64,000 bases of DNA, from NCBI GenBank assembly GCA_000708835.1, contig DF237014.1:185148-249147 (forward strand), written 5' to 3'. Positions 1-64,000 of the stretch are shown here, piece after piece. The translations under genes and the position numbers were made by a program. Source of the stretch: Klebsormidium nitens (taxonomy: Eukaryota; Plantae; Klebsormidiophyceae). Below the pieces are notes generated by a model, which saw only the letters and a program-made list of their open reading frames with translations, made no database searches and was not told the origin of the DNA. Numbering within the stretch: the first letter of the stretch is position 1; each line of letters starts with the position of its first letter.

Positions 1-1870
1 GCTTACCCTGCCGCCGCAGCCGCTCTTGGAACACGTCACCGGAGGCGGCCTCCCTCTCCTTCCGTTGTCCCCATCCATGTGCGCGCCCGCTGTGAAGGCC
101 CCCACACCAGACCTAAGCCTGCACCTGCTTTGGAAAAGAAATTCATGTTTCAGGCCACACTTTAGCTAACACAATGCTGGTTACCTGGTCATTGCGTAGA
201 GTCCGCAAAGCACAACCGCAGTATGTGCCAATCTGCTCTATGGCAGCAAAGTGGCTGGCACTTTGGGGTGTCCCATCACGTGTGCTTCCATACTCAAAGG
301 ACCCTGTTTCACTGTGCCAAACAGCTCAACTTGAATCCTCTGATTGCTTAACCACTTCCTTAACCTCAGCCATGTGAGGCTAACACTTAGATGCAAAGAT
401 AGGACATGCGACTTTGCTTTCCCAGCAGCCAGCACCGACTTTCTTAAGAAGGACAACGCAATCGCACTGCCACCTCACCTTGTCTTCCCCGAGCTTCAAT
501 GTCATGTTGCTTGCTAAGGAGCGGTTCGTCTGTGGGCCAGCAAGAGACAGCCACATTGCGTGATCCCAATGCCATAATGGAATGGGCCCATGTCCCTTTC
601 TGCCCCCCAATTCCTGACCACCCTTTGCGGTACAAGAAGCCCAAAGTAGTCACTGCCGCCTGGGTTGCCCCCACCTTTTACCAAACGATACAAAAGACAG
701 ACTTTAGAAGTCTGCAGTGCACAACTAGTTTCAAGGAAACACCTCTGAAAGGTCTGATTGCACGAGAGCCCCACACTCATGATGGAGCTTGACAATGACC
801 CAATCTAACCAGCGCTTTACGAGAATGTGCCAATGGCGTAAGTCGCACCTGCACGTCAATGTTCTGTCCCCTCTCCCATCGTGACGTCAAGGGCCTTCAG
901 CAGCAAGCCGTCTGAATGTATTACAATGGCAGATCACCAATGGCTGCGTAGCTTTCAGCAATTTTGGAAGAATTTGTTGAGCTACCTGTCTGTCCACTAG
1001 AGGGGAAGAGACTCTGAAGCATCTTCTGAGGAATAGTAAGCAGAGGCAGAGCTACCATAAGGCAACGGCAGTTCTCGGTACCGTGAAAGTATCTATGTGT
1101 AAGCACCATCTGTCCCTCTGCGAGAGGCTGCATCAGTTCTTCGGTTTCATAAAATTACACTTTATGTGAACAGAGGATGGTGGCATGGAAATGTCCATAA
1201 GCGTCAGATATCCTTGCTTTGGAACTTGAGAATTCCCCATCACGAAGGAAGCATGCAAACGCTCGTTTTGCTATTGCTTGTTGCAGACAGAATGAAATAT
1301 ACCTTGCACTTTTCCCCTGATCCTTGTATCCACGGCTGCAGAATAGCTGCGTCCTTCCCGCAGCAGGCAGCCAGCTCATCACAGACTTCCACCAATTGAT
1401 AATTCACCCCAAGAACGAAGAATGACTGTGGCATGAAGCCGTCTGGGAAGAAGTAGTGGCCTACACCTGCTTGAATGCATCATGTGGATGGCACCCCGTC
1501 AGCGTGAGGCGTTGACCTGTGAGCACCGCCGCCGGGAAGCCTGCTGCAGCCAGCAGCCTGCATTGCCATGTCTTAAATGCAACGCCATATCAACGTGGGA
1601 CGTGTCTACATCCTGCCTACGCCACTTCCTACGTAGCGCGCCCCCATCTTTACCAGATGTGACGTGAGGGGCCGCGGCCGTCTGGATATACCTACGTATA
1701 AGGATACCATAAATCTCAAGAGTCAAGAGAGACAATATTGTGAATAAGCCGAGATAACATTAAGGTCCAACTAACTTGAAACCCTAACCCAAAAGGATAG
1801 GTACCTGCTCCGCACTCACACCCAGCCTAACCACCCAAACTAACCCCACCCGTCCCAGTGCGGTTACCTT
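1..1870 (-). mobile_element. Degenerate Ty3/gypsy LTR-retrotransposon relic (gag / protease-region fragments)
   Basis: The minus-strand frames are broken. 1499-1735 gives 'VDMALHLRHGNAGCWLQ' (gag-like 'A..L.G.A..WW'). About 400-620 gives 'LGSRNVAVSC..LLSKQHDI(E/L)GED' (protease-like 'DIILG.DW'). About 20-45 gives 'DVFQERL' (the 'DVF.E.LP' linker before RT). A GGGTGGGGTT-rich leader lies at 1780-1870. Confidence 0.5.
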
Positions 1871-1933
1871 TTAAAACTATCTCGAGACTCGGATGTTTTT
1901 CCTGAGTTCAATCATATATGCCGCCGGCGGCCG

Positions 1934-1967
1934 TATGCGTTATGCATTATGCGTTATGCATTATACG
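1934..1967. repeat. Short tandem repeat (TATGCGT/TATGCAT)n
   Basis: tatgcgt tatgcat tatgcgt tatgcat tatacg, read directly from the sequence. Confidence 0.8.
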
Positions 1968-2851
1968 AGAAGGGCGGAGGAGCATTTAATGCGCGGATTG
2001 AAGGAACCGATGGTGCATTATGCACTTAGCCGGGCCGTCTGTCGATGTTCGAATATTAAGGTACCTCACTAGGGCTTCAATGCTGTGCAGCATGTGCTGA
2101 CTCCTCAGAGCAGTCGCACAAGATAAGTGCTGCCAGGGATGATGGTGCTACATGTATGACAAGCTTCTAGACGTTCATGGTTTCCTGCCTGCTTGCATAT
2201 TTCTCTATCGCTGTAATGACCCAATTATACATTAGTAGTAGTACTCTGCCACTAAAGAGAGCATGCAACGGAATGTCACAATGTCACTTTGGTGCAAGTC
2301 TAAGAATAGTTCAAGGCCTCAAGCTTGATGATCTAGACGGTAGAGTGCATCGGATTTCAGAATAGGTATACCCATATTGCCTAGATTGAACATGCACTGA
2401 CGACCCCAACCCCATGCGCACTCAAAGTAATCCCAATAATGGTCCGCAAGAAACATTAAAACGATATGGATATGCATGTTCAGTCGTATCATTATAGGAT
2501 AGACATTGAAAGTTCAAAAGTTGCTAATGATTGAGGAATCCTTGCCGATGCATGTAACACAAGACCAAGAATGCAATCTAATTCAGTAACGACTGGTGGT
2601 GGCCATGTACAATGCTCTTTGCATGTTGCCTTCCCACCTGAAGACTACTTCAAGAATCTTATGGTACATGAACGGGCCACCAAGAATTCAAGTTGTCCAA
2701 TTAACCCTTCTGTTTCTATCCTGGACTTATCGTCTTCGACTCTGTTGCACCTGCTCTCTGTTGCACCTGCTCTAAAAATCCAAGTAGTAAAAAGCATTGT
2801 CAATCTGTACACATGTCAGCAAGCCAAAAGCAACTAACCACTTCTACGGGA

Positions 2852-5127
2852 CTATTGCATGCTTTGCTTGTAGGCTGTCGTGTCAAGAACCTGCAAAGCA
2901 TATGTAAAGTATTGTCTGCCAAGACCTGCAAATCGTGAATTCCACTACGGGCCAGCATGACGTTTGAATGTCCAGCTTAGGCAAAGCCTTCCGTTTTCTC
3001 TCATTGGACGTATCAACTCTGCACCCGTTTCACTTTGCTCTAAGGACTCAGGTATTGAAAAGCAGTGTCAATCTAGATTCGTAAGCATGCAAGCCAGGAG
3101 CAACTAAACCACTATTGCAGGACAACCGCATACTGCAGCTTGTCTGTTCATGCGAATGTGTTTACGTGCGGGTTTTTGACGTGACGGGAAACAAGCAAAC
3201 ATACTTTGCACACAAATACAAGCAATCAGCCTTGGCATAAGCATACAAGCAAACCCGGATTTGAAAAGACTTGGATTGCAATATACCTGCCGTCCACACA
3301 TTGCGCATATACCTGCAATAAGGGATGGACTAGGGTCATCCCAGCCATTTCAAGTAGGAGCACAAGATCTACGAAATAATACTGACGACCCTTCTCCCCA
3401 CTGATGGCCAATGAAACCCACAGTCACAAGGATTTGTCAAGCTGGTCGTTATAAAGTGGTCAAGTCTGCGGTTGACTATAAGTTTAGTAAATCCAAAGAG
3501 GAACTGATTGGTCCAACATGGTTTCGAACGGTTGCATGGCATAAACAAGAGGACCAGTTCCAGAGAACACACAAAGATTACGCTGACACTGACACAGCAA
3601 GAGCAATGATTGGAACGGCCGGAACCCCAAACGCAAAAGACTTGTTAGAACCGCGCCTATCGTTCGTTTGTAGTCAGAAACTCAATTTTGGGCCACTGAA
3701 GCAAGGTTTTGCAGCGTCCTGCTAGGAAACTGGAAACCAATATTTCAGATTGCAGATGCAGGAACCAGATGCAAGAACCAGATGCAAGAACCAGGAACCA
3801 GAACCAGATGCAGGAAAGATCGCACTTCAAAACAAAAGTCGAAATTTTAGTCCTAGTAAGCGAAGACGAGTGCCACAGGGGTGGTATGGTACAGCAACTC
3901 TGAGATTGACAACAGGGAAGAAAAGCCTGACCTTTCCCATATGCATAGGCGTGCCAATGGGTCTCCTCTGGATGCGTCATAATGACAACATGGAAGAACA
4001 GCCCATGAAGGAAGTGCCTTACCCTTTTTATAAGCACAAGCATGACAATATTTCCCCTCTTGGTGCAACGTACTTTTGCACACGGTGCATTTTGCTGATG
4101 TCCCGTAAGGTTGAAATCTGCAGGACCAAGAGCAACGAGACTCAGAGATGCGCCCCCCTTCTCACTACTCAGGATGCAAAAAGACGACCTCGAGCACCTT
4201 TTCCTGACCTCTGAAGATCTTCAAGTAGGTGCGGAGGCAAACCGTTTTTGCAAGTTGCCAGCCTGCTATCTTCTGACTTCATCTACAATCATCCTGCTAA
4301 GAGGAGCGTGCGAAGCTCGCTACATGTAAATCAAAGGTGATGAAAATCCTTCCAAGAGAAGAAACTTACCTATTCTTCCTTGACAGAAGCTTATTTTCTC
4401 CAATTTTTCGGCCCCCTCCCTCAGTAGTGTTGTTCGCACCTTCCTTCCACTTGTCTGCAAGCAGCAAGAACGAGTGACCGCGATCATATTTGCAATTTAC
4501 TGTAGCCATGATTGACAACAACCAACCACAACTTCAAATGTCAGATGCAGGCGTGTACAGACAAACGCAGTGCACAGAGCAAAGCAAGAGGATCAGATTA
4601 TCCACCTCCAACATGTCATGCCTTGACGGAAGCTACTGAAGTAGAGTTGTGACGACCCACCTGGCACCACCACCTTTGATAGTTTCTTCTCGCCTGCATG
4701 AGAAGAAGTTCGTCAACCTACAGTACCGTTGGCTACAGCCTCCTTACCATCGCCAGTAACATCCTAGCAGGCCAAACACCTCAGAACGCAAAGGCATGTG
4801 GCCTACTCGGACCCAACTCATTACGTAGTCTAAGAACTTTCGGAGTGCTTTGGCAAGCTGGAACCCTAACTCTACCACTGAAGGGGCTCGGAAAAAATAC
4901 ATATGGAGGGCTCTTGTACAGAGCTTGCAACCCCATCGCAAAAACTGCGTAGAGGAGAAATTCCTGCTTTGCCGATGTGGGAGATGATCAAAGCCAACTG
5001 CGCTTTGCATCTGCACACTCTCTTAAGTGCCATAAAATTAACACCCAGAATCAAGGAGGTAAACCAAAACCCAACATAGAACCTCTTGAAATGTTGGAGT
5101 ATACGACTCACACTTTGCACAGACCAT
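2852..5127 (-). CDS. CRIPT: Cysteine-rich PDZ-binding protein (CRIPT) homolog, 6 small exons, 97 aa
   Basis: Manually spliced exons 5127-5112, 4693-4661, 4454-4370, 4117-4023, 3312-3287 and 2890-2852 are all GT-AG with consistent phases. Product: MVCAKCEKKLSKVVVPDKWKEGANNTTEGGGRKIGENKLLSRKNRFQPYGTSAKCTVCKSTLHQEGKYCHACAYKKGICAMCGRQVLDTTAYKQSMQ*, which matches the CRIPT CxxC pattern end to end. Confidence 0.93.
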
Positions 5128-6293
5128 GTCTGGCAAACTCGTTCCTGCTGCTTAACGATTGCTGCTGTCTGCTGTGCAAGGAGGGCACTTCTTCACCTCC
5201 AACGTTGTCCACTTTGTAGACGACTTCGCATGCAGCGCGCCTAAGACTAGTCCTAGCTAGCTTGGGCGCCGCCGCTAGCGCTATGTTGGGCAGTGCGCTT
5301 CGCGTGCTGTACCATGTTCATGAGAAAAGCACTTTGTTGGACGGCTCAAAGAGCTCGAGATTGGCGTTCGCTTTCGCCCGCTACGGTCAAGATGGTGTTG
5401 AAAGTTCCAAGTAACTAGGGAACGTGAAAAAATCGTGAAACCTGGGTCATGCAGCGGTCCGCGTGCAAGAATTCCGATAGAGGTCGCATCGATACCGCGA
5501 TTGGCCGTAGCCGGTGCTGACCTTCAACCTGTCATGGTAGAAAATGATGGCGACTTCTGCACTCTGCACTTGACTATCTAGCACCGGTGAAGCGAAACGG
5601 TGGACACCGAGTCGCAAAGCCGGGCGCTGACACAATGAAGCTCGGATGTACCCAAAAGACGATAGTAGGTATGTACCGTTACAGCGCGGATCCCAGGTTT
5701 TTCCAGAAGCTGTTCCACCACGGTACCAACTACTTTTGGTACATCAAACGAATGTACACTTCAAGCCAATCATTAGCTCTCCAAAGTCGGACCATTTCCA
5801 ATCCATAATTTGTCCTCGACCGGTGCAAAAGTACCGCTGTGAACAGACCCCCTAATTGGAAAAATGGTGGGTACTTTCAAATATGCCTTTATATTCACGC
5901 GCAGCATTTCGCGACTTACGGTTTAAGTTTCCCCCCTTGTACACCCGTAAATCCATCTGGTGTATGTGTACCCAAACTTCCAACTCTAAACCGCAGAGAA
6001 AATCGTCAAGAACAAACGAATCAACGATCTCAAGTAGCTAGAGGCTGACGTCATCATGATCCGACGACCCAAATCCAAAACTGAGGATTAATCTCAGATT
6101 TTACAGCCCGAAGGGTGTCTCTGTATATTTTTTCTAAAGACTTGAAACCGCGAAGTCTGATAAGTAGGTAGATCCGATGGTTCAGCAGAACAGCCCAATG
6201 CCATTGCAATGGCGACATGAGCGCTTATCCAGATCAAGCTTAGGCGAGGAAATTTGAGCAGCTAGGTACATTAGATTTGAGCGTCCTCGTCTA

Positions 6294-9200
6294 ATGGCGC
6301 CCCCCTTGGGTGCCTCTTCCTTTTGGCGTGCTCTGATCCCCAGCCAGAAGCTGATGGCGGGGATCGTGATCGGGTGGGTCACGATGTTCCTGGTGGGCGC
6401 CCACCTCAGCGATGGGCTGACGTCAGGACGCGAGCAGCTGGGCCGCACGAGGACGTTTGAGGAGGCCACCACCAGGGGCCTAGGGCAGCTGCAGAAAGAA
6501 GGGGGAGGGGGCCAGCAGGGCCGCAAACTGAGGAGCGGGGAGACGGGCGGAGCGGGGGCGCAGGTGGAGGACCCGTGGGCCCCGGAACGGCGCGAGACGG
6601 AACGGCTGCTGTGGAATGCCACCATCCTGGTGGGCATGGCGGCCTTCAGGGACCCCGAGTGCCAGGTATGCGCCTGCCCCGGCCCCACCCCCAGTAAGGA
6701 GCTTGAGCAAAAACAGGGGGTGAAGTTGCACATGAGCTCCACTACTCTTCAAAACGCAAGCTCGTATGGGGCATTGTGCCCCAATTGAACGTGATCAATC
6801 TTAGAAAAACCCATCGCATCTGGATTGCCCGAGCCTGGCTGAGGGCTTGGCTGTGGTTTGCAGGACTCTGTGTGGTTGGCCCTGGCCAATGCTGCCAACA
6901 TCGACCGGGTCTCTATCGCAGTCTACCAGCAGAATGCGCCAGACGACCCCGACTGCTTGCAGTGGGCCAAGCTCATGTGTCCCCCCCAGGTAGGTCGCCA
7001 GCGGCTGAGTGCACTCCCTCTGGCCAGCTGGCTGCCTTGCCGCTGGTGAACGCGCCTGACGGAGCAGGGGGACGCCGGGGAGGGTGCGTCAAAAAAGTAC
7101 AGGACAACTGTGAGCTTTATGCAGCTTGTGGCCCATTTCGTGAGCCCTCGAAGAAACTCAGAGATTTATAATGGCCTCACAAGATCCACTGTGTGCATTG
7201 CCCGCTCGCCAACTTCTCACTTGACCTCGTCAACTCTGGCATTGAGGGGGTCGTGATGTGACCATCAAATGTCAAGCTGACTCTCAAGTCGGACAACAGG
7301 ATGGTGCTCTGGCGCTGCTGCTTTTCTTGCATCTAGTTACTGCTGTCTTCCCGCCCCGCAGGATGCTGTTGCCATTGGCAAAACCCCCGAGGAGGAGCGC
7401 CGGCGGCGGCCCAGCTTTGCGGCGGGCCCTGCAGACCTGACGCGCGTGTGCGCTGCGCTGCCGCGGGTGCGCGTGCAGCGAGTGGACGCGTTCAAGGACG
7501 GCCAGGGGCCCACCGTGGGGCGCTACCACATGCAGCAGATGCTCCAGGACGAGGACTTCTTCTTCCAGGTGACACCCCGTTTTAACCCCCTCCCCGGATA
7601 AGACTATCTGGGGCCCCTCCTCAGATGCTTTCTTTGAACCGACTCTGACGAAGGGTACAGATCTCCCTACCCTGCGGTGCAAAACCCGCTTTCCAAGCCC
7701 CCGTCCATCCCGCTCGTGGCGAGTCGTCAAGATTGACTGGTGTTCAGACTACCAAGACACGCGTTGCCTTATGCGAACAGCCATGAAACCCCCTTCCGGC
7801 TCGGAGGAATCGGCATCCGGTCGAGTCTGATGCTGCCGCGGCGTGGGTGTTCTGCAGGTGGACAGTCACAGCCACTTCATCTACGGCTGGGACGTGGAGA
7901 TCATGCGCAACTGGCGCCTCACAGGCAACCCGAACGCTGTCATCACTACTTACCCCGTGCCGCACGACCGCATCCCTGGCTGGCTCAAGCACCCCCCGGT
8001 AAGACTATCGATGAGGGGACCGATGCCACGGGCTGAATCAGCCGATGAGTGTGAATCGAGGTGACAAATACGGTACGCTGGTCATATGCAGTTAAAGTAT
8101 TGATTGTATGTAAGTGTTGTAGTCAAAGGCAATGAAAGTATTGCTTGCTTATTAGTCAAATCCTAATAGAGGTCCGAAAAGTTGTGGCCGTTTTTTGTTC
8201 CGGGCTGGTCGTCTGTGCATGTCTTTTGGTTTGACGTCTTGCGTCGGTGCAGATCCCGCGGCCCCCGTCCAGCCTGCCGTACCCCCGGGTGGTGGTGGAC
8301 TCTGTGACCGGGTTTGAGTACCTGCGGGTGAAGCGCGAGCTGCCCAGCGTGCCCGGCTTCGAGCTGGAGTACCTGCCCAGCATGGTGCCCATCATCTGCC
8401 ACGTGTCCTTCACCAACATGGCAGGGAACATGCCGCGGTGAGCTGCCACCCCAGCCCGGGACTATCCCCCCCTATGTCGTCTCGACCTGGAGACCTCCCA
8501 CTGGGCGTTTGTTCCAGTGCTTCTTAACATCTGTTGACTGAGCACTTATATTTGCGGTCTTACTAGTGTTCAAGCAATGTTGGGGTCTCCATCCGAGTTG
8601 GCAGCAAGCTCGACTTCAGTGGCCGTGCAAGGCTTGAACTCGGGGACAGCCTTCTTGGCGCCTAAGATACACATAAATCAACCGATCGAGTAGCCAACAT
8701 GGGGGGATATGATCGTGCACCCGCCAACCAGCCTTATTTCTTGTTCTGCGCGATTCCAGTCCGCCCTGCATGTGACGCCAGATTTCCTGTTTAGGGAAGC
8801 TAGTTGGCGGTCAGGGGCATGAGAACCGGGCCAGACCTATATGGCACATACGTTACAAGGAGTTCGAGACATGTCGACAGTCCGATGTTTACGCCTCTGG
8901 GCCCGGCGGTGCAGGATGGAGGCTGCGGGGTACTTGCGCATCCAGCAGGGGCAGCCCATCCGCACGCCCTTCTGGGCGGCGGGCCTGGCCTTCTCCACCG
9001 CGGCCGCGGTGCGCGAGGTGCCGTACGACCGCTACACGCCGTACCTCTTCGACGGGGAGGAGATCTCGACGGCGGCGCGGCTGTGGACGCACGGCTACGA
9101 CTTCTACGCGCCCATCACGGACACCGTCTTCCACGTCTACGAGTCCGCGTACAAGCGCAACAAGTACTGGGAGATTGACTGGCAGGAGCGCTCCGCCATC

Positions 9201-10316
9201 CAGATGCGCAGGTCAGCCGCCGGGGCGCGTTTGAGAGAATTGCTAGGATAGGGCTGTCGTCTTTATGCGAGAGGCCCTGTCAAGGAGGAGCGGCTGGATC
9301 ACCGCCCCCCGGGGCAGTGGCTTCGAACGGTTTTCTGCTGGAGTGAGCCCGACTCGCAGCGCCTCCATGCTCAGGACGGTCAAAGCCCGGTCCCGATTTC
9401 CTTCGGAATAACGACTGTCGAGTTGTGGCAGTCCAAGCGCGTGCTTCCGACGCCCTTCACGATGAGCAGTTGCGGACTGCAACATTCGGCCAGTCTGCAA
9501 TTTTCGTGTTCATCGACTACAATGATCGTCCCACGCTTCCTTGCGCTCCTCCTGTTCCCTCCGCTGATGCTCGTGGTGGTGCTCCTTGTGGCAGCTCGCG
9601 GCGCGTGGCCCACATTCTGGGCTTCAACGTCAGCAACGACTTTGACGACACCGAGCTGGACAGATACAGCCTGGGGACCAACCGCTCCATCCAGGTAAAC
9701 CGATGCGCCTCCGCCTGCCACGTGGCAGCTGTCCTGTGGGTAGCTCCAGTGCCTTCCGGATCCTGGCAGATCCAACAGGTTAATGCTTGCTTGACAAGTG
9801 TCTACTCTCATCATATGCGTGACCTCAAGCGTCCAATCGCCACCTCGTGAGCCGTGCCTTTCGTTGATGTTCGCGGCCATCTCGGCGTCCAGAGTGAGCC
9901 GACAGCTGCTCCTGCTCCAAACGCTTTGAAGCCGTCGTGGCTGTCCCTCACCCAGCGGTCCGCTCGTGCTTGTGCGCGTGCAGGATTACTGGCGGTTCGC
10001 GAGCATCAACATGACGGCGCTCACAAGCGAGAACCTGTGCCTGGAGCTGGAGAGAGGCCTCTTCCCGGAGGAGCAGCAGCGGCCGCGCGGCTACCAGGAC
10101 TACCAGAGCATCCCGTCGCACCCACGGCCGCCGCCAGCGGAGGAGCCCGGGGTGACGCGCCGCAGGCTGCAGCAAGAGGAGGGGCAACGGAGAAGCGGCA
10201 GCAGACACGAGCACGAGGGAGGCGGGAGTGGAGCGGAGATAAAAGGCGAAGCGAACCTGTTTGGGAAGTCGCCTCCGGTGTTGAGGCGACACGTGCTCTC
10301 AGCAGAGGCAGCTTAA
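6294..10316 (+). CDS. GT60 / Gnt1-like polypeptide alpha-GlcNAc transferase (Pfam GlcNAc-type), type II membrane, 8 exons
   Basis: Exons ~6294-6665, 6864-6989, 7362-7568, 7858-7998, 8253-8437, 8915-9210, 9595-9753 and 9984-10316. Motifs: 'ILVGMAAFRDPEC', 'RVSIAVYQQN', 'QGPTVGRY', 'FQVDSHSHF..GWD', 'PFWAAGLAFS', 'VPYD...YLFDGEE...AARLWTHGYDFYAP'. An N-terminal hydrophobic anchor reads 'LMAGIVIGWVTMFLVGAHL'. Confidence 0.88.
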
Positions 10317-10785
10317 ATAGGGTTCTGTGTTGAGAAGTCCGTAGTATAGCGGCATAGAAAGGTTCAACCAACTCGATGTGTTGATTGCACATTACCCGCT
10401 GAAGACGGAGGATTGGTATTCTATGAAGTCCTTCCCGCGACCGCCGCATATGAAAATATGAAGTGTCCTCGAACTCGTATTTTGGGAAGGAAGCTTGTAC
10501 GGGCAATTGCACCATTGCCAACAGGCAATTGCAAACTCTCAAAACCTGTGCTCAGTCGTACAACAGCTCGCAATTCTGACCGTGCAGCCCTGTTGAAATC
10601 AGGGCCAGGCATCAAAGTGGGCGGATCTGGAAGGAAACGCATGAAATCTGATTCAAAACCTCATGGCACGGTAGCATTGATGGTGCAAGCAAAGCAACAG
10701 AGGTTCTTCGTCGTGACATGTTGCGCAGGGCCTGCAAGGTTGTTCTGGTTGATGTCCGTTCCTGTTATTGCGTGAGATTTGTTGC

Positions 10786-11066
10786 TTTCGGGGTAAACCA
10801 CCCGAAACGCACCTGTAGACCTGAACAACGGGGCGCTTGGCGGTTGTCACATGATTAGAGTGATTTGCCTGAAAGCGCCTAGTTTCCAGCGAGGGTCCTG
10901 GCGGTTCCCTTGTGCCTCTTATCAATATCTGGTTGTTGCTTAACGAATGTGAGTTTCGGGGTAACCCGAAACGCACCTGTCTGGACAACGGGGCGCTTGG
11001 CGGCCTCTTATGTAGTTGGAGTGATTTCCCCGGAAGCGCCTAGTTTTCAGCGAGGATTTGGGCGCT
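10786..11066. repeat. Two diverged direct copies of a ~115-bp element (period ~168 bp) with internal inverted repeats
   Basis: Copy A begins tttcggggtaaaccacccgaaacgcacctgt (10786) and copy B begins tttcggggtaacccgaaacgcacctgt (10954). Both continue acaacggggcgcttggcgg...gagtgattt...aagcgcctagttt.cagcgagg. Confidence 0.8.
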
Positions 11067-14000
11067 TATCATGTGCCTCTGGCTCGATCGATTTGGTTGA
11101 GCTACTGTGTAAGTCATCGTGGCTTTGGAACACTTTGAAACGTAGTTTTCTGACGCCCCTCCCCAAGATTCCGCTCTTCTTCACAACGGCTGGATGTACT
11201 CGCGCAGTGTGTTTTCTGTGTTGCAGGATGCACCTCTTTCGGTCCTGCCGCAAGCTTCACAACATGATGTTTCAGCTCTGCTTTGAGGGCCCATGTTGGG
11301 AGCTGAGCTAGCAGGGAGACGTGTTGCTGTCTGGTCCCTTTCCAACGAAGCGACTTTTGCAGTGAACCCTTCTTTTAGCTTTTAAGGATACAGTCCCTTG
11401 CTTTGCTCTTCGGTTCGCTGTATGGCCCGGCAAAGTGAGCAACTCTTGCGTTACAGTCATGTAGATGGGCTGTCAATCTCTCGGCCCCCCCGGTTGCTTA
11501 CTGGCCGAAGGTGCGTCTAGGCCTGCGTCTTGTCCGCTTCTTGACCTAGTCTCTCAATGTCTGACTACTTCGTGATTGGTTGTGCCAGTACCCTTACTGT
11601 GAAATCAAGTTGGTCAACGCGTATCTCTAACAGCACTAGCTAGTCTTGGTCAATGCATAGGCTTTCTTGACTCGGCGAACGGGTAAACTTATGCTGACTT
11701 GGCGTGTAACGCACACGCAGGTATCGTGATGGACGTGTTCGTCGCTTCACGCACCTCGACAACCAGGTACGAGGAAAGATAGGTGGCGCTTTAGGCGATG
11801 CTTTTGTCTGAAACAATCTTCGAAGCTTCTGGGGAGCTGGTGCGAGCGAGCCAACTCTCTGTTCTCTCTAATGATCCTCCTCTAGACGGTGTGTCTGTAA
11901 GTAATTCACCAGAATAGAACGTGGTTCTCTTGCAGCAATTGTCTTTCCCCAATTGTCTTCCTTGTCCTTTTTCTCCCAGCAAAAGTACGTTCCACTGGGT
12001 TTGTCCTCGACATTGTAAAGGGGTTTGAAGCTCGTGACGGACCGTTAGTGCTATTGGCAGTTCTTGATGTCGTCGTCGAAACTCTGGTGTTAGTGACTTC
12101 GCGTGATCCGAATGTGGTTCGCCTTTTACTGGCAACTGGCGAAGGTCGGTCTTTGAGGACGTGCTTCAGCGTGCTTCCGTCGTTTCTCAGATTTCGAAAC
12201 TCTGGTTTGAATAGGGTAACTCGTTGCCCGCTGGATCGGCTGGCGGATCTTTCCTATCAATCTCTGGTCCTCGAAAGTATGCAAGCCGTGGGATCCACGA
12301 GGGGATCCAAACTGCGCTTGTTCGATTCATGGGACTTGCGAATTCATGCCCGGTAAAGACTATGGCCGACTTGTCCTCCTTCGTACTTTGCAATTGTCCT
12401 TTACGCTTTCCAGTACTGGTCGGAACCTCTTGGACTGTGCTTTTGCTTGGCGATGATGGGAACATCGAGGACCTCACGTCTGCCTTCCTCCTCTGGTTTT
12501 TTTCGATGATGGAACGAGGGAGAGGATGGAGCTGTCAGCGCGACGAAGGAAGAGGAGCAGAGCGGCGATGAAGAAGAAGGGGCGAGCGAGGAGGAGAGCG
12601 GAGGAGACGAGACACCGGAGACTGGGAGCTACCGCTGCAGCTTACGATGCCAGAGAGCATGAAGGGGCATTGTAAAGAGCAGAGGTACGTCTCGTTTCCG
12701 ATGCTAGTTTCCAGTGCTTTCTGTCGAAATGCGGCAATCTGCTCAATGCAATATGTCCTGCTCGAAGGCGACTCGGCTCGACGTACTTCGGCTTCTTTCA
12801 AGCACGGCCGAGATCAAATTCGTGTCCGACTCGGTGCTCGATCCCACATATTCTTGATTAAAGTTCTGGAGATCAACTAGGATAATGTTGTCTTCTCGAG
12901 CTCTTTCATATGGATTATCTCGCAGGTCTTGGTAGAAATTGTTTTGGCAGGCTTTGTTCTGACAGGTGCATCTGGGCCGAGTACTTTTTCGCTATGTGCA
13001 TCCCTCAGCTCTCGTTTGCTTGCAATCAATGGTTCGCTCACACTCTTTGCTCGCTTGCCTAGGTTCGAACATGCACAGCGACAGCTGATGGAGGCATGGC
13101 CGAGAACACCGGCCCAGACGTGCGGCTCGAGAGGGAGGCGCTACGTACGAGCGAGCGCGCGGCACGTCATGCGCTGGTGGACCTCCTCATTGCGGTAAGG
13201 GGGCGAGCAGCGCTGTTTACGTGGCTTGTCTTCCGCTTTCCCAACGTCGGAGAGTTCTGAAAGTCTTCTTTGAAGCGGCCCGTTTAGGAGAACCGATTCC
13301 CGTAGACGAAGGCTTTCAACTTTCCTGAGGAGTCACCCCGCTGTTTACCATTCTCGACCCCTCCGAGTCCGTTGATCTACTTCGACCCTTATGTCCTATC
13401 CACCTTCGACCAGGGTTTGTAAAAGACCGTGTGTTAGTTACACCCAAGAAAGGTACTGTCGCTCTTTTGGAGCTACCATATGGTCGCGTTGGTTTGATGC
13501 AGCGTCGTGAACGGAGTAGTCCGCACGTTTACGGTTCAGTTCGTATACGTTTGGAGCAGATTCCGTATCAGTGTGGAGCAGAGAATCTAATGACGTGGCA
13601 ATGACCATAGGGTGGACTGTACAGAGGGGCAGTCTGGGGCAGTCTGGGGCAGGCATGTAATCCAGAGGTCCTTCCGTGAGCCCGCTAGGAGAGCACTCCC
13701 GCCCTTGTACGCTTGGTCGCTCGACCCTTTGTATCCAAGTCAGATATGTGTTGGCCCAAGTCGAGCTCAAGTCGAACCGGGTCGCCGCAGCAAGAACGGA
13801 ACTTGAGAGTGAAGGTAGAAGATCCGGTTTCAAGTCGTGAGCCGTCGTTGCCCTAACCTAGGAGTCCGTGGATTTCTTTGCGAGAACGAATGGCCGCTGA
13901 CCACAATCTCGTCTGTGCAGCACATGGCGGGAAGCCTGGTTCGAGTCGGAGAGCGTACCTTCCAGTTTTGCCGGCGCCGCAACGAAGCCGGCCGTGTGGA

Positions 14001-15941
14001 GTGCTGGTTGGAGGAAGTGGCGTACATGCATCACCACGGTAGGTATTCTTTCTGGCTGTTGCTTTCTTTGGCCTTGCGTTTCTCTTCGTCTCTTCCCTCT
14101 GCCTTCGTCTGTCGTCGACTCTTATTCAGCCTTGACTTGCGCGTTACCTTTCCATTGATATTGCATCCGCTTTTTGAAGCAAGGATCCTTGTTGACGAAA
14201 GTGCAGTCCTTTCGAACGCTAGGGGAGTATTTTGCAGAGGTTGGGATGAGAGAAGCGTGTACCTCTTACAGTCAGGCCGCCAACTCGATCATGAGCACCA
14301 AGTACTGCGCTAGGTCTTCTAAGGAAGCTCATGACACCTGTACTCGACCGTTCTGACAGATTTGACAGACCGTTTTGACACAATGGCAACGAAAAAGCGG
14401 CTTTAGTTGGACTTGCTCAAATCTGGTCAGAATAGACGGTAATAACATGAAAAAGTCCCGGCTCTTCGTAATTCCACGCCAAGCCCACGCACTTCTTTTC
14501 TTTGACTTTTGCAGCCTATTAGAGGAGATTTGGAGTCTAAACCTAGCCGGAATCTAGTAGCCTAGGCTAGCTAGGCTAGTCTAACCCCCCGTAGAAGTCA
14601 ATCGATGGGCGAGGAGAAGAAAGTCACGATGAGACGTTTTGAGAGTAATTTGAGATACGCCTAAGTGGGTTCCACAGAGGGTATATAAGTTGTGGTGGGG
14701 TTCTTTGTAGATGCGAGCTCCTGAGAAATGTAGGTACTCGGGACCTATTTCGACGACTTTCTATGCACGGCGGGGACGGCGGCAAGGACCGGACCGTCCC
14801 GTGTATGTCATGTGTGTCACATGTAACAATTGCGCCATATCTAGTTACCGCGTTGACCAACCGGCCGCAAACCGTGCCTCAACCAATCATGGCTGGCAGC
14901 CAACCATACCTAATCTACCTGGGATCATCGATTGGATACTGAACTTCGCCTACGGATCGCCGGGGAGCAAGGTTGCCGGGAGCGCGGAACGAAGTACCGA
15001 GATCAGCTACCGGGTAGCCGGGTAGCTTTTGGACGGGGTATAGTGGTCGGCTAGCTTTCAATAGAGTCTACCGGGAATTCTACCGGGTCAAACTTGTACC
15101 AACTGGTAAATTCCGGTAGGTAACTAATGTCGTCATACTGGCGACATCTGTGTTCACTTAAGCTTGTGTTCACAAGTATCCGCCCGGGGCGAAACAAACT
15201 AAAAACTCAAAACTAAAAGGATTAGACGCTCCACACCCGTACCCACCCTAACCCCCAAACCAACCCCACCCGTCCCCGGGACCTTCGAACACGGCCCTAT
15301 TATTGGCAATCAAGTTTCAAGACTACCGGTAGCTAGGGTGGACGGTCCCCTTGCCCATGCATGGGGAGTTCTGGGCCCCTGAGCTTCACTTTCTGCTTGC
15401 ATGGAGTTGGACAATGGAGTTGGAGCCTGGAGGGTTTTGCTTCGTAAATGTTAGAACTGAGAACCTCTCCATCATTACAGCGTTCCTGCAGAATGCCATC
15501 GGTGGGATGACAGGACCTTGAAATTTGGACGAGGGCGCCAAGCTCAGGGACCGCTAGGCTGTCCACTGCTTGGAACGCAAGGAGATGCATTGGCCTCACT
15601 GATCTGCGTTCACACGTAAGTGCCCCATGTGATATTTTCTCTACAGCTCGCGGTCTGTTCAACCTCATTCCTGGGCCATGGTGTTTGATTGAACGGCCTT
15701 GGTTGATGCCTAGGCGTGTTGCAGCACCACTTAAGATGATTGTATCAGAAGCATTTGACCATTGAAGAGGAAAATGGTAAACTCCTGCTGACAAGCTCAT
15801 GTAAGGTCATTGTGGTCTTACTGTGCATGACGGTGTAATGCCGACTTGGATGGAGGCTGGGACACACAAAACTACTTGGAAGGACCATGTTGCTTGAGTT
15901 GGAGGCTTATTCTATTATTATTGCCCTTTTTAGGTGTCACC

Positions 15942-18405
15942 ATGGCCCCCATATTGGCTAGAACCCTGCGGGGTTTTATCCCAATATTGGGGATCCTGTG
16001 TGGATGGGGGCTTCTGGGCAGAGTATGGTCCGCAACCATAGAGGAGATCGACTCTCTTCTTCAGGGCCCACTCTGGAACCAAACGAGCATTACGATCAGA
16101 GGCGGCAGGTTATCTGGTCAAATCCCCCCAGAGCTCGGCAACTTGATAAATCTCACCATGATCGACCTCTCCTACAACAACCTCTCCGGCCCCATTCCGC
16201 CAGAGTTCGGCAACCTGATCAGCCTTGCTTCTCTCAACCTTTCCTACAACGAACTTTCCGGTACCATCCCCCCAGAGCTTGGCAAGTCTTACACCCTTTC
16301 TCACCTTGACTTTTCCGATAACAACCTCTATGGTACCATTCCATCAGAGCTAGGCAGCCTGAAAAACTTAACCTACCTCAATCTTGGAGACAACACTCTT
16401 TCGGGTTCCATACCTGCTGTCTTGAGCAGACTCACCAGTCTGACTACTCTCCGTCTGTACAACAACGCCCTCTCTGGCCCCATCCCCCCTGAGCTCGGCA
16501 ACCTGACCAACCTCACCAGACTTTCTCTCCCTGATAATAGACTCTCAGGCTCCATACCCCCCGCGCTGAGTAAGCTGGTCAATCTCAACCACCTCTACCT
16601 CTACAACAACCGCCTCTCCGGGCTCATCCCCCCCGCGCTCAGTAGCCTGTCCAATCTCAGCGGCCTTGATCTTTCCCTCAACCGCCTCTCCGGCCCCATC
16701 CCCCCCGAGCTCGGCAGCATGACCGGACTCACCGGCCTCGCCCTCTCCTCTAACAACCTCTCCGGCCCCATCCCCCCCGAACTCGGTACCCTGCCTAACC
16801 TCACCGTCCTCTACCTCTACAACAACCGCCTCTCCGGCCCCATCCCCTCTGAGCTCGGCAACCTGACCGAACTCACCGACCTCTCCCTCTCCCGCAACGA
16901 CCTCTCCGGCCCAATCCCCTCCAAGCTCGGTAGCCTGCTCAATCTCACCGACCTCTCCCTCTCCTTCAACNNNNNNNNNNNNNNNNNNNNNNNNNNNNNN
17001 NNNNNNNNNNNNNNNNNNNNNNNNNNNNNNNNNNNNNNNNNNNNNNNNNNNNNNNNNNNNNNNNNNNNNNNNNNNNNNNNNNNNNNNNCCGTTCGTCCTC
17101 CACGGACTAGGGGCCAGATTGGTCGTCGCGAGCACGGCGTAGAAAGGTGTGCTTGAGTCGGATATCGGTGTTCCTCTCGGGGGACATTCCCTTCCCGCTG
17201 TACAGGGCAAACGAGTTTCTGGGCGTTCTCAGTAACGCGCACGGGAACTACACCTTGGCGGACCCGGACTTCGTGGACATGATCGACCTGGGGCGCGAGG
17301 GGAGGGCGTACACGGGGGTCGGGTTTTCGAGGGTCCAGGCGGGCAATCTCTGCGGCAACCCCGAGGCGAAGGCGGTCACGGCGCTCGTCTTTGGGGTATT
17401 CGCCGTCCTCTTGCTGGTGGGGACCATTTCCGTCGTCGTGGTGGCCCGCTGGCGCCGTCGAAACCGGGGTGGTGGTCTCGAGACGGTAGATGGGAGCCGC
17501 CTTGGGTAAGTCGTTTGGGTGGTGGCTGGAGATCGAACACGTCTCTCCTCTTGCCCGACTTCCAAGACTTCAACAATCTGGTGATCTCTGGCACACCACA
17601 ATATCATTTTTAATGTTAGAAAGGGATTCATAATCTGTGCGCTCACGTGCGCAGCTTCAATCGTTGGGCGCTCTACCTTTGGGGAGCTGCATTGGGCGTT
17701 CTACCCGTGGTGGACGTTGTCACCGACCTCCTGGTGCTGAGCGAGGTTTGGGGGGCGTGGCCAATGTGGGTGGTGTTGGCGTCGGTCTGTGCGCCGTTCG
17801 TTTGGGGGTCTTACGCGGTGGCTAAGGCTTGGTCGTCGACCGTGAGTCCAGTGCGCGGGTTGAAGGGTTTGCGGGCGAGATGGCTGTGGCCCCTGCCAAC
17901 TCTGGACGATTGGCAGCCGAGGACCTCGGACGGGTGGTCCCCGCGCGCCGAGGTTTGGGCGATCCTACTGCTGCCCCTGGGCCTCTTGGGCGTGCTCGTC
18001 CAGGACCTGCTGTCCGTGGCGGAGAGGTTCGGGCTTCATCTGGCGACCGGGGACCAGATTGTCGTGTTCGAGCACTATCACGAGTCCCGGGTGTTGGTCG
18101 AGCTGCTTCTAGAGTCGCTGCCCCAGGCGCTGTTCCAGACCGGACTGTACATAGTAGGGAGCTCGAGGGCGACCCGCATCTACATCGACCAGCGCATTTT
18201 CGTGCAGTCCATCGTGGTATCGTTGTGTAGTCTGTCGGTGCAGTACTGCACTATGCTCTGGGAGGCGGTGTACGAGGGCAGGTCGCTGGTCAAGGTGTTC
18301 CGGGACCGTTTCGAGAGCGCGGGGCAGCCGAGTCTCGTGACGGTATCCACCGCGGCGAGCGAGGATGAAGAAGTGGAGGGGTTGAGTCAAAAGGTGGCCA
18401 GTTGA
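15942..18405 (+). CDS. LRR receptor-like protein: signal peptide, >=12 plant-type 24-aa LRRs, TM helix, then an XK-related-like multi-TM domain
   Basis: Signal-peptide-like start MAPILARTLRGFIPILGILCGWGLLGRVWSA at 15942, with LxxLxxLxLxxNxLSGxIPxELGx repeats up to the gap. After the gap: an 'NLCGNP' cap, TM 'VTALVFGVFAVLLLVGTISVVVVA' and RWRRR. A phase-2 intron 17506-17654 (GTAAG...GCGCAG) joins gg|c in frame to the 17647-18405 ORF, which carries 'DVVTD' and 'ELLLESLPQALFQ'. Continuity across the gap at 16971-17088 is not proven. Confidence 0.75.
16104..16970 (+). repeat. Coding tandem array of 72-bp LRR units (12 visible units)
   Basis: 867 bp equals 12 x 72 + 3 with no indels. The 3' units share near-identical 'cgcctctccggccccatcccccccgagctcggc'. 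Confidence 0.9.
16971..17088. other. Assembly gap inside the LRR gene
   Basis: Run of N. Confidence 1.
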
Positions 18406-19231
18406 AGAAAGTTCTAAGGACCGAGCAGACGTTGAGACAAAGATGGATTGCGAGTGTAATTTGAATAGCTTGCATATATCTAGCGCCACTAGCTTGAAGT
18501 CGTAGCTACGAGTCTACACACCACGTGGCCAAACACATGGCGACGTCTTTGTATGGCATCCTCAATAGTTGTTTTTTCCCGAGCTCCATATACGAGTTTC
18601 TTCCGTGAAGGGTCGGGTATGATCTTGACCAGCCAATTTAAGGAGAGCCATATTTCTCATTTTACTTTCATGCATGATTGAATATTCCTTTTTCTCAGGT
18701 ACACTTCGGTTGGTTGATTGTAGGCCTGCCCTCGTAAGGATGTGTGCGCGGATTGATCAATCAACATTGTCATGCGCGCAAGATCGAGTCCTGATTGAGT
18801 CAAGGCCGCTGCAAACAAGCCATGCTGTCCAACAATGCAACGGTATAAACAAACGTGATCAGGAATGTCTGCAAACATATGCACCAGATGTCAAGCTTCT
18901 ATGTGACGCGTTGCGCGGCCTCCAGATATGCTTGCAGTTACGTATGTTGTCGTAATTGCACCCTAAAAAGACGACGTACAATCCTTTTCCAAGTCAGTCC
19001 ATCTCCACATGGTTCATGCACGTACCTAAACCACATCAACGTGCATGAAGACTTAAAAGTTTTTCTTCGCATCTTAAGTGACTGTACCTGCACAAGCTTT
19101 TCGATTATGTAGAATGATCCTAGACCTTCTCCCCTATTTACGTATGACTTCGTGCTAACATGCGTCTTTTGGAGGTCGTGATGCGGCCAAACCTTTGGCA
19201 GACCACACTCGTTGACGAGATGCTGATACCT

Positions 19232-22200
19232 TCATCCGATGACGAGCTCGACAGATGCCGCTGCATTTGGCCAGCTGCCGCAGTCTAAGACTGCCAAAGC
19301 TAAGTCTCTTGATCCTATATCTGCGAGAAACCTGCTCAGTTTCATCAAGCTCTGATTTCCCAGCTCTGACAGCCACGCCGGAGCGTACCCCACCATGAAG
19401 GACGTAAACGCGACGACATACGCCCGCCCCAGGCTGGCCGTTGACCATGGCGAGAGCTGCGTTCCCGACCCGACCAGAAACTCGACGTGCTCTTCCAAGG
19501 CCTGCCTGTCTAGCTGCCCCGGAGATTGCCCCCAGGCAAGCAGACCCCCCAACACCGCTAGCCGAGCCAGAGCGTACGGGCGGAAGCCCCCCTTCCGATC
19601 GGAGGAGCCCGCTGTCTCCGTCAGCAGGGGGGGCAGCGCCGTCACGAAGAGCGCCCTCACCGCGTCTCTCCCCGCCATGGCCAGCAGCGCCGCGCCCAGG
19701 CTGGCCGCCTGCGTCAGCGTGGGCACCGCCTCCCGCAGCGGGTCGTGCCGGCACCGCAACCGCTTGGCCGCGAGCGACACCCCCTCCGGGGCGCCCCGGC
19801 TCTCGCGACCGGGACCCGAGGCCCCGCTGCGGCCGCTCGCCTGGGCCAGCACGTGCGCCGCGATCGCGGATGCAATTGCTGCCGCTCCCGAGCAGTGCGG
19901 CACGGCACGGATGTACATGGCCCCGGGGGGAAGGGCGGTGGGGCCGCGCGAACCAAAGAGGCGGGACTCGCCCAGAAAGGACGTGATGCCAGAGGGCCGC
20001 TCCAGCGTAGGGTGCAACGCAGTGCGAAAGCAGGTCTCCAGCACCTGGCACGCACCCAGGAGGCGTAAGCAAAGAGCTCTCCGCATAGGGACGGAGACTA
20101 CGAGCCTGGGTGCATATGATCGGCTGCAGCCTGCTCAACAGGCCAAATCGTCGTGTGATTGTGAGAGAATTGACATGGCTCCGCCTGCCCAGGCGACGAG
20201 CCGGTGGGCCGGGTGCGGCTCACCTTGGCAATGCGCGCCGAACTGGCGCCGCACCAGAGCGCAGCCGCGGTGGGCGGCAGCTGCTTGGCGCCCTGGCGCA
20301 GCACGGGGGCCACCAGGGCGGCAACGACCGCGAGGGTGGGCCACGGCTGGCCTGCGGCGCACCGTAGGAGGGGCACCACTAGGGCGGAGGCCACCGCGTG
20401 GCTCATGTCGCTCTGCACAGGCAGGGAGGGGGGCAGGGGGGCGGTGAGGAGAGCAGGCTCGCAGACAGGCAACGCAAGGAGAGAGTACAGGGAGCGAAGG
20501 ACAGGAGACTCGCCAACAGACCTGCGGCTGAAGATTCTTCTCAACGACGACAAATTAGGGAACCCAATAGAGAAGCCGTTCTTTTGAAAATTGACACAGG
20601 ACCCAAGGAAAGATTGAGTATTATTCAACAAAAGGCAGGAGTGCGATGATTCAAAAACTCACTGTGCTTGCCAGCACGAGGCTGAGGCCGGCCGCGAGGG
20701 GCAGTGGCAGCGAGGGGACGGCATTGCCCCACGACGCGACAGTTGCCGTGTCTCCCGCCTCGGCCGGCCCCCCCACGGCGGCCTGGCGCAGCAGCGCGGT
20801 GATGTCGGCCTCCATGGCGGGCAGGCGGCTGGCGGGGCTGGGCCACTCGGTGCCGTTCAGCACGGCCGCAGGCCACGCCCCGCGCACCACCTCCGCAGTG
20901 AAGAAGCGCGCGAGGGGGACCGCCGCCGCGGGCAGGTACACCAGCAGGCTGCGCAGGCCTGGCACCGAGGCGGGGACCGAATCAGACTGGGGGCCCGCTT
21001 GAGACAAGTCATCCGAGGCAGGTTTCTCAGACGTCGGACAGGTGACATGAGATTGCTGGCATAGAGGTCGGTCAGGGAGCAAAAGGACGCTCCTGCAGCG
21101 ACGCCGGTATCGTCGAGCCGTACGATGAGCACTGACCTTGCGCGAGGTCCTTGGCGGGCAGCCTGTTGCTGGCGCACGCGGCCAGCAGCGCCTGCCCCAG
21201 CTCGGGCGCGGCCGCAATGACGTCCCACGCGGAGGCCAGCACGGGCTGCGCACCGGCGGAGCGGTCAGCCGGGAACAGCATGCGCAGCAGCTGCTCCGTG
21301 GCGCGGGGTTGCCACGCGTCGCCCAGGGTGGGGCGGGAGAAGCCCTGGTGCTGGCGGTACCAGGCGGCCACGCGCGGGAACTGCGAGAGCGTGGGCGCGG
21401 GGAGGACGGGGCTGGGAGTGGCACCGGCCAGGTCCAGCAGGGCCGGCAGCGTGAGGCCACTCTGCGACTCGGGCGCGCTCAACGGGGGAGCGAACGTCTC
21501 CAGGATGCGGGTCTGCACAGGGGAAAGGGGGGTATCAGCTCAAGAAGAGGAGCCCCGTTCATGGAATACGAACACCGATCGCAACGTCTGGAAGGAGCTG
21601 TCAGTTCATTTCCACCGTGGATTTTTGGTGGGCTTCGAAGCGTTCATCAAGGACACACCCGAGCCTATGCTGCGAACGAGAAAATGATCGGAGCCCCAGT
21701 AGACTACCCCGCAATCTTCAGCCTCTCCCAATCTGGGTCCTAAACGCAGAACATGTGCCTAACAACAAAGTGCAGGGCCGACTCCGGCAGTGGGTGTGCG
21801 CGCTCACCAGCAGGAGGAAGGCCTGCGAGAAGATGGAGTACATGAGGAGGTCGTCGGCAGTGTCGGCGGAGGAGGGCGACCCCGCGGGCATGTCGCCAAA
21901 CACGTCGCAGATGGGCAGCAGCGCGGCCGCCAGGTGCGGCAGCTGCCCGTGCAGGCGCACAATCTCGAGCGTGTCCGCCTGCGACAGCGCGGCCAGCGCC
22001 GCAAACAGCATGGGCGCGAAGTTGACCAGGTAGCGGAAGGGGGACGTCAGGCTGGCGCTCTCAGGCCGGTTCGGCTCCTCGCGCCGCGGCGGGGTCAGCA
22101 CCTGGACCGACAGCCGGACAGCGTGCTCCTGCAGTGACGGGCAGGAGGCGGAGGTCAGACGAGGCGAGCCGACGCCAGACGATGTGCAGAGGGTATCGGA

Positions 22201-25200
22201 GATCGCCGGGAAGTACAACATGTCACGAGACGTATGAATGTTGCAGTTGCATTCACACCCGATTACTCTTTCTGCTCTGCTCGCAACGTCGCCAAGAAGA
22301 GAGCCAGAGAGCCAGAGCCGGAGAGCCAGAGAGGTTCAAGAGGCAAATTACCCGAGCCCTGCAGTCTGTGGCAGCAAACCAGCGCCACTCTTTCTCATCA
22401 TTCCTCCCTAGCTAATGCAAATCTGGGGGGCCCCCCACCTGGATGGCCCACCCCCGCACAAGCGACGCCCCGCACAACGTGCTGGCGGCCGCGGCCTGCT
22501 CGTCCACGTCGGTCCCCGCCACGGCGATGTGGTACACGCGCTCCAGCTGGTCCTGCCGGCTGGCCGGGCTCGCCAGGATGGCGGCGCGCAGGGACGCTGT
22601 CAGGGGCGCTCCCGCCATCAGCTGCTCCCAGGGGCCCTTGCCCGACCTCCAGCGGCCGGGGGGGGGCTCCGCGGGAGGGGGATCAACAGGATCCGTCTCG
22701 GAGGGGGGCAATAAGTTACGCGCAGTGCAGACGTCGACGATGAGGTCGCGCAAGCTCCCGGCATTGTCCGAAGAAGTGGAGGACTCTGGAGGGGTAGCAC
22801 CAGGAGGGTTGCTGTGAAAACCGACGGCGGGGCTGGGGAGGGGGGACATAGCGCCCAGAGCGGAGCCTGCGCGTGGGCTGGGAGGAGGGACTCCCATGAG
22901 GGATGGGGAGAGGCGGGCTGCGGCGGCCGAGGCTGCGGGCGGCGGGGGCAGCAGGAGGGGGAATTGGTGCAACAGGTCGAGCGAGGCCACGAGGTCCTGC
23001 TGGCTGGCGGCGNNNNNNNNNNNNNNNNNNNNNNNNNNNNNNNNNNNNNNNNNNNNNNNNNNNNNNNNNNNNNNNNNNNNNNNNNNNNNNNNNNNNNNNN
23101 NNNNNNNNNNNNNNNNNNNNNNNNNNNNNNNNNNNNNNNNNNNNNNNNNNNNNNNNNNNNNNNNNNNNNNNNNNNNNNNNNNNNNNNNNNNNNNNNNNNN
23201 NNNNNNNNNNNNNNNNNNNNNNNNNNNNNNNNNNNNNNNNNNNNNNNNNNNNNNNNNNNNNNNNNNNNNNNNNNNNNNNNNNNNNNNNNNNNNNNNNNNN
23301 NNNNNNNNNNNNNNNNNNNNNNNNNNNNNNNNNNNNNNNNNNNNNNNNNNNNNNNNNNNNNNNNNNNNNNNNNNNNNNNNNNNNNNNNNNNNNNNNNNNN
23401 NNNNNNNNNNNNNNNNNNNNNNNNNNNNNNNNNNNNNNNNNNNNNNNNNNNNNNNNNNNNNNNNNNNNNNNNNNNNNNNNNNNNNNNNNNNNNNNNNNNN
23501 NNNNNNNNNNNNNNNNNNNNNNNNNNNNNNNNNNNNNNNNNNNNNNNNNNNNNNNNNNNNNNNNNNNNNNNNNNNNNNNNNNNNNNNNNNNNNNNNNNNN
23601 NNNNNNNNNNNNNNNNNNNNNNGGTCCGTGGCGTGGGCGTGGCGGGCGGTCGAGGAGGGAGGGGGGGGCGGCGGGGCCTCAGGGGGGGGGCTGTCAGACA
23701 TGGAGTCGACCAGGAAAGCTGCTGCGGGGTCTAATGCCGGGGCAGCAGGAGCGGGGGGTGCCGAAACGGCCTGAATGGCCATGGGGACGACAGCGAGAAG
23801 CAGGCTCAAACGGGTCTCAGTGTGGAATGGCTCCTCGTGACCCTGCGCGACAAAGGACGAAACGCATTTCAAAGGGGTGACAGGGCAGGCCTGTGGGGTA
23901 CACAAGGCTGCAAGGGAGCCCCCCTGAGTGCAGGGGGCTGAGCGCTGGACAGAGTCAGCGGGGAGTGAAGCAGGCCGCCGAGCGAGGCAGGCCTTGGGGC
24001 TCACCCTTTGCACTGAGCGCAGCGCCGCCAGCCAGAGAGCGAGGAGAGTATCCAGCCAGGAGGCTCCTTCCACGCTGCGCACCACACGAAGCAGCCCTGC
24101 AACCGCGGCAGCTCAAAAGTCAAAAGAGGCAGCCGGCATACTGCACGGAGCCATAAGCAAATGTCATGCAAGCTAAGAAGCTGATTGCGTAAAACCAAGT
24201 GTGGAAGAAAATTGCCAACATTAGCCAAGCTGCTGGCTTGATCCAATTCCACCCTGGACATAAAGGCGCGATTGTCGTCTCCGCACGCCCCCACTTTCCT
24301 CACCAGCCAGTGCGTCGGCCGTGGTTGTGGGTGGCAGCCTCTTCCCCTCCACGCAGTCCTCCAGCATGATTTCCAGCGGCAGCCACGCCTTGGCGGCCCC
24401 CACTGTCCAGGGCCGCCACCCGTCGTGCGCCGCCTGCATGGCCACCACCATGCCGCACACCGCAGACGGGGGGGACTGCACCGTGCCCCACGCCGCCAGC
24501 ACTGTGTCTGCCAGCTGCTTCTCCTCCCAGGGCAGGCCCGCCGATGACGGGGCCAGCCGCTCAAGCGCACCGCTCAGCTGGGCCCAAGCAGGGGGGCTGT
24601 ACAACACAACGAGGAGAGGGGACGATGACATGGTGAACGACCATGCCTGGCTGCCAAAAACTTGAGCGACTCCAGCTTGACAATGTGGCTAGGTCTTCCA
24701 TGTCAGGTGGCCCTCTTTGAGTTTTAACATGAATGTGACCAATCGAAGAGGAGACCATTGGGAGTGGATCAAACATATGCATGCCAATGTGTGCCCTTCC
24801 ATCGGGGCAACTCCTGCCCTGCCCCCACTCACGAAAAGCTCCGTGCTTTTCACCTGACTTTCCGCGCCATTCTTAAAAGGCCCCCTGTCTTACGCCCCTC
24901 CAGCAGTGCGTGTAGCGTGCGCAGCGCCACTCGCACTATGTCGTGCTCTTCAGGCCCGCCGAGAAGCACCGCCTGCTGTTCGCCCCCGTCCCCCGGCAGC
25001 ACCCCCCCCAGCAGGAACGTGCATGCCGACACCAGGAAGTCTATCACCGAGGGCGGGTCGGTACCACCCTCCCTGGATGCTGGATTCGCTGCCTCTCTCC
25101 GGGCGCACGTTGCTGGCAAGAACTCCTCCAAGATGTGCAGGCAGGCTAGGAAGACCTGGGGCTTCTGTGCCTTCAACTCCGAGGCTCTGCAAGATGGAAT

Positions 25201-25626
25201 CAAACCTCAGTGACACCGGTGCCTGTGTTGGTTGATTGATTTCCTTGGAAGCAGCATTGACCGACTGAATGGGTGAAACAAAACAGCACCTGGCAGCAAG
25301 CTCAAGTCAATTGCCTCCAATTGCCTCAAGTGCGATTCCGCTGCTCCTCACCTCTTCATAAGCGCTGTGAGTGTGTACTTGGCGGGAGCCAGCCCTGCTG
25401 CCAGCGCATGCAGCAGGTACGATTGTGCTGTCCTCCAGTCCTGATCGCTGCCGCACATGGCTCCCAGCAGCAGGTCTGCCACCACTGCTGCCGGGAGCGC
25501 CCGCTGCTCCGCGTTGCACAAGTCCACGACATCCGCCACAAACAGCAGAGCATCGTCGCCCCTCTGCAGGCTGTCCTGGAGCAGCTCGGAGAGACCCTGC
25601 TCGCTCGGCTCGGCAGAGGGCGCCAT
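19232..25626 (-). CDS. MED33: Mediator subunit 33 (MED33/MED5; REF4/RFR1-like), multi-exon, spans a gap
   Basis: N-terminus 'MAPSAEPSEQGLSELLQDSLQRGDDALLFVADVVD...YLLHALAAGLAP'. Internal segments 'AWLPLEIMLEDCVEG', 'GASWLDTLLALWLAALRSVQR' and 'ETRLSLLLAVVPMAI'. C-terminus 'RAYVVAFTSFMVGYAPAWL...LMKLSRFLADIGSRDLALAVLDCGSWPNAAASVELVIG*'. All follow the plant MED33 layout. Confidence 0.88.
23013..23622. other. Assembly gap inside MED33
   Basis: Run of N. Confidence 1.
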
Positions 25627-26185
25627 TGCGCATCCACATCTCGGCCCGCCCCAATGCCCAATCCAATTTTACAGGCTTGTTCACGGTGCTGCATCACTGC
25701 ATGGTGAAGTCTGAAGAGGCTAGAGCTCATCATGATCACCATATGCACGCCTGCTTCCAAATAAGAGCATCTCTCTCCGAAATTAGCGGAAACCTCTAGA
25801 GACATTTCGGACGCCCATGCTTGTACAATATCTCCGGAGAACGTCTAGAGATCCAATTCTATTATAATCAGGTGTCTACTGGCGCTACATACGGTATCTC
25901 CCAACTTTAACAAACTTTGCTGGACAAAGCAGCTCTCCAGTGTGAAAAGCAGGACGCAGGGCTGCAGGAGGCACGCCACACGAATGCATTCATGAGCCTG
26001 CGGCAAAGGAGAATTTTCTTGGGGAACGGAGCAAGGACCAGCCATACTGCTTTGCTTTGTAGAGCATTTAAAGCAGCAGGCTGACAAGTTTTTGGAAAAT
26101 TGCCCTTTTCAAAGGATCACCGTCGAAATCTTAACATCTGCTTGACAAGGGTGGTGGTCACGCCCCTTGTCGCCGTCGGTTCAGG

Positions 26186-27016
26186 ATGCTTGCGTGCCAG
26201 CATGGATGTGGTGCGGGGGCTGGCATGATGATGTGCTGTCAGTTGGGTGCGCCGCATGAGCGGGGGTTGCCCGCCAAGCCTGTGCCTCTTCTCGCCGATG
26301 GGAGTGGCGGTGGTATGAGTCACCTCGAGAGGAGACCCTTCTTGGGGCACCGGAGCTTTCTCCTGAACAATGGGGCACGAGAGGGTTGTCGCATCACTTG
26401 CGCAGCAGAAGCAGCCAGCAGTGGTGCCCGCGAGCTGACTGCCTATGAGAAGATGCTGCGGGACCAGGAGGAGAAGAAGCGCGAGCGCACCGGTGTGTAC
26501 CGCGAGCCGCCAGATGTCCAGCCGCTGAGCGCTGAAGACGCGCAGCACCTGCTAGCGCTGGACCGCCCCGACCTGAGCGCTCCAGTGGAGTTTCCGCTCG
26601 AGTGGCGCCTCTCGCGGCGGGAGACCCCCAGCAACCCGCACATTGACGAGATGTCAGGCGAGCAGGGGGCAGAGGAGGTGGTTCCGCTCAACAGGTTGCC
26701 GTCCAATGCCAACAGACTCCGCTCGGTTGAGGAGCGCTGCAAACTCCGTGTCAGAAGAAACATCTCCCAGGTGAGAGCTACGCTGCAGACAGCCCGCCGC
26801 CAGCATCCTCTCAAGTGGTGGTTTACGCAGCCAATGCCAAGGCTGGTGGAGTCACCGCCTCCAGGATGGCTCACTGGAACAGAAACGCTGGCTCCGAGGG
26901 GCTCTGTGCAACCACTGAAGATACAACTCAAGAATGTCTGGCAGCTCTGGGAGTCCATGCGCAGTCTTGACATGTTCAATCATTTGCCTGCTACCCTTTT
27001 TAAGAAGTCGCGATGA
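26186..27016 (+). CDS. Intronless hypothetical protein (<=276 aa), possible N-terminal transit peptide
   Basis: Uninterrupted ORF with GC-biased codon usage in the core (26420-26760), head-to-head with MED33. No family recognised; the start codon is uncertain. Confidence 0.65.
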   Translation: MLACQHGCGAGAGMMMCCQLGAPHERGLPAKPVPLLADGSGGGMSHLERRPFLGHRSFLLNNGAREGCRITCAAEAASSGARELTAYEKMLRDQEEKKRERTGVYREPPDVQPLSAEDAQHLLALDRPDLSAPVEFPLEWRLSRRETPSNPHIDEMSGEQGAEEVVPLNRLPSNANRLRSVEERCKLRVRRNISQVRATLQTARRQHPLKWWFTQPMPRLVESPPPGWLTGTETLAPRGSVQPLKIQLKNVWQLWESMRSLDMFNHLPATLFKKSR

Positions 27017-27349
27017 GTGTGGTGTGGCCATCAGAGTTTGCGAACAACTTCGCTCAGCGCAGGATGTCTACTTCACTTAGGGGAAATTGTGTGTATGTTT
27101 GTCTGCCCCCTGTCAGCATTATCGGACTGAAACATGCAAAACTGGAACTATAGACCTGCCAAACAAACTTCTGTCTCGGCCACTCTACTTCACGCCAGCT
27201 CCGCTTACTCAAAACTGGTGACTTGAGCTACGAGCACAACCTGAGCTTGTTTCTACTAGATTACTCGAGCCTGTCAGTCATGTGCTTTGGGGGCTGGCCC
27301 CCTTGCCTCCAGTCACTGTTTTCAAATCAGCATTGCCCCCTCTAGTCCC

Positions 27350-27886
27350 ATGTCTTTGCAACTTTCGTGCTTTCGTGCGCTTTGGTCGAGGCGGCCCCTT
27401 ATACTGGCGGCGCTGCTGGTGCAGGCGGAGCTGAGTGCGATGGGGGTGGCGGAGTGGCCCGAGTACTCGTGGAGCCAGCCTGTGGAGCTGGGGCTCGTGT
27501 ATGACAGAGTCCCCGAGGCGTGCTACATCGAGCACGGCCGCGTGCGCCTGCGGTCGCCGCAGGCCGAGGAAAACGACTTTTGCGAGCTGGCCGCAGGAGA
27601 CTTTGTCCGCTTCCCTAAATACTCCTCCTTCCTGTGGGAGATTGTGGAGGCGCCGCTGGTGCGGCGGTATAAGTTCCTCATCGATCTTCCCCCGCCCCCT
27701 GACCCAGCGGAAGTGCTGCGCCTGCGGTTGCACGAGAAGAAGATGCAAGAACAGCAATTAAGAGCGGAAGTGAGGTACAAGAAAAAGCCCATGAAGGGAA
27801 GGGAGAAGCAGATGCGGGTAGCAGAAGCCGAGATGAGGAAAGAGTTGATGGACCTTCGCACAGGGGCCGACAGAAGTTCGGATTGA
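27350..27886 (+). CDS. Cupin_3 (DUF861/EutQ-like RmlC cupin) protein with a charged C-terminal helix, intronless
   Basis: 'MGVAEWPEYSW...EACYIEHGRVRL...ELAAGDFVRFPK.....WEIVEAPLVRRYKF' matches the Cupin_3 pattern 'LGV..WP.W...ETCY.LEG.V.V...GAGDLV.FPKG...W.V...K.Y.F'. Confidence 0.82.
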   Translation: MSLQLSCFRALWSRRPLILAALLVQAELSAMGVAEWPEYSWSQPVELGLVYDRVPEACYIEHGRVRLRSPQAEENDFCELAAGDFVRFPKYSSFLWEIVEAPLVRRYKFLIDLPPPPDPAEVLRLRLHEKKMQEQQLRAEVRYKKKPMKGREKQMRVAEAEMRKELMDLRTGADRSSD

Positions 27887-28913
27887 TGCCTTTAGACGGC
27901 AGCCAACGCTCGGCATCCAAAACATTGCACGGCGCAGGCGGAACATAAAAGTTCGTGCTTCTCCGCGTAGTCTCGGACGGTTTTGAAGGGTGGACCCTGA
28001 CTTTGATTCTGACTAATGATCGTCATGAACACGATCCGCTTAATGATTGCTTTTCCAGTCAACCATCAACTTACCCGCCATTTTGGAACTGATGAATATA
28101 CACAGGTCGACTATGCCATGTCGTGCATGCAAGGAATAGACATTACTGTTAGTCGAGTTGCAATGCGCTAATGCCACTCGATTAGAATGCCGGTTCAAGA
28201 CCGGGCCACATGTGTGCGTCCTTATGTACGTATCTTAATTCACGAGATCCATGTGCAGACAGGATGCGCGGCCATCAGGCTGCAACCACCCGGGTCATGG
28301 CCTATCTTAAGCACATGTGACAGTTGCGGCACGAAAGTACGCAATACCATCACCATTTGCCAGCATTCAATGAATCCGATAGGTATATGAATTGCCGGAC
28401 ACACTGATCCACTGGCATGAGAATCAAATATAGAATTAATTATCAATTCAATTGGCACGTTGAAAACGACGACGCCTGAGCTTCGAAGGTTGATTCAAGT
28501 TCACTCCATCGTTATGTACGTGACACGAAGGGCTTAACCTGTGCAATCAATTGGACCACTTTCAGGATCTGTGCAATCGGTCGCGTCATTTTACTGTCTA
28601 TTTACAGTGCACCTGTCCTTTTCTTTTTCTGATGGTAATTTAAGCCTGTTTTAGAGAACTTCGTAGACCGAGTAAGCATACAGACTCAGATCTAAACCTA
28701 GATACTATCAAGGTCGCATATCCCCCTCTTGGGCACAACAATCTGACTACCTAGGAACTCGTCAAGCGAGCTTACATTTCCAGAATCTTGCTGGTAGTGC
28801 AAATCCTATGGAGGAGTTTCGCTGGCATGTGTTACAGGTACAGGTTATTTCTGTAGAGCTCTGCTCAAAGCCCTCGACAATTTCGGTTGCCGGCTGTGCT
28901 CTACAACTTCGTC

Positions 28914-31900
28914 CTAAGTGGCGTGCTTATACTGGAAGGTGCGCTTTCTGTTCAACTGGGGTTCCGAGAAGTGCTTGACGAGGTCCGCACGGGCCACCTC
29001 CTCCTCTGTCCTCGCGTCCAAGTTGCGCACCTGCACAAACCCCACCCGCTCAGTCGGCCACGAGAGCTGCCTCACCCACGGATCACCCCGGCAGGGAGTC
29101 GACCCATTTGGAAAGAAAAATCCCACCATTCCGCTCCTTGATTTGTACGCTCTCAAGAACCAACTCTGATTGGACACCCCCGGCCGGCCGCTGCTCACCT
29201 TGACGGCGTCCGCGGCGGACAGCTTCTCCTCGGTGATGAGCACGAGCCACTTGATGCCGTGCTCGTGCGCGTACTCGTACTGCTCCGTCAGGCTCGGCGC
29301 CGTTGCCGCCAGGAACTGTGCGCGCATGCCCCCCGCCCACAGCTCGGCGGCCACCTGCATGCGCTCGCGCAGCAGCCCGCCCCCGCCGCGGCTGCACACC
29401 AGCACCTCCCGCGGGCTGGGGGCCCCCGCGCTGGCGGCGGCCAACAACTTCTGCACGCCGATGCTCAGCCCCACCGCGCCAGGGGCGGCCACGGGGGCAG
29501 CCTCCGGCCAAAAGCGGCGGAGCAGCGCGTCGTAGCGGCCACCCACCTGCGGGAGTGGGGGCCAAGATGATTGTCAAGAGGCGGTCAGGACAGGGAGAGA
29601 AAGTAGACTTTTGAAAAGTGCAGCAGGACCGAGCCCCAGAAATATATTTTAACGAGAAAAAGCAAGCATTGGCCAACACTAACGCACTCCCGGGCTACTC
29701 CTGGCCACGTTCTCGCTCCCCCTCACCGCAACACAGGCCGCGGGGTGCCCGCCGCTGCCCGCCCTCTGGCCGCCCCGCACGGACCCCTCCCCCCCTGCGG
29801 TGCCCGCTGCAGCGTCGGCGCGGGCGTGGTGCGCGAGGTGCAGCTGGAAGAAGGCGCCGCTGGTGGCGTCGTCGTGGGGGGCCATGAGTGCGTCCAGCAC
29901 AACCCCGTCGGCCACCCCCCACACGCGCAGGTGCTGCACCAGGCTGCCCAGCTCGTCCAGGGCCACCGCGGTGGCGCGCAGCGGGGGCAGCGCCCCGCGC
30001 AGCCGCGGGAGGGCCTCCTCCGCGGGGCCACTCAGCCGCCGCTCCACCGCCTGCAGCCGCTCCACAGCGGCATCCGGCAGGCGAAGGCCCTGCACACAGG
30101 CGCAGCCACGTCAGCACCCGCACGGCGCCGCGGCACGAGATGAGGGGAAGCAGGGCAAGGAAGCGGGGGGACCTGAAGGTGAAGGAATGTTTGGTGCACA
30201 TAAGTGTGACTCGCTGATCATGCCAAGAGGCGGAGGAGACACGTGCCCGACCGAATGGCGCCCTGGCGGCACAGAGTGCCTGCTCGACCCCTGTCCACGT
30301 CAGTCTGCAAGGTCGTGCGTGGTCCTGACCTGCGCGAGCTGCCGGCGCACGAGCGGCCACTGCGCCTTCCGGGCGGGCGTGCGCGGGGGCCACGCCGCCA
30401 TGAGGGCCATCAGCTGTGCCACTGCTGGCCGGTCCGCCGCCGGCACGCCCGCCCACGCCCACACCGCGCTCAGCAGGTCGCGGTGCGACAGCCGTACCTA
30501 CGGGAAGCACAAGCTCAGAGCAGCGTCGAGCATTGAGTGAGAGAGATAGCACCGCCACCGAAGCAGGCAGACACGCCAAGTTGACACGTCGCTGGCGTTG
30601 CAGGCAGTCCTTTGAGCAGGTTTATCAAGCTGAATTGCAGTGAAAACGTGATAAAAGCGGGCAATCGACCGCCCCAACATCCTAGGTCGGCGTACCTCGC
30701 AGGAGAGCCCCGAACTCCCTGTTGCGCCCGCAGAGGATGCCCCGGAGGTCGACGCCTCCGGCTGGGCGGCGGGGGCAGCGGACGGCACCAGTTCGGCAAT
30801 CAGCTCGAGGGCGACCTTGATGGCCTCCGCCTCGGCGAGGGTGCGGCTCTCGGGCCGCGCGCTGCCCCCCACGATGTCGAAGTCCGCCTGCAGCAGCTCC
30901 CGCGGCGCAGACCGGCCCACGCCACGCCGGTACACGCGTGCAATCTCGTACCGCCGCAGGGACGTCGTCTGCGAGGCCGCCACGTGGACGGCCAGCGGGA
31001 TACGAGTTTCGTACCTAATAAAGAGAGCGAGCCAGGAGGCATCAGCGCCAGAAGTACCTGGAAAGAAGGTGCTGCCAGGGGCACAGTAAGGTCCAGTCCA
31101 AACGCAGGCTAAAGGATAGCCTTGATCGAAGGACAACCGGTCTGCGAAAGCAAGAGACCTAGCGCCTCGAAGGAACTGCCGACTCCGCTTTGCTTGGCGC
31201 CTGCTTTATCGAACTGTCAACCAAGCGTCCCTTCTTCAAGTCGCCCACCTGAGCGCCAGCACGTTCCCGCCCGCGTCCGCCAGGCGCACCGCGTGGCGGT
31301 GGCAGTGCGCGGGGTCTTCCACCATGTGCACCGCCGCGCTGTCCGTCGGGTGGGCGCCGTGCCGCTGGAACACCTCCTTCATCGCGCGCAGCGCCCACTC
31401 CGGCGCAGTGGCGCCCCCCGCCAGCAGCGGCCGCTCCAGGCTGAGCCCCCCCGCCTGCAGGCCCTCCGCCTGCGCCGCCAGCCGCTCGTCATCGAGGACG
31501 GCCCCCATGATGCGCCCCACCACGGCGCCGTCGCCCCCCGCGTGCAGCGCGCGCAGCACGTCGTCCAGCGCCTCGTCCTCCATGCGCGGCGGCAGCAGCT
31601 CGCTGCGCAGCACCTCCAGCGCGGACGGCCGGTCCGCGGGGTTGGGCGCCACGAGCCAGCGCACGAGCGCGGCCGGGCCGGGGTGGGCGGCGGCCCAGGC
31701 GGGGGGCAGCGCGCCCTTCTGCTTGAGCTCGTTGAGCAGCACGGCGCGCTCCATGGCGGTGGAGAACGGGTGGAACAGCTCCAGCACCACGATGCCCAGA
31801 CTGTACATGTCGCACTGCACACAGGGACACCCGAGGTTAGCAGCGGGGTCAGAAAGGCCGTGCGGGCAGAGGGAAGCGCTCCTCTTAGCGCACAAGAGTA

Positions 31901-34900
31901 CAGCGGGAGCAGGAAGGGCGGCAGGGCGCCGCTGCCTTTGCGCCCACCAGCCAGCGACACATAATTCTTGTCTGAAGCCGCAGCTGGAGGCATCAGAGCG
32001 CACGGTGAGACTGGCAGAAGCTGCACTCACCTTTTCGTCAATTTTGGGCCAGCCCTGCTCGATCTCGGGTGCGGTGTAGAGGTACGTCCCCACCTGGCCC
32101 GTCCCCTCCACGGACTCAGGCCGTCCCGCTGCTGCGGCCGCGGGGTTGCCCTCGTCCTCGTCCTCCTCTAGCAGCACGCCCTCCGCCGGGTCCAGGTCCG
32201 TGAACTTGGCTGCACCAGGGAAAACGCACAAACTCTATAGCTGCCGCCTTAGCGTGATACTTCCTTCCCCACTTCGCAAAAAGAGCAGGGAATGCTCGAG
32301 TTGCTGAACGGCAAACGGACGGCCGTTTGCTACAGAACTGGTTCCTCGCCTGGACGCTTAGCTAGGCGTACCAATACCAAAGCGGGTACCGTTAACCAAA
32401 GCGGGCCGCAAGGCGCAAGGCGTAAGGCGTACGAGCCGCAAACGGAGCGGTGGGCGGTCTGACCGAGGCCAAAGTCGCCGATCTTGATGACCCCGGTGGG
32501 GTCGGCGAAGATGTTGTTGGGCGTGAGGTCGCGGTGCAGCACGTGGTTGCCGTGGATGTGCGCCAGGCCCTCCACGATCTGCCGCAGCATGCGCCACGCC
32601 GCCTCCGCCTCCACCGCCGCACCGCCGCCCCCGTCCAGCACCTGCGCAGCGAGCACACTCCGCAATGTTCTTGGCGAGCCAACCAGACGCGGCCCAGGCA
32701 CCTTACCAAGCCCTTTTGTAAAACAAAAACGGGAGAAAGCGAGGCAATACCTCGAATTCTGAAGTCCTTCTCTGGCCAAATTGAGGGAATCCTTGGGCGG
32801 CTGCGCACCTGGCGCAGTGTGCGCGGGCAGTACTCCATCTGGATGTACAGGTGCTGCACGGCGCCCCCCCCCTGCGCGGCGCTGTCGCCGCTCTCCCCCG
32901 ACCCGGTACTGGGCCGCCCCGCCAGCGTGGCCGTGCCGTCCGTCAGCCAGTCGCCGCCGCTCTCCCCCGCCGTGGTGCTCGTGCCGTCCACCACGTCCAC
33001 CAGCGTGCCCACCCCGGTCTCGAACCACGCCTGCGGAGCAGTGGAAGAGATAACGCCTCAACCAGGCTGTCAAGGTCGTCAGCGACCCCGTTGTAAGACG
33101 GCCAAAATGCAAGCAGGATCGCTTCTGGCGCTTTCTGCAGAGTCGAGCTGCCAGAAAGCGACTCAAAGCTTCTTGCCTGCGGATATGTCAGGCTCATTAT
33201 GTCCTGGCCGCCCTCGCTAAGGCAGTACGAAGTTGAGGTGGCCTTACTCGGGCGCGTTAAATTTGCACCCAAGATGCCGCACGGCCAGTCTGCACTTCAA
33301 TGGGTGCGAAATTCACGGGAATCGACGATATATCATACTCCCAACCTTTGTGGGAAGTATCGAACACTCCGTTAAAAACAACATCTTGGACGCGAGGTTA
33401 AGGGGCCCGACTTAGCGCTGCCCACGTCGACGATCATGACCACGCTTTGCAATTCAACGTTCCTCTGCCCAAGGAAGACATGCGTGCACTGTGTGCGCTT
33501 TCAAGAAGAAAGTACTCTTTTGTCAGGCTGATGTTGAAGGCGTTGCCAGACAATGGCAGCGAAAGAGAGGCCGGAAAAAAGTAGGACTGAAGTTCCAATA
33601 AGAGGACAGAACAAACTTTAGGGTCGAGGTCTTCCTGGTGAAACCCTGATGGCGGGCTGTAGAGCGGGGCTGTCCCTCTGCCTCACCTGATAGTAGCGCA
33701 CAACATTCTGGTGCTGCAGGCGCGAGAGGGTGGCCACCTCGCGCAGGATGCGCGAGTGCGTCGCCGCACTGCGGCTGCGCAGCCGAATCTTCTTGATGGC
33801 ATACCGCCGCCCGTCCAGCTTGTTGATGCACAGCATCACTGCGCCAAACCCACCACGACCTGCATGCAACCGCGCCCCAGAAGTCAAGGTGCTGACAAAG
33901 CGGCCAACTATGGTCTTCTTGAACGGCAAGCCCGGCGACTTAGCGAGAGAGGTCTGATTCAATCAAGTGGTCGAGAAAGGCTCTGGTTCCATCCTGGACA
34001 TGGAATTGCAGGCTAAGCAAAAAGGAGGGCTTTCATCCATCTAGAATACAAGACACTTCTTGCAAGCAATCCCAGAGGAGCATGCTTTTCGACGAGCCAC
34101 CAAAGCAGACCGTGCCTGATGTCGTTGGCTCTTAAGCCGCCCTGATTGTCATGCTGATCGCTGTGCCTGCTGCGCACAGTTTCGACTGGCAAAGACGACG
34201 CTGAAATGACATCCCTCACCCAGCATGGACACCTCCTGGAAGTCCGCCAGGTACCGCGACGAGCTCGCCCCCCCCTCCTGCCCGCCCTCGTCCGCCTGCT
34301 CTCCTCCGCCCCCCCAGAACTTGGCCACTGCCCAGCGCGTGGCTGGCTCGCTGCGCGCCTCCGCCTCGTGCGCGATCTTACCGAACATGGAGCGGAAGGC
34401 CTTGTCGAACAGCGCCGGCTGGTGCGCCACAAGGTCGCGGGCCCAGCTGGGCAGCATCCCAATCCGCGCCAGTTGCGCCGTCAGTGCGGGGAGGGCATGC
34501 GGGAGCGGTCCGCGTGGCCCGCACAGCAGGCGCAGCATGTGGCCCACCAGCAGGTCCTTGCGGATGGCCGCCGTGGCAACAGCCTCCTGCCGCCGCTGCC
34601 GCGGCCCGTCACCAACAGGAGGCTTCTTCGAGCGGCCGGGCGCACCCACGTCCCTGCTCCGCGCAGGCATGGCCCCGCCGCCTTCGTCGCTGTCAGAGCC
34701 ATCGGAGGCATCGCCCGCTGGCAGCGCGCGGGGCGTGCCCCCCCTGCTCCAGTCGGGCAACGTGAGGCGCACCGCGTTGCCCACTCGAGCCAGGCCATGG
34801 CGCACGTTTGCCAGCAGCTCCGTCACCTGTAAAGAACAAGACCACGCTCTAGATGCAGACCCAACAGACGCATGGTCGACCTACGATCGGACTTTTCAGG

Positions 34901-36560
34901 GCTTGACAAGAAGGATCAGGTATCGAAGTCAAAGGGAGAGGGAGAACCAGAAACTACCTCGCTCAACCAGAAGGCCGAGTGCAAAATGGATGATTGCAAC
35001 TGTCGGACCTTGAATAAAGTTCTCTTGCTGGAGCTCTGTGTCCGTTCTTGAGTGACAAAAAGCAGCGGCATGGCTTGATCTTGAAGTCATGGGACAAGAT
35101 TGGGGCCCTTACTGAGCTGCGGCCCAGCCTGCTGCCTGGCATGGCTGCGTCCGCGGAGCCCCCCTCCCCGCTGGCGCTGTCATCTTGCTCGCTGCCCCAA
35201 CCCCAGCTCGAGCGCCGGCCATGCCCACCCTCCCCCTTCTGCACAGCTGCCAGCTCAGCTTTCTTGGTCACAGCAGGGGCCACTTTCGTGCCCCTGGCCG
35301 GCCCTGCCTTGACCAGTGCCTGCGTCTTGTCAGTCCCGTGCTTCCCCTGGTTGCTTTCCCGCGCCCGTCGCCCGGCCCCCCCGCTCTGCGGCCGCTTGAG
35401 CGGCACAAGATTGCTGTCCAGCGCGCCACCCCACTGAGCGTCCCCCTCCGTCAGCCAGTCTGTGAACAACCCTGCGTCCACGCTGTCGTGATACCCATCG
35501 CCACCGTTCCATGCAATCCCGCTGCCGGGGAGCCCCTCGCGCGCCTGCTCCGCTCCATCAGCCCCTTCCTCCCTCTCCTGCATCTGGTCCCACAGGCTGA
35601 GGGACGGGCCCGGCGTGTGAGTGGAGAGGAACTCGCGTGCTGCCTCCGCCAGGTTGAAGATCATGACACGCCCCTCCCGCGCAATGGCGGCCGCCTGCAG
35701 GAACAGCCAGGGTGGCAGTACCGTCAGGGACCATTTAGAAGCTGCTGGACAACAAGGACCACCGAGCCAGAGAGTCTGTGAGACAGCCAATACATGAATT
35801 GGAAAGCCCAGTTTCATTGAGACCGAGTGATCAGGCCTGCTGGCAGGGCAGCAGTGCGACGGGGCGCCCAGGAAAGGCTGCAGACGTGGGTGGCAGCTGT
35901 CACCTGCTCCTGCAGCATGTCCGACAGGTGGTGCACCTCCGCCTCGTCCAGGCCGCCCTGGGGCACCACGCGCAGCTTGGGCGGCCGGTGGGGGTACGAC
36001 GCAACGTAGCTGCCACGAGAGACAGAAGAGCGCTCAAGGACATGACCAACAGCAATCCTGAAGGCAGGCGCAAGATGGCTGCGCTGAGAAACAAAGTGCA
36101 AGGGAGAAAGGACTGACTCAAAGTGTCCCACTCGATGCATGACTCACCGCACTTGCAGCTCCACCGCAAGCGGTTCTTCTGTGGCGCCATCCGGAGCAGT
36201 GTGCGGCCTGCGCGGAAGAGACACAAAGGCGTCACAGCAAAGGTTCAGAGGCCACCCAGCGACGTCAAATCAGAAACCACAGCTGCGAAGATAGACACTC
36301 TTTGAATTTCTTGGCCACAATTGGTGCATTCTAGCATGTTGTGGGCGGCCACTGCTGGCCAGCTGACAGGGCGCTACTCACAGGATGGTGATAGCGTATT
36401 CAATGAAGGGCTCCTGCGAGATGAGGCGGAACTCGTCCCCAAAGATGGCCGCCAGCGCCGTGACCTCCTCCTGCTGCTCAAACAGGCAGTCCGCCGCCTC
36501 CTTGTCCTCCTCCTTGCGGCCCCCTTTCTTGCCCTTCTTGCCCTTCTTCTTGCCACCCAT
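28914..36560 (-). CDS. GCN2: eIF2-alpha kinase GCN2 (RWD - kinase - HisRS-like - anticodon-binding domain), many exons
   Basis: RWD 'EQQEEVTALAAIFGDEF' and 'SYPHRPPKLRVVP'. Kinase 'RYLADFQEV', 'GGFG...NKLDGRRYAIKKIRL...ILREVATLSRLQHQNVVRYYQ', 'LYIQMEYCPRTL', 'HRDLTPNNIF...KIGDFGL' and 'GTYLYTAPE'. HisRS-like 'RRYEIARVYRR...ELLQADFDIVG' and 'GGRYDALL'. The last exon is 29030-28914. Confidence 0.95.
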
Positions 36561-38138
36561 CCTCACACGCCGGACCAGCGCCTTTGGCACATCGCGGCAT
36601 TGCGCTGATGCGGAACAGGCGACAGCCTACAGGCTACAGCCTCGCGGCCATTGGCATGAGTCATCATGACCCAAGACAAACTTGAAACTTTCAATGAAAG
36701 GAGAGATAGACATGGTACTGGTAGGCCGCCCGGTGGCGGCGATGGCTTGCCTCTTTGGTCATATAAGGTGGAGTATCGGCGATATTTTAAATCTAGACTT
36801 CCCCTGTGTCAGATCAAAGCACCAAATAACAGGGGTGAACAGTTGACACAACTTACCGTTTGCTCGTAAGCACTGCCTATACGTAGGTAAAACAAATTGA
36901 TACAGCTTCTCCCGATCAACCGGCCAGTTTTAGTGTCATCTAATTTAGACTACCATACGTACGGTAATTGGCTAGGAGACAGTCAGATTCATGACCCCCT
37001 TCTCACGCGCGAAGCTGCAAAACCCGAAAAAAAAGCCTACAAATTAACGAAATTGCGGGATTGCGTCAGATCGTCACCGTCGGCGCAGATCTTCTGCCCC
37101 ATCTCAGTCGTCCATCTTGGCACGTTTCGCAAAACGACAAAGGTTTGTCAGCTTAGCCGTCGATATCTTTTGAAAACGTGCGCTCACTCGCAATTTGAGC
37201 CGTCGGTTAGTAAGGCCTCTAGCCCGCGGGCCGCAGCCCTAAACACATCTTGAATCTTGTACCGGTCAGACTCGCAACCGGCCGGCGATTATCCACCGGG
37301 CAATGGTCAGTATAAGTAAGTTTCCAACGACGAGTCGGACTAGACCGCTGTGGTGCGAGTCGGATTGGGCGGTCCGATTCGCCAGGCGGAGCCTCCGACC
37401 CTTTGACACCCGGTTTCTATTGGTCCCGGGCTCGGAGCCCACACTAGGAGGGGACCGCCCGAAGGGCGGTCGCCCTCCTAGCCCATTCTAGTTTCACCCA
37501 GCAACAGACTGACTAAATTAGTCTAAACTTTTCACTAAAACTGGCAGGTTGCTCGGAAGAAGCTGTATCGCGCTGGCATTTAGCGTTACGGCGTTACGTC
37601 AGGTCATCGGTCGGCATCGCGGGCGGATTCGACGATATGTGCCAAATCTGCGTGACCGAGGGAGTCGACAGGTGCCGTGCATAATAACACCATCGCAGGT
37701 TTGGGCAGATTTGACGACTACCGTAATATTGCACGTTTTATCGTCGACCTCGGGCAGTGAGTTCAAAACCGTCAGACTCGGCCGGGCTCAGCCCACCGCG
37801 CAAGAGCGGCGTCGTACAGTGTCGCCCGAAGCTAGCGCGGTCGTTGTCAGTCCCTTTATAAGTTTCATACAGGTGGGTCGCCGAATCTAGAATTTGACCG
37901 TTCTGATAGCGCTGGCTCCGGTGTTTTAGTGCCGGAAAGTCGGGTCCCATGTATCGGACGGTCGGCAAAAACATTCCGCTTTCCAGATGACGCCAGGCTG
38001 ACGACAGCTCAACAATGGCTGTCGAGCTCAACCAGCTTCCTCAATAGACCCAGGCTGATGTTCACGGCGGCCCTACTCATGGTGTCCTGCACAGTTGCGT
38101 GCAGCGCGGGAAGCGGAGGAGACGGCTTTGAATAAAAA

Positions 38139-41100
38139 ATGGAACTAATGATGGCAAAGGAGCACTTGTACACGCTCATCAAGGTGGCCACCGAGGAGGA
38201 TATCCGGGCGCAGATCGGCACCACCACGCACTTCGACCTCGTCAACTACGACTCCATCAAGGTGCACCGCGTCAAGAAACAGACGCCCTTCCAGGATTTC
38301 AAGGTACGGCTCTCGGGCAGCCGCGCACCAACTTCCGGCTGCTTGCATGGCCTTGACAGTCTTCCGTGCTACAAGAGCTCAAGCCGCACTTACGGCCCCC
38401 TCTATGGAGGAGATTGACAATCCTTGCGCCATGCTTCGGACCTTCTCGGTTTGCAGTTCTGCAAGACCATGTTGTATTCCGAAAACTGGTCCTTGTCAAG
38501 TGTTTCGGAGTGTGTTGGAGATCTGTGAGGGTAGCACGACAGGTGGCCTGAAATCACCCTGAAATCTAGCGTGGCACGGTCTGGTGTGCAGGCGCAGATT
38601 GCGGAGGAGTTGGGCATCCCGGTGGTGCTGCAGCGGTACTGGGTGTGGGCCAAGCGGATCAACAAGACGACGCGGCCCAACCGGCCGCTGACGGCCGTGG
38701 AGGAGGCGCAGACGGTGCAGCAGCTCAAGGACAGCCACATGAAGATGCCCCTCACCGAATTGCGCCTCTTCCTAGAAGCACCCATCCTGCGCGAGGTGAG
38801 GGCGGGGCCTGCTCTGCGAAGCATGAACCTCTGCGCGCTCCAGCACAAGCAGCGGCGAGGGCACGGCACACGCCTGCCAGAGGTTCCCAACATTTGAGTT
38901 GCTTCATCATTTTGTTTCGCTAGTATCCCCTATCCAGTTGTTCTCTGATTGTTTTTATCCCCAACCACGCTGCGTGTGGCTGGCAGGACCTGAAGCAGCT
39001 GTCGCCGTCCCTCCCGGAGCGCAACAGGGGGGACATTCTCATATTCTTCAAGCTGTACGACCCCGAGAAGGAGACCCTTCAGTAAGCCTCGAGTACGCCC
39101 TGCCCCGCTTTCGGTTCCCCCTTCTGTGATCGAAACTTATGTGCACTGCGTTTGTTGTATCTCCTGGAATAATGTTGGTCTCGCACCGCAGCACATCAAA
39201 AGAGGCCAGGACCATCTGGAGTTTCATTTGGTGGTCAAGGTTTCATTGTACACTCCGTGACGTTGCTTTCGTTCCGCGTGCGCTGTGGTCATCCTTGGCG
39301 TGCTACTGTGTGGCGCAGGTACGTGGGCAGCCTGTACGTGCGGCTGTCGTACCGGCCCAATGAGGTGATGAGGCACATCAACCGGCTGGCGGGCTTCCCG
39401 GAGGACCAGCCCATCAAGCTGTTCGAGGAGATCAAGTTCGACCCCAACGTCATGTGCGAGGCCATCGACAAGAAGCTCACCCTCAAGGGCAGCCAGGTCA
39501 GCCCCACACACATCAGTACGTGGCTAGAACGGTTGGAGGCAAATGCCGCAGGCTGCGAACAACAGGGTTTTGACATAGCGACCTGCGATGATCGAAGCAA
39601 GAACAGCCTGGAGTTCGCCGGCTGAGAGCTTATTTAAAGTTCCTAATCTGCGAATCCTGGATGCTGGGCGTGACCGCTGTTCGCGTGGTGCTGCGCAGCT
39701 GGAGGACGGCGACATCATCTGCTTCCAGAAGGAGCTCCCGCTGGGGGCGGCGTCCGCTCACCGCTTCCCCGAGGTGCCGGCCTTCATGGAGAACGTGGTC
39801 AACCGGCAGGTCGTGCACTTCCGCAAGCTTGAAAAGCCCTCCGCTCCATACTTCGACCTCGAACTGTGAGCCCCGTCTCTCTAGCTGTTTCAGCTGCTTG
39901 TTTCGTGTTCTGGAACTTGCCAAATCCACGGCATAGTCTCGCTCTAAGAGACCATGCTAATTCACTTGCTCGTCTCTCTAGCTTGGTTTGTTGCCTGATG
40001 AACCTTGCTGATCTCTGGCAATCCAGTTTCGCGGTCTTGGAAACCACTGTTTTCGTCAGTGGTCCGTTACACGTTCTCAGAGTCTCTGCATCTGCACATG
40101 TGATGCTTTGGCGGGTCTCATGCTCGCGGCCTGATGTCTGTCTGTTGGTGCGCAGGTCGAAGGAGCTCACGTACCTGGACGCCATCTCTGCGCTGGCGGC
40201 GCACATGGGCCTGGACAACCCTGCGAAGCTGCGGCTGTCGCCGCACAACGTGCACACGCACATGCCGCGTGTGGCGCCGTTCAAGTACGCAACGAGCGAC
40301 AAGCTGTACGACATGCTGCGCGGCAACACACCCTACAGCGACATCCTCTACTACGAGGTCCTCGACATCCCCCTGCCCGACCTCGAGAAACTCAAGACGC
40401 TCAACGTTGTCTTTGCCAACTCCAAAGTCGAAGAGGTTAGCGCCCCGCTGCTTGCTTCGCTTCATCTATTGAAAGTTCACCGTTGTGTTCCGAACGCCGG
40501 TCCAACGATTGTTCGTGTTATTTTTGCAGGCAGTGACAAACAATGTTTCGTCACAAGTCCCTTTGAAAGGCTCCAAAAGATTTGCGACGCACTCCTTCTT
40601 TGTGCCGCAGGTTGCATCGCACCAGATTCGAATACCACGCACCGGGACCGTGAGCGATCTCCTGGTGGAGCTGCGGAAGAAGGTCGAGCTGTCACGGCCT
40701 GACGCCGAGTTGCGGGTGGTGGAAGTCATCACCTCCAAAATTTCCAAGGTGCGCGCCGCCAGCGCATCGGCACAGCCGTCGTTTCTAGGGTCAGGCGACA
40801 ATGCAAGTGGCGATACTGCAACAGTCCTGGTGTTGTCATGCTTTCCCTTTATCTGCGCCGTTGTCTCGTTTTCGTTCTAAGTCGTCGTTCCGCTGAATTG
40901 CAGGTCTTGCCGCCGGGCGACAAGATCTCCGACCAGTGCTGGAAGATCCGTGCAGAGGAGGTGCCGACGGAGGAGGTGGATGCGGGGCCCAATGATCGTC
41001 TGCTCCACGTGTACCACTTCCGACGAGACAAACTCAACAAGGACCAGGTGCGCAGACGCGGCGCCCAAGCTGGGCGTTTCGCCATCGCCATGGCCGACTT

Positions 41101-41844
41101 TCTCGCAATGCCCATGAGGCCTTCTTTCCTGGCTGCAAAGGAGCGTTTTCGTTGTGTACCTAAGCTGTAGAGTCCATGATTGGCCTCCTCTGATCGACTG
41201 ACCGGATGCAGGCGATATTGTTTGGAAACCCGTTCTTGCTGGTGGTGCGGGAGGGGGAAACCATGGCCGAGGTGAAAGCGCGCATCAAAGCAAAGCTGGG
41301 GACGAAGGACGGAGAGTTCGACACGTGGAAGTTTGCTCACGTCACCAACAAAGCAAGCCCAGAGTACATCAAAGACGACGAGGTTGTGCTGACGCGCTTC
41401 CCGGTGAGCGAGACTGTCCCTGCTCTGTTCTTGCTGCCAGATGCGCGCCCGCTGCGGTCTTCCTTGCACTGTAGAGCCGGTTGCTGCTGTGTGCAAAGTA
41501 GTGGTGGCTCAGCTGTTGTGCTCACAGATTTGGAGGGCTGGGGGAGAGGAGTGGGGGGTCTTGGGGGGCAGGCCGGGCTTCTCGTTATGACTTTGGTTGT
41601 GCACCCCTTCCTGCAGAGTGTGGTCAGTATCTTCGAAGCAGAGTTCTTGGGGATGGAGCATGCTGACATGGGCCCGCAACGAGCACGCATACGAGAACCC
41701 GAGAGACGGGGGCATGAGACAGATACAGTGAGTAGGCCAGCCTTGCAGAATTGGACGCTAAAAGGCCGTTTATACAGCACTTTTTCAGTTTTGACACTTG
41801 GCAACTTTGGCTGTACATTGAACATACAGCTTTGCACACCTTGA
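38139..41844 (+). CDS. USP7/UBP12-UBP13-like C-terminal UBL region only (no MATH or catalytic domain), ~10 exons
   Basis: 'HLYTLIKVATEEDIRAQIG...FDLVNYD', 'LGIPVVLQRYWVWAKRINKTTRPNRPLT', 'DILIFFKLYDPEKETLQYVG', 'LEDGDIICFQK', 'SDILYYEVLDIPLPDLEKLKTL', 'FGNPFLLVVREGETMAEVKARIKAKL' and 'FLGMEHAD' follow the UBP12/13 tail in order. There is an in-frame TAA at 38133-38135 upstream of the ATG. The last exon and stop are uncertain. Confidence 0.88.
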
Positions 41845-42158
41845 CGGTCCAATCAATAAAGGCGACTGCTTCATAATTTCAACTCGACTTTGTCTGTTGC
41901 TCTTCATGTGGCCGCACCCGCACTCATGCCACTCCCAAGTTGGGCGTCGCGGAATGCTTGGGGAGCGTGCAAATGGCCCTCATTCTTATCCAGACCTGTA
42001 AAGCGACGTCTTGTCTGAACTGTTCGAGCCCGCGTTTGTCTAGCTGAGGCACTGCGTTAATATGTGGTTGATGGCAGTAAATGCTGATAAGGTAGACGGT
42101 GTAGAATCTGGTCCGGACGTGGATCCCAAAGCAGCCACGAGACGCTAAATTCGACCAC

Positions 42159-43968
42159 GTGCAGGATCCTGACCCAGAGTCCAAGCCAAATCACGAACCA
42201 GACGCAGAAGCTGGACTCAAACCCGACCACAAATTGGGGTCCGACTCAGATGGGGGTTCTGCTGGGAAGCCTTGGTTGACCGCAAATCCCGGGATAGTCA
42301 ACGGAGCCTGGTTGGACGAGCTAAGGGTCTTTTGGGAAAGCAACAGCGGTCTCCAGAGTGTGCCTGTCATACCAGACGAGAAATCCCGGGAGCTGCTGCA
42401 GCGTTTCCTTTCCGATAAGGTGCGTCTTTTGGAAGCGGAGCAACGGATGAAAGGCAGTTCTGAAGCGTCCGCCTATTTTACCGAGATGCACAAGCTCCTG
42501 GGGGACCTGTTTACGGGGGCGCAGGCGCTTGGCAGCGGTAACGTCCGGTCGACAGGCGGCACCTTTGTTACGCTGATGTCCACCTTGGCTCGAGGCGCAA
42601 TTGGAGGATTGCCGATGCTTGGGGGATTGGCAGCGGGGGCAGTTAAGGCTGGCACGGACGCATATCAAGAGTTTGGGATGCGGAGAGCTGCGGAGAAGGT
42701 GTGCCGCATTGCGCCTGCGGGGTTGGCGCATTGGGTGGCGCACGCCGCTGCTCTGGGGCTTGCACTTGGACGAGAGGGGGTCGTGCAGGTAACACTTCTA
42801 ATTTTTCATGTCTGAAACTATACCTACATAAAGATAGGACCCACCGCACGTCTTTCGGAGGAAGAAGACGCCCCTGGGGGACAATCCAGGTGGTCGGGGT
42901 AGGTTTCAAAGCAGTTAGGGTGGGTTTAGCGTCGAGCGAGCAATGATTCGCGGAGGTTTGCGTATTCAGTACTAGCCTGCTTATGATGCCCCGTAACCTG
43001 TAAAGCTTAAGCATTTGGAGCTGCCATATTGCGCCTTCTGCTTATAGTAGTCTACCTCTTCGAGCAAGCACATCTTTCTGGGTCTTGAAGCATTTTGGGT
43101 ACCGTCTGATTTTTGCTACGAGGAGGAGGCACTTGGTACGGCAGTTGCCAGGAGGCTGGGAAGACCACGTGGGTTTCCTGCAGAAAATCCCGCTCTCTAT
43201 GAAGATGACGATTCTACGAATTCGTGCAGGTGCTGTGGACAGGTGGCGGGAATAACCATGTGTCGATTGCCGCAAAAGTCCGCCTGCGGTGGTCGAATCT
43301 GACGGGGCTTCCGGAGCCGATAGCTCGACTCCGGGGCCTGGTCAAAGACGACCTGGAGCGAATTCTCGATGGCATTCTCTCGGGGCGGGTTACTGGGGTG
43401 CAAGGGGATACGGACGGGGTGGAAGTTTGTCAGCGGCTGATTGATGTGGGGCTAGAGGCAACCGGCAGTGTCGCCTGCACCCCGACTACAGCCGGTCCCC
43501 GGCTGCCACTGGTCACCTCGGTGCCCAAGTTCGCGGGTGCCATCGATCCGTCGATTACGCAGGCAATGCAGGGACAGATTGATAACCTGCCTGGAGGCGG
43601 AGTTGGCAAAGGTTCCTCGCCTCGAAGCGGAGGTAGAAAAGTTGAGGAGGCGGTTAAGATCACCAGATCTTAGGGCTGACCCGCATGGCAGGGGGGACGG
43701 TAGCACGACGCAGTTACTACTGGTGGCTGGTGCAGAAGGCGCCGTTGAAACCGCCGGCCAGATTACAAGTGTGCAGGAGCAGGTCGACGTTCTCCAAGCG
43801 GCTGTTGTCGAGCTCAAAGCAGAGCTGGAAGCGAGAGGAGAAAGGGCTTTGGGTGCTGAGACGGGCCGAACATCAAGCTCCGAGGTGGTTCGACAAAGGG
43901 AGGTGAGTGGACCTACTTTTCGTCGCTGCTCAGGGACTCAAGTGAACGGACCCGAGGATGAATTATGA
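42159..43968 (+). pseudogene. Two-exon (or more) orphan gene with a Gly-rich hydrophobic segment and a coiled coil, disrupted by a 4-bp duplication
   Basis: Exon 42159-42788 splices in phase 0 to 43230. A CCTG-CCTG duplication at 43586-43593 shifts the frame; removing one copy gives 'QAMQGQIDNLEAELAKVPRLEAEVEKLRRRL'. The 5' and 3' ends are uncertain. Confidence 0.55.
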
Positions 43969-43999
43969 GCTATTTGGAAAGGGTGACGTACGCTCAAGC

Positions 44000-45408
44000 A
44001 GGTGGCGCGTTTGGCAGTGTGGGTAGCGGACAAAAGACATGAAGCGCTTTGAGCTTGCTTGGAAGTTTGTCACAAGTGGGGAATGTTGGTTCCCCGGTTG
44101 GTGCTTTATCCTCCTTTCGGCAGTGTTTTCGGGTCAGTAGAACCTGATTCTTCAGGGTTGCAGAAAATAGTTGCTGCCTCGGAAAGCCCCAATGTACCTT
44201 CATGTTTGTCGCACTGTCACAGCCTCTATCGTACTTCGATACAGTGTTGCATGGGCGGTCAACATTTTCTTGGCGTTGTCTATCTTCTTCTCCTTGGCGC
44301 CGATCGACAAACGGAAGCTTTTTTCTTGTCTAAAGCAGTCGAACAACAACCCTCTCTTCGGGCTTTGGATCCAGTCAGTACGATCCCGAAATGGGCTTCG
44401 CTTTATAGCCTCTATCAAACAGCGAACGAAATTTTCAAAGAACCGTCAGCATGAACGACGGAGTTGGTCCATTCCGAGATTCCAAGACTGTCTCTTCTAT
44501 GTAAATTGCCACCCACTTCACGACTCCAGCAGCTTCTTGTGAAAACCGGTTGTATGACTCGCCGTTCAGGCTCCCCGCGCCGTAGTTGCGCCCCCCAAGA
44601 GGACGTTTCTTATCGAGCGGCGACAAGATGACGTTAACAGGCCACAGTTCTAGCTAATTACAAGATGTCGATGACTATGAGTGTTTGCATGATCGACTTT
44701 CAAAATAGCAGAAAAGCAGTACAGTAATACAGCAGTAGGGAGGTAGAATTGAGTAGGTAGTATGTCGGATTAAACGCCCAGATTCATCGAACAAGTTGTT
44801 CAGTGTTTCAGGTCCATGGCTTAACCGCTACGGCCTTATATAAAAGAAGTATGTAATGTATGTACAATTATTTATGTAAGCCTGTCCCTAGTTTGCGGCT
44901 AAGTATCAAATTACAACCACATAAAGTCTACCCAATGATTAGAGTCTACTAACTAATAGGTCAGACCATTCCCACCAGAGTGACGAACCGAAGAAACCAC
45001 CCCGCCGTAGTCTTTGCATAGCTTGTAGGTCGTACAAATACATTAGATCCCGTATGCACGAGTTCGTAACTTTGAGATGGAGTTGAGTGTGATTTGCATG
45101 CCATCTAGCTAGTATGACATTGGACATGACTTGCAGCCGTAGCAAGCTGCAGAGTCAACTCATGATTGTACCGTCCCGGTCTCACCGGCAAACTTTGCCC
45201 GATGGCTCACGTGGCTCCGCTTAGGGCGTTAATAAACCGTAAGTTGCCATTAGATTGCCAAATTGCCAATAACTTCACCGTTCTGACACCGCCAAGTCCC
45301 CAAAAGGCTTAAACCAAACCCTTCATGAGTGCGATAAACCTTCATCTGACTCCCGCAGGCTAGGACCTTATCCCAAGCTAAAAAGCTAGGAATTCTCCCC
45401 TGATACCA
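44000..45408 (-). mobile_element. Probable LTR-retrotransposon 5' relic (tRNA-iMet-type PBS and decayed gag-like frames)
   Basis: CCTGATACCA at 45399-45408 reads TGGTATCAGG on the minus strand. Downstream broken frames include 'LNGESYNRF...KW...IEE' and 'KEKKIDNAKKMLTAHA'. The DNA is AT-richer. Confidence 0.35.
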
Positions 45409-46548
45409 ACCATGATTGCAAGTGCGCACCCGCTGAGTCTACAATACTCCCACGGGCTAACACCCATATAAATTTTTTTGCTTCGAGCTGAAGAGGTGCT
45501 GGGATTTTCGCTAGGTCAAAATCAACTTCCCAATAACTTCTCATTCAAGTTATGGGCTCAATGTTCGGATTTCGCCCAATTTATATTTGGGAATCACCCT
45601 AAAAGTTCGATAACATCTAATTCCTGAGACTTTGTCGAATGCAGTCATCGATTCTAGTCTACTTTATTCATACAAACATTACAGACTGCTAAGCTATCCG
45701 CAGCAGAAGCGGCCTTCTAGACGCTTCCACAACTCCATAGCCTATAAACCACCCTCAGCTTATATGCGATACCCCTAAAAATCCTGCAAAAATCACGCCC
45801 TTCATGCATGCAATCTTATAGACGCCCTTGGAATGGTTCCATGCTTGAGCGCCACACTTATATGTACTTCTATGAATTCAATCATGCGAATTGCAATCTT
45901 TGCATGGAGCTGCCAAATCCGACTGCAGAGGACGCTGATCCGTTCATTTGCACGTTGTGACGCCTCTGCAAGCTATGGGAATGTGCGCTTATAACCCGCA
46001 TTGACAAAGTGGACTTTGCACGACATACATTTCAAGAAGGCCCGTCTTATGGGCAGCGAGACTCCTGGAAAACTTGCGGTGCTGAAGCACTGTTTCCATT
46101 ATGCAGAATGCCCCAGATAAGGATTGCAATTGGACGGAAAGCAGACTTACCACCTGCAAGTAGAGTTACTTAAGCAGGCGACCGAGAAGAGAAGCTCCAA
46201 CTGCTTGTGAGGTTCTTCAAATACTCAGCGCTTTGCTCAAGGTATTTCAAGTGGAGGTTCAAAAGCTCCAAATCATCTCGAGGGAACAAGCATTTCCAGC
46301 CAACCTGTACTAGCGGGACATACGGAACTACGCTTACCAGCAAGCACACATCCGGATGTGTGCAGGCAAGCGACCCCTTTCATTCGCCCTCTGGAAGAAC
46401 GCTGAAAGGGTTGGGGTCTTGTTCTTTGTCGTCTTTCTTTCCGCCAGTGTTGCGCTTGGGCGGACTCACTGCAGTCACAAGAGGAGGCACCCCTTTCATG
46501 CGTTCCACAGGCAAGAAGCAAAGACTGTGTGAGAAGACACGATGAAGG

Positions 46549-49500
46549 TCAGAGCTCAGACAGTGCCCCAGCTGTCTAACATGGCAGGGCCAATCCCCCC
46601 CGCACTCCGACCCTACCCCACGACTTGATTGACTTCTTAGTTCCTAGAGTGCACAGCGGTAGCAGCAGCCTCGCCACCAGTCTTGCTCACCGGTCGACTG
46701 CTTCTTTTGGCCTCCACGAGGTGACGGCACCAGACCCCCACGACCAGTTCCGCGCCCACCCCCGCGCCCTGCTGCGCGGCCTGTCCCGCGTCCCTGGAAG
46801 ATAGAAGGAACGGTGGAATGAGACATGGAACTCCAAACGATGTGGGAGCTCTTAGCGTGCACCTAGCACCGTCACTAAGCCCAATGTGAGCCTCAGCCAC
46901 CCGCAAGCGTGTTTCAAATCGTCAGTCGTCGGGCCCCCTCTGCACGACACTGTGGCAGACTGCCCCGATGCACCTCACCTTGCCGCGTCCTGCCTTGTGC
47001 CCCTGTACGATTCTCTTGGCCACGTCCGCGGCTGCAGGCCCGGCGGAACTGGGCAATGCCGCCTGCGGCTCCGGCTTTGCGTGCAGCTTGACCAAGCTGA
47101 TGATCTTGCTCGAACCGCCTCCATCGCCGCCTGGGGCGGCACCTGGCCAATCAGAAGCACGCAGAGCAGGATGGTGAGGCCACGCGTAAAGGAGAAGGTT
47201 TCCATACCCGTTAATAGCAGGTCGTGCCGTGGCTTTCGCAGTCCGCCACTCTCGCCCCGCACAGGCTGGTGCCTTGCTCGCACCCGCAACACCGGGCGCA
47301 CGCCGCTGCTGGCTTGCCTCACCTGCCTCCCCTGCTGTGGCCGCCTCGGTGCCCGGGGCCTGTGATGTTTCGGCTACGCGTTTGTCAAGCTTGGCGCCTG
47401 CCTTGCGGACACCCTTGGGCTTGCTGTCTTGAGGGCCCGCCTTTGTTTCCACAACCTCGCTGGCGGCTCCATCCGTTTGCGTGCTCCCCTTTCCATTCCC
47501 GGCCTCGGCACCGCTGCCTGGCATATCCTCGACCGCTTTGGCATCTGCCGTGTTTGGGGGCTGCTCCTCGCCTGCTTCCGCTGCGGGCGCAGTCGCTGCC
47601 GTGCCCTGCTGCTCCCCGGCGCTCGGCTCCGGCCGTGTCCCCTCTCCCGTTCCTTGCTGCTCCTCCCCGGCTGGTGTCCCCGCTGCTTCTTGTCGCGCTG
47701 GCGGCGCCACCTCCTCACTGCCTGCCGTCGCCTGCCTTTCCTGCTCCTCGCTAGCTGGAGTGACTTCTGCTGCGCCCTGCTCGTCCGTTTCCCCCTGCTC
47801 CGGCTCCTCTGCGGCTGCGCCCGCCTCCCCGCCCTGCTCCTCCACTGTCTCCGCAGGCAGAGAACCGTCCCCGTCCCCACTTGCCCCCGCTGTCTCTCCT
47901 TCCTCCTCCTCCTGCTCAATCTCGCCCTCCTCCCTTCCCGCCAGGTCGACCTCCATGTCCCCGGCCTCGTCGCCCTCGTCCCTCGCCTGGCTCTCTTCCC
48001 CCTCGGCTGCGGCGTCCCCTTCCTCCCGGTACGGCTGCCGCTGCTCCTCCATGTCCCCGGGCTCCAGCTCCTGCGGCGCCACCTCTCCGCCGCCCAGCTC
48101 CGCGTCCTCGCCCGCCCCTTCCCCCGCTGCGTCTTCCTCCATCTTGTCTGCCTCCGCCTCCGCCACCAGCTCCTGCTTCTCCTCCTCTATCGCCGCCACT
48201 TCCGCACTCACTGCCGCCTGCTCCTCCGCAGCTGCCGCCTGCACCGCTGCCGCCACCTCCTGCTGCGCCACGGCCTCCACCCGCTCGCGCTGGCTCCCCG
48301 CCACTACGGCGCCCGGCCCCGGCCTGGCCAAGCTGGCCGCCACCGCCGCGCGCACCTCCTCTTGGGGCGACGCCTGCACCGGCACAAACGGCGCGGCGTC
48401 CATCCGCAGCCGCTTCCCTACTGGGGCGTCCTCCTGCGCGTCGCCCTCTCTCGGCCGGGCGCCCAGGGCCAGCACCGACGGCGTGGCGGGGGTGAGGCCG
48501 GGAGGGGGCGTCGCAATCGGCGGGGCCGGGGTGGGAGCTGCAGCGGCCCGGCTGGCAGGAACGCCGCTCATGGCCGCCAACGCAGCCTCCCTGGCTTTGC
48601 GTGAGGCCTCCGCCACGGTGCTGTCCTCTTCCCCTGCGCGTGCCCGCTTGTTGGATGCGGCCGCTTGCCCCTCCCTGCTGGGCGCGGGCCGCTTGGCGGG
48701 GCTGCCAGTGGTAGGCCCAACGGGCCGGGCTTCTGCAGGGGCGGCCTTCTGGGGAGCCGGCGAGGGAGCAGGGGGCAGGCCTGCCCGGTTCAGCTTTGCA
48801 ATGCGGCCGGGCAGCACTGCAGGCGGGGCGGCCGGGCTGCCTCTTGATGAGGCGCTCCTGGCGGCCAGCAGCTTCATGCGCAGGGAAGCCTCATGCTCGC
48901 CAGGGCCAGATGCTGCCGGGGGGAGGGCAACAGCTGCAGAAGAAACGAACAAGGAGGACGAGGTCAGCTGGCAGCGGGAGGGGAGTTGTTATCAGGCAGC
49001 CGACCTGCTCGCAGCTCACGTGGACGCAAACGTGCTCGTACCTCATCCACCCAATCCTACACTCCCGTGCTTGTGCTGCCTCCCTGTCTGCAACTCCAAT
49101 ACGTACCTTCTTTCTTTGCCGGCACTTCGGCTGGCACGGCTGCCGGCTCTGGCTCTGGCTCCTTGGTAGCGGCCTCGCTGGCGCCGGGTGCGGGGGTGGC
49201 ACCTGATGCTGGGGGTCCTTCCGGCGGCGGCGCCTCCTTGCACCCCTCCCCCTGTCCGGTGGGCGCCGCCATCTGCGCCAGCTCCGCCAGGTCGATGGCC
49301 GCCATCACCTGCTCCGCGGCCGCCCCGGCCTTCTCCTCCGCGCTGGCCCCTGCCGGAGGCCCCCCTTGGCCCGCTGCCGCCTCTGCCCCTGCCGCAGGGA
49401 CCTCCGGCGGCACCTCCTTGGGCTGCTCTACGCTCTTCTCCTCGGGCGCCTTGGCAGGCCGCGCAGATGCCGCAGCCGGCGTGGGTGGCGGCACTGGCTT

Positions 49501-52500
49501 CTTGCGCGGCGCAGCCTGGGCTGGGGCGGCAGGCGGGGCCGCCGCCTTGTCTGCTCCTTCCGGCTCCATCTCTGCTTCCACCGCTGGGGCCGGGCTCTCC
49601 CGAGCTGCAGCGGGGGCGCCCTCCAGGGCCTCCAGGCGTGCCGCCAGGCTGGCCCTCTCCTTCTCCTTGATGGCCAGGATGTTGGCCAGCTTCTTGTTGT
49701 CGGTGGCGGCGGAGAGGCGTCGCTTCTTCTCCGCCTGCAGGTTCTTCTCCGCCTCCTGCACCACCACCGGCAGCAGTGCGTAAGGCAGCTGGCCACCCGG
49801 CGTATGGTCACAGCAGGGCAGGACTCATTGCCGAGATGCGCAGCATGCATGCGAAGTGGCTAATAGAAATTAACAATGCGCTGTTCCTGCCGTCGTTCGC
49901 CATCCGCTCCTCCCTCTCTATCCTTCCCTGGCCAGCGGCTCACCTTCTGTGCCACCCCTGCCTTCTGCGCTGCAATCTCCGCATGCTTGAGCCGCATTTC
50001 CAGCTCGGCCACGGCCTGCTTCTCTGCTGCCTCCCCCGCTGTACTGCTCGCCTCTTTGCGGGCCTCCTCTGCTGCTCTCTTGGCGCCTGCGGCCTCCTGC
50101 TTGGCCGCCTCCTCTGCTGTCTTGGCCGCCGCCGCCTCCTGCTGCACCCGCTCCACCTCCTTGCGCGCCGCCTCGAGCTCCCTCTTGGCCGCCTCCACGT
50201 CCTTTCTCGCCGCCTCCGCGTCCTTTCTCGCCGCCTCCACATCTTTGCGCGCCGCCTCCGTCTCTTTCCTGCTGTCCTCCGCCGCAGCTTTGGCCGCCTC
50301 CAGCTCCTTCTTGGCCTCGTCCGCTGGCCCCCGCTTCTGCCAGCGGTTCAGGCCGGCCCCCCCTTCCGCAGCCTTTAGCTTGGCCTCCAGATCCGCCACC
50401 TGCTGCTCCAGCGCAGCGCGCGCCTCCTTGCTGTCGTCGTTGTTCCTCTGCCACCACCACAGAACGGCGCCCGTCAAAGCTGCCTCCCAGCAAACCCTCG
50501 ATCTGACCACAGCCTCTGGTGCTCTGCCTCAGTAACCGTACCAGGCCGACAAGGCAGGACAGCCAAACAGAGAGCAGACGCATTTCCGTGCAGAGTCGAA
50601 GTTGATGACCGGGCACCCATGATGTGGAGCACACTCGCCGCCTCTGTCATCGTGCTGCGCGTGCGTGGTGGTGGCTCACCCGCAGCGTGGCCCTGTAGCG
50701 CCGCAGGTCCTCCTCCTTCTTGCCCGCCACGTCCTCCAGCTGCGCCTGCAGCTGCGCCACCTCCTGCCGCGCCGCCTGCGCCTCCGCTGCGGCGCCGCTG
50801 GTCGCCTCGTTGGCCTGCCGCAGCTGACCCTGCGCATGCGCCAGCTCCTCCACGATGCGCGCGTGCTCTGCAGGGTCCACCGCCTCAAACTTCTTGGTCA
50901 GCTGCACACACACAAGGCCACCACGCGCCGCCAGTCAGATGGCGGCAGCCCGGCGGTGGGGGCAGAATCCTGCCTGGACTGTGTACTTCCCAAACCTGCA
51001 CCTGTGTCGAAAAAAAGCAAGGCTTTGGCAGCCTTGAGACATACGAAAGCGACATCCCTCTGTGCCCGTGCCTTGAACTAGCTTCCCTCACACAACTCTG
51101 CACCCTCCCCAGCCTGCCTGCTCTCCTCCCTGTGCTCTCACCTGATCTGCGCGGGCCTTCCACCGCTGGGCCTCCTGCTGGGCAAGGTCCCTCTCCCGCG
51201 CAGCTCCGTCCACTGCGGCCTCCTTCTCGTGGAGGGCGCTCTTCAGGGCCCCCACCGCCCCCTCCAACTCGCTGGCCTGGCTGCGCCAGCGGCCCGCCTC
51301 GCGCAGGTTGGCAGCTGCCTCCTCGCGCAGCGCGCTGTTGCTCTCGCGCAGCAGGTTCAGCTGGTCCACCTGCACGCGCGCCACGGCCAAGTTCGCAACC
51401 TCAGGCACCATGCGGGCAGCGGGACGACTTCCAGCACCCTAGTACACCAAACGCACGATGAAGACTACATCCCGTGGGCAGCCCGGGTCTGGTGAAGGTC
51501 GGCGGGCGGGCGGGCGGTGGTACCTGTGCGAGGAGGGCGCGGTGCTCCTGCTGCTGCTGCAGGCCGCGGTACGCCTTGTCCGCCATCACGGCCAGCTCCG
51601 CCCTCGCCTCCTCCGCCGCTTTGCTGGCCTGCTCCGCCTGGCTGCGCCAGCGCGCCCCCTCCTGCTGCGCCAGCGCCAGCGCCGTCTCCACCTGCGCCCA
51701 CATGCCCGACTACGACTCAGCCCAGCCTCCCCGGTACCAGAAAAGGGTCCGCCTCAAAGCATCGGCAACATCAAGATACTCTCCGGCCACCTTCGAGCCT
51801 GTGGCACAACCACTGCTCGCTGCTGATGCACCCGCAGGCAGGGAGACTCTGCCCGACCGTCAAAGAGCCGTGCCCGGCTGCCTCACCGTCTCTTTCTCCC
51901 GCCGCAGGTAGCGCAGCACGCCCTGGATGTCCTCCTCCTCGGCCGCGCCCGGCCCCAGCCCGGGGCGGGGCGACGAAGGGGCCGTTGGGTGCTGCGCCTC
52001 CAGGCGGTCCAGCAGGAGGCGGTTCTGGGCCTCCAGCTGCGCCGCCTTGCGCACCGCCTCCGCTTCCCGCGCCTCCAGCGAAGACTTCTCCGCAGCCCAG
52101 GCAGCCTCGCAGGACGCCTGGGGGAAGTGACGCACACGTCAGGATGGCTTGCCAGGTGTGACGGCTTCACTGCTTCTGCCGACGGGAGATGCTCATCAGC
52201 ACAACACTCCTTTCTAAAGACTTGGTGGCTTCCCAGGTATTCTTTTGCGGCAGAATACTAGTGCAGACTAGCGTGCGCAAAGCTGTGCATCCCACCTTGA
52301 GCTGTTCGGCTGCCTCTGCGCGGCTCTGAGCAGTTCGGGCCCCCTCCTCCGCAGCGTGCAGCTTAGCAGCGGCCTCGTTCTGGGCGCGGATGGACTCCGC
52401 CTGCACCAGCACCTGCACCGCAACGCCACGCCCATCAGCCAGAGGGCCGTGCTTGGAGATGCCGTGCACCAGATCCCCAATAGAGGGACCTCAACGACTC

Positions 52501-55500
52501 AATGAATACTGATACAATCGCCAGTTGTCAAACATAAAGGAAACAACCTTCCCACAAGCTCTCCCGTCTCGTATGCCGCTCACAGGATTTTTGCTCAACT
52601 CTGTTGACGATGTTGACCGCGTCGAATACTTTTCGTCAGAAATTCGCAAGGCCCGTCGAAGAGGACTGACGGTGTCGATGGAAAGATTCGAACGTCCCAT
52701 TCAAGGCGTTGTCCATCAGAGGAGAGCTCCGTCGATTTCGATGAGTCCACATACGGGCTTTCGACTTCTGTTATTTCTGTAGATTTTGCCGAGATTGTGA
52801 CACTCGACTGTCGGTCAAAAGACGGGGAAAAGACACTGCGAACGACCCATTATTTCTCTTCGTTTCCCACTGACCGGGTGGTCCATCGACGCCATCGAGA
52901 CAGAACCAGGTGCGAACAGTTAGCCTATGAGGCCCCCCCTCCGCTCTGCCTCCTGCAGGTGCGGCCTACTGACCTGCTGCTCGTAGTGCGCCTGTGCGCG
53001 CGCATACTCCCGGCGCGTCCTCTCCCCGTCTTCCTTGAGCGCCCCCACCCTGGCCTGCGCCTCCTGCAGCGCCCCCCGCAGCGCCGCCACTTCGTCTCTC
53101 TCCGCCTGCCTTTCCCGCTCTGCCGCCTCCCCCTGCGCGGCCGCTGCCTCCTGGGCCTGCTGCGCCGCAATCTGCAGCGCCGCCACCTCGCCCTCTAGGT
53201 CCGCCACCCTCGCGCGCAGCCCCTCTGCCTCCGCCTCAGCCGCGGCTTGCGCCTGCTCCGCCGCCTCGCGGAACTGGCGATGCTCCTGGGCGGCCTGCTC
53301 CAGCGTCGCCTCGTTGGTGGCGGCAATGGCCTTGTACTGCTCTACATGACGCTGCGCTGCCTCTAAATCCTCTCTGACGTTGCGCACCTGCATGCGCGCC
53401 TTCTCCAGCTCCGCCAGCGCCAGCGCCTCTCGATCCGACTCGTTGCTAGGGGTACCCACCTCCCCGCGAATTGCCGCTCGCAGCTGACGACACAAAATGC
53501 GCAGGTCAGCACCTCGAACCGCTCCGGCCAACTGCCTTGTCAACGCATTTGCACCTTGGCCGCGTGCACACACACTCGAAGTCGGATCTCCTCTGCAAGT
53601 ATTACTAAGCACACCATGCTTGCGTCTCAAAAATGCTGATGTGCATCTGGCGCATGGAAGCCCCTGTAGCTCGAAGCACGTCTGATCAGTCTGGAAGTCA
53701 GGTCAGCGCCTGTCGCTCACCTTGCTGTCTGCCTGCTGCAGCTGCTCCTCCAGCGCTGTCACCCTGGCCTGTGCCGCTGCGTGCTGAGCGCTCCCCTCCG
53801 CTGCAGCCTTCTTGGCAGCCTCTGCAGCCCCTTCTGCCGCCGCCACCCGCTGCGCCGCCTCTTGCGCGGCCTGGTCGCGGGCCAGGGTCAGGGCGCGGCA
53901 CCGCTGCCGCTCCCCCTCAACCTCCTCACGCGCGTCGCGCCACTCATGCTGCAACCGAGCAGCCGCAGGAATTAATCTACAGACTCGGCAACCATTTGAA
54001 TTCAACCATTTGCGGCTGAGCAGGAGGCACAGCTCTCTTGTGCCGCCCGCTTCCGCAAGCGGTGTGCCTACCTGCAGCCTCTGCAGCTCCTCCAGCAGGC
54101 GCTTCCGCTCCTCGCCCGCAGCCTCCGCCTGGGCGTCCAGCCGCGTGCGGGTGGCCTCCAGCGCGGCCTGCGCCGCATGCATCTTCTGGGACAGGCCGCG
54201 GGCCTCCTCCGACACACGCGCCTCGGCATCGGCCAGCAGGCTCTTCTCCTTCTCCAGAATGGCCACCTGCGCCACCCACCACCGCGCTCAGCACAGCATG
54301 GCCGCGGTGACCCAAGGGGGCCCCGAGAGGCTGCATACTGACAGGCTTCCCCAGACAAAAGAATTGGGCCACTCCAGCAACTTGCAAGCTTGTCCTCCCC
54401 AGCATGTCGCAGTTTCCAGCCTCCGCATTGAGCGGGGCCTCACCTGTATCTCCAGAGTGCGCAGTGCATCCTGAGCATCCTGCCGCGCGTGGTCGCTCGC
54501 GCGCAGCTGGGCCTGGAACTGCTGCACGCTGGCCGCAAACTCCAGGTTGCGCTGCCGCAGCCCCTCCAGCTCCAGCGCCTGCCCCTGGAATTGGCCCTCC
54601 AGCATGCGGTACCGCTCACGCTCAAACTCCAGTGCGGACTCGGCCCGCCGCTGCGCCTGCTCCGCATCCAGGACCGCCTTCCTGCGCAGCCGCAGCACGC
54701 GATGTCACAAGGGGGCGTGCAGCCAGGCAAGGAGCCAAGAGACACTGTCCAGGCGGGGGGGAGCACACCAATCTTGCCGACAGGACTACTCTGGCAGCCA
54801 GGTGTACTTGGCTGCCAGGGGGCCCCACCAGACTAGTGTATTGCCCACCTCTTGGCATCCATCTCATTGAGCAGCTGATTCTTCTCCCGCTCTGCCGCCA
54901 GCTGCGCATCCTCCAGTGCCTTCTGCGCTCTCTGTGCCACAGCCAGCTGGTCCGCCCCCTCCCCGTCCTCGCAGTCAGCCCCTGTGCTAGGCCCAGTCGG
55001 GCGCCTCTCTGCAGCACGCCACAGCCGCTCAAATGCGGCCGCCTGCGAATCAGAGCTGGGGTCAGGACTGGTCCTCATCCCTTCTTTCCCTTGAGCCTCA
55101 CCCCCCCAGCACAGAATGCATGCTGAACATAGCCGTGTGCATATTGTACCATGTCTGTAAATCAAGCACGACCCCCCTTTATACCTATTGTCTGTCGAAT
55201 GCACTGTCTGCAGAAATGTAAGGCCATGCTTCCCGAGCCTTCTCAAGACTTGGCAGCCCCTGCATACTGTTCTAGCCAAGAAGCGCGACCAGCTCATTCT
55301 TAATAGTATCTGCCAGTCCATAAGACAGTCCCTCGCGCCCCTCCTCACAACAAAGCGATACCAGTGGAACAGTGGACTTTGGCACACGCTCCACCTTGCA
55401 GGACATGCCCCAGTGTTGCGCAGTCAGGCAGCCTAACCTGTTTCTTGACGAGGGCGATGGCCTCATCTCGCACTTGCAGATGGCGCCGAATCTCCTCCAC

Positions 55501-58500
55501 CTGCTGTGTAGCACGCAGGTAGGCCGCGTCCACCTCAGCCTTGGCGGCCTCCTGCAACCAGCATGCTCCCGCAAGTGAGAGGAGAGGGCATGTAGATGGA
55601 GGAAGGCACATGCGATGCACCTGAGAAGGTCAGGAGTCTCTGAACGGAAGACCCCAAGCTCTCCAGCTTGCGCCTTGCAAGGGTCCATACGAGGTCCGCA
55701 GTTCTCTGTATCCATGCAAAGGCCTCCTCTAGGCATCTCCCGGGGCCACGCCGAGCCCCTCCGCATCTCCCCCACCATGGGTGCCTGACCTGGACTGCCT
55801 GCTTCTCGGCGTCGTGCTCCTCCTGCAGCGCCTCGTAGCGCAGCTTCACCTGCCCGTACTTGGTCACCAGCTCCGCAATGTCTTGGAAGTCCCACTCCCC
55901 TGCCTGCGGGGGCGTGCGGGGGCGCGCCACCTCCCCTCCCCCACTGCCCGCCAGCCGCCCCTCGTGCTGGCCCTCCCAAGTGAGCAGGGCAACCTGCACG
56001 ACCGCCAAGCAGCACGGGGCAGCTTAGGCGAGCGCACCCGAACATTCTCCATCCAACGATTATTTCACCACATTTCGGACTCATGTGCTTGCTGCAAAGG
56101 GCAAAACATCTCAGCTGCACGCTCGCGCGCGCGCACCTCTCTCTCGAGATCGGCCACCTGGCGCTCGAGGCCGTGCTTCTCCCTGCTGCTGCGATTGAGC
56201 TGCGCCTGCAGCTCCGCCACCTGGGACTGCACTCCCCGCTCGCGCGCTGCGGCGTCCGTGTGCTTTTGGAGCAGCGTCTGGTATGATGCCTCCAGGCTGC
56301 GGAACGTCGCTGCGCACCACCACTGATCGCCGCTCAGGACCAAACCCGCACAGCCAGGCAGACTGCCAGTGTTCAGCGCAGCAAGAGCACAACGTGGATC
56401 CAACTCCTTGAAGCAAGCGTCCGAGGATGCTGTCATTGCAAGCGGGTCAACAGAAGGGCGAACGTGGACGCGGTGTCACCTTGCTCGGTGGCGAGGGCAG
56501 GCAGGCGCTCGTTGATCTCTGCCACCAGCTGCACCGGAGAGGGGGGAACACGGCGATGGTCACTCAGGGGCACATGCGCAGGTTTTATCAAGGTATGGGG
56601 GCAGAATCATGAATCTGTTGCTGTGGCATTGGAGGCTGGGCAAGGCAATCACTAAGATAGGCTGGTGAAACATGCGCGCTTGCTCCACCACCACTAGTTT
56701 GGAACCCCACACGAAACATGTGGTGGTGGCAGCGCAACAATCGCGCTAGTGGCCCTCACCATGTCGTACTCACGCTCCACACGCGCACGCTCCTGCCGCT
56801 CATGCCGGAAGGCGTCAGCCGCCTCCTGGTAGCGCGCGTACATCTCTGTCAACTGCACATGCCCACCCGCTGTATCAGCGCCTGTTGCTGAGCGACCGCG
56901 CGCAGCCACCACCTGGTTGCCCACTCTAGGTTGTGGCCTCTTTGTCGGGTATGCAATGGGTGAAGAGGCAGGTACAGATGAGGTGAGCACTCCTGATCAT
57001 TAGATGAAGCCTGCTTGAGAATGCCTGCGGGAGGCCATGGCGAGGGGGCTGCCTGCTCACCGTGACCCCGTCCTTGATGAGCGCCGCTCCCAGGGCCATT
57101 GGGGACAGCTGCAGCAGCTGGCGGGGCTCGCCACCCTCGGCGCGCAGGTCCAGGGCTAGGCGCGGGAAGCCATCCCTGCAATGGCCTAGAGTCAGGACGC
57201 AGCAGCGGCCACTTCAAGAGGCGGCCACTTCCTTCCAATCCAAGCTGAGCAACTCTTCCTCCAGGCATTGAGCGAGCATGCCTGAAGCATCAGTTCTCAA
57301 GGACAAAGACGCCTCATACCCTGTCTGCCCGAATGTGGCCACGGTGAGTGTGTCTGGGGTGCGTGGCTGGCGCACGGCGTCCCGGGCCCCCTGCAGCTCC
57401 TGCTCCAGCTTGGCCTGGGCAATCCGCGCAGCGGCAGCCTCCGACTCGCGCGAGGCAATCTCCTGAGCCAGCCGTGCATCGTATTCTGCTTTCTGTTGGG
57501 ACAAGGCTTCCTGCACGAGCAAGAAGCACGGCTGAGCCACCCCGCCTAGGCATGACAGCAACGCACATGCAGGCAGAAAACAGGACGGCCTTTCAGCCGG
57601 GCTGCAACGTGATCAGCCTTGCACTCTAGCTGCGCAGAAATCTGTTCATTTTATCAGCAGCCCCTGGTGTGTGCTTAAAGCTTGGTTCATAGCCCTTGGC
57701 GAAGCCTCACCTCGATGGCTGCAGCGACCCCCTTGAGTTCCGTGAACTTGGCCTCTACATCCTGGCGGCTTTCCTTGTAGAGCTGCGCCAGCTTATGCGC
57801 CTGCAGTCACCCAACAACTTCATCAGCACCACCGCACGCAACAAGCAATGACACACGAGTCCCTTGGGGCCCTGGACAGATGGGGCTCTTTAGCCCTTTG
57901 AGCTGCATAGGATACGAGCCCCTTGCAATGAGCCATGGATCAGAGGTCCAACTCAAGTTGCTGCCACATGTGTGACCATCCTGCATTGCTTATTGCGCTG
58001 CCCCTTGCATGCTCACCGTCTGAAGCTCTTCATTGAAGTGCCGCTCGCGCTCGCTGGCCGCATCAGCCGACTCGCGCTGCTTGCGCTGTGCCTGCTCCAG
58101 TTGGCCTTCCAGCGCCGCCACGCGCTCCCTGGCCCGCTCCGCTGCGCTGCTGCTGTCGCTGCCGCTCTTCTCTGCAGCGGCCAGCTTGTTGGCCAATTCC
58201 GTCTCGCGCTCCGCCGCCGCCTGGCGCTCCTGGGCCAGCGCACCAGCCTTGCCTGCCAGCTCGCGCGACAACCATGCATTGTGCTGCTCCAGCAGCTCCT
58301 TCTCCTACAAGTCACACATGAGAACATGTTGGCATTTTGGCAGGCCAAGAGCCTGCTTGGGGCATGCGCCTGGACAACTGCTCAACCGACTAGATGAGCA
58401 ATGAGTGCTGGATGTTAGTGTACGCCCTCAGCAAAGGAATGACAATCTTGCCTGCGTCAAGCGTGCATTGCCAGCCTGAACCCGCTGGCGCTCTTCCTCG

Positions 58501-59310
58501 GCTGCCCGAACTTTGCCGTCCAAAACAGCACGGGTGTCAGTGAGCGCCACCTAGAGACAGCAGAGAAAGTGTGAGAACAAAACCTGAGCCAAAGAGTGTT
58601 GGGCCTGGTGTAGATTGCCTGGTGCAGATTGCACGAGCAATTTGGACATGCAATGCTCTGACAATGCCCAAATGGATCACCACCTCTGTGATAAGGAAAA
58701 GGGGGCATCCCACAGAGCCTCACAATCTTGTCCAGGTATGCCTTGATGGTGGCGTCCTTTTCCTGGAGCTCCTGGTTCTTCTGCTCCAGGAGGCTCCGCA
58801 GGCTGCGCCCCCCTGCCTGCTGCTCCGACAGCTCTAAACGCACTCGCTCTGCTTCGCCCTCAGCGCTGACCTGCGCACCAGCCCAGGAGCAAAACTCAAG
58901 CAGCAGCCGAAGCAGACCAGAACTAGGGCGGCAACAGCAACTTAGGTCCAGCGCGCAAAGCAAGCAGTTGTCGAGGGCTGGGAGTGCGCATGCCCAGCGC
59001 GCACCTTGTTGAGCTGTTCCTGGTGGGCGCGCGCTCTTGCTTGCGCCAGCTCTGCGGAGGCCTCTGCCAGGCCTGCCTGCAGGCGCCGCTGCTCCGCTTC
59101 CAGCTGGCCATACTCCTCCGCTAGCGCCAGGTATCGCTGTTCCAGCTGCGCGCACGTCTGCTCCCGCACAATAGCCTCGCCCTCCGCCTGGGCGCGTAGC
59201 TTCTCAGCCTCGTACTGCAGCCCAGCCACCACCTCATCACAGCGCGCAACCAGCGCAGCAGGGTTGTCCCGCAAACCCTGGAACTCTATATCTGAAATAA
59301 ACTGCGGCAT
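46549..59310 (-). CDS. NUA: Nuclear pore anchor NUA / TPR / Mlp1 (long coiled-coil nuclear basket protein), many exons
   Basis: N-terminus 'MPQFISDIEFQGLRDNPAALVARCDE...REQTCAQLEQRYLAL' and 'LLEQKNQELQEKDATIKAYLDKIV' match plant NUA. Also 'VLRYLRREKE' and 'QVDQLNLLRESNSALREE'. An acidic disordered tail and an RGG-rich end follow. The exact stop is uncertain (46549 via a short terminal exon, or ~46644). Confidence 0.92.
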
Positions 59311-59867
59311 GGTGGAGACCGACAGGAAATACCCTGCCGATCAGAGCCCTCTGAGGTTTTACAGCTAGGCAGAGTGCACCAAGCATTTCAAGGTGAATGC
59401 AGCATGGGCCAACTCCTGATTTCCGTCCTCCTTCAGGCGCCTCTTCAGAAATTCTGCCCCTCTCCTCCAGGGATGCGTGAACTGTACGTGAATGAATGCG
59501 ATCTCTCCCTTCGGGACCTCCTAATAGGTACTTTTAACATATTCGTAGAAAAGCTTGCAAGTGGTTACGGTAGAGCGCCGGCAGTGACAACTCAGAGTTG
59601 GGCCAAATGGTCGTGAGCTCAATTCGCGAGTGTAGCACGGTCGAACTTTTCATGGTGTTGTTGCTGATCGCGTTAATAGCATGGATTAATTAGCAATCCG
59701 GTTCTCTAGCCAGTCCAGCTGAGGAGGCCGGTACGCCGTATGCTCTACTATGCTCAATTGTGCAAATGATGTTGAAACGGTAGAACGGTACCGTATCAAG
59801 GGTAACCCATTCTTGAATGGACTTAGGAATGCACGAGTTTGCAGGAGTTTCCTCGGACTCTCGGAGT

Positions 59868-59896
59868 ATTGTAGTATTGTAGTATTGTAGTATTGT
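59868..59896. repeat. Microsatellite-like (AGTATTGT)n, ~3.5 units
   Basis: gagtattgtagtattgtagtattgtagtattgt. Confidence 0.75.
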
Positions 59897-60224
59897 TCCA
59901 TTTCACAACCGGCCGTTCTTCCGGTACTGAGGTAAACAGGTCTCGGGTAATGAGGATATTCTAGAAGAGTTAGAAGCAACCCTAAGAAAGATGAGAAAGA
60001 TGAGAAAGATCCAAACTTGGTTGTGGTACTAAAGAAGATAGTCAACAGCGTCACAGTGGAGGATGTTTGATCGGGGTTTGATCATTAACGGCGCTAGCCT
60101 TCCGAGCCCATTGCGAGCTACGCGCTCGCGGGTCGCGCGGACTTGTGTCGTCAACGCGCAGTGCGGCCGCGAATTAATCCCCGAGCCAGTTCCTCCGTTG
60201 GATGGCCGGATCCGGTTGATCTCC

Positions 60225-60339
60225 AAAACGGGCATACTGTCTGAGTCTATGCATGTGCACTTGAAAACGGGCATACTGTCAGAGTCTATGCATGTGCACT
60301 TCAAAACGGGCATACTGTCTGAGTCTATGCATGTGCACT
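60225..60339. repeat. 39-bp minisatellite x3
   Basis: AAAACGGGCATACTGTCWGAGTCTATGCATGTGCACTTS at 60225, 60264 and 60303, head-to-tail with no spacers. Confidence 0.92.
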
Positions 60340-60702
60340 GGCTGCAAGTCTGCGACTTATAATATCATACACATGGATTTATGCATGCAACTCCCAAGAG
60401 GGAGCTAGCAGGAATAAGACATGTAGTCTCTGGAGTCCACCAAAGGTGTATTTTTTACACCACCTTCTCTCCAAGAAGTTTATCTTCAGGCGCCTTCGCG
60501 CCTCTCCCATGCTCACAAGGAGCAAGAACGTTTCGATGGTATCAAAAGATAATTCTTCCCCAATTCCTCAGCCTTGTTAAGAACTATCACCTCTCGCTCG
60601 TGCTACCCTCGATCATGTCTGACGCAGAAGCGAACTCGGACGTGTCCAAGTCAGAGCCTGGTCTTGAGGACGAGCAGCAAAGTGAGGAAGGGTGAAACGT
60701 TC

Positions 60703-61340
60703 NNNNNNNNNNNNNNNNNNNNNNNNNNNNNNNNNNNNNNNNNNNNNNNNNNNNNNNNNNNNNNNNNNNNNNNNNNNNNNNNNNNNNNNNNNNNNNNNNN
60801 NNNNNNNNNNNNNNNNNNNNNNNNNNNNNNNNNNNNNNNNNNNNNNNNNNNNNNNNNNNNNNNNNNNNNNNNNNNNNNNNNNNNNNNNNNNNNNNNNNNN
60901 NNNNNNNNNNNNNNNNNNNNNNNNNNNNNNNNNNNNNNNNNNNNNNNNNNNNNNNNNNNNNNNNNNNNNNNNNNNNNNNNNNNNNNNNNNNNNNNNNNNN
61001 NNNNNNNNNNNNNNNNNNNNNNNNNNNNNNNNNNNNNNNNNNNNNNNNNNNNNNNNNNNNNNNNNNNNNNNNNNNNNNNNNNNNNNNNNNNNNNNNNNNN
61101 NNNNNNNNNNNNNNNNNNNNNNNNNNNNNNNNNNNNNNNNNNNNNNNNNNNNNNNNNNNNNNNNNNNNNNNNNNNNNNNNNNNNNNNNNNNNNNNNNNNN
61201 NNNNNNNNNNNNNNNNNNNNNNNNNNNNNNNNNNNNNNNNNNNNNNNNNNNNNNNNNNNNNNNNNNNNNNNNNNNNNNNNNNNNNNNNNNNNNNNNNNNN
61301 NNNNNNNNNNNNNNNNNNNNNNNNNNNNNNNNNNNNNNNA
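60703..61340. other. Assembly gap
   Basis: Run of N. Confidence 1.
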
Positions 61341-61440
61341 GATTCAAATGCAATAGGTCGACCCTCTTGCAAAAGAACAGCGCCAAGACCGTAGTCAGAA
61401 GCATCCGTTACAACGTCAGCTGTCGTTTGACAAAAGAGCT
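61341..61440 (-). mobile_element. Ty3/gypsy RNase H fragment
   Basis: 'VVTDASDYGLGAVLLQEGRPIAFES' is the canonical gypsy RT-RNase H start. Confidence 0.88.
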
Positions 61441-62350
61441 GAGCATCGACGATATGAGTGGATGGATTATCCACTATATCCCCGATACCCTGGCTCTGAT
61501 TTGGAAGTTCCAAATTAACCTTTATTGAAATCTTCCTGACAACGTCAGCAAAACCAAAAGGCGGTACGGAGAGTGTCAATGTGCAGAGCATGTTACCCAG
61601 CCTGCACTGCGTAAACCCGCCTTCAGCATGTCCCCTTCAAAATAAACGTACCTTTTAACCCAATAAGTGGTTGCAGCAAACTTATGTCAGCAAAACAAAA
61701 AGGCAGCCTACGGCGAATGTCAGTGCTGAACATGGTGTTCAGCGCTGGGCTAAGGACGGAGCCCTTCGGTATATGGTTCCTCCTGAAATAAACTTATAAA
61801 CCAACCCAGCTGATGACTCCAGCAAAAGTGCCACGGTGCGAGTGGATGACGTCATCGAAAGCCTGCATTAAGCCTTAGCTTTCGTTGGCGCCACTCACTC
61901 GTGGAAGGTTTGGTTCGAAATAAACTTACATTTCATAGACAGTTGCTGGCTGGCTTAAGCAAAACGGAGACCGTGACGTCACTCAATGCTTGCTTCTTAG
62001 CCAATGCCATGAGTGTCGCCACCGTCTTCGTGGTGTTTTCACACGAAATAGACTTATACTTCGTTCCTCCGACAATCAGTAAAAGTGCAGGACGGAGTTT
62101 CGAGAAGACGTGGCTTTCAAACCACACATCCACCGAACTCAGTCCTACGTCGAGGCTAATCAAAGTTAAAACTTATAACTTAAAATCGACGCTAGTACTT
62201 TTAGCTTATCTTAGACTGTGCTACAACAGCCATGCACCCCCTTTGACGAACGCACATGCGTACGGAACAAAAGATCTGGTTGTCCCGGGGTTCGAACCCA
62301 ATAATCAAGGCCTGGATCCGAGTATCGTCTTACACCTCGGTGGTCCCACT

Positions 62351-62761
62351 TGTGGCACTCGAAGCCTGCCGCAATACTCTGCGCCACCTAGACCAGCCCG
62401 CGTACAGCTGAAGACGGTCGTTCAGGTCGGCTTACGAGCGTCAGCGCACGAGCGGGGTACTGATCGGATAATGTAAGCCGGAAGCCTGATAACCAACTAG
62501 GTCATCCGTAATTGACCAACACCCTGGTCGATACTCGAACTCCCTTAAAATCTGGTACTTAAGGATCGACAACTCCACCGTCGATTCTTTGACGGTTCCG
62601 TCTTGGTTCCGCTTACGTTCCGTTCCAAAAAGGAATCGGGCTCAGATTCACTTTTGTGATGCCGGTCTGACAACTTTGTCAATGCCCATGTCTTCTTCGC
62701 CCGTACTGCATTCGGGGTACTGAGACAAATATATAAAGACAGCATTCTGACTTTTGTGACA
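62351..62761 (-). mobile_element. Putative ~411-bp LTR
   Basis: TG...CA termini (TGTCACA...TGCCACA on the minus strand). It lies 3' of the integrase-chromodomain ORF and is followed directly by PBS-like AGTGGGACCACCGAGG. Confidence 0.55.
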
Positions 62762-63034
62762 CTGTGGGTCTAAGAACACAGTCGAGGGGCCCACCTGATC
62801 ATGACACGTGGCAGATCAACGGTGGCAGGCAGCTCGTAGAAGGTCGGCGGAACGACAGACGCGGCCGCACGAACTTCGTAGTCACAGAGCTTGCAAAACT
62901 TTGAACAATAATTTTGTCAGAAAACAGTTGAGAGTTGGTTTACAAAAACTCTCAGGTCCTTCGCGCTCTCTTAGCAGCCTTACGAACTGACCTGGTGACA
63001 GCCTTCTGCTTTGGCCTCACAGCCTTAGAAGGCT

Positions 63035-64000
63035 TCACTTGAGTTTGGGCGGGCTCGGGTACACCTTTCCGAAACTTACCCACATAAACACAATACTCTT
63101 CGAAATTTCCTTACGGTTAGTAAGGTTCTTCTTTGGTTGCCATGTATTGTGCTCGGGCCCATACCCTAACCATTTGACCAGGAACTCTGTCTTGGTGCTT
63201 TTTCTGCGTTGAATCGTGCAGTTATCGAGTACTACTCTTTCGACCTCATACTCCAATAAGACATCGATTTCGATGGGTGGTGGAGGCGGCTGCACTCTGC
63301 CATCATTTCTATAGGGCTTCACAAGATTAACGTGAAACACGTTATGCATCTTGAGATTTGGCGGAAGCTTCAACTTATAAGCGACCTTGCCCACCGGTTC
63401 GATCACTTCGAACGGTTCTACCCACTTGGCCCAGAAGCTTGCGAGTCCCTGGATTCGCGAGAGCAAGTTTTGCGTCGAGAGGCGCACTTCCTCCCCCTTC
63501 GCGAAAGAGACGTCCCGTCTCTTCGCGATCAGCAAAAGACTTCATACGCGATTGTGCCGCCAAGATACTCTGTTTTGCACGCGCGAGACTCATATCCATC
63601 TGACGCACAAAGTAGTGGCCTGGGGACCCGAGTTTCCCTGCCCCCATCAAGAGGTGTACGTGGGTGCTGACCAGTGTTTAACATAAACAGGGTTTCCTTA
63701 ACCGACTCTTGCCAAGCATTTTTCACACTAAACTCTGCAAGATACAGCCACTCATTCCAATCGTCCTGCTGAGGACTGACGCAAGTAATGCTTCAGGATA
63801 CGATTAGCCCGCTCAGTTTGTCCATCAGTCTGAGGGTGGAACGCTGTGCTCATCTTTAACTGCGTACCGAGCAGTCTAGCTAGCTCAACCCAGAACTTGC
63901 TTGTAAACCTCGGATCTCTATTCGAAACAAGTTCTACAGGAAGTCCGTGAAGTCTGAACGCGTTATGCGCAAACAACTTCGCAACATCCTCAGCGGAGCA
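63035..64000 (-). mobile_element. Chromovirus (Ty3/gypsy) integrase + chromodomain, frameshifted
   Basis: 'LHGLPVELVSNRDPRFTSKFW...STAFHPQTDGQTERANR', the GPY/F module 'EPFEVIEPVGKVAYKLKLPPNLKMHNVFHVNLVKPY' and chromodomain 'YEVERV...FLVKWLGYGPEHNTWQP'. These are split over several frames. Confidence 0.93.

Follow-up and report, generated by a model that had tools for sequence, protein, structure and literature searches.

The window, the whole 64,000-nucleotide stretch of DNA that was analysed, contains at 15942..18405 (+) one expressed gene of the alga Klebsormidium nitens, KFL_000650330, which is marked 'partial' in the public record and represented at NCBI by a 'partial' protein of 368 aa only. 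A non-coding first exon (5'UTR) has its 3' end at 15586..15615 (+): an X3 transcript contig whose loose upstream end, before 15934, maps to this stretch places it there, and GTAAGT comes next. The match of this contig begins at 15934 and its letters further upstream map to 15586-15615, which delimits a GT..AG intron in the 5'UTR at 15616..15933 (+). The TTG at 15846, where the mechanically called open reading frame starts upstream, was rejected as start codon because it falls within this intron. The 3'UTR occupies 18406..18588 (+) up to the limit of the transcript contigs, which end at 18557-18582. In the transcript contigs of four runs, no depth was found inside the intron at 17506-17654 or outside 15934-18588. 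The small intron of the NCBI model (~17146-17207) was rejected, as transcript contigs run uninterrupted through 17109-17316. No second copy of the three protein parts was detected by tblastn in the 64-kb window.

The start codon and a signal-peptide-like N-terminus, MAPILARTLRGFIPILGILCGWGLLGRVWSA, lie at 15942..16034 (+; translation, by inspection), and this N-terminus is kept in the homologue L002. It is followed at 16095..16970 (+) by 12 plant-type 24-residue leucine-rich repeats (LRRs), which are interrupted by an assembly gap. The pre-gap repeats match the Pfam families LRR_1 (E 9.5e-43, 11 stretches) and LRR_8 (E 4.3e-27), and TRF reports a tandem period of 72 at 16460-16964. The final part of the ectodomain (17109..17371, +; translation) includes LSGDIP and an NLCGNP cap (17345-17362), with a cap block GVGFxRVQxGNLCGNPEA that is conserved in 17 family members. 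A single-pass transmembrane (TM) helix, TM0, follows at 17372..17446 (+; Kyte-Doolittle peak 2.87) and is modelled as a helix with pLDDT ~95 (AlphaFold model 2). The remainder of the exon, 17447..17505 (+), encodes an RWRRR stop-transfer motif (17447-17461) and a cytosolic linker of ~15 residues. The signal peptide, LRRs, NLCGNP cap, TM helix and RWRRR motif, all proposed in an earlier sequence-only reading of this DNA, were recovered at these positions by translation, Pfam, TRF and hydropathy. The layout of TM0, linker and subsequent module is conserved across the family.

The assembly gap (16971..17088) contains more LRRs and probably also part of a family-specific juxtamembrane ectodomain, as indicated by transcript contigs and by L002. 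Upstream of the gap, the contigs X1 rec3 and X3 rec15 extend beyond 16965 into LRR-like sequence. Just 3' of the gap (17089..17136, +), the assembly is badly polished and carries four surplus single bases compared with the transcripts; contig X5 rec22, which covers 17109-17316, is without assembly bases 17123, 17125, 17130 and 17136. Read without these bases, the frame is GARLARSTRRKVCLSR..., matching GARLSRNTRRKVCLSR... in L002. This gap-free close homologue encodes ectodomain, cap and TM helix in a single unbroken 880-aa ORF, including ~28 LRRs and a ~200-aa juxtamembrane region without Pfam match, and the gap is thus interpreted as hidden repeats and not as a gene boundary. No contig bridging the gap was seen among the K. 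nitens transcript contigs, so that the continuity of the LRR part with the post-gap part is not read directly; resting on the homologue and on contigs that enter the gap from both sides, it is very well supported. Two separate genes, or a mis-assembly, one gene for an LRR protein that stops within the gap or close to it and another for an independent membrane protein behind it, would be in keeping with the gap itself, with the stops that the assembly as written shows in all frames shortly after it and with the partial protein at NCBI. This arrangement is nonetheless highly improbable: the post-gap sequence has neither start nor signal peptide and opens in the middle of an ectodomain block that L002 and L001 each encode in a single ORF, the frame problem disappears in the transcripts, expressed contigs enter the gap from either side, and more than 20 proteins share the same architecture.

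The coding sequence is interrupted by a phase-2 GT..AG intron (GG|C) at 17506..17654 (+), as the sequence-only reading had predicted. It is skipped in the X1, X2, X3 and X5 contigs, with 17505 spliced exactly to 17655 and perfect flanks in all four runs (two studies), and in the X1 contig the stretches 17340-17504 and 17654-18186 are joined. The homologues L001 and L002 have an intron of identical position and phase. The same reading had envisaged that the LRR-TM part and the following ORF might belong to separate genes; in the transcripts, the LRR-TM exon is continuous with the exon at 17655-18405.

This last exon (17655..18405, +) encodes a 249-aa multi-helix module with the motifs D-V-V-T-D and E-L-L-L-E-S-L-P-Q, such that ~270 residues with four more predicted membrane crossings follow TM0. 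About 210 of these residues are modelled with a fold like that of the N-terminal repeat (ND) of XK-related (XKR) proteins, and a tail of ~45 residues follows. The repeat unit of XKR proteins consists of two splayed TM helices, an inserted helix in the inner leaflet and two parallel TM helices. In the AlphaFold2 (AF2) models of the module, helix 1 (17659..17745, +; AF2 helix 2-30) resembles XKR TM1 and carries D20 and D24 (D-x3-D), and helix 2 (17761..17838, +; AF2 helix 36-61) resembles TM2. A kinked hydrophobic helix with D117 (17941..18027, +; AF2 helices 96-104 and 106-124) takes the place of the re-entrant element IH1. It is followed by a hydrophilic, TM3-like helix with R145, E149, E153, P156, Q157 and Q161 (18070..18156, +; AF2 helix 139-167), which remains under the hydropathy cut-off, and by a TM4-like helix 5 (18190..18276, +; AF2 helix 179-207), where the structural alignments with XKR8 and XKR9 stop. 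The tail (18277..18405, +), with a short helix, an acidic end and the stop codon at 18403-18405, has pLDDT <50 beyond residue 233 in model 1. Both the N-terminus of the module and the tail are predicted to be cytosolic. The "about 4 more helices" of the sequence-only reading hold for the membrane-spanning elements; the models contain five helices, the fifth being re-entrant.

The module is under purifying selection (Ka/Ks 0.22-0.31). Among 24 family members, D117 is invariant (24/24), D20 and D24 are found in 17 and 19, respectively, and the TM1/TM3 signature residues are conserved in 17-23 with the exception of position E153, which is occupied by E in 11 and by R in 10 members.

The architecture is common to at least 11 K. 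nitens loci and to one Trinity transcript of K. subtile, in which LRRs and module occur together, so that the search for paralogues combining LRRs with an XK-like part, suggested by the sequence-only reading, found both parts in one protein there and in many gene models. All of the ~20 long homologues tested have N-terminal LRRs and a C-terminal module, and the gap-free homologues L001 and L002 encode an LRR-cap-TM ORF followed by a module ORF. The 249 C-terminal residues and 20 full-length paralogues gave no Pkinase match in the Pfam scans, where LRR families only were matched. Two K. nitens paralogues carry the automatic name 'FLS2', a kinase mislabel, and the paralogue model P0008 encodes Sel1 repeats after the module. 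One further candidate, the 2202-aa bacterial YDG-repeat protein P0062 with 10 matched stretches, was discarded as spurious, its match being restricted to the low-complexity tail. In the literature, no description was found of an LRR receptor with an XKR-like module, nor of an XK-related protein in Klebsormidium.

The relationship of the module to XK-related proteins (PF09815; XK, XKR4, XKR8, XKR9 and CED-8 belong here) was assessed at the level of sequence and of structure. The window module had no Pfam match at E<=1, PF09815 included. Three paralogues match PF09815 with 20.9 bits (E 2e-4), 17.1 bits (2.8e-3) and 10.1 bits (0.38), all below the gathering threshold of 24.8 bits, which no family member scanned reached. 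These matches follow the profile colinearly through its first half (positions 2-190 of 337), the best E value stays <0.01 after multiplication by the ~40 proteins scanned, and PF09815 is the sole Pfam family matched by more than one member of the module family. The sequence-only reading had called for an XK-like profile or structural signal, and the former is thus present in paralogues at sub-threshold level. Structures were compared using two AF2 models, built from different alignments, against 48,161 solved chains. The best-scoring chains were rat XKR9 (rank 1, Z 8.8) and human Xkr4 (rank 2, Z 7.4) for model 1 (pLDDT 81, pTM 0.76) and XKR9, Xkr4 and XKR8 (ranks 1-3; Z 9.8, 8.5 and 7.7) for model 2, with human XKR8 at Z 6.7-7.9 across model comparisons and rescored Foldseek candidates of model 1 at Z 8.8 (7p14), 7.9 (7dce) and 5.5 (next chain), where Z<13, including the 8-10 obtained here, can be chance for helical bundles according to the structure tool's own note. 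The alignments with XKR chains were the longest (148-163 residues, 14-16% identity), and they are colinear and confined to the ND (XKR residues ~4-196); in model 2, the stretch 65-270 is paired with residues 4-190 of XKR9. Furthermore, the ESM features of a protein language model point to an XK-related cluster (0.89); ESM Atlas clusters of 200-270 aa that include Mucoromycota, Foraminifera and Mollusca scored 0.87-0.91. PDB sequence searches with the window module, P0050 and P0057 retrieved no XKR protein, a profile of 24 family sequences matched no PDB sequence at E<=10, Foldseek found nothing in the PDB at E<=0.001, and a shape search of the ESM Atlas returned unrelated families with TM<0.4 only. 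When the family profile and the P0050 module (E<=10) served as queries in word-indexed searches, family members alone were recovered. Solved XKR structures are 7DCE/8XEJ (human XKR8-basigin), 7P14/7P16 (rat XKR9) and 9BOJ (human Xkr4).

The XKR repeat-unit fold is accordingly present in the models, together with an acidic TM1/TM3 cluster and a hydrophilic TM3 that is kinked at P-Q. By pattern and spacing only, D20/D24 and E149/E153 correspond to D26/D30 and E137/E141 of human Xkr8 (PMC8500837), and the E and P of the TM3 motif to E313...P316 of human Xkr4 (PMC12334663); R145 has a counterpart in R134 of human Xkr8 (PMC8500837). Comparable to P156-Q157 is, in XKR9, a PQL kink in a TM3 that escapes hydropathy prediction (PMC8298096). 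The view that D-x-x-T-D and E-x-x-L-E-S/T-x-P-Q are XKR hallmarks agrees with published work (PMC8298096, PMC12334663, PMC8500837). The second repeat (CD) and with it the eight-TM chain are absent; the module corresponds to the ND repeat and stops behind the TM4-like helix, leaving ~45 residues to the stop codon, in line with the earlier impression that only one half of an Xkr protein is visible.

Taken together, this single gene, one of a family of at least 11 paralogues, is likely to encode an LRR receptor-like protein in which an XKR-ND-like module replaces the kinase. The module could instead be a Klebsormidium-specific four/five-helix domain unrelated to XKR proteins, its likeness reflecting convergence or generic bundle packing. 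Sub-threshold Pfam matches, the lack of sequence or profile matches to XKRs in the PDB, the negative Foldseek and Atlas shape searches and Z scores within the range possible by chance in helical proteins would fit such a domain, yet its being unrelated is unlikely given that the three listed XKR chains hold ranks 1-3 with the longest, colinear and ND-confined alignments, that independent HMM matches point to the same half of the same family, and that D-x3-D and E-x3-E-x2-P-Q lie on matching helices, with a TM3 as unusually hydrophilic as that of XKR9.

Relationship to XKR proteins leaves more than one potential output. To our knowledge, phospholipid scrambling has been shown for XKR4, XKR8, XKR9 and CED-8 only, and several animal XKR members are not known to scramble lipids. 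It is hence conceivable, as a minority possibility, that the module is a true but non-scrambling half-XKR relative that serves as membrane scaffold or docking platform recruiting a cytosolic or membrane partner. The function of many XKR family members is 'still elusive' (PMC8298096), the Sel1 repeats of P0008 suggest protein-protein interactions at the tail, and Arg replaces E153 in 10 of the 24 members; against a scaffold, the residues essential for scrambling in Xkr8 belong to the most strongly conserved positions of the module, and a simple anchor would have no need of a buried cluster of conserved acidic residues. Alternatively, the module could oligomerise into an ion-conducting pore or channel gated by the LRR ectodomain, in place of a lipid scramblase; the same cluster (D20, D24, D117, E149, E153) would fit this, and connexin and pannexin chains are among the weak structural matches (Z 5-6.6, within the range attainable by chance). 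These matches are outranked by every XKR chain and span a smaller part of the model, and no channel family appeared in the Pfam scans, which makes a pore quite improbable.

For the XKR-ND-like receptor favoured here, a mechanism can be outlined. The signal peptide and the long LRR ectodomain face outward, followed by TM0, the basic motif and the ND-like module where a kinase would be expected. All six residues that Xkr8 requires for scrambling lie in its ND, which is related to the CD by a pseudo-two-fold axis, so ligand-driven pairing of ectodomains could join two half-modules and rebuild an XKR-like eight-helix assembly; alternatively, the acidic TM1/TM3 vestibule might be opened in some other way. 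Recognition outside the cell would in this way act straight on the membrane, by scrambling its lipids or thinning it locally, and not through phosphorylation. Pairing or vestibule opening with such an output is put forward tentatively, as less likely than not. More speculative still is the extension that a ligand-assembled scramblase would make the plasma membrane lose its lipid asymmetry or become thinner locally, in a kinase-free manner, and that animal two-repeat XKRs descend from a dimeric four-helix half.

In the plant lineage, LRR receptors at the cell surface are known to signal via kinases or kinase partners. An LRR ectodomain wired to an XKR-type membrane module would represent a different logic of receptor output in a streptophyte alga, and XKR-like domains would reach beyond animals. 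A natural single-repeat form bears on the origin of two-repeat scramblases and on the possibility, suggested by Xkr8 mutagenesis, that the scrambling path resides in the ND by itself; the module is small (~210 residues) and its candidate catalytic residues are named. Public annotation is also affected, with KFL_000650330 listed as 'partial' and two paralogues mislabelled as FLS2 kinases.

The K. nitens module shares with XK-related proteins the fold and helix order of the N-terminal repeat (TM1, TM2, inserted helix, TM3, TM4), a predicted cytosolic start, an acidic pair one turn apart in TM1 and a hydrophilic E-x3-E-x2-P-Q TM3 missed by hydropathy. In contrast to the two repeats of those proteins, it has one and lacks a CD, and therefore lacks inter-repeat C1/C2 cavities within one chain. 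The K. nitens protein furthermore differs in an extra N-terminal TM helix joining the module to a large LRR ectodomain, in the lack of a recognisable plug of the caspase-regulated C-terminal type, and in its streptophyte host, whereas conservation of the XKR family is given as 'from nematodes to humans' (PMC12334663). Plant LRR-RLKs (e.g. of the FLS2 type) and LRR-RLPs resemble it in signal peptide, 24-residue LRRs (LxxLxLxxNxLSGxIP), Cys cap, single TM helix and basic stop-transfer motif. However, LRR-RLKs have a cytoplasmic kinase domain, which is missing here, and LRR-RLPs have a short cytoplasmic tail in place of a multi-pass membrane module; the ~200-residue juxtamembrane ectodomain region without Pfam match also sets the K. 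nitens family apart from both. A further analogy may be provided by XKR8-basigin and XK-Kell, in which an XKR-type domain is likewise combined with an extra TM helix bearing a large ectodomain. Basigin contacts the C-terminal repeat of Xkr8, with Xkr8 R284 facing basigin E230 (PMC8500837). In these complexes the partners are separate polypeptides, whereas the K. nitens protein carries its single-pass element in cis, on the same chain and ahead of a module that consists of an ND only.

We show that one transcript at this locus encodes one protein, in which an LRR ectodomain and a single-pass helix (TM0) are followed by a module that resembles the N-terminal repeat (ND) of XK-related (XKR) proteins and is under constraint; the protein belongs to a sizeable paralogous family. 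The gene is encoded on the forward strand. By translation, it starts at an ATG at 15942, the first of the second exon, with a hydrophobic, signal-peptide-like N-terminus and twelve 24-residue plant-type LRRs up to an assembly gap at 16971. The LRR part before the gap matches LRR_1 (E 9.5e-43) and LRR_8 (E 4.3e-27) in Pfam and shows a 72-nt period at 16460-16964 (TRF). After the gap, the frame ending at 17505 encodes an LSGDIP motif, an NLCGNP cap (17345-17362), the strongly hydrophobic TM0 (17372-17446; Kyte-Doolittle 2.87) and RWRRR (17447-17461). A 149-nt phase-2 intron, between 17505/17506 and 17654/17655, has the borders GG/GTAAGT and CAG/C, and the last exon (17655-18405) encodes the 249-residue module with further hydrophobic helices. 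Translation, Pfam and hydropathy recovered all elements listed by the sequence-only reading, including both motifs that it had quoted from the module.

Between 36 and 65% of sampled words from 17089-18600 are present in eight sequencing runs from one organism, and contigs were compared for four of these runs, drawn from two studies. In each of the four, one contig skips 17505/6-17653/4 exactly with perfect flanks, that of run X1 joining 165 nt to 533 nt across the intron, which bears out the 17505/17655 junction. An end of the LRR-TM part at 17509 is refuted, as the contigs splice onward into the last exon. No depth was found in the four runs within the intron, 5' of 15934 or past 18588, and the contigs thus behave as transcript assemblies. 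A loose contig end upstream of 15934 matches 15586-15615, followed by GTAAGT, which indicates an additional 5'UTR intron (15616-15933). Shortly before this intron, the 5'UTR exon contains a five-codon upstream ORF (ATG CAT TGG CCT CAC TGA; 15585-15602). At 16449-16876, contigs with depths of hundreds sit on individual LRR units, separated by foreign letters and 'goes back' joints; these derive from other, more strongly expressed LRR genes sharing near-identical repeat units, so that depth in this interval is uninformative on the gene studied here.

The protein encoded after the gap shows 100% identity with the entry 'hypothetical protein KFL_000650330, partial' from the streptophyte alga Klebsormidium nitens. 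As assembled, all frames contain stops soon after the gap. Transcript contigs through 16858-16965 run on into more LRR-like sequence, and the gap therefore hides at least one further repeat. A transcript contig over 17109-17316 lacks four single assembly bases (17123, 17125, 17130 and 17136), the removal of which leaves the TM frame open back to 17109, reading GARLARSTRRKVCLSRISVFLSGDIP; extra bases in 17089-17136 put stops into the true frame. A small intron (~17146-17207), with which the public KFL_000650330 model bypasses the stops, received no support from the transcript contigs. The gap-free metagenome contig L002, which has the same N-terminus and a last exon 85% identical to that of the window, contains an uninterrupted 880-aa ORF comprising a signal peptide, ~28 LRRs, a ~200-aa Pfam-less region, GARLSRNTRRKVCLSRISVFLSGDIP, NLCGNP, a TM helix and RWRRR, stopping at the identical GG/GTAAGT with the module exon next. 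This single ORF, the same layout and phase-2 intron in a second homologous contig (L001) and the contigs entering the gap support linkage across it, although no contig bridging the gap itself was seen among the transcript contigs of the four runs. Together, transcripts and homologues indicate that both sides of the gap belong to one coding exon and that the bases just 3' of it are poorly polished. The ~200-residue stretch that separates the regular LRRs from the cap (4315-4902 in L002, about 6300-6800 in L001) contains Cys and is conserved in the family without a Pfam match; in the window it lies mostly inside the gap. Two more assembly gaps are present at 23013-23622 and 60703-61339.

An exhaustive HMMER search with the module retrieved 54 proteins at E<=1e-3, and the ~20 long hits scanned with Pfam combine N-terminal LRRs with the C-terminal module, with a kinase in none. 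All source-named hits are from Klebsormidium; they comprise at least 11 K. nitens loci with this architecture, shared by a K. subtile Trinity transcript that encodes LRR part and module within one ORF. The order of cap, TM0, basic linker and module is alignable across 17 members, and module Ka/Ks is 0.22-0.31 (window vs L001 and L002). No further copy of the gene was found within the 64-kb window. Two K. nitens members, P0032 (GAQ78274.1) and P0047 (GAQ78170.1), are publicly named 'LRR receptor-like serine/threonine-protein kinase FLS2'; Pfam detected no kinase domain in them, only LRRs and the C-terminal module. In the gene model of P0008 (KFL_010600020, K. nitens), the module is followed by two Sel1 repeats (Pfam E 5e-18), which may be a genuine extension of the tail or result from the merging of gene models. 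Among divergent members, L003 (SRA run contig, 3790 nt) encodes LRRs and module as one 533-aa ORF without intron, being either a transcript contig or an intronless gene, and in L004 (ENA metagenome contig) LRR ORFs precede a module of 25% identity. Their sources may extend the family beyond named Klebsormidium species.

The window's own module has no match in Pfam, and searching the PDB by sequence or by profile likewise gave none. PF09815 is the sole Pfam family that recurs among the 24 members scanned, with matches in P0050 (E 2e-4, 20.9 bits) and K. nitens P0056 (E 2.8e-3) and P0047 (E 0.38), all under the gathering score of 24.8 bits; the E-value of P0050 stays <0.01 when corrected for the ~40 proteins scanned. 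The expected XK-like HMM match thus holds, sub-threshold, for three paralogues and not for the module itself. The three matches are colinear, from the module start to profile positions 151-190 of 337, i.e. the first half. By protein language-model features, a cluster that includes PF09815 members scores 0.89, which we take as no more than a lead.

AF2 models were built for the module alone (model 1; 24 sequences, pLDDT 81.4, pTM 0.76) and for TM0 plus module (model 2; separate 17-sequence alignment, pLDDT 79.8). Foldseek with model 1 returned nothing at E<=0.001. Compared with 48,161 representative chains, model 1 matched rXKR9 (7p16) first and as sole chain at Z>=8 (Z 8.8, 4.0 Å over 156 aligned residues), hXkr4 (9boj) second (Z 7.4, 157 aligned) and hXKR8 (8xej, chain 7-182) sixth (Z 6.7, 153 aligned), values to be read with the search tool's caveat that helical proteins may reach Z<13 by chance. 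Among Foldseek's 200 candidates, 7p14 (Z 8.8, 155 aligned; model 4-210 on chain 4-196) and 7dce (Z 7.9, 160 aligned; model 2-205 on chain 7-195) were followed by a chain at Z 5.5 with about 50 aligned. With model 2, XKR9 (Z 9.8, 3.3 Å over 152 aligned; model 65-270 on chain 4-190), Xkr4 (Z 8.5, 148 aligned) and XKR8 (Z 7.7, 163 aligned) led the 48,161 chains in this order, ahead of a chain at Z 7.0; the predicted fold thus agrees with the proposed XK-like structure. Among the matches listed, XKR chains rank top with both models, give the longest alignments and always cover the same half, consistent with the PF09815 matches and with the earlier view that only half of an XKR protein is visible. 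Because the ranking from two independent models converges with the HMM signal, a chance resemblance is unlikely.

XKR9 is built from two related repeats; in each, four TM helices are accompanied by one helix that inserts into the inner leaflet. TM3 of XKR9 is too hydrophilic for hydropathy detection and kinked at a conserved PQL, and the hallmark of the family is a cluster of acidic residues on TM1 and TM3 (PMC8298096). Scrambling by hXkr8 needs D26, D30, R/K134, E137, E141 and R183, each located on an ND helix (PMC8500837). In hXkr4, D125, D129 and E313 are essential, TM3 is broken at P316, and a pseudo-two-fold symmetry relates ND to the C-terminal repeat (CD) (PMC12334663). Matched by pattern and spacing, the module carries D20-x3-D24 on helix 1, and R145 and E149-x3-E153-x2-P156-Q157 on one helix, likewise under the hydropathy cut-off. 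Conservation among the 24 members is high for D117 (24/24), R145 (23/24), P156 (22/24) and Q157 (21/24), followed by D24 and E149 (E or D) with 19/24 each and D20 (17/24). At position 153, three residues ahead of the conserved Pro, 11 of the 24 aligned sequences have E and 10 have R, a charge reversal within a membrane helix by which the family falls into two groups.

The models contain five helices (2-30, 36-61, 96-124 with a kink at P105, 139-167 and 179-207) and short strands at 72-76, 127-131, 134-137 and 226-229. As modelled, strand 72-76 needs a partner among the other three, so that the segment connecting helices 2 and 3 would share a membrane side either with the one connecting helices 3 and 4 or with the tail; in both cases, one of helices 3-5 would not cross the membrane. 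This would fit the arrangement in XKR proteins, where helix three is the inserted IH element. Given that the LRRs lie outside and TM0 crosses once, the module is predicted to start and end in the cytosol, and GSSRATRIYID, a very conserved loop that joins the TM3-like helix to the TM4-like one, would face outward, beside the conserved cap.

The XKR ND is probably the ancestor of the module, which would work alike. Convergent likeness to XKR proteins is improbable, as XKR chains lead with two independent models, over the same half and in agreement with the HMM signal. LRR receptors are usually switched on by ectodomain-driven association. In Xkr8, the proposed hydrophilic path would lie entirely within ND, and CD is pseudo-symmetric to ND with the same orientation; two half-modules could therefore pair and imitate a full XKR. 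We tentatively suggest lipid scrambling or membrane thinning as a possible output; that a ligand-assembled dimer specifically is involved seems rather doubtful. That the module is instead a scaffold without scrambling seems about as possible as the scrambling output, and an ion pore appears very unlikely.

Full-text searches for Klebsormidium with XK-related, or for PF09815 with LRR, returned no paper. The K. nitens protein falls below the PF09815 threshold score and departs from the two-repeat architecture of that family. Outside the membrane it is like LRR-RLKs and LRR-RLPs, but it has neither the kinase of the former nor the short tail of the latter. We regard as new the domain architecture and the single-repeat XKR form, both built on known kinds and not constituting a categorically new system.
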